This document shows, one piece after another, positions 1-64,000 of a DNA stretch of 64,000 bases. The notes beneath the pieces were generated by a model that made no database searches, was not told the origin of the DNA, and saw only the letters and a program-made list of their open reading frames with translations. Made by a program: the position numbers and the translations under genes. Position 1 is the stretch's first letter. Every line of letters begins with the position of its first letter. This stretch comes from Octopus sinensis (Eukaryota). The DNA lies in assembly GCF_006345805.1 (NCBI RefSeq), contig NC_042999.1, positions 166,718,001-166,782,000 on the forward strand, given 5' to 3'.

Positions 1-2745
1 ATAACTACTTACTTGGTCGTATCTGTATCAATATATTCAGATTTGCCACAAGGACTGGACAGCCAGAGATGATTTGGTCAGCTGTCTCATTGTGCTGGTT
101 CACATTCTGCATTTGGTTTAGGGTCTGTTTTCATTATGTTGCTTTCATAGTTGTTCGTCGTCAGACATTGGTCTTGTGCAGCAAGAATTAGTCTTTCCGA
201 GTCAGCTTTTAGTCCAGCGCTTTTGAGCCATTGTTGGCTTTTATTTAGGTTCACTTCTTCTCTGTCAAGCCTTCCATTGTATTGGCCATGGAATCATTTT
301 TCTCTCCATTTCTTCTTTAGTATGTTTTGTAAATCTGCTTTCATGTTATTTTTTTGTCTCTTTGACCATTTCTGCTATAATGTCATCTGAGATCAGTGTA
401 TCAGAATAGTTTGTTTCTGTTTTGAATTTTGTCTCCTCCTTGTTATCGTTTGGTTTGGGTTTAAAAGTTCAAAGTGGACTAAACCTTTCATATCCCACCA
501 AACATAACAACACCTTACGTGGGTGAAGATCTTCTTTAGTCTGGGGTGCGAGTGTTTCTTCTTTCCCTACCCACTACCTTCGGCGCTTGACATTTTTATA
601 GAGAACCCATTTCATACAGTTTCAAATCATCCATTTTGGATTTTCTTTTTAGTTGGTACTCCAAGTTCATTTTCCTAAGTACCAAGGTCAGGGGTACCAT
701 GCAGAGAACAAAAAGCAACAGAGATAAGCTATCACCCTGGAAAATCCCCCTTCTGATACCCAGGGTGCCCAAGCTTTTCCCGTAAGATGTCAGTTCACTT
801 TTCCACCCTACAATACATCTCTTCAGGAAACACGTTACATTCCTCACAATTCCAAACAGATCTAAGCACAAATGTGGAATCATATCATAAGCTTTTCGAT
901 AGTCAATCTAGACCATTTCCAAATGTGGTCTCATTCGTTTACAATCTAACTATCTTGTCTATCAATAATTGATCTTTGGTGCATCTGCATATCCTTCTAC
1001 AGCCTTTTTGTTCCGTGGGTAATATATCGTTCTGATCAAAAAATTGGTACAGTTCTTCTGAAATTCCTCCTGACAGCAACTTTCACATTATTCGGATGCA
1101 AAAAATTGGTCTGTAATCATCAGCAGCATTTCCCTTTGGTGCATCCTTCAGGCACAACACCGTTCGTTCTTTTGTTAACCAGCCCGGGATTTCTTCCTCT
1201 CCATTAAATTGTTCAGCAATCAATTTGGGCAACTACTGAAATTTTTTATCCCAAATTCCTGTACACCGTCAGGTCCTGCTGCTTTCCAGTTGCTTATCTT
1301 TTTATTCATATTTCTGATACTGTCTTCCTGTGAAGTGGTTAGCCTCTTACTGGGGATAAGAAGCTGTTTGCTTCAGGCTGCAGAGCCATTCATCTGTAGT
1401 ATTATTCTGTTCTTGCTTACTCCATATCTTGCCTCAGAAAAGTCGACTTTCATCAACATCAGAGACTAATGTTTCACGTTTTTTTTATCATCAGTAATCT
1501 CTTGATAAATCTTTTTTGTTTTGCCGGTATTGCTTAATCCGTTGTTCAAACCTTGTTAGCTTTGCTTTTTTTGCAAGTATGCGCTGCTTCAGTTCTTCAA
1601 TTCCTTTAGGTCTTTTGTATCTACACCATACTTCTTCCTAACTTTTTCGAATTTCCATTTCCATTTCCCAAGTTCTCCATTTCTTTTCCTGACAAGTATT
1701 GACACAACATTGTTCAAGGAGTTTATATCTTCTGAAATTTTCCTCGCTGTTCTGTTCCCAGTCGTTCTCAATATCATCCCTTCCCGCCACAATCCTACTT
1801 GCAGCCTTGAAAAGATTATTTGTTTGTGTGATGTTCTTTGTTTCAATGTGTCTCAATACATTATTGAATTCACTCGTCTCTTGATTTAGTCTCCATTGGT
1901 TAGCCTTCTTAAAGTCGCACATAAATTCTGTTCCTTCTGCATTTAATAGATCCATATTAATCGATCTTCATTGTTTGAATAGTCACTGATCTCAATTCTT
2001 TCACAATTCTCGGTTGTATATTCTTGCGAACAATTGTCTCTCTCTTCCAATAAACTACTTTCGTTTCTCGCATGCCCAGCGACACCCAACATCCTTCTTT
2101 TAGTAGCGTTTAGCTTCAATTCTGTTAATCATCTATTTTTTCAAATTGCTCCTGCTTGGTCACATTATCTCTGTTTAGTAATTTCAAACAGATCCATTGC
2201 CTTCCATGCGATGTGCATTCGTTTTCTGTGCCTTCTGGCAGGCATGCCATTCGCATTCACTGGGATGCTCCGGAAGTAACACATACTTGTTTACTCCACT
2301 TATGTCTTGTAGCATGGCTAGCAGTGGCTGGATTACGACCGAGCCCACTCTGCGGCACAGTGGGACACCTGCTGGGTGCGGCACCTTCACTATCGGTTCC
2401 AGTCACGTTCATACTGCTATCGTCAACTTTTTTGCTTGGCATTTTCTCTCACAAATGGGGTGTGTTTTTAAGTTACTACTAACCGGTCTCATCATCTCCA
2501 TCAAGGTAGTCGCCAAGGCAGCAGGGTTCCCCTGGTTTTGAACTCAGAGTGGTCCTTCTCCTAGGCTGCTTGCCATCTAAGACTAGCGAGTACAGCCTAT
2601 CCGGAGCACTGGTTATTTGAAGGCGCCAGATACTTGCTGTTTCTCAGACTTCTCCTGTTGATTTGGCGGAGGAGTCGGGCTTGACTGTCTTGCGCAGGCC
2701 ACAGGGACATTTTATAAGTAATGAGCGCTCACCTCACTACCCCGG
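1..2745 (-). mobile_element. Decayed R4/Dong-like non-LTR retrotransposon (RT plus CCHC/RLE region), rearranged or internally deleted
   Basis: Minus-strand motifs GIFQGDSLSLLLFVLCMVPL and MDDLKLY (596-883); N-terminal TRHKWSKQ (ORF 2257-2442); SAGLKADSERLILAAQDQCL and a degenerate Zn-knuckle in 1-240; many stops and frameshifts. Confidence 0.85.
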
Positions 2746-2763
2746 CATTGACAGAAAAAAATT

Positions 2764-2765
<2 letters not shown>

Positions 2766-2833
<68 letters not shown>
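2766..2833. repeat. (GA)n microsatellite
   Basis: Directly visible. Confidence 0.98.
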
Positions 2834-2836
<3 letters not shown>

Positions 2837-2932
2837 TAAATATAAGGATATGGAAAGGAAGATCAACTAGGGAGGTGATGAAATTTCACGCGGCAAGTTT
2901 AATATAATCCATTCAGATCGACAGAGATCTGA

Positions 2933-2939
2933 ATTATTA

Positions 2940-3037
<98 letters not shown>

Positions 3038-3076
3038 CATCATCATCATCATCATCATCATCATTATTATTATTAC

Positions 3077-3130
<54 letters not shown>

Positions 3131-3168
3131 CATCATTATTATAATTATTGTTGTTGTTGTTGTTGTCG
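2933..3168. repeat. (ATT)n/(ATC)n/(GTT)n compound microsatellite
   Basis: Directly visible; abuts the 3' end of the adjacent LINE fragment. Confidence 0.97.
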
Positions 3169-3169
3169 T

Positions 3170-3442
3170 TTACTTTTAATCTGCATGTTTATTGCAATCA
3201 CTTGCCGAAGCACACACAACGCCCTTGGGCCAACGAAGGATAAGAGATGTTACAGTAAGACTGAAAGCTTGGGGGAGTGGGAGTGGCAGGGAGAAGTAGT
3301 GAAATATCTCACAGTAATACAACACAGACATTTAAATTGATAGGGTTTTTCTAAGGATGTGGGCAGTACTTGTCAGCATAATCTTTTGGATTTCTCTGAT
3401 ACATGGTTCTCCTGAGATGTTGTTTAGGAGTTTCTGACATGC
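3170..3442 (-). mobile_element. 3' end of an R4/Dong-like LINE
   Basis: Minus strand reads PCIREIQKIMLTSTAHILRKTLSI-stop, typical of R4-clade C-termini, then a short 3' UTR running into (AAC)/(AAT)n. Confidence 0.7.
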
Positions 3443-3726
3443 CTCCTCCTCCTTCTCCTCCTTCTCGTATAATTATACCATGTGGTACTCATCGAAATAA
3501 TTACCTATCGATTTTAACAGTGTGATACAAGCAGTTTCTTAAAATTTTGTGCATACATACATACATACATACATACATACATACATAACCATACATTTTT
3601 TAATAAATCAAGTTCTAAAGAAATTTTTTAATTATGCTTTCGAAGATGTAGCGTAGATTAATAAACTGATGATTTCTTAAATTACTATTTTAACCACTTA
3701 ATAACTTGCTCATGGTCGATGTAAGT

Positions 3727-3774
<48 letters not shown>

Positions 3775-3777
3775 TAC

Positions 3778-3985
3778 ACAAGGGGGTGCTTAAAAGTTCC
3801 TGGGTTTGGTAAACGAAAATACAGGAGTATCAGTTAATTATCATTTTATTTCCCTTTCAAATTCACACAGTTATTGCAGCGGTCGTTCAGTTTTTCTAAT
3901 TCCTGTAAAAGAACTCGGAAGTTCGAGCCTCCAACCAAGCCTTTCGCGATACCCTTAAAGCCAGGAACTGTTCAGCACTCTCTCC
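3778..3985. mobile_element. Mariner-like terminal fragment
   Basis: Starts caagggggtgcttaaaagttcctggg, resembling a mariner TIR; no intact ORF. Confidence 0.4.
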
Positions 3986-4064
3986 TGTATGTATGTATGT
4001 ATGTATGTATGTATGTATGTATGTATGTATGTATGTATGTATGCATGCATGCATGTATGTATAT

Positions 4065-4760
4065 GAAATTTACAGAAAATCAAAAGACGAAGAAAGGTGT
4101 ATGAACAAAAAGCAGGTGTACTAGTTTGATGCTCGGGAAAGTGTGAAAGTCTTTTATGTTTCGAGCCGACGCTCTTCAGCAGAAAGGAATAAAAGAAAAT
4201 AAACACCATGGAGAATGTATTAGTTAAGGATTAACATCTCATATATTGTCATAATGAGTAAACGGATGTTTGGTTTTATAAAGTGCTATACGTGTTAGCA
4301 GGAAGAGGAAATATTATAGCAAGAATGCTGGGAAGTAAATGTAGAAAATATGGTAGATTATAAGCAAGTAATTATTCACTAGGAGGAAGGTGCGAGTATA
4401 AATATTAAGTGGAATGTAACTAATTACAGAGTTTAATGCTCAATCTATCCAGATTAATAAAAATGCTTAAATGTTGAATGGTCTCTATGGTTACAAGAGT
4501 ACATAGCACCCGAGAACTTATTCAATAATGTAGAGTTATATCGACGGAGAATATTTATAGATTCTTTAATACATGGTTTACATACACGCGTTATTGTATC
4601 ATACGGAAGGGCTTCTGCCATTATAAACTAAGATAATGAATATTGTATATTCTTTAGCTTAAGTTCGTGTATATATTTGGTTAGCGTAGTTGTGAATTTA
4701 TATTTTAAGTTAAATAAAAGAATTCAAATGAGCCCTATTGCGACGCTTAAAATCAGCAGT
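4065..4760 (-). mobile_element. Penelope-like element 3' fragment (endonuclease C-terminal region plus pLTR with degenerate hammerhead)
   Basis: Minus strand ~4619-4470 reads ALPYDTITRVCKPCIKESINILRRYNSTLLNKFSGAMYSCNHRDH (CxxC..E..I..LLNK....C.H motif seen at PLE C-termini); HHR-like motif downstream at 4151-4187; ends in (TA)/(TATG)n. Confidence 0.6.
4151..4187 (-). ncRNA. Degenerate minimal type I hammerhead ribozyme
   Basis: Reverse complement: cttt CTGCTGA a gagc gtcg gctc GAAA ca T A aaag; stems I and II intact, core A6 and stem III mutated; same layout as 42998-43032. Confidence 0.5.
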
Positions 4761-4767
4761 ACTTCCC

Positions 4768-4989
4768 ACGGGATCAAAATTAAAAGATCAAATTAGGGTA
4801 CATAAGCAACAAATGAAAAAAATCATCTCTTAAAAATGTTATATTCAGTGGACATCTAGACATTTATGCAAATGGAAAATTTAAAATACTCTCTTTATTC
4901 AAAATAAAAGAAGAAAATGATCAACTATGGAAGGTAAAAAGGAGAATATTTTTATAAGAATTTTAAATCGGAAACTAAACGGGAAGTAG
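4768..4989 (+). pseudogene. GIY-YIG endonuclease C-terminal fragment of a Penelope-like element
   Basis: Frameshifted TGSKLKDQIRVHKQQM..SGHLDIYANGKF.KILSLFKIKEENDQL..KENIFIRILNRKLN (R..H..H..E..LN pattern). Confidence 0.6.
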
Positions 4990-5603
4990 TTAATATCACA
5001 ACTAAAAACTACTAAAAATCATCAGATCTGCGGCCCGTTGGTCGCCGCATTTAGGAATTTACCACCTGCAGGTTCACTTATATGTTATCTCATCAGATAA
5101 ATAAAATAGAAAGCATCGGATGCTTTGTGCATGCGTACACTACGTCTTCTTTGATGGTTTATTAACTGACAATATTTGAGAGAAGTTAAAATGTTATTCA
5201 CCTGACCAATAGTTTCTCTTTACTCTAGATATGATTACCTAGATTAAAAAAAAATTGTAGAATTATTGTTTCAGCTAGAGTTAGTTAAACGTTTCTTTAA
5301 ATCCTCGCTTTTGTAATTACCTTTGTTCTTATCTATTGATTTATCTTCAAAGCTACACATGTTAGTTTTCTCAGCTTATGTATTTCACTTCAGTTACATT
5401 TGTGAGGCACCAAGACAATATTACTTTCTATAAGCTGTGCTACAGGAAAAATAAGTAGACGGAGAGCTACTGTAAAATTTAAATATTCGATTAAATATAA
5501 GCTTTGAACTAAGAAATGACTTTCTATCGTACTACAAAATCATTGGGACTACTCTAAACAATAAATTACGTTGAATTACATGACACTATTTTTCTCGACT
5601 GTA

Positions 5604-5988
5604 TCTCTCTCTATATAAACGGCAGTTTGTCTGTGTGTGTTTTTGTGTGTCTGTTTGGTTGTACCCTCACCCTGACCACGGCTTTCAACTGATTCTGATG
5701 AAACTTGACACACACATAGCCCAATGTCATAATTCAAAACTAACGCAGCGAAAATTTTGAAAAGTTCCCCCAGTTCTGAAAAAGATCAATAAATTCGACA
5801 TGGGGTCGACAATCAGAAACACAAACCACAGATGGTCTAGGGGACGCAACTCGACCTTTTTAACTATCAAAAAAAATTTACCATCATTTTTTTCCCCATT
5901 TTTTTGCTATTTTTTGGCTATAACTCTCTAAAAATGCTTTATAGTTATTTCCCTTACAAACCCGAGTAACGCCGGGCGATACTGCTAG
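5604..5988 (+). mobile_element. Non-autonomous Helitron-like element (family A)
   Basis: 5' TC(TC)nTATATAAAC, subterminal hairpin cccgagtaacgccggg, 3' CTAG followed by T; homologous to 21194-21567 and 35883-36187. Confidence 0.75.
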
Positions 5989-7224
5989 TATTAAATAAAC
6001 GACAGTCTCTGCGTGAACGCTCGATCTGCTAGAAATAGTAACCATACCACCCTTATACCACACCCTCAAACTTTAAAAAGTGCATATTAGATAATGCCTG
6101 AAAAAGATAAGACTATATTGCCACCGTTGAAATTTTTTTAAATTTTAGGTATTTACAATTAGAGTGACACCAGATCAATGGTTCTCAAACATTTTTTACC
6201 TATGAAATCCTTTGATTCCTCTTTTACTCGGCTGGACCCTAATAATTATTCGATGTATAAAAACCCTATTATATTTTTATAATTAGATATTAGAAATTGT
6301 ATAAAATTTTTTAAAAATATTTCGTGTATTGTAGAAGTATAACTAATTTGTTGCACATAAATTCTAACGACAAAATCTCATTTGGGTCCCCGAGGGTTCA
6401 GGCAATCTGGTGCGTGAGAACCACTGCACTAGATAATACGCGAAAAAGTATCAATCGACTTTTATTTTTTACGTTTAGTCAGGACCGGCAAATCGGGCAG
6501 TCGCCTGGGGCGCCATGTGCTAGGGGTGGGGGGCACTTAGGAGAGCATGACAAAGACAAGGAAATTTACACGACCGTCAGCTTATACACGCCGGAGTTCA
6601 GCTTGCCCGGGGCGCCAGCAACCTTATGACTGGTCCTGTGTTTGGCTACAATAGCCACAGAGCTTTTGGGGCCGTTCGACACCTTAAAAATATTAGCGAA
6701 ATCTCTCTCAACACATGATGAAGATCAAGTCATTTATTTCACCCCACTTTAAAAAATTTAGTTACAATTTTATTTTCAGTTTATGTTTGATCACTGCCTC
6801 TGATAAACCCTGAGATGAATCAGCAACTAAGTATCACAAAGAAAATAGACCAATAATTCACCAGAGTTCTAGATGTGACATTTAGAAAACATTACACTTT
6901 TATATGTTGCACATAGCCCTGTAATTACTTGTTGAGCACCTGTTGCAAACTCCTGAATACCATTCTTCAATTCTAACAGTGACACCTGGTGATAATCCAA
7001 TATTAAACTACCGTATCTTTTGGGATCCTGAAGAAGTCGTCTGAAGTATACATCAACCTGCGCGTGTGTTCGCTTCATCTTTTGTTATTTTATTGTAAAG
7101 TTCTCATCGTCCTTGACATGAAAGGGTGAAATGCGGAAAGGTGTAAATCAAAACGTTCCAAACGCAAAACTGTTGGACGATGTGCGAAAGTATATTGGCT
7201 TCAAAAATATGTCATCTTTTCCTT

Positions 7225-7403
7225 TTATTCTCTTGTTTCATTCATTGCAGCCATGCTGGAGCACCACCTCGAAGGATTTAGTCAATCAAGTTGACCTCAA
7301 TACTTATTTTTTAAGTCTGACTTTTTCTATCGGATTCTGTTTTTACTGGATTACTAAGGGACGTAAGCAAACTAACACCGACTGGTTGTTAGTGATGAGA
7401 TAA

Positions 7404-7443
<40 letters not shown>

Positions 7444-7610
7444 AGATATGACAGGCTTCTGCACAGTCTCCGTCCACAAAATTCAGTCACAAGTCATTGG
7501 TTGGTCCGAACCTATAGTAGGAGAACTTATCCAAAGTGCTGCGAAGGGGGATTGAACCCAAAATTATATGGTTTCGAAACAAATCTCTTAAACATATAGC
7601 CGTATCTGTA
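7225..7610 (-). mobile_element. tRNA-derived SINE (diverged)
   Basis: Reverse-complement homology to the full copy at 60153-60560. Confidence 0.7.
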
Positions 7611-7878
7611 AGGATATACTCAATATATTAAAATTTGAATTTATTAAAAAAAACTGTCACTGATCTCAATGATACGTTTGACAAAGACAGGATAACGAAG
7701 TCGTTCGACTTGCAAGAAACAGCAGTCAAATGTCACTCAAATTATACCCAATTACTCTTAGAAAGGAAAGGGCAAAATGGACAATGCAATCCTAAATTTC
7801 TGGGAAAAAGATGAGAATGTCATGGCAGGAGAGGAATTTCATTATAGATCAGTTCAATCAGAGCTTAGCTGGGAACCG

Positions 7879-7942
<64 letters not shown>

Positions 7943-7950
7943 GCAGCAGC

Positions 7951-8017
<67 letters not shown>

Positions 8018-8034
8018 GCAGCAGCAGCAGCAGC

Positions 8035-8104
<70 letters not shown>

Positions 8105-8140
8105 CAACAACAACAACAACAACAGCAGCAGCAGCAGCAA
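7879..8140. repeat. (AAC)n/(CAG)n microsatellite
   Basis: Directly visible. Confidence 0.98.
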
Positions 8141-8257
8141 AAACAAATGCCGTATCAGTTTATCTGGCTTGTTTCTAAAATTTCTAAAATGTCTGTGGTT
8201 ATATAATCGAACCGATTGCGAAATGATCTGATTTGATTTACTGTTTTTACATTCCGC

Positions 8258-8269
8258 TGTTGTTGTAGC

Positions 8270-8349
<80 letters not shown>

Positions 8350-8352
8350 TAG
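8258..8352. repeat. (TAG)n/(CAG)n microsatellite
   Basis: Directly visible. Confidence 0.95.
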
Positions 8353-10424
8353 TTAAGCTGGCTTTCTGTGGTGGTGGTGGAAGTAGTGGTATCTTGTCCT
8401 GTTTTGGTTGCTCTAATGTTTTGACAACGACTATATTAGACACCACAACAAACCATTAAAATAAATAAATAAATCTTTCCGAATAATCTTCACTGTATTT
8501 TCTAAAACCGATACGCAGTCACAAGCATAGAATTGAGAAAATGCAGAAACTAGTGGCTGAGCTATTTGTTGAAAGAATATAACGTTTGCAAAAAAATACG
8601 AACGAAATAGTAAGCTTCTGACTAAATCACATGAAAAACTATTCTTTGAAAGCATCCCATTCTTGAAATAAAATGTTAGGTTAATGAAAAGGACTAGAAA
8701 CTACGAATTATAATTAAATATATCTTACACAAGAAAAGATACATTTATCAGACATGTAATTTGACTCTTTAGTTCATCTCCGTCTCATACAGATGAGACT
8801 GTCGCCTTAACGATCGTTGGTTTACAATACCGAGAACACCGACTAATTTCTTATCATTCCAAATTGCATATTTATTGATGGCATTAGCATTTAGATTGAT
8901 TGCTGGTGGCGTATTGTCATGGAAATGGCAGACAGTAAAGGCCATTGTGATTGGTGCAATGATTTAAGTACAGATGTTACCGGAACAATTTAGACATTTG
9001 TAGCTTTGTGATTTGTAACCTGATAATGCAGAACAAAATGATTAGAAGTCTTAGTTGTTCAGCGCAACTTATATTTATACAACTACTGCTTTATATATAT
9101 TTTTTGCCTTAGATTAAAATCCCCAAACGAAATGACAGGAAATAGATCGATCTAAATTAAAGGCTGTCAGTAATATTCACATATTATTTATAGTTGTCGA
9201 AGTGCTACCTTTTTCATTTTCCATTAACAATACACTAATTTGTGTTGCTGTTTTGCCCCAGATCAACTCTAATAAAGGATGCAGTAGCCATTAGAAACCC
9301 TAATATGTAAAACGACTAACTAATCCTTTTGTATATCATGTATCACAGACGAGTATCTTTTTATTCAAGACATCAGGTTGTGATTTGCGAGAAATTTGTT
9401 TGCTAATTTTAAAAGCGCCATCGGCCGCGCAAACTTTGTAAAAAAATCTCGGCCTGTCAGTGCCACGCACTCATATATATATATATATATAATTTATTAT
9501 TAAGGATTTTAATGTAGTTGAGTGGGTGAAGTGAATAGAAGAATTACTAAAACAACGGACAAAATGCCGCGTGGCTTTTAGTTATATGTCCTTAAGTACT
9601 GAGTTTGATGTTGACTTCACCTCTTATCCTTCTTGAATCGATAAAATATTTACCAGCCATCTACTATGTTCGATACGACTGACATATCCTTTCATAAACA
9701 TTTGTAGTCGTTTACCCGTTTAAAATCAATATATTTGAGTGTGTGTTTCACTTTCTGTGGCATATGCATAATCGTTAGAGCATCGAATAGAATGTCTTGC
9801 GGTATTTGCTCAAGCTCTATGCTCACTCAGCTCAAATGTTGTAGAAAATTATTTGCTTTTCGTCTTCCGGGACGATTAAACTACTAATATAAAACTGGAG
9901 ATCAGTTCTTTCTTTTTCATTGGATTGCACTTATAGTACACTTGTCCAGACTTGTGATATTGTTACGCTGATTCGGCCCGAGACTTATGTTAAGAGTTAC
10001 ATAACACTGACACATTAATTCAACGTCTCGGAATTCAGTTCATAAACAAATGAAGACCATGGGTTTTCAATTTAAAACACATTCCGTTTCAGAGCACTGT
10101 TCGTAACAGGAGTCTTGTTCGTAACAGGAGTCTTGTTCATTACACGAACTTGTTCGTTACTGGCGTAATTGAAATACATATAAATAGGGGTAATCCGTTC
10201 CAAGCCACATCCAAACTCCACATAAAGGTATGAAATGATGTTCTATTTATTCAGCTATAAGTAGCATATGAATATATGTATACGTCTAAGTATAAAGTAT
10301 GGGGGTTTAGTTCACAGGTGATCTAAACGATAAGGTACGCTAGGTAAATGCTGTAAAGGATTACTGGGGCTCCAAGGTTATAGCCGAGGCGCTAGTTATG
10401 GAGCCATTGCAGATTTTCGATCTC

Positions 10425-11150
10425 AAGTCATATAGAATATTATTATTGGAAAAAATTCAGTCTTACAGCTGTTTCTGGGATATCCTCGAGTATGGGATAT
10501 TCCGTCGTCGGAGACAAATAGGGAAAAATAGGGAAAATGAAAATGGTATATATTAATGAGATGATGACATAGAGGAAGGGAGTAAAGGAATACGGAGATG
10601 GAGAGAAAGGAGAAAAAAGAAAAGTCCATAGTTCAGCTTTCCGATGTTGTAGAAATAAGAGCATAAATCCTTAGATGCCATTCTGCGTAGATCCATGTGA
10701 GTTAAAATCCTGATGTAGTTAACATCCAGAGAAAAAAGACACGAACGTATCAACGTTCAATAACAGAATGGTAGTGGAGGTGGCCATCAAGTGGAAAAAG
10801 GAAATAAAAGAAAATAAATAGAAAGAGGGGTAGATAGAGTGAGAGGAGGGGGAATTCTAAGATTGGCTTTAGGATAAAGTAAGGTGTATATAGGTGTATA
10901 GTGTCTAAGAATTGTGTACGGAGTAGTCGAGAAACGATGAAGAGGTAGAGAAAGATAGGGTAAGACAAAAAAGAGCAAAATGAAAGGAATTTAAAGAGAG
11001 TAGCAGGTGTCAGTGGTCGCCTTAAAGTGTATGGGTGATGGGGAGGAGATCTAGTAGTAAATACCTGTGTCCGTTCTGGCTTAGGGTCAGTGGCGGTAGA
11101 GTTATTTTTAGCAACGGGGTTATATGGGTGTGTAGGTAGTCGAGTTGAAT
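10425..11150 (-). mobile_element. Probable Penelope-like element 3' fragment with hammerhead
   Basis: HHR near its 3' end; upstream flank ccctatttgtctccga shared with 44205-44225; decayed coding-like sequence upstream. Confidence 0.45.
10460..10515 (-). ncRNA. Type I hammerhead ribozyme (CCGACGA core variant)
   Basis: Reverse complement: gtct CCGACGA cggaatatcc catactcga ggatatccca GAAA cagctg TA agac; stem I gtct/agac, palindromic stem III ACAGCTGT. Confidence 0.7.
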
Positions 11151-11159
11151 GTTAAACTA

Positions 11160-11915
11160 TCTCTCCTCCTCTTCTAATTCTCACCATTCTCTCCTTCCTC
11201 CTCTCCTCCACCTCCCCTCCACCTATCCTCCTCCACCTCCCCTCCACCTCTCCTCCTCCTCTTCTCCTCCTCCTCTTCTCCTCCTCCGCTTCTCCTCCTC
11301 CTCCTCTTCTCCTCCTCTTCCTCTCCCCTCCTCCCCCTCCTCCCCCCTCCTCCCCACCCCTACTCCTCCTCTCCCCACCCCTACTCCTCCTCTCCCCACC
11401 CCTACTCCTCCTCTCCCCCCCTCCTCATCTCCCTACCTCCTCCTCTCCTCCCCCTCCCCCCCTCCTCCGCTGCCGCCACTACCACCCCCTCCTCCTCTTC
11501 CTCCACTACATCCTCCTCTTCTCCACTACATCCTCCTCTTCCTCCACTACCTCCTCCTCCTTCCTCGTTCTACACCTCGTCCTCCTCCTCCACCTCCTCC
11601 ACCTATCCTCGTCCTCCACCTCGTCCTCCTCCTCCACCTCCTCCTCCACATCCTCCTCCACCTCCTCCTCCCTTTCCCCAACCTTCCATCTCCTGCGCCC
11701 CCTCCTCATCCCCTCGTCCTCACCTCGTCCTCTCCCCTCTCCCTTCTTTCTCTTCCTCCTCCCCCACCCTCTCTCCCCATCACCACCCCGCATCATCCCT
11801 CTCCCCCCCTTCCTCCTTTCATCCATTCCTCCCCCCTTCCTCCATTCCTCCCCCTCCCCTCCCTTCCGCCTCCTCCGTCGCCTCCCCCGCCGCCTCCCCC
11901 GCCTCCTCCTCCTCC
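11160..11915. repeat. C/T-rich low-complexity tract, degenerate (CCT)n
   Basis: Directly visible; the proline-rich ORF is an artefact. Confidence 0.92.
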
Positions 11916-12342
11916 ACGGTTGCTGGCAACTGCTTCCCTGTTTCTAATATTGATTGAACCCTTAATTATATTTAGAATTATATAAAAAAACTTTTTGTAC
12001 AAGTTTTTACTGGTAAAATTATTAATAAATTATTAAATTAATAAATCTTTGCCCTATTAATCTAATGTATATATATACTTCAGTGTTTGCTAAATGATTA
12101 AGAAGGGAATTCAGTTAAATTAACCCCTTTTAATGCTATTTGCCGCAAGTAAATAACTGCAAACCTGAATATACATCTCCCGTGGATCTTTCACAAGTAT
12201 TCCCTAGATCACAATCTAAACTTTGTTTGATGGAGAGTTTGTTCGCTCTCACATAGTCAGAGTGAAGTTTTACTTTCATTTTAGTTTTAGTCCAGTATAT
12301 TAAAAAAAAATTAATATCTAATTTCATATCTTATCTATCTGA

Positions 12343-13330
12343 GCAAATGCCGTCCCGGGTCGATCTTGAGCGACTGCAACACAACCAAAGCATTCTATAG
12401 GGGATTAGTGGAGGGGAGGTACGACGATGATCTCGGGGCGAACCTGGGCGTCGACGAGAAATACCTGATCCGCCTGTTCAAAACTACTTTCGGGCCGGGA
12501 CCTATGGCCAGGCCAGGGATCCCTGGCCTGGCAGTGCTATCGAGAAGCGCTACCCGTTCGGGATAAGCTCTACAGACATAGCTCGAGAAACACGGGGCCG
12601 ACCTGCCCGAGATGCGGTCAGAGCGACGAAACCGTTCTGCACGCACTTGTACAATGTCCAACCATTTCCGACCTGTGTTGAACGACTGCTATCGCGTGTG
12701 GGACGAGTCAGTTTATCAACCGAATATATCGTGAATATCGTCGCGCCTCCTTCCTTGAAACGGGAAGGAAGAGCCATTTTCATCATACTTGTGGCTATGG
12801 CGAGAGAATGTGTATGGTGGACACGTCTGAAGGGTCTAGAGACAAACACTTTCCTCTCTGGTGAATCTCTCATCAACTTCTTCAAGTATCACTTTGAGAG
12901 GAAGGTGAAAGTAGAGAGGGAAGTTTTGTCTAGTGAATGTTTCAATAAAAGATGGGTGAATGTAGCAAGGATGGCACGTGTGCATGATGGAGCCACCTTG
13001 AGCATAATCCTATGAACCAGAAAAAGAAAGGAAAAAAGAGTCACTTACGGTAATGTGTTTTTTTGCACGACATTATTGTCTGAGGTTACCGTGGTCTTTT
13101 CCATAGGCTTTTCCTCCCACGGATAGACCTAATCTGTTTTCCCTTTTACATTATGACATTTCTGTGATACACAATCCCTATTGATCGGCTTCCTTCTTTA
13201 TTTTTTTCCTTGTTTCCACGATCCCTTTTGATCAAAATTCTACCCACCTTTTTTTTCTCTTCCCCAAAAGAAAAGCTCTACATTGTATTTTGTCCCCTCT
13301 GTGTTCAGTCCTGTGTGGCTAATAAAGAAA
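12343..13330 (+). mobile_element. 5'-truncated Tx1/L1-clade LINE 3' end
   Basis: Frameshifted C-terminal domain: LPVRDKLYRH..TCPRCGQSDETVLHALVQCP zinc knuckle, ..FNKRWVNV; 3' UTR ends AATAAAGAAA; homologous to 29700-30483. Confidence 0.8.
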
Positions 13331-13331
13331 C

Positions 13332-13410
<79 letters not shown>
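13332..13410. repeat. (TATC)n microsatellite
   Basis: Directly visible. Confidence 0.97.
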
Positions 13411-13411
<1 letters not shown>

Positions 13412-13589
13412 CTGTCAGTTTGTCTGTCTGTCTAGTCAACTGTCAATCTGTCTGTCTTTCTGTCCATCCGTCCGTCCGTCCGTCCGTCTGTCTCTCCCCC
13501 ATCTCTCTCTCACCCTTTCTCACTCAATCTAAATTTAGGATGCAGTGCTCTAAGAAAGCTTTATATAGTACTAATATTAATATACTTCT

Positions 13590-13792
13590 CAGGCGGCGAG
13601 CAGGCAGAATCGTTAGCACGCCGAGCAAATTTTGTCCGTCTTTACGTTCTGATTTTAAATTCTGCCGAACTCGACTTTGCCTTTTATGCTTTCGGGGTCG
13701 ACAAAATAAGTACTAGTTGAGCAGTGGGTTCACTGTGATAGACTTACCCACTCCCCCGAAATTGCTGGCATTGTGCCAAAATTTGAAATCAG
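13590..13792 (+). mobile_element. tRNA-derived SINE (ggcggcgagc-head family)
   Basis: Homology to 41237-41441 and 43490-43722. Confidence 0.7.
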
Positions 13793-14187
13793 TATTCATA
13801 TACTTCATTCAGTATAAAGTATTGTCTTCCATTCATCGACGTTTATCCACATCTGTCGTCTAAGTTATTGGTTTTGTTTCAGCATAACAATCTAACCATA
13901 CGTACCTTTGTAAGTATTCGGATTAGATTTCCGGTTTGGGGAATCATTGACGTCTTGACATCCTGCTCCCTTACGGAGTAACCTGGCAATTATGATTTCT
14001 TCTCTCTCCCATCCATTAATCGTAGGTATTAGGAAATCTTTCTGTACCCCCTTTGACTAAGTCACTTAAGGGAAACCCGCTCGACTACATAATTCTCTTT
14101 GAAAATTCGTATCTACTCAAGCTGGCGGTCGAGTCACCACAGTCTGTGTCATTGCCCAATATATCTTTTCTTAGAAGCAAACAAAAC

Positions 14188-14244
14188 GCACACACACACA
14201 CGCACACACACACACGCACACACACACACACGCACACACACACA

Positions 14245-14293
<49 letters not shown>
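14188..14293. repeat. (CA)n microsatellite
   Basis: Directly visible. Confidence 0.97.
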
Positions 14294-14295
<2 letters not shown>

Positions 14296-15240
14296 GACAA
14301 ACACTTGCGTAATGGTTCTATATGCCAAATATCGCAAGCGTCATTTATTAAATAAACACTACTCTTATGGTGGAGGAAAAATATGCAATAAAAATATCCA
14401 AATCACAAGTAAATGAGACAAGCTGTAAAAGGACACTTATTACAATAAAGTATAGCGTTTTATGGAGGTTATTTATGGCACAGAAATGTCGTATCTGGAC
14501 ACAGATCCACACTAACGTTTAGTGTTCTTCAGTCATATAATCATATATTTCTAGAGTCGCGTATATTTTTTGGCTTCTCACACACGTATATGAACGCTTT
14601 ATTTACTTATTTGATCTGAATAGCTTTTAAGAGGTTAATAAAACCATTTAGCTTAAAGTACAGCAGTAAATGTGTATCTTAGTATCTCAACTGGTATGCA
14701 TGCTGAAAGAAAAAATTTAATTGGGAATCACTGCACAAATTTGTATACAAATTATATAATCACGGCTGTCAGTTTAATTTTTGATAAGTTATTTTTAATT
14801 CAAAGTGCATATTCTTCCTGTTATTTTTGTCTGAGGTTATCGTTATTCATTTCACAGTATTTCAGATGTTACAACTGAGAAAAGAAAAGAACAAAAAAAA
14901 AAAAGGAAAAAAAGAAAAAAACCTAATGCTTGTCAAATGTTGCTAAGGTAATAACGTTTGTAGTATTTTGATATTCTCGTGCATGCTAATCAATATTTGT
15001 CATCAAACACGCGTTGTTTCACTTTATTTGAATTAATTGCCAGAACTCAGTCTTAAGCCGACCAAAGTCCAAGGATAAAATATTAATTGAACAATACGAA
15101 ATTCAAACTCCATTCACATCTCTCTTGAAATTGTTTATAATATTAGCCATGAACGAAGGTCGATGGGTCAGCAGACTGTAGAGCGCCGGAAAGAATTCCT
15201 CATGCTATTTAGTTATGACTGTTAAAATTATGTTTTGCAT

Positions 15241-15420
15241 TAAAGCGGCGAGCGGGCAGAATCTTTGGCACGCTGGGTTAATTACTTAGCAGCATTTCGT
15301 CTGTCTTTACAATGACTCACCGACATCTCGAGCCCCGGCTTCACGGTGGCCGGGGGAGGGGGTGGTTTCGGTACGACTTTGCCTTTCGGGTAGAAAAATG
15401 AAGTACCAGTCAAGTACTGA
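15241..15420 (+). mobile_element. tRNA-derived SINE, diverged
   Basis: aaagcggcgagcgggcagaa head and cgactttgcctttcggg..aagtaccagt body. Confidence 0.55.
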
Positions 15421-16059
15421 AGCTGAAATATTCTGTTAGAAATCAATATAGTCCATCAACTGGGTCTGAAGATCGATAGAGGTCTGTGCAAAATATCTTA
15501 CAGTATTTGCTTAAGCCCTTTGTATTCTGAGTTAACATTACCCACAAGCGGTGGTCAAAGACTTGTACTGTATTTAGTCATATTCCTTTACACTCTGAGT
15601 TCAAACCCTACCAGGATGGGTAGATAAAATTAGTAATAGTCAGGTTCTGATGGTTGTATAGTCGTCTGTTCTCACCAATATTTGTCATTTTGTGCCTTCT
15701 TAGGCATCAAGAATTGTCACTAAGTTATCCAAAATCGCGTGGTTCAGAAGCAAACTTCACATAGTTTTTCACGGGATACTAGACGAAAGAGCATACTCAA
15801 AAACAATTCTTGCACTTGAAATATTTTTCTTATGCTTTTGGTAGTATCGATAGAGCAACGGTTTAAATTCCTTGCAAGGTATTTTGACTTGCATTTTCTC
15901 AATACCTTGCAAATACAGTTGTACAGATATTATAAATCCTATATCAAAGTTCTATCTTAAAGAATTGTTAGCGAATAACGTTCATGATGTATATAACATA
16001 CAAAATCAAAGCAATTCACAGCAGGTAATTTCAATATTTCATTGAAAGGAAATCTGAGT

Positions 16060-16490
16060 TTGATTCCATTTTAAAGGAAGGGTTTGAATGAGAGTAAAAT
16101 CCTACACGTATATGTCGCTATAAATTCGAAACAAATAATTCATTAATTACTGCGCTGAAAAATTTAGCTCAATATTTGTGGCTGACTCGAAGCCAGATTT
16201 CCTTGTCAGAGAGTTTCGATGAAACGCTGAGCTTATTTGACAACGAAGAAAATGTTAATAAACTTTTTTTTGAGTTAGAGAAACAATAAAAATGTAAGTT
16301 AGAGAAACAATAGAAATGAAATTGCCTAAAATTTAAGATTTGAGCTCATCGGTTGACTAATTATGCAAACAAGGAGGATATAATAGTTGCTCTGCCATAA
16401 GTGGTGAAAAGAAGAGGGTTCACAAAAGAATACAAGCTGTATACCCAAAAGCAAAATATTTTGTACACTGCCTCGCTCATTAACTCCAAG
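16060..16490 (+). pseudogene. hAT transposase fragment
   Basis: 16363-16487 reads CKQGGYNSCSAISGEKKRVHKRIQAVYPKAKYFVHCLAH, matching the hAT GQGYDG..MSG...VHCxxH segment. Confidence 0.65.
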
Positions 16491-18199
16491 TGAAGATAGT
16501 TATAACCAGCTACCCTCTATCAGGGATTGCATTTTGATGTTGGTAAATATATGTGTCGGGTAGTGCTAAACGTAAAAAATATGAAAGTAAAAATAAAAAT
16601 GAAGCATTTAAGTTTAATTTTAAAAAGACAAAAAAGAAAAAAAAGCGAAAATTATTTGAAAACAAATAATCGATCATACTTGCACTTTCGGAAATGAGAT
16701 GGTTTTCTCGAACAGTTATTGTACCGAAATATTAGCGACAATAAACACAACCGCTTATACATAAAATGGTTAATTTAACAGTGATGTTGTATCTCACGTA
16801 TCCCATGATGATATTTTCTGTATTATTCTCATTGGTGATCATTCAGTTTTTAATTACATTTGACCGACTTTTATTACTTCCTGTACAAGAGGATCACTGT
16901 AACTTAGTAGCTGAGAACGACCGAGCGCAGAAATCAATATCAGTTTATGAAGAGTAAAAACTTTGTTATATGTTTGACGATTTTTATGATTGAACGAAAA
17001 CATACGAAATTAACGCGTGGAACTTCCAGCAGACCGAAGAAGCGACAAAGTCACGGGTCAAATGATTCGAGTAACACTTATTACTCCTTCATCGATCACA
17101 TCATACTCTCGCAAACATCTTATTTTGTGTTAACTAGATCGACTAACTCCTCAAACCTTTATATCAAACAAGAACTAATATATGGAGGAAATGACAAATC
17201 GTAAGCCTTTTGGTCAGGAAGTTGATTTTTGGTAGACACTATATTCTGACAGCGTTTGAAAGAAACTTGTCACATTTCTGCAAATCCAAACAGTTCTAAT
17301 TTTTTCTTTCTAAACATGTATGTAATTTTACGGCAACTACTTTCTGTACCAGTCAGTTCGAAAATGAATGCATGATTTTTTTCTGTGCTTAAGACATGGC
17401 CAATCATAAAAGAAGAAAGCTTCAAAGGTTTAGCCCTGTTCGACGACCTGAGTGTGAAAGCCATTCACAAAGAAACTACTCGGCATGAATCTGATTCTAC
17501 TGGTTGTCGATAAGATTTTCTTTTGCCCAGTTACGCACTTACAACGCTCGTATATTACATAGAGTTACATTTAAAAATATAAATGGCAATTAGTGTGTTA
17601 CTGAGTTTTTCTTAGCATAAATAATGGCATCCTTTAATGCTTTGCCACGGTTAACATTTGAAAGTGGCTATGGGTTTGTATTTGATTTGTTGAATATTTG
17701 ATGCAAGAAGAAACAAATAATGATGAATATAAAGTGACAATTGTCTACATGAGAAATCTACAATACACACAAATCTGGTTACGCTCAGTGAGAAATTAAT
17801 CTAATCTAACAGATGCGACTGATAGGAATTGATTTATCAAAGCGTTAATTTTTCATTTTGTCGTAGTTTACTCGTAACTTCCAGAATTATTATTTTATTC
17901 TTTTCCTTTCTGGGTCTAGGAAAAAACAATAAGTTTACTTTAAGACGTTGACGAGCAGAAACGTTAAAGCGTTGTTTACATTTTGATTTCAAATTTTACC
18001 GAAGCTAACTTTATCTTTCATCCTGTTGAGTAAAATAAATTACTAGTCAAGTACTGGGGTCAAGGTAATCGACCAATACCTTCACCACGAATTTGATCTC
18101 CAGTAGGTTTGGTGTAAAAACCAAAACGAATTCTGTTTTTCGGAAACGGCATGATTGATACGACTTGTCCTTGTCACGCATAATATATCATCGGTGTTA

Positions 18200-19290
18200 A
18201 CTCGTATCCGAGCAGTAGCCAGTGATTGAGGCTCTTCATCTTGACGGGTGTGATGAGTGCTGTTCAGACCAATCGTGGTACAAAAGCGCTGCTGGCATTT
18301 ATCTTAAGGAAGGGTTGGTGGTGGTTGTGGTGGCAGGGACGAAGAGGTGTGAGTTGCTCTTTGCATCTTTAGCGTCTGATCTCTGCCTCTTGATGGCTGC
18401 TATTTTCCATCAGGTGTGTTCCTTTAACAATGATATGGCGATCCTTGGCGATTGTCTCCCAGATATTTGGGTCAATGGAGCAGCGGAGGAGAATGGCTTT
18501 CAGCTGGTCTCGGAAAAGAAATTTGGTGGCTCCGCTGTGGCCTGGTGCCTGAAGCCAACTTCACAAAGAGAAACTGACGGGGGAAGCGCATTTGAGGCAT
18601 ACGTTTGATGTATTCCGACCAGCGGAGGCGGCATCGTGCCATGGTGGTTTCAATGCAGGGAAAATCGGCTCGGAGCAGAACCTCTTCATTGGTAGTGTGG
18701 TACCTCCATCGAATCCTTATGATTGCGCGAAGCTTGTTCTGTTGGAAACGTTCGATTTTCTCCAAGTGTTCTCGATACAATATCGATACGGCCGCAGAGG
18801 ATTGTAGAAAGGACGACAGCTCGGAATACCATGGTTTTCGTTTGGACAGTGAGGTCGAAGTTTAGGAAGATTGATTTGTGAGTTTTCCGGAAACAGTTTG
18901 GGCTGCGCTGATCCTATTCTCGATGTCTTTCTGCAATCGTTGGACAGGTAGACTCCGAGGTATGGGGAAGCCTCCACAGTTTTCACGACAGTGTCATGTT
19001 GCCTTCCGCCACAGGAGTCAGGAGGAGGTTGGCCGGTGACTCCCTCTGCAAAGATCTTCGTCTCCATTACGCTTTGTGCTTGACCAAATCGGGTAAACAA
19101 ATTTTCGAAGTGGTTCACAGCCTTATGAAGATCGGAAACCGGCACTGCCATCAGCATACTGCAACTCACGCACCTTGGCCAAGGTGGTAAGTCGAGGGGA
19201 TCTGAAGCAGGTGGCGTTGAAAAGTCTTCTGTCTATTTCTGGAGCGGATGCCTTTACCAGGGGTTTGATGAGGGGTCTCATGGACCGTGG
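18200..19290 (-). mobile_element. Decayed RTE-clade LINE (RT C-terminal half and 3' region)
   Basis: PYLGVYLSND; HLEKIERFQQNKLRAIIRIRWRYHTTNEEVLLRA..RCRLRWSEYIKRMPQMRFPRQFLF, typical of RTE/BovB-type elements. Confidence 0.85.
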
Positions 19291-19293
19291 CTG

Positions 19294-19880
19294 CTATATA
19301 TATATAAAACTGAGAAAGTGTGTGTCTGTATGTGTGAATCCCTAAAACTCGAGAAGTACCCAACTGATTTTATTCAAATGTTACACGTGCATCCCTTAGA
19401 GTCCATGTAATATCATGGTTTAAAAAAATTTCAACTTCTTACCTAATGCGAGCCCAGAGAAATCTTTTAGACTGGTTCGGTATTACGTTCAAAAGTGAAA
19501 AAATATGATCTATATTGTAATGTGATACAATATTGTTTCACTTTTATTCTTTAACTTTTAATGTGATAACACTAAGATCATCTTATTTCTATTGCATTTG
19601 AAATAAACAAATAATTGATATCCTGTGAATAACATTACGCATCGGTAACTTTCCGTCTGTACGACCACGACAGCGGAATGGTGTGTCAGTATATATGTGT
19701 TGACTGACATAACGAAAGGCTGGAGGTGAAACTCTTGACAAAAAACAAAGAGGTGGTGGTTCAAGGTATATAAAAATACACATTTACCGTTCAATTACCC
19801 GTTAATAATTGTCGCTGCATTTACAAGGTTGGAAAGGTATTTACAGTTACATATTAACCCCTAAATTAACATTTAATGCA
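19294..19880 (+). mobile_element. Helitron-like element 5' part
   Basis: Starts ctatatatatataaaactgagaaagtgtgtgtctgtatgtgtg, like the 5' ends at 24737 and 39244; 3' end not identified. Confidence 0.45.
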
Positions 19881-20613
19881 TGTTGTTGAGTGAGCCCCCG
19901 TGTTCACGGGGGCTCTCTCAACAAAATCTTGTCCACACAGAACAGACGCAACAATTAGACAAATTAGACAATTAGACAAATACAGAAGCTACACACATAA
20001 TAGAAGATAAACCTAGCCTGAATACGAAACTGGAATGGAACACTAGCACACACCCCCAAACACCTCAACATACGACAGAATAAGATCCCCATAAACTGAT
20101 AACAATATAAACAAAAGTAAAACCATAATAAAATACACAGATTAATAAACAAATGGAAGTAAATAACTATATACATTAACAACATTTAAAAAAAATTAAT
20201 TAAATACAAAAAGAAAGAATAATAAGTAGGTGTAAACACACGAACAAAATAAACAAAAACAAATTACACGAACGTGTATAAACAGGAGAAACAAATATTA
20301 CAGGCTCTTCCCCCTACACTAACTAAACATAGACACACATAGGGGTATATGCATGAGCAAATAAAGACTCATACAATAGGAATACAAAATACAAAATGGC
20401 TGACCGTTAGTAAGGAGAGACACACAAATAAGAAAGAAGAAAGCAAAGAACCACTGATGAGGTCACAGAAGTGTGACGAAAGAACTCTGGCCGAAATAAG
20501 ATTAAGATTAATGTAAAAATTAAATAAAGCTGAAGCAAATTAACACCAAATATATATTGCGTGTGTTTTTATTGGCTAAACTGGCAACATAACCATTCCT
20601 AAATACAACAACA
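19881..20613 (+). mobile_element. Unclassified 733-bp insert with TGTTGTTG...CAACAACA termini, 5' hairpin and hammerhead-like motif
   Basis: 8-bp terminal inverted repeat; GC-rich hairpin 19885-19923; CTGATGA..GAAA motif at 20454; AATAAA near 3' end. Confidence 0.45.
20451..20490 (+). ncRNA. Hammerhead-like motif (type I, possibly degenerate)
   Basis: cca CTGATGA g gtcaca gaag tgtgac GAAA gaac TC tgg; an alternative longer stem II (ggtca/tggcc) closes at the GAAA near 20493. Confidence 0.5.
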
Positions 20614-21193
20614 TCTGTTTCAACACACGATTTCACATCAAGAATCATGCAAAACAAATATATAAACGTGAAATTTATCTATAATAATTACTGTGGCGTG
20701 TACCGTTAAATTAGAAGTTCGTGCTTCTATTTTGTTAATTTGCACTGCATACAAAAATAAAGACATACAACTGCTTACAAAAATAGAGATTGATGTATAA
20801 TTTTTTTTAAACTCACTTTTATTTATGCTTATCACGTTTAATGTTTGTTAAAACACGTTTAATGTTTGCAAAAAGTGTATAATTTTGAATTTTGTTTATA
20901 ATTTTATAATTTTTATAATTTTTTAAATAATTTTATTTTCATTCCTGTTAGATCCCTCTTATTTGTCCACGACAGCTTTTTTTTCAATATGGCAGCAAAT
21001 ATTTTCTTTACCTCCATCCAAGATTTTCTTTTCCTCCATTTTCTTTACCTCCAAGATGGAGCAATCGCTTAGCTGAGCTTAAAGAACACATTCAGCAGTG
21101 CAGGAGCTAACTCCTGAAACGCTTCAAGGAGAGATTTTATGTATGCAGGGATATAGACGTATTGACCATTTTCACTAAAAGTTTATCGTAAGA

Positions 21194-21567
21194 CTAGCAG
21201 TATCGCCCGGCGTTGCTCGGGTTTGTAAGGGAAATAACTATAAAGCATTTTTAGAGAGTTATATCCAAAAAAATGGAAAAAAAATTATGGTAAATTTTTT
21301 TTGAGAGTTAAAACGGTCGAGTTGCGTCCCCTAGACTATCTGTGGTTTGTGTTTCTGATTCTCGACCCCATGTCAAATTTATCGATTTTTTTCAGAACTG
21401 GGGAAACTTTTCAAAATTTTCTCTGCGTTAGTTTTGAATTATGACATTGGGCTATGTGTGTGTTAAGTTTCATCAGAATCGGTTGAAAGCCGTGGTCAGG
21501 GTGAGGGTACAAGCAAACAGACACACAGAAACACGCACAGACAAACTGCCGTTTATATAGAGAGAGA
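21194..21567 (-). mobile_element. Non-autonomous Helitron-like element (family A)
   Basis: Reverse complement of 5604-5988 with TC..hairpin..CTAG ends. Confidence 0.75.
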
Positions 21568-21799
21568 TTTATAAATCTATTTGTTTTGGTATCATAATTA
21601 AGTAATAAACATAAAATTCTGTCAGTTTTTAAAATTCTGATCAATTTCACCGAAACAGATCAGTAATCCTGGAACAGCCTGAATGGTGTAGCATTGTTAG
21701 TTGTTGCGTTGCTCGAGTAAATATCAAAGTCAAAGGTTCCTTCTTTTTGTTTAGCATTCTTGTAAAAAGGAGTATATTATCCAAAATGTATCTTTCCTT

Positions 21800-21922
21800 T
21801 ATAGGCGTGGATGTGTGGTTGAGAAGCTTGCTTTCCAACCATGTCGCCTTGGGTTCAGTCCCACTGTGCCGCGCGTTGGGCAATTCTCTTTCATTACAGC
21901 TCCGTGCCGACCAAAACCTTGT
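21800..21922 (+). mobile_element. tRNA-derived SINE 5' fragment
   Basis: ggatgtgtggttgagaagcttgctttccaaccatgt..gggttcagtcccactg head. Confidence 0.65.
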
Positions 21923-24736
21923 GTATTATATAACTGCTATTACTGTAATGATATATAAAATAACATGTACAGCTCACTTATTATTGCCATATAATAAACA
22001 AACAGAAATTCGTGTATTGAGCTTTTTTCTACTTCAATCACTAAATGTCTTTCTCTTATGAAATACACACATACAGGAGGAGTAAATCTCTCTATATAAT
22101 AACACTTTGAATGTGCCTCCTGAGGACGACAATAGCAAGAACAAGAAAAAGAAAACTTCCCTTAAGAAAACTTGGAATGTGCACACACTCCTGTACCTGG
22201 ATGAAGGACAGACCCCCATTGGCACACCGCTCCTCACTAGAGTAGGGAGCTTAATCGTTACAGTGTGCACATCGCAGTCCTATCTGAAACAAGACTCGCT
22301 GGCGTGTGTGTTAGCGTGAGGCATGTCGTGTTGATATTAGTCGCTAAGGAAAGATAAATAACGATAGGGTGAAGTGAAAATTGCAATGGCGATGGTGTTT
22401 GCCGCCGGATTGGGACAAAGTGACGATGATGAGTGTAGCATGTTAGTCAAATATTTTCCCACCAGTGAATCTCGTCTGTTATGACCACATCTTAAAGAAG
22501 AGGCTCTCCGATGACGAAAAACAACAACGATCAGATATTCATGTTCAAATCTGTCAGAACATATGAAGACTGAATAGATAAGTTATTGTTTGGATTCTCC
22601 CTATTCTACGTACGATCCACAAATCAAATATTTTCTGTTGTTTCCGAGTATGTTATTCTTTTTGAACTGCCAAACTCGAACTAGTAAATGAATCTGAAGC
22701 GAATTGCTTTCTGGATTCTTAGCCACAGTTCGAAACCTAGTCTATATTTTTCTATGAATCCCTTTCAATTTTTCTCATCATTTGCGCTAAGAAATTTATG
22801 AGAGTCAACCGTTATATTTAGATAAGTCCTATTGCTTCTGAAGATCCTTAGTTCAGAGCAGATAACAGGCGAAAAATCCTTTGTTTAGCCTGACCTAATT
22901 TATGTAGGAAAATGTAAATACAGAACCCTTAGTAAAATCTTCCTCTTATTTCGGCGCCTCATCGAAGAGCATGCTTCTTTCACATGGCGCCTGACCAAAG
23001 GAGTACTTCATGCATAACATGTCACCAAGGGACTATACAATTTCACCATCTCTACTCGTCTAACCAGAGAGGTAATCTCTATTAATCTTTCTTTATCTTT
23101 CTTCTATCCGTCTTCTAGCAATCATACAGATGAACACAGTTATCTATGAAATGAACCTCAGAAGTTCAACTAATCGTTGTACAACAACTCAAGGCAGTTG
23201 CCCTTTATATCGTAACGGTAAAATAGGGGCTCATTCAACAATTATTTTCCTTCTGTCATTTATTTCACGGTCTTTTCAACAAATCCATTACACACTTAGT
23301 GACACTAGATAAACGACATCTAATCCGTCTATATCCGTCTATATTTCAACCGAAGCGCGACATATCAATAGTCAACTACACATATCCGTAACAACTTATT
23401 TCATTTTCTTTCTTATAATCACAGTGAAAGTGACATGGCTGCTTTGTGTGATGAGAAAGTCGATAAACAGTTTTGATTTACCGATTCCATAACAGCAGAA
23501 TAATTTTCTGCTGCCATGCAAAAAGAAAAAAAGGTTTTATGTTTATGAATTATGGTCGAAAGGTGGTCAGGTTTTAAAATTTTGGCTAGACTTCATATTA
23601 GAGATATTAGAAATATAGCTAAAGTGGAGCGGTTCAATTTGTTATCACAAGTTGTAAGAGAGTAAAATGCAGCCGAGAAGTCACTGAGTGGATTATGTAT
23701 TTATATCACGAAGACATGGTGTTTAAGGAAAAGAAGTCGTGCGTTTTTTTAATGTTATAGTTGTTTAGATTCAGGTCTTCTGCGATCGAGAGGACGTATG
23801 ATCGAAGACGTTCTAGCCGTGACTACACTACCTTTATTTTTCCTTCACACATAATGTATCTAGAACTACATTATCCCTGGGAAATTCGACTGCTGCTTTA
23901 GTAGCAGGTCGAGAGACCACGTAGAAGCTGCCGCGTTATTGTGGTATTCGTCAGCAAATATACATAAGATCCTATGTATTCAGTCGAAGATTGCATTGTT
24001 AACGATGTCTACAGTTGCGTTAAAACATACAGGCAAAGTGAAAAACAGATTATTAAAAATATTGAAAATAAACGAACGCTACAAAATCCAGTTCTATGAA
24101 GAAGCAATGACATACTTGTAAGAAACACTTCAAGTAAACATACGGCATCAACAGAAGTAAATACATGGATACGTATAACCAGACAATAAACATGCAATAA
24201 GGAAATAGTGACGCACGCGCATGTACATACAACACTAACACGAAATGTCAACAGTTAAGAAAAAATAAAGACAAACTATAAGGCGTAATGGATAGAAAAG
24301 TAGTGAATGAAACAATTCTCCATTCTGTTTTCAGAGAGTGAATAATCTTAATTGTATATCAGAGAGAGCTAATGTATTAATGATAGCAAAACTCAAAACT
24401 TTAAAGAAAATGGAAGACTATCAATGCAGTTCAATATCACCGGCTCTATTTTGAGCAATATCAGACAAAAGACAGACCGCAGAAATCGCACGCAATAGAT
24501 AACAATGACACGAGAGTAAGAAACCGATCAAAAGGAGTAAGTATTGTGTCAACTTCGTAAAACTACAATGATCGTTGAAAATGGTTTCGCAATTAGCTCT
24601 GGAATATTAAAATATCCATATTTTGGAGAAAGGAGCTAGTTTTCCCCGATATTGATTTGGTTTTATTAGATTTAAGCTACATTTTTATGGATTTAAGGTA
24701 AATTTTTACGGATAGGAAGTATATTATTGCTTCCTA

Positions 24737-25253
24737 TCTATATATATAAAACTGTAGTTGTGTGAGTGTCGGTCTCCTACGATTTAGATTCCTAACTCCT
24801 CCCACATTTTGCGGTGCAGTTTAACCAAATTCGAGCATCTTATAGTCGTGATTAATATCGAGCCCGTCTGGCTATTAGCGCGCGTCTACGATGAGTCTAC
24901 GATTTTAAAAATAATTTAACATCATTTTTTATTCCATTTTAATGCATAATTTTTCGTGTGTCGATGGCGGCGGAGTTGGCGTCCACGCTCAAACACCTGC
25001 ACCTGTGTTTGCTTCTCCCCCTTCTTCCCTCCCTCGTGAAGCTGTGGGGAAGGGAATGTAAGGAAATCAACGTCGTAATGCGTTGTCAAGGAGACCAGCG
25101 TTCTTTTAGAACAACGACTTCATGGCTTGAAGACACCAAAACAGAAATGGCTAAGAAAGCCCGAATTGGCATCTATGAGGGAAGAAACTCTCTAAAAATG
25201 CTTATATAGTTATTTCCCTTACAAACCCGAGCAACGCCGGGCGATACTGCTAG
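24737..25253 (+). mobile_element. Non-autonomous Helitron-like element (family B)
   Basis: 5' TCTATATATATAAAA; same 3' hairpin and CTAG|T as family A; different internal body shared with 39244-39635. Confidence 0.75.
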
Positions 25254-26614
25254 TTTTATATAATCAAAAGGCAGAAACCGACTGTAGAATGATTTGAAAG
25301 AGGGAATAAATGAAAACGTTTTATCTGATACTCTTTAGTATTTTCCAACTGGTCGATTTTAGCCACATTAATATTAGTCATCCTTTGGTAAAAACCTCTA
25401 TTAAAATATTGGCGAAGAGGTTTTCGGTTGTAACAGGCTTCCATCAAAGTGTTCACCTGGTTCTTTGATACAGAAAGGAGCTGGGCACACGTCGATGTAC
25501 CTGATATGTACCTGACTAAAACACTACAAATGAAAATAACACTTGGAGTGATTGAAACTGATTATATCAATTGCTTTTATTATTAATGCGTATCTTTAGA
25601 TACGTCTCCGTATCCCGAGCCCAATTCTTAACCGAGATATATTTTGTTTTTTACACTTTCAAGGTCGGTAAAATGAATATCAATAAGTACTGAGGTTGAT
25701 GCAATCAACTCTATCCTGTGATTATATTAAGAATCGTTATTGAGGGCCTATTAAGCCTTTTGTAAATTTCATGAGACCATAGATACATACTGAGGTGAGG
25801 CTTGGGCAAAATAGTTTTTTGAAGGCAAGCAATTGGCCATGAATGTAAGTCTTTCCTTTCGGGCGACCAGTGTTTTTCTAAGGGAAAGGCAAGCCTTGAT
25901 ACAGCTTGGCATCAATGTCATGTCAGTCGTCAGCGGCAAAGAACTAGAATCCTATCCGAGCTCTAACAATTCCGCCGATGCCATATGAAAGGTAGCATCT
26001 TCGCAAATAGTTGAACGCCAGATTGAACACTTTGTCTCTCAGTTCAAACCCTACCGAGATCAATTATACCTTTCATCGCTCTGAGGCCAATAAAATAAAG
26101 TACTTAGTCAAGTATTGGGGTCGATTCCCTTCTCTCAAAATTGTTGACCTAGTGCCTAAATTAAAAATAATCGTTATTATAAAATTACTGTGAAGACAGA
26201 CGTCTAATTCTTGAGCTCCAGTTAATATCGAAATTCCACAGCTGCAAAATATATATAAAAAAATAACCATGTTGCAATTTCATGTTTACATCATTTAGTT
26301 AGGAGGTGAAGAAAGCTTAGTTTATAAGTAGGGAAATCCTTTCACAAAATGAATCAAAAGTGACTTTTTAAAGTTTGCCATATGTTGATCGGAGAAATAT
26401 TAAACAGTAGCTGGAACGGTTGAAAAGAAGTTAATTGACGTCTCAGCAGTAACAATAGGAGCAGCGGTGGTTGAAAGAATGACAACAGGTGAATAGACAC
26501 GACATAAGTAACACGAAGAAATGTATTAAAAGTTTTGAGAAATACACATCTAGAGAGGAGGTATATTAAGTTCCCTTAGGGTTTAACCGACGAAAAAGGG
26601 AGAATAATAGCGTT

Positions 26615-28570
26615 CTATGATGTAATCCTGTTCACATCTGGTTTTGGATCCCTGTAAGGATTTTGGTACTTTGTAAGGATTTTACGGATCTTTCCATCCA
26701 TATTCTGCATCTTAGTTAGACCCCACTTAATGATACCGAAGCTATATGTGGTTACTGGTATAGTCAAAGGAATGATTGCATTAATTCTGTTAACAGCATT
26801 TAATTCTGAGTTTAGGACTATTCTTACCCTTCGGTAGCATTCCTTACGGATTTTCTTTTTCATTTTAGAGGAGTGCAGGATACCATCACTTTCATTGGTT
26901 CCCAGATATTTGTATACTTCGGATTGGTCTTGGTTTCGAATGACGGTGGTAGTATCAAGTTCTATGTTTTCTGGCTTTATGAACTTCCCTGCTTTGAAAG
27001 TAGCCTTTGCACACTTATCAAGTCCGAATTCCATACTTATATCAGAGCTGAATTATTTGAAAATATTCAGGAGTTCTTCTAAAGCTTTGTCGTTTTTGGC
27101 AGACAGTTTTAGATCATCCATATAGAGTAGGTGATTAATTTTCTGGTCAAAGACCTTACACCCTTTCTTAGCATTATTCAGTTGCGTGGATAATGGGAAC
27201 AGAGCGAGGTAAAATAGTAATGGTGTTAATGAATCACCTTGAAAGATACGACAGGCGATATTGATGTGAGGTGGTCTATCCTTGTGCATGGTTTAAAATG
27301 AAGGTGGTTCTCCACGAACTCCTGATTACTTTTACAAGTTTACAATTGTTGGCGCTATCTTGTAAATTTCCAGGGCCTTGATGATCCATGTATGGGGGAC
27401 ACTGTCAAAAGCCGTCTTGAAATCTATCAAAACGGTGCCAAGGTTTCTTCGTTTGGATTTGCAATTTTCAGTGACCATTTTATCAATCAATAATTGGTCC
27501 TTACATCTATATGAACTCCTTTTGCATCCCTTTTGTTCCACTGGGAATAACTTGCTGTTGTCCAAGAATTCATACGCTATTATAGATATTAACAGTTCAT
27601 ATATGGTGGTGAGGCATGTTATGGGTCGGTATTTTTGGGGGTTAGTAGTTTTTTCTGTTTTTGATAAGAGATATGTAATCCTTTCGGTAAGCCACTTTGG
27701 ATATGACTTAAGCTGTGGTGAGCGCTTATTAAAGAGTTTAGTTAAAAATTTGGAATCTTATCTATACCTGGGGATTTCCCTTTCTTTGACATGGCGAGCG
27801 CCGCTTTCACTTCTTCAGTTGTTATATCCTGCCATTCTTGATATTTGAGGTGGGAATTGGCTTCTTCTATGTCCCTGGCCCAATGTACGTTCTGATTAAA
27901 CTCCTTTGGATTACTCCAAATATTTTTCGAAAAATCTTCAGCTTGCTACTGGGGAGGAGGTGCTTTCACAATAATGGTATTTTCCCCCAGTTCCCCGTAG
28001 ATTTTTTTGTGTTCTTGAATAGTATGTTTTGTCTATGGAATGTTGAGCGTTTTTTGTCTTGCTAGTCGTTTGGTTTTTAATTGTAGTTTTTGATTGAGGA
28101 TTTCAATCTGTGTATCCTTTGTTTTCTTGTAAAGGTCATGTTTAGCAATTATTCTTATTAGTTTGTTGGGTTTATTTGTTTTCCCTTTGCTTGCTTCAAG
28201 TACAAAAGATATATTGGCTTTAGTTCGATTATTTGCCGGTCTATCTCTAATTTTAATACCGCATTTCTGAGTCGCAACACAAGCAGCTGAGTAAATGAGT
28301 TGATCAACCACTTTTCAGGGCATATTCTCTACTATTCTCAAGGAGTTGTCGTATCAGCTTTCCAAGGACTTGATCAACTCATTTGATTTCTTGTCTGCTC
28401 TTGTTCGTGTTAATAATTTTGGGAAGAGGAGCTCTTTCGTGGAAAGGTTGATGTAATTGTAATAGATATTGTTCTAGTATTCCACCTAACAGTTCATTGC
28501 TGACGTAATCATTTATAGTGGACCACCTTCATAGGGTTCTGTGTACCTAGCTTGCTGGTTTGAGTTAGTA
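26615..28570 (-). mobile_element. Decayed R4/Dong-like LINE (RT domain)
   Basis: [72 protein letters not shown]. Confidence 0.9.
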
Positions 28571-28574
28571 ATTT

Positions 28575-30484
28575 CAGGGCTTGTCGTGGGCGGTCTTGTT
28601 GGAGAGGCGCAAACATGCGCCATCCCTGACAGGACGATACACAACAACCTTTCACCTCATACGCTACGCTTTAGAGAGGGCGGGTAAAATTCCTGGTGAA
28701 GGTAGGGCACTGGTAAATTTAGACCATTCAAAAGTATTCGATAGAGTTGACCATTGGTATCTGGCGGCGGTCCTCCAAACGATCGGACTGGGCCCGACTT
28801 TCCATGGCTGGATCAACGATATGTATAGAGATATCGAATCCATCGTCCGGGTGAACGGTTTTTTTCGAAATCGTTCGTTATCGAGCGTTCAGTTCGCCAG
28901 GGTTGCTCCCTGTCCCCGCTTTTGTATGTTCTGGCTCTTGAGGCACTACTACGAAGGTTGGAGGCGTCGGCGAGTAATCCGCGTCATCTATGCTACGGGA
29001 GAGGAACAACTGTGTATGTGGATGATGTCACTATCATTGTGTCTGATAAAGGGCAGCTACCTTGTGTAGAAAACGCCATCAAAGGATACAGAGTGGTAGG
29101 AGCAAAAATTAACCAGAACAACTCACTCGGCTTGCAACTCGGCACCTGGAGGGTCAAGCCGATGCTATCCAATAACGTCGTTACTTTGGGTCTGGTTTGG
29201 ACCAGATCACCAGATAGAGAAAAACTGGAGCGAGGTCACAAGCAAGGTGACTGTCCTAACACAGACCTGGTCTGGAAGGGCATTATCTTTGCTAGGTAAA
29301 ACGGAGGTTGTACAGGTGTTTATAGCATCTGTGATAACCTACCAGCTGACCGTTGTGCCTTGCCCTAGGTTGTGGCCGAACAAGTTGGAACGGCTCCCCT
29401 GCTGCTTTTTGTGGAGGGGGAGACTACTTGTGAGGCGTTCTATCTGCTGTCAAAAGCCGTTAAAGGGTGGGCTAGGGATGCCTTGACTGATGATGCGCAA
29501 GTTCTCGCTGAGTTTGATGCACCTCTGGCTCTATCTGGATGGTGAGCAGGTGTGTTCACTGCACGTAAAGTTCTTTGTCCTGCAATTAACGTCCCTGCGG
29601 GTTTTAAGCACACGGATCAGGCGTAGACCTAGAATTGGTGATTGGCAGTTAGAGTGCAGACAAGCACTCACACTGCTCTCCCGGGCGGGTAATACTGGCA
29701 ACTGGGGTGCCACCGCGGATTTCTATAGGCTTCGATAGAAATCAGTTGATCAACCTGTTCGGAAGGACTTCGGGTTGGGGTAGCTGGATAATTACCAGAA
29801 ATCCCTGACTTGGTTGTGCTACCGATCGGTTTTATCTGTTCGAAAGAGGCTGTCAAGACACAGTTTTGGCACACCTGCAACATGCCCGAGGTGCGAGCCT
29901 GCGTGCAGTGTGAGGAAATAAAGGGGCTGATAGCCTATGTCGGTCAGCTGATGCCAACTAGAGACATACGACTATTGGCAGAATCTATCATAAAAATTGT
30001 ACCGCCCCTCCTTTAAGAAGGAAATGTAGGCGAGTTTTTCTGTGTAGTGGCCATACTGAAAGAGACAGTATTGAAGACGCGTGAAAAGGGAATTGCGACA
30101 GATACCTTCATCTCTGGACGTGGGCTGGTAAGTTACTTTAACTACCACCTGTATAGTAAGATCCGTCTAGAGAGAAGGCGCCTGTCACAAAGTATATTTG
30201 CGAAAATATGGATTTCTGTAGTAAGAATGCTACCGGTAATTGGGAGCGGGCTAGTATAGCCAGTCGAGAGAAAAACCGGCGGATCAATTAGACCCTATAT
30301 TGTGAATAGGGTTAATTTCCTAATAGGAAATCATAAATTTTAAAACTTTCATCATCATTCATTTCTTCGACTTTCGATTTCTCATCCGATTTCATTGTTA
30401 AAGTTAACGAACTCCTCTCATTTTATGTTTTGTACGTCTTGTATTGTTCCCTCTCTGTAGCCCCTAGTGGGCAAATAAAGAAAA
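28575..30484 (+). mobile_element. Decayed 5'-truncated Tx1/L1-clade LINE
   Basis: ALVNLDHSKVFDRVDHWYL, VRQGCSLSPLLYVLALEALL, YVDDVT, SGAKIN-like GAKINQNNS, GGLGMP; 3' end ..gtgggcaaataaagaaa. Confidence 0.88.
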
Positions 30485-30715
30485 TGTTCGGAGTCGAGTG
30501 AAGTTCGTGTTAGTTCGCAGTGAAGTCGGAAGGAGTCGGTTAATTCACAAGGAATATTGATTGTTAGTTCGTAAAGAGACTTCTTAGTTCGTTACATTGT
30601 TTTTACTGCTGTCTGGTTATCTTATTTATTGTACATAACAAATACGTTACAACTGCTACCAAGAAATTTCCCCAGTAACTGTTGCAGTCAAAACAATTCC
30701 TTTACTTTTATAATG

Positions 30716-30762
<47 letters not shown>

Positions 30763-30778
30763 TATATATTATATATAT

Positions 30779-30826
<48 letters not shown>

Positions 30827-30827
30827 A

Positions 30828-31509
30828 TAAGGGAATACAAAACGTGGGACAAGAACGCAAAACATCCAGACAGTTAGATGATGCAAAAAAAGGGACAACA
30901 AAACATCCCGACAGACGATACAAAAAAAAAGACAGGTCATTCAGTCGAGTTCCAGATTATCTTTGCAATTTCGGCTGGTTATACTCAAGATTGCTCCAAT
31001 CTGGCCAGCCTCAAGGAAAAACTAAGCTAAGAGCATTAGATTCCTTGGAAGAAAGCAACAAATGTATACGAAAACAGGGACGAAAAAACGGAGAATGTTA
31101 CACAAATACAAATGCAAATAACAGAACATAACAATAGGAGTCTTTCGACTAAGGACGAATTAAATTCAGCTGGCGTGTGTGGAAGTGAAGCCTTACGGCA
31201 GGGACATAAGAGATGACAGCATAGGGAGGAATATAGATGTTGCACCGATGGTAGTCGAACCAAGAAAGAAGCTTGGCCGAACACCGGTCACGTGGAGAGA
31301 GAAGAGAGAGAGGTAGAGGCAGAGGGATAGAAGAATTAGGGAGGGACGAGAAAAAAGGGACAGAGTAAAGTGAAAGAGGAAGGAAGGTGAGGATGAATAG
31401 AAAGCCAGGAAATGTGAGAGAGGGGGAACGAAAGAAAGAAGAGTAGAGAGAACGAAGTAAGTTTGAAGGGAAAGAAGAAAAGAACGAAAGGATAATAGAG
31501 TCGTACAAA

Positions 31510-31573
<64 letters not shown>

Positions 31574-31765
31574 TTACATATAAGAGACCAAAGTGTACGT
31601 ACGCCACTATATTTATATCAAAGGGAATACAAAAAATGGGACAAGGATGCAAAACATTCAGACAGACGATAAAAAAACAAAAAATAAAAACAAGGACGGG
31701 TCATTCGGTGTTTTCTTTTTTCAGTCGAGTTCTAGACTATCTTTGCAATTTCGGCTGGTTATATA
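30828..31765 (-). mobile_element. Element with direct terminal repeats (30828-30985 and 31620-31765) in (TA)n, probably tandem PLE pLTRs
   Basis: aagggaatacaaaa..tgggacaag..cagtcgagttc..ctttgcaatttcggctggttata occurs twice; 31333-31665 recurs at 38238-38565; strand inferred. Confidence 0.5.
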
Positions 31766-31766
31766 C

Positions 31767-31810
<44 letters not shown>

Positions 31811-31819
31811 CTTTCTATA

Positions 31820-32049
31820 TAACTCTCCTCACAAAGCAATTTCAGGCGCAAGGCCTGAAATTGCTTTGTGTGGAGAGTTAATCAATTACATCGACCCCAG
31901 TGCTTCACTGGTACTTATTTTATCGACTCCGAAAGAATGGAAGGCAATGTCGACCTCGGCGGAATTTGAACTCAGAACGTAAAGATGGACGAAATACCTC
32001 TAAGCATTTTGTTCAGCGTGCTAACGATTCTACCAGTTCACCACCTTTA
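31820..32049 (-). mobile_element. tRNA-derived SINE (ggcggcgagc-head family)
   Basis: Reverse-complement homology to 43490-43660. Confidence 0.75.
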
Positions 32050-33041
32050 TAATGATGATACAAACATGAATGTTTATGTCTTAAAGAAGGAGCAAATGGC
32101 TTTGGGTAGTCTTCAGTCCCATTTCCTTTTTATATGTCTTATCTTTCAGGTAATATAGTACAGTAATATCCTACTCAAGGTCATGTAGTGCTTGTTGTTG
32201 GTGAAATACTACCAATATAGAGGTGATACTAGTTAACATTGATTCGAAGTATAGAGAGATGTAATGCTTTCTTGCTTTCAGGTCTGAAAAACGCACAAAA
32301 ATGGCGGTAAAACGCCTCACAATATCATAGTTCTTTAGAATGTAGCGTAAGCACCAGTAACGAGAGATTTGAACTGGCAAACTCCTTGTTCGACAAGTAG
32401 GTCGGAATTCTATTGACTCAACAAGCTATTACTTTCTAGAATGTTCATGGGAAAGGTAATGCAAAAAAATATAGAAGAGAATAAAACTGGTGTCAGTCTC
32501 CATTCAAAATTTCTTCAATAGAATTCATTGTGTCAAATCCTAAATTATTTTGAATATCAGGTTTTTCCCTACACAAACATGCATCATTACAATATGTATA
32601 TATATCTTTATATATGCATAAAAATAACTAAATCCGGTTGTTTTATTTAGCTCCTAAATAATCAAAACTACTCTAAATACACTAATTACTAAACTACATT
32701 AGTCAACATTTGAAACCTGCTTGTCAGCTATGATCAGCTTCTCGAAAGACGCGTTGGCGTTATTGCAGCCGTTGTGCAGACAAAATTTGGTGACGTCTTT
32801 ATATGTAGGACATGTCACATATATGTAAAGAATTAATTATGATAATGAACAGCTTTCCACCGTCCATTATAATAATTATAAACACATACCCACGCACGCA
32901 CGCAGACACACGCACACACATACACAAACTTACACACACACACACACACACACATGTACATATGTATATATGATTATATATGTATGTATATATTTTTTTT
33001 ACTTGTTTCAGTCACACACGTATACATCCATACATATGTGT

Positions 33042-33106
<65 letters not shown>

Positions 33107-33280
33107 ATAAATATTAGGGAATAAATCCAAATTTACAGGGAAAAAATCAGATTTAGGATTAAATCGATTTTATAGTAAAATATTATAAAATATTATTCGA
33201 GACAAAACCACTATTTTGCAAAACAAACAAGGAAAGACTTAATCAAAAAATAAAATTTTAATAAATAGTCAAAAAAACCG

Positions 33281-33323
33281 CCACTACAATCGTTTCTTGT
33301 CTTGATCGACAATCTTCAGGTGG
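33281..33323 (-). ncRNA. Minimal type I hammerhead ribozyme (mirror copy)
   Basis: Exact reverse complement of 33375-33417. Confidence 0.8.
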
Positions 33324-33374
33324 ACTTCCAATAATTCAGTGTCAAATTATGAATGACACTGAATTATTGGAAGT

Positions 33375-33417
33375 CCACCTGAAGATTGTCGATCAAGACA
33401 AGAAACGATTGTAGTGG
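33375..33417 (+). ncRNA. Minimal type I hammerhead ribozyme
   Basis: ccac CTGAAGA ttgtc gatcaa gacaa GAAA cgattg TA gtgg; complete core, stems I and II perfect. Confidence 0.8.
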
Positions 33418-33504
33418 CGGTTTTTTTGACTATTTATTAAAATTTTATGTATTGATTAAGTCTTTCCTTGTTTGTTTTGCAAAATAGTGGTTTTGTCTCG
33501 AATA

Positions 33505-33541
<37 letters not shown>

Positions 33542-33687
33542 TCACACAAAATGTATATATATATCCATGTATGTATATTATATATATATATATATATTAT
33601 ATATATATATATATCTATATATATATATATCTATATATATATATATCTATATATATATATATATATATATATATCTATCTATCTATA

Positions 33688-34155
33688 ACAACGTGTATAA
33701 ATACAAACAAACTAACGTTTGTTTTATAAACGTTAAAATGTGTATTGAAGGATACAAATTAGATGATTTTTTTCGAATGCAGATTTACCGCTGGGTAAAT
33801 TCCTCTTACAAAGCAGAACAATTCAACAACTAGCCATCGGACTCCAACCCATATCCCTCAAAAACTCAGGTTGAGTGTACATTTAGCTATCTAGCGTCTA
33901 AAGACGCAGATGAGCTTGTCAGCGGACAGTTTAGCTTAATAGTAAAGCACTCAGCCGGGGTCATTGATGGATATGGATTCGAATCCAATGGCTGGTTGTT
34001 GACGAATTTTTTTGTTTTGTAAGGGTAATTTACCCAGTATTTCCGATGTTCTAACAGCAGTTCTGCGTTCGAAAAAATATAATCTAATTTGTATTCTTCA
34101 ATACACATTTCGACGCTTTTAAAAACGTTAGTTTGTTTATATTTATACACATTGT
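33688..34155. mobile_element. Old diverged inverted-repeat element in (TA)n with tRNA-like arms
   Basis: Left gtgtataaatacaaacaaactaacg..caaattagat mirrors right atctaatttg..cgttagtttgtttatatttatacac; right arm has A-box-like tagcttaatagtaaagca and B-box-like ggattcgaatcc. Confidence 0.65.
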
Positions 34156-34159
34156 TTTA

Positions 34160-34246
<87 letters not shown>

Positions 34247-35269
34247 TTTTGAACAATGTCATTTATCACAGAATTCATAGTGTCCCCCACCTTACATAAT
34301 GCCAAATCAATATATTTTTCTACTGCCGAAATGGAATCTGTTAGAAATTTCTGGTTCGAATGTTCATCGCTTCTTCGATTGTTCAATGCTGGAACGCCTT
34401 TGTTTACAGACCTGCTTGATCAGCGCTGACATGAGGTTAAACAATCCATCAACCAATGCGATCATCAAAACACCATAAGTACCAAAACCACCTAATTTTC
34501 CTCCTTTTTCTCCCCCTGTCTGCCCTCTTTTTTCTCTCCTCCTCCTCCTCCTCCTCTTTGCTTAACTTATCCATTTAACGTACATCCAGGTGAACATGAG
34601 TCAGAGCTCTTTTTGCAGATTTTTGCAGCTCTATATATCGGCCCAATTTTATATGAGAATATATGACTTCCAAGCTTTATATATCTTCTAATGGCGCCAT
34701 CAAACAAAGCAGCTGTTTCTCTTCTTCTTATTAAACAAAACAAGATAACAACTTCAGATTGTCAAGATGACGGTGTAAATAGTTGGCAACGTAAATTAGC
34801 GCATGTGTTTGTTTGAGCATTTGTCTGTGGTGTACGCCAGGTCACACGAGTTCATATTTTGCTACAACTATGACTTCAACTGTTGATGTATGCTCTTCCC
34901 TGCAGTCCAGGTAATATCATACCTTTCTTTAATCGGGTAATGACACATACTTAAAGGTTGTTTTTATTTACTATCATAGTTTTTACATACGCGTTCTTGA
35001 AAAACTTTTCGTAATGTGGAATACTGTAACGTGAAATTAATTTTTCCATTGATTTTCGTGTCATGAAGCGATAATGCGTTTCGATGCACTTCTGAAAAAT
35101 GAAAACAAACAACACAATTACATATGCATGAAAATAAGTTTTAAACATCCCCAATACAATATGTATATGTATATAACAACATTTGAAGAGTAATACGTTA
35201 GGGAATTAGCAAGAATCGTGATATCGATTTAGGGTACTACAAAAGGTGTTGACTACAGAGAGGAGAGGT

Positions 35270-37200
<1,931 letters not shown>

Positions 37201-37740
37201 TGCTGATTCTTTATACAGACACACACACCATTGTGTTGACATGCACCATATGTAGCTACAGGCATTACTATCATGCTCATACTATTATTTTTGTTGCCAG
37301 TTGGTTACTTAAAAGTTGCCTGGCTGGTTGCTAGTGGTGGTGGTGGTTGTATTGGCTTTCGTGTTGGTAATGATAGAGATAATGGTGGTGAAGGCAGTGG
37401 CCTTATTGTTGTTGGAGGCGGTGGTCATATGTTCATGTTAATATTATGCTTGACATCTGGTCTGAGGTCAATCCTTTTGTCCTAAGATCAAGGACATTTC
37501 ATGCAACATTATCACGTGATTGTTTTTTAAATTTTAAATGGAGTTGCGCCTGTTGTTTACACGAGTATTGCTGCTGCTGTTGTTGATCATTAAAGAGTTG
37601 GCGCTGGTTGTATTGGTTTCGCTGTTGAAACATATACACAGGCTAATCGTAGCCCAAATACACACACACGCGCACACACATGCACACACTTAAACACATC
37701 ACACATATTGAGTGCGTATGTGAGTATGTGTGTGTATATA

Positions 37741-37880
37741 TATTCTTTTATTTGTTTCAGTCATTTGACTGCGGCCATGCTACAGCACCGCCTTTAGTCG
37801 AGCAAATCGACCCCAGAACTTATTCTTTGTAAGCCTAGTACTTATTCTATCGGTCTCTTTTGCCGAACCGCTAAGTTATA
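37741..37880 (-). mobile_element. SINE 3' fragment
   Basis: Reverse complement of the 50610-50745 tail. Confidence 0.75.
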
Positions 37881-38237
37881 TTAAATTTATTGTGAAATGG
37901 CTTCTTCCAAAAAACAAATGTGGCATGCGTCAGTATGTATGCGTGCTATATCACCAATTATTATTTTCATATTAAATTCTGATATAATCGGAATCTACAC
38001 ACACTGAAAGCTATTTGTCGAAATTGTCATTAAAAAATACCCATTTTTCCGATATACAGTAACCTGATGAAACTACATATAAATTAAAACTTGCTTTATA
38101 TAAAGTAAGATTCGGATTGATCTCACAAGTAAGTAATACATGTCTAATATATTAATGATCATACTTTACAATTTCCGTAAAAGTGAAATTCCGTAACCTG
38201 AATAGCCAAAACAACATTTGCAGGTAGTAGGGTTAGA

Positions 38238-38416
38238 AGAATTAGGGAGGGACGAGAAAAAACGGGACAGAGTAAAGTGAAAGAGGAAGGAAGGTGAGGA
38301 TGAATAGAAAGCCAGGAAATGTGAGAGAGGGGGAACGAAAGAAAGAAGAGTAGAGAGAACGAAGTAAGTTTGGAGGGAAAGAAGGAAAGAACGAAAGGAT
38401 AATAGAGTCGTACAAA

Positions 38417-38472
<56 letters not shown>

Positions 38473-38565
38473 TTACATATAAGAGACCAAAGTGTACGTA
38501 CGCCACTATATTTATATCAAAGGGAATACAAAAAATGGGACAAGGACGCAAAACATTCAGACAGA
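38238..38565. repeat. Second copy of 31333-31665, including its internal (TA)n
   Basis: Near-identical sequence on both sides of the (TA)n tract. Confidence 0.85.
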
Positions 38566-39243
38566 TGGAGTAAAGTTGTGTTTTTTTTAGGATGCTGTTA
38601 TATCAGTGTTTTGGGCATTGTTCATCTCCTCTTGGGTTACCTGCAGAACCTGTGGGCGTTCCTAAATAGAAGTGACAATGGCAAGAGAGTGAACTTTCCA
38701 AACAGCCACACTGTACATCGTCATGACTCATCACTTCAAGATGGCGTTTGCAATATGGAAGATGGATCGGGGGCGAGGGCATCTACTCGATCTTGGCTAA
38801 CCAGGGGCTACACAATAGCATCAAGCAAGCTAACAAGGGAACTTTTATCGGATTGCTCTACTTACTAGAAAAAGCGGGCACATGTACCTCAAATAACAAT
38901 CCACCGTCCAAAAGGAGACAACATTTATCAATACAGGCCTAGATAAAGCTAACAACGAGATGATCACGAGAGCAAAAACTTTTAATCAAAGGCCGCCCGC
39001 TCGACTTGAAGGGATATGAACCTAAGCAGGAATTGCAACACCGCAAGCGTCAAGGCCATCGCCACACCATAACTATCAAAACAACTCCTATTATTACTGT
39101 TATCCTCCTCCTCCTCCTTAATTCATACACTGCAAATGATCACGATATCCAAGGTAATAAGACTTTCTTAAGATTTAAAGGCTGATAAATAAAACAAGAT
39201 GCTTTCATTCATAACGTTGCTACCAAGCGGTGGAAGGTCAAAA

Positions 39244-39635
39244 TCTTTATATAGAAAAGTGAGGTTGTGTGTCTGTCTCCTACGATTTAGATTCCTAACT
39301 ACTCCCACATTTTGCGGGGCAGTTTAACCAAAACCGGGTATCTTATAGTCGTGATTCATATCGAGCCCTTCTGGGTATTAGCGCGCGTCTACGATGAGTC
39401 TACGATTTAAAAAAAAATTACCATCAATTTTTCCCATTTTAATGCATTTTCGGCATATATAAGGGAAGTAACTCTCTAAGAGTTTATTATTAAATCTCAG
39501 AACGTAAAAAGCTACAGTAACCCCCCCCCCTTTGTGGTTAACCATATTGAGATGGCTATTATACTTTACATCTCTAAAAATGCCTATATAGTTATTTCCC
39601 TTACAAACCCGAGCAACGCCGGGCGATACTGCTAG
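39244..39635 (+). mobile_element. Non-autonomous Helitron-like element (family B)
   Basis: 5' TC, body homologous to 24760-24945, 3' hairpin and CTAG|T. Confidence 0.75.
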
Positions 39636-39666
39636 TTAACTCTAAATTGTAAAAAGAAAACGAAAA

Positions 39667-39959
39667 CATGCATACACGTATGCATGCATGCATACATACA
39701 TATACGCATACATAAATACATACATACATATATGCATGCATGCATACATGCATACATACATACATACATACATACATACATACATACATGCATGCATACG
39801 TACATGCATGCACACATACATGCATGCACACATACATGCATGCACACATACATGCATGCACACATACATGCATACACACATACATGCATGCATACGTACA
39901 TGCATGCATACATACATGTATGCTTGAATACATACGTACATACATACATGCATACATAT
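39667..39959. repeat. Degenerate (CATA/CATG)n microsatellite
   Basis: Directly visible. Confidence 0.95.
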
Positions 39960-41236
39960 GGAGTTAGAAATATTCATGAGTTTACAAACGGGAGAAAAAA
40001 TTCGATACATTAAAGTTTTTGAAGCCGAAAAACCTGAACAGAGGGCAATCACTGAAGTAAAGTTTTGGATTACCGCTCGTCAAAGTGGGAAAAATATATT
40101 TAAGTCGAGTGTTATGCCATCAAGCTCAAACATTCTAGAATATTAGTTATGGTCACACTGTAACAGCACACGTTTGAAATCCTGCATATATGGTTGGATG
40201 ATGAAAAAGACGGAACTGTAGAAATATTTAGGTCATATTTAATTAGGTGTTATTAAAAATATGAATGGCTTGTATACTGATGCATATACATAAATGCGTA
40301 CTGTGTACACGCATACACATATTGGCCCGCATACTCACTCAGGTATATAACGATGTAACCTTTAGTGATAATACCTGGCAACTTCAAATTCTATGCTCAG
40401 AATATGTCAGACACTCATCTGTTAACAGACCCAAACAGTTTTTAACTATCTTCAACGTATAATGACTGTGAGTACATTCTCCGGTTTTGAATTTTGGGTA
40501 AAAGGATTTGTCAACGGCATAAATCGTTTCAAATAAATATTGTTAGGTGTGGATTATTTCACCTAGAAATAGCGGCGACCAAAGATTAAAAATACGCAAA
40601 AGGTGAAAGACTTTAAAATATATGACTAAGATAGCGAGGCAGTAAAAAAAAAAATCTGTTTTGAAATGAGAAAAGGAAATTGAAAATTGTAGGGATCAAA
40701 TTATAAAATGTAGCGGGATCACGAATGCCGGTTATTGGGTTAAAACTGAAGATCATAAACTATGATTATTCCAAGTTAATAGCCAAGTATTGGTCTATTC
40801 TTCTATATAGAAATAAACATGATAAGACAGAGCTCTGAAAATGTCAAAAAATGAACTGCTGCATAGTATAGAGAATCAGGAGTGTCTATTGGTTCTCAGA
40901 AGCGAGAAGGACTTTTGTCAGTAAAGATTCAAGTACTGAGCCATTAACGCAGGTCGTGTATGTTAAGTACTGAATTATTCACACAACTTAGGCCGTGTTA
41001 TGACCTTCCAGTGTATTTAAAGGTACTAGTCAAAGCATTGGCATTTAGTGAATATCTCTCACTTGATATAAATGTTTTTGCACAACCCGACACCTTTTGT
41101 TCAATTTCTGTGTGGTCTGTAGCTCTGGAGTATCTTCTACTTTCCGTTGAAATCACCAACGACAAACCGGATCAAATCACGTGTAGGTATTGTGGGAGAT
41201 AAATAGAAATAAAGATACTTCAATTATACTTCTTTT

Positions 41237-41535
41237 AAAGGCGGAGAGCTGGCAGAAACGTAAGCACTTCGGGCGAAATGCTTAGCGGTATTTCGTCTGC
41301 CGCTACGTTCTGAGTTCAAATTCCACCGAGGTCGATTAAATAAGTACCAGTTACGCACTGGGGTCGATATAATCGACTTAATCCGTTTGTCTGTCCTTGT
41401 CCGTCCCCTCTGTGTTTAGCCCCTTGTGGGCAATAAAGAAATAGGTATTTCGTCTGCCGCTGTTCTGAGTTCAAATTCCGTCGAGGTTGACTTTGCCTTT
41501 CATCCTTTCGGGGTCGATAAATTAAGTACCAGTTG
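41237..41535 (+). mobile_element. tRNA-derived SINE with Tx1-like tail, followed by a partial second unit
   Basis: Head aaaggcggagagctggcagaaacg..gagttcaaattcc (B-box-like); tail ..gggcaataaagaaa; body restarts at about 41444. Confidence 0.8.
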
Positions 41536-42813
41536 CCGTCTGTAGCACGTGCTGATTACACACGTACACACCTTCAAGTTCCTTTTCTTCAATAAAGTTC
41601 ATGAAATATTGTAGTGTCTTGCCCATTAAGCACGTGAAGTTGACAAATTTAAAGACAGATTTCATAACATGTCCATACGTGAAATGTGTAGCTGACACGT
41701 GATGACAATAAAATAATACAAGGCACGAGAAGGACAAAATAAAATAAAAAATACGGAAATAGAGAGCAAAACTACTTAATCTAAACTCTTTTGCGATTCA
41801 TTTTGGTTTTTCTTAGAAATGTTTTAAAACTTATTTCAATATATTTTTGTTTCAATATTTCTTGGAAATGTTTAACAGGTAAAACTATCCTATAGGTTAC
41901 TAAGTTACCTACAGGATAGTCACCTATTGAATTGTCACTGTGACTGCTTGTTTACCATTTGACGACTCAGCTCCGATTGAGTAAGATTTTAATCAACGGT
42001 ATTCCAGCCGTGACCCTCTTGTCTTTTTCGTATGTGCAAGGAAGCTTGGACAACATTATTCAACGTATTCATTTCTAAGATGGCAGGGTGTGATTTGAGA
42101 GAGATTTAACTGTTATTTCTAGTAGGTCAGGTGACCACATGGAAGCTCTCTCGTTGGCTCGTACAGGCTCTATGGCTTGCTGTGGTTGACAAACTGAAAC
42201 GAAAATATTAAAAGCGGAATTGCTTTGGTGAAAGGTGAAACTGTTGTATGTGATACGTAATAATTAGTGTTACGTGTAAATTTACTATTTCAATCCTTTT
42301 TACCAGGTATAACTCAACAAAACATACCGAACAAACACTACTTTACTTTCAGTGTCATATGTTACTCTGCATTCTTGTACATGACGTGAATAATGTCACG
42401 CATACAATAATTAACGCTACCCAAACCACTCAGTCGGTACAACCTAATCACTTAGTGCACTCCCTATAACCTTATACCTCTATTCACCTGAAATTTCTTT
42501 AATTCCTTTCCTTACAATCATTTATTTTCCCAGTACTAGAAAACAGAGCCTCACTCAGACCTAACGTAAAAATTTTGAATTAACGTATAATTTAAATCAG
42601 TGGCGACTCAGTTCAAACCAAATGAACCACTATAAAGCCTGGAATTTTCCTTATTCATCTTTTACATTGAATATGAAAATGTGATGAAAAAAGGAGTTCA
42701 GTATATTTTTTAAAAAATCGCATCGTGCATTAAATAGCAAAGAGCCGTCTGTAGCTCGTGCTGATTACACACACACACACACACATCATGTTTATGTATG
42801 TATGTGTATATAT

Positions 42814-42893
<80 letters not shown>

Positions 42894-42909
42894 CTTATAT
42901 ATATATACA

Positions 42910-43130
42910 AAGGCTTTCAACATGTGATCTCTTGAGCACCACCAGCAAAAAATTTTTTTTCTCTGTCTTCCCTTCTCGGGATCTTTCCTTCTCCTTTGTT
43001 TCCGACGAAGAGCTCCGCTCGAAACGTTAAACCCTCCTTCCCTTCTTTCCTGAGCGTCAAATAATACTTTAATTGTTCCACGTCCTCGCGTTGCTGTGTT
43101 TTTGTCTGTGTTTTCTTGTTTGGATTAACT
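42910..43130 (+). mobile_element. Short hammerhead-bearing pLTR-like insert between (TA)n tracts
   Basis: HHR at 42998-43032; related to 4065-4200 in reverse orientation. Confidence 0.6.
42998..43032 (+). ncRNA. Ultra-minimal type I hammerhead (CCGACGA core variant)
   Basis: gttt CCGACGA a gagc tcc gctc GAAA cg T T aaac; stem III reduced to the palindrome AACGTT. Confidence 0.6.
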
Positions 43131-43176
43131 ATATATATACATACTTTATTTAAAGCAGCAGAAAATTCAACAAAAC

Positions 43177-43214
43177 CTGTTACTCTGAGTTTCCCGTTGC
43201 CGTTCATCGGACAG
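43177..43214 (-). ncRNA. Type I hammerhead (CCGATGA core variant)
   Basis: Reverse complement: ctgt CCGATGA a cg gcaa cg g GAAA ctcagag TA acag. Confidence 0.6.
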
Positions 43215-43230
43215 TTTTTGCTAGCAAAAA

Positions 43231-43268
43231 CTGTCCGATGAACGGCAACGGGAAACTCAGAGTAACAT
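43231..43268 (+). ncRNA. Type I hammerhead (mirror copy, one stem I mismatch)
   Basis: ctgt CCGATGA acggcaacgg GAAA ctcagag TA acat. Confidence 0.55.
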
Positions 43269-43489
43269 GTTTTGTTGAATTTTCTGCTGCTTTAAATAAA
43301 GCATATTACTCTACCACTGGTATTTGAGTACTCTTTTTTCCACCTTGTTTCACATTTATGTGTTTACTCCGGTATATATATATATATATATATAGTTTAA
43401 TTCGAGGAAGTTAGGGATTATATAATCCAAGATATTCCGCTGGTTAATCTCTATCATATAATATGAAAGTCACTGGTATATTTTGGGAT

Positions 43490-43722
43490 AAAGGCGGCGA
43501 GCTGGCAGAAACGTTAGCACACCGGGCGAAATGCTTAGCGGTATTTCGTCTGCGTTACGTTGTGAGTTCAAATTCCGCCGAGGTCGACTTTGCCTCTCAT
43601 CATTTCGGGGTCGATAAATTAAGTACCAGTTACGCACTGGGGTCTATGGAATCGACTTAATACCTATGTCTGTCCTTGTTTGTCCCCTCTGTGTTTAGCC
43701 CCTTGTGGGTAATAAAGAAATA
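43490..43722 (+). mobile_element. Full-length tRNA-derived SINE with Tx1-like tail
   Basis: Head, body and tail intact; flanked by ggtatattttgggat on both sides (TSD-like). Confidence 0.85.
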
Positions 43723-44214
43723 GGTATATTTTTGGGATTATTGAAATTATATATATTATCAATATTGAAGGAAAAGAAAATGGAGAAAAATGGATGTATG
43801 AATAATTTATTTGTATGTTATAGAATGTTGAAAATGTCTTTTAAAAATAAGTTGATTAAAAGTTGTAAAGCTCACCAAAAATAAAACAAAATAAAAAAAT
43901 ACCTACATATATGTTTCAGTACTCTCCTTTAGTTGATCAGAAATTCTAAGCATTTGGTTAAATGCTAAGAAAGGTATCATATTCTAACTTTATACGGTAG
44001 AACTTCGGGGTTATTATGAGTTTATAGAACTTAGGTTACTTTTTTTCGTTTGAAGGATGCATACAGAGTATTAGTGAGTTTAAGAAGTTAAAATTCACTA
44101 ATATTCTTCTATCTTTATTCTTTATTCTTTATTCTTCTATCTTTATTCCTTATAAACTGTGAATTTTATTCCTTGTAAATTGTATATTTTCCCTGTCTAA
44201 AATATTCCTATTTT

Positions 44215-44282
44215 GTCTCCGATGACGGAGTTCCCAGTTTGTGGACATACCTCTTGGGGTATCCCAGAAACGGCTGTATATC
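44215..44282 (+). ncRNA. Degenerate type I hammerhead, same family as 10460-10515
   Basis: gtct CCGATGA cgg...atccca GAAA cggctg TA tatc; 3' strand of stem I decayed; element ends in (TA)n at about 44355. Confidence 0.5.
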
Positions 44283-44371
44283 ACCTTTCCCTAATTAAGT
44301 TATTCTAAATGACTTGATATACTCGTTCTGCCTTGGTGTTTGATTTTTCAACTAATATATATATATATATT

Positions 44372-44495
44372 CTTCTACTAGTTTCAGACTGCGGCCATGC
44401 TGGAGCACCGCCTTTAGTTGAAGAAATCGACCCCTGGACTTATTTTTTGTAAGCCTAGTACTTATTCTATCGGACTCTTTTGCCGAACCGCTAGG
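44372..44495 (-). mobile_element. SINE 3' fragment
   Basis: Same tail as 37741-37880. Confidence 0.7.
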
Positions 44496-45819
44496 TGTTT
44501 CCAAGAAAAAAAAAGAACAATAACAAAACAAACAAACAAACAAAAAACCCCAAAGCATATTAATTAGCATCTTCTAAATTCTAATGATTTGTGTTTCAGT
44601 GAAAATTTGTGAAACCTCTTCAAGATACGCCACTTGAGTTTCTTACAATAAAAACAGCTATGCAATCACGTGAATATATGGTACACGCAACACGCGTACA
44701 ACACACCTCTACACACACACACGCACACACACACACACACACACTAATACATACACACCCATACATACACATCCAACACGCATATACAAAACAGTAGTGA
44801 AACACATTCAGGTATGTGGTTAAGTGTTATATACACATCCAACTTACACATGTCTAAGTTTATTGATGCCTGCAGTGATTCATTCATGTATTCGCAAAGC
44901 TAAAGACCTTATTGTGTTGAGTGTTTTTAGGCTGAGCGGCTTGAATTCTGTGATGGGAAAACTTGACGAACAGTCTGAAATAAATACCATATACATACAT
45001 AATACATACATACCTCATCCTAGATAAAACTCCCATTTATACATCATCTTTCGTGCGTAATCGAGAGTGACGTAGCAGTGTCTCACTGTAACAGATGCGT
45101 GTGATATTCCAACTACTGCAGTGTAAGGTCTGCCTTTTGTCTCGAGAAGCTTGCATTAGTTTGTCGTTGTCATGTCGTTCTTGCATGATCTAGTTTTTAG
45201 TGGAGCGAACTTACACGGTATCTTACATCTTTTCGTTAAGAAACCTCTGGATCCAGCGATAAAATATGTTCAGTATAGTTTAAGATGATACCGGACTGGC
45301 CGGAAACTTGGCAAAATTTGACAAGAAAGTGACTCAGAGCTTCCACTTCGATAAGTCTGCCAAGTTTGTTTTCCATAGCTTCTGCTGCCTTCTTTGACCC
45401 CATGAAACTATATGACCCTTAATTGGGGGTATGTCAATAGCAACAACTTCACAAAATCTCATCTGAAAGACAACAGGAGTGTGAATTTGGATATCCCTTA
45501 TCCCAGACGAATAACTCAACTAGAACTAAAGGTCCAATGCTTCCAGTAGGGTTACCACTTGCCCATTCACCGAATTTCATGTACTTCTATATCCTAGCAA
45601 CCGGGCAAAAATAACTAGAGTATGAAAATGACGTGGAAATTGAATCAATACGCATACAACCATACCATATATATATAACATATATTTAATCTCAATCTTA
45701 AATTGGGCCCCGTGTTTAAACTACAAGGGTTTCGGTGACTTACAATGAGAACTAAGACCTAGTCTCACAGACAGATTAGATATTATTTATTAATCATACG
45801 TCTAATGAATTTGTGATAA

Positions 45820-46330
<511 letters not shown>

Positions 46331-46359
46331 AAATATATTTATTTATTCATGATTTATTT

Positions 46360-47590
46360 ATTCCAACCACATGGTTCCAGGTTCAGTTCTACTGCGTGGC
46401 ACCTTGGCAAGCGTCCTCTACTATAGCCTCGTGCCGACCAAAGCCATGTGAGTGGATTTTGGTAGATGGAAATTGAAAGAAGCCCGTCATATATCTGTAC
46501 ACAAGGGAATATCAACAGATGGCAGCATACGGTTGAGTGCGCAGTGAGAGCTAGCAGTGGTCTTCATGAGACAGTGTGCAAAGTGGCATTGCTATGTTTA
46601 CTTCACAAGTTGTGAAATTTGTGTTTTGGGGATCACGTGTATGCTGTAGTCTGCGATTTGTCATGGACAGGAACAAAGAACCAACGTGAAATTCTGCGTT
46701 AAACTTGGTAAATTTGCTATAGAGACATTGAGCATGCTTCGGCAAGCTTACGGTAACGAAGCTATGGGTCGTACGCAATGTTTAAAGTGGAACGGGCGCT
46801 TCAAAAGTGGAAGAACGTCCCTGGAAGACGATGAGCAATCTGGAAGACGTGCCATGGGTGTCACCCCTGGAAATGTGTTATTGTGCATCGAGAATTCCTC
46901 CACCCCCAGGGCCGTTTTGAAGCGTTTGAGGGAGGACATTCGATTCAACGACCGGATCTATGGGGCGCGAAAGATTAGATTCTTTACCGTGCTCTCCTCA
47001 CTCGTGAGTTTCTCATAAAAAACAACATGGTATCGTTTCTGCACCCGCCCTTTCGCCAGGTTTAACACCTGCGGGCTTCAATCTCTTCCCCAAGATGAAA
47101 ATGCTGCTCAAACGTCAACGTGTTAACACCTTCGTCGAGATCGAGAGCAAATCGCAGAAGGTTCTTGACTCGCTGACGGAAAACGACTTCCAAGTTGGAT
47201 TCCAAAAGCGACAGGAACGCTGGGATCAGTGTATTGCTGCGCAAGGTGACTATTTCGAAGGAGATGATGTTAAAAACTTAGGTAAATAAGTTATTTTTTT
47301 ATTAAACATAACTAGGTTATGCTTAATAACTAGTTACTAAACATAACCTTTCGATACCACCTCGTATCTACGTGTGTCTTCGTGTCTGAGTTTGTCCCCC
47401 ACCGACCGCTTGACAACTAGCGTTGTTTGTTAACGTCTCCGTAACCTAGCAATTCGGCATATGAGACGGACAGAATAAGTACTAGGCTTAGAAAAAAATG
47501 TTCTGGGGTTGATTCGTTCGATTAAAATCATTCAAAGGATTATCCTAGCATGGCCGCAGTCTAATGACGGAAAAAGCAAATTATAAAAGA
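46360..47590 (+). mobile_element. tRNA-derived SINE split by a mariner (halves 46360-46499 and 47365-47590)
   Basis: The two halves are colinear with the intact SINE. Confidence 0.75.
46500..47364 (+). mobile_element. Decayed, internally deleted mariner transposon
   Basis: VKFCVKLGKFAIETLSMLRQAYGNEAMGRTQCLKWNGRFKSGRTSLEDDEQSGR; HPPFSPGLTPAGFNLFPKMK; RWDQCIAAQGDYFEGD; degenerate TIRs flanked by TA. Confidence 0.9.
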
Positions 47591-48074
47591 TATTTATTCA
47601 TAACTCACGCCACATTAGTAATCTTGGTTATTTAAAGACATTCATGATTTAATCTACACTTATTTTATGAATTTGTCATAATGAAACAATGTAAGAAATC
47701 TTTATTCAATTTGTAATACCGAAATCTACTTGTATTGTTAACGCCTTGTTAATTTGTTTATATAAACCGGATTATATTGTCAGCAAAATACCTGGCAGCT
47801 TGTTTCATTTTCTTTATTTTTTCTCAAGAATTTAAAACTTGGAGCTAAGAAATATTTACGAATTTTAACAGTAACTCTAAAGATGCCCTAGTAAATTTAC
47901 AGTAATTTATTGTGATATAAATGTTGTTGAACTCCAGCTCGGGCTTGATCAAGCAAGCATATAATAAAAAGCCTTCCATCCCGTGTCTTTCCTGAACTAC
48001 AGAACACCTGAAACTATAATATTCGATATAGATTCCTGAAGCGTGGGATGTGATGTGAGGGGGATTTACTATTA

Positions 48075-49088
48075 CAGTAATCCCTCGACTATCGCGGATG
48101 TTACGTTCCAAAAAACCTCGGGATAGGTGAAAATCTGCGAAGTAGAAACAGTACTGTATATTTTTAAAATTATCTTTATCGCTGCTATATATTTATTTTA
48201 TTATTTTTTCATATATTTAAGCTTTTATAAACAATCCGCACGCTCTTAGGGGTACCCGTGTCTTCTCCTTTTTTGCGGGCGAGGAACATAGTGATGGGCA
48301 GTTGCTGGCGTTGCCTTTTCTTTTGTGAGGTTTTTATAAACTTCCATGGCTCCGTCGATTGCATTTCTGAACTGCAACGCACGAATCATATGGGGTCCCA
48401 ATCTTCTTTGATGCTTTTTTTTTGCCGTTTTAGTTAGGGTTGAGAGCGATCGGAGTTTTAGTTAGAGTTCTAGGCCGACTTCTTCCCTTGGAACCGCTTG
48501 TTCTTCGTCTTCTTCCTCACTTGCTGACTTCGTCATCTCTGTCAGATCTTCATCCGTTAACGGATCTGAGACGGCCTCGATCAGGTTATTAACGTCCCGG
48601 GAAGTCATATCAGTGAAGCCATCTAGTAATGTTGTCAGTTTCACTGCCTTATTTACTGCAATGTGGTGGATTTTGTCAGGAGAGAACCCTTTATAGTCGT
48701 GGACCACTTCTGGCCACAATTTCTTTCAGCTGGCATTCAAAGTTTCGTTCTTCATCTCCTTTACGGTCTTCTGAATATTTTGGAGACATGTTGCAATGGT
48801 GTACCCATGACAGTACTCCTTCAGCGAAAATTTATTATCTGAGTCCATAGCCTCGACCAGGTGTTACAGGGAGTTTCACGTATAGAGCGCCTTAAAAGCA
48901 CGAATAACGCCTTGATCCACGGGCTGGATCAGCGATGTGGTGTCCGACGGTAAGAATTCGATTTGTACGCCCTCATACGACAGGTCGAGCGCGTTGCCTC
49001 CATCATTGTCCATTAGGAGAAGCACTTTGAATTCCAGTCCTTTTTCGGCGAGATAAACCTTGACTTCGGGGATAAAGCACTGGTGAAA
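48075..49088 (-). mobile_element. pogo/Tigger DNA transposon, 3' half
   Basis: TIR ta|cagtaatccctcgactatcgcgg; minus-strand HQCFIPEVKVYLAEKGLEFKVLLLMDN, EFLPSDTTSLIQPVDQGVIRAFKALY, LWPEVVHDYKGF. Confidence 0.9.
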
Positions 49089-49160
49089 AAATAAGTGTAT
49101 TAAAAAAAAAAGTAATCATGTAAAAATTTTTTTATGTTAAAAAATTACCAGAGGTATGCA

Positions 49161-49245
49161 TTTGTCTAGGGACGCAAATGTCCAGGGACGCAATTGTCTG
49201 GTACGCAGTTGTCCGGGACGCAAATGTCTAGAATGCAACTGTTCG
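49161..49245. repeat. Tandem ~15-bp repeats (gggacgcaaatgtcc-like), 5-6 copies
   Basis: Directly visible. Confidence 0.75.
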
Positions 49246-50400
49246 TCCACCACCTGTGAGCGTATTGACCTTTTCTTAGTTTGATTGTTAATTCATTTGT
49301 TAGGTTTCATGTGCTCGGCATAAACATTTGTTAGGATGGTTATTAGTTATAAACTTTGAACTTCAAGGCTCAGAAGGATTTTGTTTTTTGCTTTTAAAAC
49401 TGAAACTTGCTCTCTCGGAGTGCCAGAGTAATGCATTTCTCCAGTTGAGTAGCCTGAATTTTCGATTGGAGAGGAAGTTGGGCTTATGGTCTTTATGTGT
49501 AATGTGGGGATCATAATGAAAGATATTATTTATAATAAAATATAAATATAAATATAGCATTATTAATATTGTACTAAAAATTTCTATACTAAATAATACA
49601 TCTTAAAAAAATAGTCTTTTTAATTTATCTTTCTAGTCTTTCTAATTTGTGAGATGTCCCTATTTCTAGTTTGAGAACGGTTAACTTCCAAATGAGAAGT
49701 CAGTTTTCTGAGGTTGTGTTCTTTTAAATGTTTATAGTTTGATCTAGTTGGTTGTTTAGTCATTTCTGTATAGGTTTTCATTCTGGACATTTTCAGAAAG
49801 GAGTTAACGGAACTGTACTCTCTTTTGAACTGAGTTATGAAGAAAAAATTGGCATTTTTTTCCACTGTTGAAGAGAATTTATTTTCCGGACTCACATATG
49901 TCCATAGTTTGAGAACACTTTTCAAAAGCTGTTCATTATGTTTAGTGAGTTTGATATGCATTTCTTCATCAATGGTTTTATATTTTTGTTCGTTGTTCGA
50001 TGCTCTTAGTTTAAGTAACTCAACTTCTATTTTCATATTCTCGAGCACTAATTTCTCCCTAAGTTGTCTTTGTTGTTTGGGCTCTTCTGCGATTAGTTTT
50101 AATTCCAGTTTGCGTGGAAGTATTAAGTGTTGAGTCCACTCATCATTCATATATTCCGATACGAATAAGCTCTTTCCACCGTATATGCCTTTATTTGAGT
50201 CCGTGCATCACTTACATTTCCATCGGTATGTTTATGTCCAGAGATTTGTTGCGTCACATTTTTAGCTTGATCGTCGTCAATATCCGGCTCTGGCATTTCA
50301 ATCAGGATCGATTCCATCTTATGTTCAACAGTGAGTACCGTAGATTACATTTTACAGTCTTCTGTTTCTCTTTCTGTTTCCATTTTTTGGCCTTTGTAAA

Positions 50401-50760
50401 CATGGTTTCGGGTTCAGTCCCACTGCGTGGCACCTTGGGCAAGTGTCTTCTACTATAGCCACGGGCCGACCAAAGCCTTGTGAGTGGATTTGGTAGACGG
50501 AAACTGAAAGTATCCCGTCGTATATATGTATATATATGTATATGTTTGTGTGTCTGTGTTTGTCCCCCTAGCATTGCTTGACAACCAATGCTGGTGTGTT
50601 TACGTCCCCGTCACTTAGCGGTTCGGCAAAAGAGACCGATAGAATAAGTACTGCGCTTACAAAGAATAAATCCCGGGGTCGATTTGCTCGACTAAAGGCG
50701 GTGCTCCAGCATGGCCGCAGTCAAATGACTGAAACAAGTAAAAGAGTAAAAGAGAGTAAA
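50401..50760 (+). mobile_element. tRNA-derived SINE, 5'-truncated
   Basis: Very similar to 60196-60560. Confidence 0.85.
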
Positions 50761-50895
50761 GAGGCTAAGAAGTAATTTGCGGGAGATTTGGTCTGTCACC
50801 AACTGGTTAAACTATCAAATTGAAATTCACTCGTTAACTTCCATTCAAACTTATTGTTGCTGTTTTTTATGCTAATGTTAAATATAACCACTCCT

Positions 50896-50947
50896 TGTAT
50901 GTATGTATGTATGTGTGTATGTATGTATGTATGTATGTATATATTTT

Positions 50948-50979
<32 letters not shown>

Positions 50980-51984
50980 TGTATGTATGTATTATGTATG
51001 TATGTATGTATGTATGTATGTATTATGTATATATGTATTATGTATGTATGTATGCATGTATGTATGTATGTATGTATGTATTATGTATATATGTATTATG
51101 TATGTATGTATGTATTGTGTATGTATGTATGTATGTATGTATGTATTATGTATGTATGTATGTATTATGTATGTATGTATGTATGTATTATGTATATATG
51201 TATTATGTATGTAAGTATGTATGTATTATGTATATATGTATTATGAATGTATGTATGTATGTATTATGTATCTATGTATGTATGTATTATGTATATATGT
51301 ATTATGAATGTATGTATGTATGTATTATGTATGTATGTATGTATTATGTATATATGTATTATGAATGTATGTATGTATGTATTATGTATGTATGTATTGT
51401 GTATGTATGTATGTATGTATTATGTATGTATGTATGTATGTATGTATGTATTATGTATGTATGTATGTATGTATGTATTATGTATGTATGTATGTATGTA
51501 TGTATGTATGTATGTATTATGTATGTATGTATGTATGTATGTATGTATGCATGCATGTATGTATGTATGTATTATGTATGTATGTATGTATGTATGTATT
51601 ATGTATGTATGTATGTATATTATGTATGTATGTATGTATTATGTATGTATGTATGTATTATGTATGTATGTATGTATGTATTATGTATGTATGTATGTAT
51701 GTATTATGTATGTATGTATGTATGTATGTATGTATGTATTATGTATGTATGTATGTAGGTATGTATGTATTATGTATGTATGTATGTATGTATTATGTAT
51801 GTATGTATGTATGTATGTATTATTTATGTATGCATGTATGTATGTATGTATTATGTATGTATGTATATGTATTATGAATGTATGTATGTATGTATGTAGT
51901 ATGTATGTATTATGTATGTATTATGTATATATGTATTATGAATGTATGTATGTATTATTATGTATGTATGTATTATGTATGTAT

Positions 51985-52016
<32 letters not shown>

Positions 52017-52620
52017 TTATGTATGTATGTATTGTGTATGTATGTATGTATGTTATTATGTATGTATGTATGTATGTATGTTATGTATGTATGTATGTAT
52101 GTATGTATTATGTATGTATGTAGTATGTATGTATGTATTATGTATGTATTATGTATGTATGTATGTAATGTATGTATGTATGTATGCATGCATGTATGTA
52201 TGTATGTATTATGTATGTATGTATGTATGTATGTATTATGTATGTATGTATGTATTATGTATGTATGTATGTATGTATGTATTATGTATTATGTATGTAT
52301 GTATGTATGTATATGTATTATGTATGTATGTTATGTATGTATGTATTATTTATGTATGCATGTATGTATGTATGTATTATGTATGTATGTATGTAGGTAT
52401 GTATGTATTATGTATGTATGTATGTATGTATTATGTATGTATGTATGTATGTATGTATTATTTATGTATGCATGTATGTATGTATGTATTATGTATGTAT
52501 GTATGTATGTATTATGTATGTATGTTATGTATGTATTATGTATGTATTATGTATGTATGTATGTATGTACGTACGTACGTATGTATGTATGTATGTATGT
52601 ATGGATGGATGGATGCATGC
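50896..52620. repeat. 1.7-kb interrupted (TATG)n array
   Basis: Directly visible. Confidence 0.98.
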
Positions 52621-53694
52621 AACCATGTTTTTGTGTGCCTTTTTCTTTTTTATTTATTAATATTCTTTCTAAAGTGAGGAAGTTGGTTTGTAAGATAGAA
52701 ACAAAAATTCTACCACTGGACTTTGGGTAACAGCAATAAATGGATGGAACATAACGAACGTTAAGTAGGTCTTGTCTATTTTTATTGTTTCACTGACAGT
52801 TTGTATCTGTAAAGTTCGTCTAGGCCCATCTTTACCTGAAAATCCTAGCCTCTCCGGATTGTGGTTTTGACATTTACTAACATAACGAGAGCCCTAATGA
52901 ATTCTGGTATGAATGTGAATTTATAGTCAATGAAGTGGAGTTGCAGTTTTTGAAGAAGTTGTCTACAGATATTCTTCTTCTCGCTGAGATGTTCACATTT
53001 TGAGGGCAACTAACCTCTACGGCTGTACAATACTTCTTTTCTGCCTCCAAATAACTCTGTCATATCTGTTATTCTCACACTTGATAGGTGTTTTAATGGA
53101 TATGTTTCACCAATATTTCTTGTGCTGCTATGCATGTACGTATTCCAAAGCAGAGGTGATTATATTTATCACAGGACAGTGTTTTCTGCGGATGGCCTTG
53201 TATATTGCTTAAGCAACAACAAAATGGCACAGTCAGAGGTAGTACCTTGATGACAGTTTTGGACGACTGATAATATACATGTGTTATGACTTCCACAGAA
53301 GAGTGACATAATCATACTCGAGACTTTAAGGACTTTGATGTCCGTTTGTTCATGAAATATTTTGAAGCTATCTCCTGCTCTTAGATTGCAAAAGGGTAAC
53401 CTTCAAGATGTCACGAGATGTAGCGGTTACGAGTCTAGGAGAGAGGCTACCTTCATGTTAGTATTATCATCTTTTTTTATAGTTTACGGGAAACAGAGCC
53501 AAGCATAACTTTCTTGCTCTACAGACTGTTTCTCTTCCAGGTCTTTGCTGGGTTATGTAAGCCCTGCACGTCTGGGTTTATATGGGAACTCACCAGGAAG
53601 AGATTTTTTTTTTTGAGGAATACATTGTCACTGACTCGTTGAACGTTATTCAATCCATTTATTTAGCACTTGTTTGATAACCGAATACTTCTCT

Positions 53695-54622
53695 AACAAC
53701 AATGACAATGAAGACAAATCATTAGTGAGAAATAAAAGTGATTCCTGCCCAAAGAAAAGAAAGGACTAAACACTAGATACCTACTGCGAACACATCATAA
53801 ACTTCTCCTCGGAAAAAGTGAAAATAAAAACACCGAATCAAACTTCACAAAATATGAGTAAAAGAACCTATTTGATTTACAATAAAACACTGAAATAACC
53901 ATTAAAGAATCCGATAAATGCAGTACAGTAGTAATCATGGCTGCAGAATACTATAAAGACCTAGCATTTAGATTGTTAGAAGACAACAATTATGAAAAAC
54001 GACCAATTACAAGTAATAAAAGATAATAGACAACCTCCGAACTTTTCTAAAGAAGTACCATGAAAGCTTAACCAGCTAAGAATGCACTTCAAATGCAAAA
54101 CGAGCACTGTATACGGTTTACCAAAAATACACAATGCAAACTAATATGTGAAGCTTGTAAATCCTCAACAAAAAAAATGCATGCCGTTAGCACCTCCGGA
54201 TGATTTAAGGTCCTGCGTGTGAAACTCATAAACTAACTTCTTAGACATACTCCTTAAGCCCTTCCTAAAACATGTACAGAGCGACATACCAGATGACCTA
54301 GACATGCTGAATCATCTGCCAAAAACGGTAAGTGAAAACAATTTTTGTTTCCTGCAACACAATACTGGTTAGACACACACAAATCTGAACAACCGACACG
54401 CATCGAAAAAGACTTTATCATTGACGAACTAAAATTCATTCTGCGGAACAATTGTTTTACCTTCAATGGAACAGCATACCGACAAATATCGTAATGAGTA
54501 AGAAAAAAGCCCCTACGTAAAATCTTTCCCCTGTGCAACTGCTCGGTCACTTTCACCCAATAACAGAGAATAGATATAGAAAAACGAGTCATTAACAAAT
54601 ATAAACCACAATATTGAAACAT
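53695..54622 (+). mobile_element. Decayed Penelope-like retroelement (RT fragments)
   Basis: EDKSLVRNKSD; ITIKESDKCSTVVIMAAEYYKDL (cf. IKxADKG); YGLPKIH; LDILLKPFLKHVQSDIPDDLDMLNHLPK; FIIDELKFILRNNCFTFNGTAYRQIS; ends in (TA)n. Confidence 0.85.
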
Positions 54623-54624
54623 CC

Positions 54625-54704
<80 letters not shown>

Positions 54705-54726
54705 ATAAATATATATATATATATAT

Positions 54727-54811
54727 ACTATAGCCTCAGGCCGACCAAAGCCTTGTGAGAGGATTTTGTACACGGAAACTGAAAGAAGACTGTCGTATAT
54801 GTATATGTATA

Positions 54812-54857
<46 letters not shown>

Positions 54858-55035
54858 TATACCCCCACCGTCGCTTGACAACAGATGTTGCTGTGTTTAC
54901 TTCCCCATAACCCAGCGGTTCAGCAAAAGATACCGAGAGAATAAGTACTAGGCTTACAAAGAATAAATTCTGGCATCGATTTGTTCGACTAAAGGCGGTG
55001 CTCCACCATGGCCACATGGCTAAAACAAACAAGAC
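54727..55035 (+). mobile_element. tRNA-derived SINE, 5'-truncated
   Basis: Homology to 60245-60545. Confidence 0.8.
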
Positions 55036-55059
55036 AATAAAAAAACTATGCCATTTTAT

Positions 55060-55088
55060 TCTCGAGCAACGCCGGGGATCTCTGCTAG
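55060..55088 (+). mobile_element. Isolated Helitron 3' end
   Basis: ctcgagcaacgccggg..tgCTAG|T. Confidence 0.55.
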
Positions 55089-55484
55089 TATTCTTTAGTA
55101 TTTTACATTGACTGTAACAAATTTAAAACAATTTTTAAACATACTTTCATACCATTTCTACATTTTCTTTTTAAGTATATATAGTTAGCAGCTGGAGGAG
55201 GCGTCCTCCTGCGGTTAAATACAGGAGTTACGTTGGCTCCTACAGAACGGTCACGTTTAAGCGGCAATAAACTTTGCTTCACAGTATAATCACTGCAGTC
55301 ATCTCTCATAGAGATTTTCTTGACCAACTAATTTGCTTATATATATATATATATATATATATATCACAATCAAGGAACGGCCATAATAGGCCATTCACCC
55401 ACTAGAAATAACAGCCAAAGCTTCAACCGCAAATAAACATCAATTCCGTAAACCAGGAGAAAATTAAAAAACATTTACCCTGTA

Positions 55485-55591
55485 ATTTCTTATACGATGC
55501 ACCGTTTCATCTACTGTTTAATGGTAAACTAACCTGATTAAATTAAATCAAGCCAATCTTCCATAGGCCCTTAGAATCATCAGTAAGAAAT
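55485..55591 (-). ncRNA. Type I hammerhead with enlarged stem II (mirror copy)
   Basis: Reverse complement of 55726-55832. Confidence 0.7.
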
Positions 55592-55725
55592 AGCCAAGTC
55601 GGAACAGATATTTTCACGAGGCATTTCCGACCCTGCCTCGGCAATATCTGACCTAAAATTTTAGGTCAGATATTGCCGAGGCAGGGTCGGAAATGCCTCG
55701 TGAAAATATCTGTTCCGACTTGGCT

Positions 55726-55832
55726 ATTTCTTACTGATGATTCTAAGGGCCTATGGAAGATTGGCTTGATTTAATTTAATCAGGTTAGTTTACCATTAAA
55801 CAGTAGATGAAACGGTGCATCGTATAAGAAAT
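55726..55832 (+). ncRNA. Type I hammerhead with enlarged (68-nt) stem II
   Basis: atttctta CTGATGA [t-tcta...taga-t] GAAA cggtgcatcg TA taagaaat; perfect 8-bp stem I. Confidence 0.7.
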
Positions 55833-56050
55833 TACAGGGTAAATGTTTTTTAATTTTCTCCTGGTTTACGGAATTGATGTTTATTTGCGGTTGAAGCTTT
55901 GGCTGTTATTTCTAGTGGGTGAATGGCCTATTATGGCCGTTCCTTGATTGTGATGTTGAACTTAAAAATGGTCTATGACTATTTAATTTTTTCCCACTAG
56001 GCCGCTGGTGGCAAAAAAATTCTACAAAATTTTTTGCCACCCTATATTGA

Positions 56051-56145
<95 letters not shown>

Positions 56146-56424
56146 TATATATGCTTTAAAATTTATTTGCACACATTTTTTATAGAATTCAGCCAGCACT
56201 GAAAGTAATGACATTTCTTATACGAATACGCTGATGTAAACAATGCAATCGAAGATAGAAAAATAATGAGTGTATATGCATATTTCAGTAGTTATTGCTC
56301 TTTTATCAGCACCACATTGTAATGTAGTGTTGATGAAAGAACAATGCCTCTTGAAATATGCATATTCAATAACTCTTCAAATATGCATATACACACACTA
56401 CCTACTTTTATTATTTTCGATCGC

Positions 56425-56565
56425 ATTGAGTTGAAATTCCGCCGAGGTGGACTTTGCCCTTCATCCTTTCTGGGTCGATAAAATAAGTACCAGTTGAACA
56501 CTGAGGTCGATGTAATCGATTCATCCCCAACTACTCCAAGCTGCCCTTGTGGCAAAAATTTAAAA
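56425..56565 (+). mobile_element. SINE body fragment
   Basis: gagttgaaattccgccgagg..gggtcgataaaataagtaccagt. Confidence 0.65.
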
Positions 56566-57640
56566 TAATTATTTTCGATCGCATTGTTTACTTTTTCGTA
56601 TACGAAACGTCGCAACTTTCCGTGCTATCTCAAAATTTTATGGAGAATCCGTAGTAATAAACATAAAAATGAGAACATCGTGCTGCTAACACAAAAGTAA
56701 GGCACGATATCGATTTGTAAACCTTTAATATATTTGGTAGTGGAGTGTGATTGAAAATTGGAATACTGTGTCCTTGCTAGCAATTAACATATGTATATAT
56801 CTATACACTTAGTTTTCCCTTTAAAATTCAAAAAACAAAAAACAAAAACCTAAATTATTTTAGCAAAAAAACACAAAGATGTTACTGTTGTAATGAAAGA
56901 ATTACTTTACATTAATGATATAAATATGAGTATTTGCCATGTATGATACGGCATATGAAGAGTTAAAACATTTTAGCAATGGGAGTGGGTGGCGGTCATA
57001 TTACCTACAGTCCTCAACGGACAAGTAAATAGTTTTTGTCATACCGTATTTTCTTATAGTCGAGGGTCCATACAAATTATATTGTGGTAGCGTATGAGAC
57101 ACTGCTTGTTCCTGGTGTTCTATTTATTTAGGTTAGTAAAAATATTTCGTCGCTATGCATCACACGCTTCTCCCAGTGCGCTGATGACTCTACAACGAAA
57201 GTCTTTCCCATTAAGCGCGAGTTCTTCCATCGGATAAGGCTTTAGCGTTGTTTCGTTCTGTCATTGCCTTCCTTAACTAGATGACCTTCGACAGGTCTTA
57301 TTTTTATCCCTCCTGGGTGTCCAGACACTCTCCTCAAAAGGAGTAGTACGCTACTCAAGTGAAGGAGACAGTTTAGCCGCCAACTACTCGATCATGGAAA
57401 AGGTATTATTGGTTTCTTAGTACCACTTGCAGGTTCAATCAGTCTGTGATGAGATCCCTAACCTGGCACTTTTATCGTTTAAGATCTCGCATTTCGCAGA
57501 CATACATTTTCTTATATAAGGTTTCTACATTGTCTTCTTACAAAATAGGGTGTAAAGTGAAAAGAGGAGAGAAAAGACGAGAAAAATGAAAAAATAAAAA
57601 TAAATGCCCAACGTGAAGTTTGTCTCCATAAGGGTAGTTG

Positions 57641-57813
57641 ATGTATGTATGTATGTATGTATGAATGCAAGCTTGTGTGTGTGTATGTATGTATGTATGT
57701 ATGTATGTATGTGTATGTATGTATGTATGTATGTATGTATGTATGTATGTATGTATGTATTTTGTATGTATTTATGTAGTATGTATGTATGTATGTATGT
57801 ATGTATTTGTATG

Positions 57814-57844
<31 letters not shown>

Positions 57845-58668
57845 TGTATGTATGTATGTATGTGTATGTATGTATGTATGTATGTATGTATGTATGTATA
57901 TGTATTTATGTATGTATGTATGTATGTATGTATGTATGTATGTATGTATGTATTATTTATGTATGTATGTATTATGTATGTATGTATGTATTTATGTATG
58001 TATGTATGTATTATTTATGTATGTATGTATGTATGTAGTTATGTATGTATGTATGTATGTATGTATGTATGTATTTATGTATGTATGTATGTATGTATGT
58101 ATGTATGTATGTATTTATGTATGTATGTATGTATGTATGTATGTATGTATGTATGTATTTATGTATGTATGTATGTATGTATGTAATGTATGTATTTATG
58201 TATGTTGTATGTATGTATGTATGTATTTGTATGTATGTATGTATGTGTGTATGTATGTATGTATTATGTATGCATATATGTATGTATGTATTTATGTATG
58301 TATGTATTATGTATGCATGTATGTATGTATACATGTATGTATGTATTTATGTATGTATGTATTATGTATGTATGTATGTATGTATGTATGTATTTATGCA
58401 TGTATGTATGTATGTATGTATGTATGTTGTATGTATGTATGTATTTATGTATGTATGTATTTATGTATGTATGTATGTATGTATTTATGTATGTATTTAT
58501 GTATGTATGTATGTATGTATGTATGTATGTATGTATGTATGTATGTATGTATGTATGTATTTATGTATGTATGTATGTATGTATGTATGTATGTATGTAT
58601 GTATGTATGTATGTATTATGTATGTATGTATGTATGAATGCAAGCTTGTGTGTATGTATGTATGTATG

Positions 58669-58704
<36 letters not shown>

Positions 58705-59676
58705 TGTATGTATGTATGTATTTATGTATGTATGTATGTATGTATTTATGTATGTATGTATGTATGTATTTATGTATGTATGTATGTATGTATGTATGTA
58801 TGTATGTATTATTTATGTATGTATGTGTGTATGTATGTATGTATGTATGTATGTATGTATGTATGTATGTATGTATGTATTTATGTATGTATGTATGTAT
58901 GTATGTATGTATTTATGTATGTATGTATGTATGTATGTATTTATGTATGTATGTATGTATGTATTTATGTATGTATGTATGTATGTATTTATGTATGTAT
59001 GTATGTATGTATGTATGTATGTATGTATGTATGTATGTATGTATGTATGTATGTATGGATGATGGATGGATGGATGGATGTATGTATGTATGTATGTATG
59101 TATGTATGTATGTATGTATTTATGTATGTATGTATGTATGTATGTATGTATGTATGTATTTATATGTATGTATGTATGTATGTATGTATTTATGTATGTA
59201 TGTATGTATGTATGTATGTATGTATGTATTTATGTATGTATGTATGTATGTATGTATGTATTATGTATGTATTATTTATGTATGTATGTATGTATGTATG
59301 CATGTATGTATGCATGTATGTATGCATGTATGTATGTATGTATGCATGTATGTATGCATGTATGTATGTATGTATGTATGTATGTATGTATGTATGTATG
59401 CATGTATGTATGTATGTTTGTATGTATGTATGTATGTATGCATGTATGTATGCATGTATGTATGTATGCATGTATGTATGCATGTATGTATGTATGTATG
59501 TATGTATGTATGTATGTATGTATGTATGTATGCATGTATGTATGTATGCATGTATGTATGCATGTATGTATGTATGTATGTATGTATGTATGTATGTATG
59601 TATGTATGTATGTATGTATGTTTGTATGTATGTATGTATGTATGTATGTTTGTATGTATGTATGTATGTATGTATG
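57641..59676. repeat. 2-kb interrupted (TATG)n array
   Basis: Directly visible. Confidence 0.98.
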
Positions 59677-60007
59677 TGCGCGCGTGTTGTTGTTGTTATT
59701 TAGTTCCAAGAGCTCTGATCGCTAATATGCAGACTTGGTTGATATGCAGTCATTTCTGCTATTACGCTTTTCATTCAGAAATGTATCTAAGACTACCTTT
59801 TGTATAGTTTCCCTTTATAAAGACGGCAGGATGTGATTTGAGAGAGATTTGGCTACCATTTCCTGGAATGGTTTCACTGACTTTGGAATCGAGAAAGAAG
59901 AGACATCAGATTGAGAATATTTCAACCGTAAAATTGCAGAGACGGAAGAATAAGATTATTCGGTATTCGTAGTATATTCATTATTTTTATATACACATGT
60001 ACGAATG

Positions 60008-60565
<558 letters not shown>

Positions 60566-60680
60566 TATATATAAAAATTCAAGGTGAGTACTTGATAATT
60601 GTAAGCACCTGTATATACCGTTTGGTGGTGTAGGTGGTGGAGTAAATTAATCAAAATTAAAACATGATGCCAAGGATTCA

Positions 60681-60758
60681 GCGGTACATATGTTTCGGGC
60701 CTTTATTAGACGGATTTATAACAATGCATAATGTGTGTCTATGGCCTTCTTCAGCCGC
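60681..60758 (-). ncRNA. Type I hammerhead with enlarged stem II (mirror copy)
   Basis: Reverse complement of 60960-61037. Confidence 0.75.
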
Positions 60759-60959
60759 GCACAATTACTACCTCAAGGACATGTATTACACCAAAAAATT
60801 CTACGTTGGGGATGCAAATCCTCTCAGTCGCGTACGACATAATGCAGTACCAGCACAAAAATGAAGCGTACCGCATTATGTCGTACGCGACTGAGAGGAT
60901 TTGCATCCCCAACGTAGAATGTTTTGGTGTAATACATGTCCTTGAGGTAGTAATTGTGC

Positions 60960-61037
60960 GCGGCTGAAGAAGGCCATAGACACACATTATGCATTGTTAT
61001 AAATCCGTCTAATAAAGGCCCGAAACATATGTACCGC
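60960..61037 (+). ncRNA. Type I hammerhead with enlarged (51-nt) stem II
   Basis: gcgg CTGAAGA a ggcc a tagac...gtcta ataaa ggcc c GAAA catatg TA ccgc. Confidence 0.75.
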
Positions 61038-61067
61038 TGAATCCTTGGCATCATGTTTTTATTTTGA

Positions 61068-61105
<38 letters not shown>

Positions 61106-61217
61106 TGGATGTGTGTATGTGAGTGATTGTGTGTGTGTGTGCGCGGGCGCATGTATGTGTGTATGAGTGTGCATGCACGCGTGCATATGTGTATGTGTGT
61201 GCGTGCATATGTGTGCG

Positions 61218-61253
<36 letters not shown>

Positions 61254-61406
61254 TGTGTGTATTCGGTAAGTCCAGCAAAAAGGTTTTTCTTGAATTCCCT
61301 GTTCTAACACTTCGAATAGCTTATTCGAAATGCTAATGTTTTTCTAAACCTCTGAACCTGAACAAACAATTATATATATATATAATTATATATATATATA
61401 TATAAT

Positions 61407-61786
<380 letters not shown>

Positions 61787-61792
61787 ATATAT

Positions 61793-61855
<63 letters not shown>

Positions 61856-61857
61856 AT

Positions 61858-61933
<76 letters not shown>

Positions 61934-61977
61934 ATATATGCATACATACATACATATTTTATATATATATATATATA

Positions 61978-63188
61978 CGAGAGTTGGATAAAATAATGGA
62001 AACACCTAGCATCCATAGCATCATAATTTATAAATTTATCATAAATTTATATCTATAAAACCGTCAAAAGCTTGTTTAATTTTATGTTTTTTGCTTTATT
62101 ATTAGTGTTTCGTACTATGTTTTGCTAAAATTGCTGTTTCTTTTCAGATATCATTAGAAAAAGGTAATTAAAATTCATTAAAATGACAGATCCATCGGAT
62201 TTTCAAAGAGGTCAAATTGCTGGTGTTCGTATGGCAGGCGTAAAGAAAACAGCCGAAAAGTTTGGTCTATTCGTGTATTAAGAAGTACTGTCTCGAAAGT
62301 AATGACAACCTTTGAGAAAGAGGTAAAAACTTCCTCGTCGAAAGAAAACTCCGGAAGAAAACAAAATTTTCAGATAGGGACCGTCGGACTCTTACGCGAA
62401 TTATTAGAAAGGATCACAAAAGAACAGCTCCCAAAATTACTGCAGAGCTTAATGACCCCCTCGAGAACCCAGTTTCCACAAAAACTGTTTCCCCGAGAGC
62501 TGCAGAAAGCCGGAGTTGACGGGAGGTGCTTCAATCAGAAAACCACTACTTTCAAAAACAAACGTTGCAAAGCGTTTAGGGTGGAGTAAAAACCAACAGA
62601 ATTGGTCCCTAGAGCAGTGAAAGAATGTTATTTTCTTGGACGAGTCATCCTTTACCTTATTTTCGACCACCGGCCGAGTATACGTGTGGAGACAGCCAAA
62701 AGAAGCATTTGACCCAGACTGCCTTCTTCCAACTGTTAAACATGGAGGAGGATCTGTGATGATCTGGTGGTGGAGGGCTATATCTTGGAAATCCACCGGC
62801 CTACTAGTTTCCCTTCGTGGTAGAATTAATAGTCAAGACTATTTAAGCATTTTATCTGATCAGATTCATCCTGTGGTTGCGTTTCCGGAGGGAAACAATC
62901 TTTCAGGATGATAATGCATCAATTCACACAGCTAAAGTTGTTATTGAATGGCATGAGGAACATTCTAGTGAAGTTGAACATCTTATCTGGTCATCACAGT
63001 CCCCAGATCTCAATATTGTTGAACATTTATGGTGCATTTTAGAAAAACAAGTAAGGAGTCGATATCCTCTGCTATCATCACTACAAGAACTGGAGACTGT
63101 TTTAGCTGAAGAGGGGACAAAAATTCCTTCGGAAACAATCCAAACTTTTTACGAGTCCATAACTCGTAGAATTCAAGCTGTAATTATA
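61978..63188 (+). mobile_element. Decayed Tc1-like transposon, right end missing
   Basis: ATG 62183 MTDPSDFQRGQIAG; FLDESSF, TVKHGGGSVMIW, FQDDNASIH, SPDLNIVEHLW, RRIQAVI; frameshifts. Confidence 0.9.
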
Positions 63189-63241
63189 TAATGCTAATTT
63201 ATTAAGTAGCCAGAAAATAGATTTGGTATTAATCTTTATTT

Positions 63242-63347
63242 TGTACTACGATCGTTTCGACCCATCCTGCAGCTGTCCCTTATGTATGGAACTCCGTTCA
63301 ACATGTTGTATTGCATCTATTTGCAGTCTGACTCTCATCAGATGCAT
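63242..63347 (-). ncRNA. Type I hammerhead with enlarged stem II (diverged mirror copy)
   Basis: Reverse complement: tgcat CTGATGA gagtca...tgggtc GAAA cgatcg TA gtaca. Confidence 0.65.
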
Positions 63348-63479
63348 CCATCCATGAAGTTGTGTCTCGCTAAAGATCCTGAGTTTAGTCTGTCATGTTG
63401 ATTCTCCAACCAGACGGGCACATAACAACATGACAGCCTGAATTCAGGATCTTTAGTGAGGCACAACTTTATGCATGGA

Positions 63480-63585
63480 TGCACCTGATGAGACCCAGTT
63501 TGCAAAATGGATGCAATACAACAAGTTGAACGGAGTTCCATACATAATCGACAGCTGCAGGATGGGTCGAAACGATCGTAGTACA
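63480..63585 (+). ncRNA. Type I hammerhead with enlarged (77-nt) stem II
   Basis: tgcac CTGATGA gaccca...tgggtc GAAA cgatcg TA gtaca. Confidence 0.75.
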
Positions 63586-63788
63586 AAATAAAGATCAATA
63601 GCAAATTCATCTTCTGGTTAATTAATAAATTATCATTATCTCAACTAATACTGCGGAGTTCCTGAAGCAGATCTAACGGAAACACATCTCAACAGCGGAT
63701 GACATCAAGTAGCCCAAACTGTGCCAGTGCTCTACTCAACACTTCAACACACTAATCGATATACACCCATTAGTCCACACACACACAC

Positions 63789-63822
<34 letters not shown>

Positions 63823-64000
63823 TTAGATTATAAGAGGTAATGGTGTCATTGAGACCCAAAGGTGTCAGGTAATACTGAATAAGTGTTATAGACAGACCAT
63901 AGTTAAGTTCCAGGTTCGGTAATTTTGCGAATAAGGGGTTCAACGTTGGTCATATGTCAGCGTGTGTATATAAGAATTTTTTACGTAATGAGATAAAAAA

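What the first reader, a model, noticed from the sequence alone, without database searches (positions are those of the whole stretch)
55726..55832. Hammerhead with a 68-nt stem II containing a G-U-rich long hairpin
Seen: a perfect 8-bp stem I and complete core enclose a stem II far longer than in canonical minimal HHRs. Inside it atggaagattggcttgatt pairs with aatcaggttagtttaccat using several G-U pairs, which suggests selection on RNA rather than DNA structure. Inference: standard HHR models would probably miss it, and the insert could be a protein-binding or template-recognition domain.
Basis: partly seen in the sequence, partly recalled or inferred. Interest (0 to 1): 0.75.

Follow-up and report, generated by a model that had tools for sequence, protein, structure and literature searches.

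The report
Long-armed hammerhead in Penelope-riding retrozyme
This is one of thousands of copies of a small protein-free jumping repeat whose predicted self-cutting RNA has an unusually long, conserved side arm; rare rearranged copies joined at the predicted cut suggest the RNA is cut, likely closed into circles and copied into the genome by a borrowed enzyme that does not need the long arm.

Summary
55726-55832 is a type I hammerhead with a 68-nt stem II that Rfam misses. It is one arm of a head-to-head insertion (55363-56057) of a ~486-bp non-coding repeat, with 3,665 core-intact copies genome-wide. Across 33 subfamily rows all helices keep pairing (94.8% of cells; 12 of 36 pairs change on both sides). 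The long hairpin drifts between G-U and Watson-Crick pairs, almost never A-C, which favours selection on the RNA strand. Insertions sit in (TA)n as two arms with two fixed ends ~102 nt apart (455 vs 452 genome-wide), the Penelope-like 'tail' footprint. Three rearranged insertions carry a repeated junction at the predicted cut. One has 17 junctions between 290-nt units that lack the ribozyme, yet both ends are normal. Simple truncations are not enriched at the cut. Cleavage and expression are untested, and no partner element was found. Verdict: a new variant of the animal non-LTR retrozymes. The scan has reported this or a near-identical family before, here and in another genome.

The parts
55726..55832 (+). 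Type I hammerhead ribozyme motif with 68-nt stem II (the finding)
55734..55740 (+). Core CUGAUGA (C3-A9); position 7 varies freely across copies
55741..55808 (+). Stem II: U.U at 10.1-11.1, 4-bp base helix, 7x7 internal loop, distal hairpin 55753-55796
55809..55824 (+). GAAA core, self-complementary stem III with TGCA loop, GUA triplet; predicted cut after 55824
55655..56057 (+). Right arm of the insertion: unit positions 84-485, ending at the 'long' end in (TA)n
55363..55662 (-). Left, inverted arm: unit positions 84-383, ending at the 'short' end in (TA)n
55485..55591 (-). Mirror copy of the hammerhead in the left arm
   Evidence: mirror of 55726-55832
55955..56057 (+). ~102-nt 'tail' present on one arm only, between the two fixed ends
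55655..55662 (.). Palindromic AAAATTTT at which the two arms join (symmetric junction)
55338..55364 (.). Left (TA)n target
56056..56152 (.). Right (TA)n target

Best explanation
The motif is the hammerhead of a ~486-bp protein-free repeat present in thousands of copies, an animal non-LTR retrozyme that is likely cut by this ribozyme, likely ligated into circles and likely copied into TA microsatellites by the enzyme of a Penelope-like element. Step 1 (inferred): tandem arrays are transcribed. Step 2 (predicted): neighbouring ribozymes pair through their self-complementary stems III and cut after GUA as a double hammerhead, while a lone copy folds mostly into an inactive form. Step 3 (inferred from rearranged arrays): the ends are ligated into a circle. 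Step 4 (inferred from the insertion shape, which is shown): the enzyme primes from both broken DNA ends at two fixed sites ~102 nt apart, can go round the template several times, and the two cDNAs join head to head. The long stem II is a selected RNA structure (shown by covariation) and is not needed for step 4 (shown at one locus). Most likely it belongs to the folding of the ribozyme or the circle, with the internal loop after the 4-bp base helix standing where loop 2 would be (inferred). The window copy holds no cut-to-cut monomer, and a transcript through it would be predicted to pair into a 296-bp duplex, so it is probably a dead end.
For: Family: 3,665 core matches vs 0 control; ~486-bp tandem units. 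Structure: 94.8% of cells paired, 12 of 36 pairs with changes on both sides, 0 of 500 shuffles reach the covariation score, slid controls 26-45% paired. Core, in a sample chosen by its ends: the 11 core positions carry 9 minor alleles in 2,027 (0.44%) against 2.9% for the rest of the unit, while position 7 is T/C/A 70/49/51. Penelope footprint: long end 455 and short end 452 exact matches; 64 of 82 junctions join one long and one short arm. This matches the inverted copies and tail in PMC8557442 and the two start sites in PMC11167929. Intact 781-aa RT + GIY-YIG frames ending in (TA)n exist in the genome. Cut and circle: the C13 array has 17 junctions, all at the same place, joining unit position ~60 to the cut, in both arms, and no other locus has this junction. 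A C1 array has 2 junctions joining the stem II loop to the cut. L237 lacks the 27 nt right after the cut in both arms. No repeated-junction array appeared at two control positions (3 and 11 matches). About 55 of 84 long and 50 of 70 short arms read through a cut site. Dimer: the stem III duplex is -17.5 kcal/mol against -0.2 as a hairpin; the active fold lies 4.4 kcal/mol above the minimum.
Against: No cleavage, circle or transcript was observed. Simple 5' truncations are not enriched at the cut: 4 loci against 3 and 8 at the controls, and 4 of 164 arms in the sample (p = 0.09). On inspection only 1 of those 4 began at the cut, 1 within 2 nt, and 2 were alignment overruns. The rearranged junctions are only three events and have 1-3 nt of microhomology, so template switching or DNA deletion could give them. 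Pair 10.1-11.1 is non-standard in 13 of 33 rows. No autonomous element with a related 3' end was found in 79 loci. By column count the core is not significantly more conserved than the rest (1 of 11 vs 121 of 462, p = 0.30). In the unfiltered sample one hairpin position is A-C in 9 of 194 pieces. In an Anolis PLE, ribozyme cleavage was not needed for insertion in vitro (PMC11167929).
Confidence: 0.78

Rival explanations
1. Same element and enzyme, but the template is a linear uncleaved multimer. The ribozyme cuts rarely or only regulates transcript levels, and the rearranged arrays come from template jumps.
For: Most arms read through the cut. Truncations are not enriched there. A lone copy is predicted to fold inactive. 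Unprocessed RNA was the main substrate for the Anolis PLE (PMC11167929). Within-array variants are mostly mosaic rather than periodic.
Against: 17 junctions at the same place at the cut in both arms of C13, with no source array elsewhere in the assembly. Linear multimers should shrink at each round, yet young arms reach 5-7 units (inference).
Confidence: 0.3
2. The long stem II is a protein-binding or template-recognition domain for the reverse transcriptase.
For: The distal hairpin is conserved (1.6% minor alleles in the arms, 0.3% in the loop). A PLE hammerhead was protein-assisted in vitro (PMC11167929).
Against: The C13 derivative lacks stem II and has both normal ends. The fixed ends lie 130 and 230 nt downstream of the cut, not in stem II. 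Arm length and sequence differ between subfamilies and families. Binding of a host protein, as opposed to the RT, is not excluded.
Confidence: 0.15
3. A DNA foldback/MITE-like element or satellite, or an assembly palindrome, in which the hammerhead and hairpin are incidental.
For: The window copy is a perfect 296-bp palindrome. The whole unit folds better than shuffles on both strands (z about -6.4 and -5.4).
Against: The two ends are unequal and fixed. Inner junctions fall all over the unit. Position 7 varies while the core does not. G-U outnumbers A-C 12 to 1. Symmetric junctions recur in 14 of 82 insertions.
Confidence: 0.03

Closest known systems
Animal non-LTR retrozymes (Cervera & de la Pena 2020, PMC7229834: passages and parts 3-4 of 6 read; Li et al., bioRxiv 10.64898/2026.07.22.740005: part 1 of 5 and passages read)
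   Same: Non-coding tandem units with one type I hammerhead each, low GC, thousands of copies, PLEs in the same genome. A U.U at the base of helix II is known in axolotl HHR_Amex2, which cleaves weakly alone and better as a dimer.
   Different: Stem II is 68 nt, against a 4-bp helix in canonical metazoan motifs. The two-armed insertions with two fixed ends were not seen in the parts read (the preprint's only 'inverted' is in its reference list). Circles and cleavage were shown in coral, mussel and axolotl, but are not shown here.
Penelope-like element pLTR hammerheads (PMC4209133, parts 1-2 of 4 read) and PLE insertion structure (PMC8557442, passages and a supplement search; PMC11167929, parts 1-2 of 4 read)
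   Same: Palindromic stem III suited to dimer cleavage; tandem plus inverted 5'-truncated copies; a tail at one end; AT-rich or (TA)n targets; two start sites.
   Different: No ORF. The tail is ~102 nt rather than 30-40. Helix II of PLE minimal ribozymes is 7-8 bp with a conserved G10.1-C11.1 pair; here it is 68 nt with a variable closing pair.
Non-autonomous Chlamys elements such as MRC1 (PMC8557442, passage)
   Same: [quoted passage not shown]
   Different: Those resemble their partner at the 3' end; no such partner was found here.
Hammerheads with long peripheral helices: Clec2 discontinuous HHR (PMC6155905, passage); 'long helix II' viral HHRs (PMC13725137, passages)
   Same: The core tolerates enlarged peripheral domains.
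   Different: Clec2 is type III with a 150-1500-nt helix I. The viral 'long' helix II is only 6-8 bp.

Membership tests
Type I hammerhead ribozyme | Core CUGANGA...GAAA...NUH around a three-way junction, open at stem I | tested here: met
Type I hammerhead ribozyme | Three helices supported by covariation | tested here: met
   pairs with changes on both sides in stem I 5 of 8, stem II base 4 of 5, stem III 1 of 4
Type I hammerhead ribozyme | G10.1-C11.1 closing pair (typical, not absolute) | tested here: not met
   U.U in the window; A-U in 19, G-C in 1, non-standard in 13 of 33 rows. An active U.U precedent is in PMC7229834.
Type I hammerhead ribozyme | Loop 1 - loop 2 tertiary contact | not tested
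   Internal loops exist in stems I and II; no contact was analysed
Type I hammerhead ribozyme | Self-cleavage after H17 | not testable with these tools
   Indirect only: three rearranged insertions joined at the site; truncations not enriched
Non-LTR retrozyme | Tandem non-coding units of a few hundred bp, each with a type I hammerhead | tested here: met
   the window copy itself is a partial, non-tandem insertion
Non-LTR retrozyme | Expressed as linear and circular monomers | tested here: inconclusive
   No holder is on record as RNA and only contigs were available; genomic hints of circles
PLE-mobilised non-autonomous element | Tandem/inverted insertions with a tail at one end, microsatellite target | tested here: met
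PLE-mobilised non-autonomous element | Homology to the pLTR of an autonomous partner | tested here: inconclusive
   None in 79 PLE loci, but only 150 of 5,029 and 150 of 8,019 candidates were scored
Autonomous PLE | RT + GIY-YIG ORF between pLTRs | tested here: not met
   Units abut each other or (TA)n directly; there is no room for an ORF in the insertions mapped

The most novel reading that the evidence does not exclude
The genome records the whole retrozyme cycle. Ribozyme-cut ends are ligated, sometimes to the wrong partner, into circles that a Penelope-type enzyme copies round and round from two start sites at once. A ribozyme-less 290-nt circle is enough, which maps the recognition element to the half of the unit downstream of the cut. 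Long stems II have arisen in several families and act as a brake or protein-gated switch that keeps the circle from cutting itself. Because they escape Rfam models, and probably short-stem descriptors too, animal retrozymes are undercounted.
Probability: 0.4. Interest if true: 0.72.

Novelty: new variant of a known kind. Interest (0 to 1): 0.52.

Why it matters
That retrozyme circles are copied by Penelope-like enzymes is proposed in print (PMC7229834, PMC4209133) but was not shown in the parts I read. The two fixed ends and the natural ribozyme-less derivative give exact start sites and a minimal 290-nt template for an in vitro test. How a hammerhead stays silent in metazoan circles is stated as open in PMC7229834. 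A natural, covarying 68-nt stem II with 64- and 78-nt variants is a ready series for that question. Long-stem motifs are missed by Rfam, so surveys may undercount them.

Tried and rejected
Short-stem relatives: a pattern with stem II of 8-38 nt gave 15 matches against 14 for its reversed control, so chance level. Expression: no RNA holder listed. Contigs of 7 coded runs labelled as four organisms hold the unit and show the same variants, including matched frequencies of the compensatory change at the stem II base (39% and 40% in X15), but contigs cannot show ends, strand or circles. Truncation at the cut as a footprint (lead from e1-8664355): not supported here. Period-2 alternation of variants as a sign of dimer circles: seen in one array (L011), mosaic elsewhere, and polishing errors could mimic it, so it was set aside. 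Whole-unit strand asymmetry: mostly compositional. Partner search: blastn and nhmmer against 79 PLE loci found no related 3' end. A 775-aa family has a short minimal hammerhead after its frame, and the 781-aa family seems by eye to have a variant one. Idea that a long stem II explains Craig et al.'s 'HHR_half_core' Naiads: not tested; the supplement marks the Octopus vulgaris Naiad that way, and earlier notes of this scan propose a permuted ribozyme for Naiads instead. Rfam miRNA hits on the palindrome are below gathering score and reflect only the hairpin. Print searches returned no description of an animal hammerhead with a stem II of this length, and none of an octopus retrozyme. Lunse et al. 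2017 was seen only as a citation, and the bioRxiv supplements and most other supplements were not seen; they may hold such variants.

Full report
Observation. The motif is as described: an 8-bp stem I, the core CUGAUGA and GAAA, a 4-bp stem III round TGCA, GUA at 55822-55824, and a 68-nt stem II (55741-55808). Stem II opens with U.U, then 4 bp, a 7x7 internal loop and a 19-position hairpin with 13 Watson-Crick pairs, 5 G-U and one A.A. The region folds better than all 200 shuffles (z -3.38). Rfam 15 reports nothing in the window at gathering score and no hammerhead family at E up to 10 on 751 or 161 bases.

Context. The motif lies in a perfect palindrome of two 296-bp arms. The right arm runs on to 56057, and both ends stop in (TA)n. 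The window belongs to a 2.72-Gb animal genome, octopus-like by my recall and by earlier notes of the scan; I did not test this. The arm is part of a ~486-bp unit that forms tandem arrays. A core pattern with a 58-76-nt gap has 3,665 matches against 0 for the reversed control. Subfamilies range down to about 79% identity.

Covariation. From 83 distinct rows (294 hits in partly overlapping loci) I chose 33 by eye, dropping near-duplicates and most rows with single-base indels or single-copy changes. On these, 94.8% of cells pair, 12 of 36 pairs change on both sides, and 0 of 500 shuffles reach the covariation score. 12 of 500 reach the number of doubly changed pairs, and 341 of 500 reach the number of pair types. 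Slid controls pair at 26-45%. The rows are related, so these are not probabilities. In the distal hairpin 11 pairs vary on one side and 2 on both. Twelve positions show G-U in some row and one shows A-C (p = 0.0017 if positions were independent). A double-stranded palindrome would give both equally, and the cDNA strand would see the G-U pairs as A-C, so the RNA strand is favoured. Stem II folds at -22.1 (plus) against -8.6 (minus) kcal/mol as RNA, and -5.3 against -4.7 as DNA. The patterns behind this alignment fix the core, so I tested it separately in 268 unit pieces from 120 loci chosen by their ends. The core has 0.44% minor alleles against 2.9% elsewhere, and position 7 is T/C/A 70/49/51. 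By column count the difference is not significant (p = 0.30). Position 10.1 is A in 134 of 170, so the window's U.U is a minority state. One hairpin position is A-C in 9 of 194 pieces.

Insertion shape. Arrays are two arms back to back. One ends at unit position ~485, the other at ~383. Exact end patterns match 455 and 452 times (these patterns catch only some subfamilies). Of 82 distinct junctions from 120 loci, 64 join a long to a short arm, 7 long-long, 1 short-short, and 10 are unresolved. Inner breakpoints are spread over the unit, but in 14 of 82 both arms stop within 4 nt of the same position (1.5 expected), as in the window. PLE insertions are described with inverted truncated copies and a 30-40-bp tail at one end (PMC8557442), and the tail equals the distance between two RT start sites (PMC11167929). 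The genome holds intact 781-aa frames with RVT_1 (E about 1e-6, just under the cut-off) and GIY-YIG, a CX4CxxC linker (Neptune-like by the motif in PMC8557442) and (TA)n ends. None of 79 PLE loci resembles the unit, so the partner is unnamed.

Is it cut? A pattern for sequence that begins at the cut after foreign bases gave 20 matches at 8 loci: 4 truncated arms, 2 small insertions at or near the site, and 2 rearranged arrays. Matched patterns at two control positions gave 3 truncated arms, and 8 truncated arms plus 3 point variants, with no rearranged array. So truncation is not enriched at the cut. The rearranged arrays say more. At C13:24.73 Mb, 290-nt units run from the cut to unit position ~60. 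All 17 junctions, 13 in one arm and 4 in the other, are at the same place, and the ends are the normal short and long ends in (TA)n. No other locus has this junction. Both arms carry it, so it was in the template, and a ligated circle is the simplest template. At C1:4.99 Mb two junctions join the stem II loop to the cut (3-nt microhomology). L237 lacks the 27 nt after the cut in both arms (2-nt microhomology). It is 1 of 9 deletions or jumps of 6 nt or more found in the 120 loci. Three events are suggestive, not proof.

What the long arm does. The C13 units lack the ribozyme and stem II and were still inserted normally, so stem II is not the enzyme's recognition site, at least not an essential one. 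Its length is 64-78 nt in the family. Five other families met in 547 kb of fetched DNA have stems II of 45-61 nt (1.7 long hits expected per shuffle). Most fold as a short base helix, an internal loop and a distal hairpin. Two families with 31- and 61-nt stems share 3' motifs with this unit by eye. A lone ribozyme is predicted to be mostly inactive: the core pairs with stem III, the active fold is 4.4 kcal/mol higher, and the pairing probability of stem III is 0.007. Two stems III form a -17.5 kcal/mol duplex. This fits dimer cleavage of multimers and a quiet monomer, as described for other metazoan motifs (PMC4209133, PMC7229834). I infer that the arm serves folding or control of the ribozyme or circle; a host protein site is not excluded.

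Comparison and novelty. It works like, and by architecture belongs to, the animal non-LTR retrozymes; expression as circles is untested. It differs by the long stem II, the relaxed closing pair and the regular two-armed insertions. Six searches found no such stem II in print, within the limits of the library. The scan has already reported ~490-nt two-armed retrozymes in this genome and another; a look-up by sequence found nothing. I had noted the two fixed ends before reading these. The short notes shown do not mention the ribozyme-less array. Verdict: real, a new variant of a known kind, interest 0.52.

Noticed in passing
window 60643-61075: A second palindromic element (208-nt arms) of another family, with a hammerhead whose stem II is 51 nt (core at about 60964); a relative in L133 has 61 nt.
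   Followed up: partly
window 33184-33514: A third palindromic element (161-nt arms) with a short-stem-II hammerhead (16 nt, core at about 33379) between TA repeats.
   Followed up: partly
L343:1964-7231 (G000:C13 ~24.734-24.740 Mb): Array of about 18 ribozyme-less 290-nt units joined at the predicted cut, with normal ends.
   Followed up: yes
L160-L279, 14 of 82 junctions: Both arms stop at the same unit position far more often than chance, sometimes after different numbers of laps (L230); unexplained, possibly two enzymes on one broken RNA.
   Followed up: partly
L322, L323, L324, L339: All four arms that begin at the cut are short-end arms of about 130 nt; three cut-site hits (L322, L323, L325) have CA just before the cut.
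   Followed up: no
L065 and L037 (minus strands), L123, L305, L116: Other families, with 61- and 31-nt stems II, share 3' motifs with this unit by eye, hinting at a common partner enzyme.
   Followed up: partly
L136:minus 585; L134:850; L015; L014: A family with a 45-56-nt stem II and a G-C closing pair; one member has what looks like a C-UUCG-G loop at its tip.
   Followed up: no
L131-L138: Young PLE family with intact 781-aa frames, an upstream 479-aa frame in some copies, and by eye a variant-core minimal hammerhead near its 3' end.
   Followed up: partly
L009-L012 (G000:C5 ~59.27 Mb): Variants alternate unit by unit over six units; a dimer template or a polishing artefact.
   Followed up: partly
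window 54730-55035 and 56440-56530: Copies of abundant SINE-like repeats, recalled as octopus SINEs, flank the insertion; label from memory.
   Followed up: no
window 50896-52619 and 57641-59677: Very long TGTA microsatellite tracts of 1.7 and 2.0 kb.
   Followed up: no
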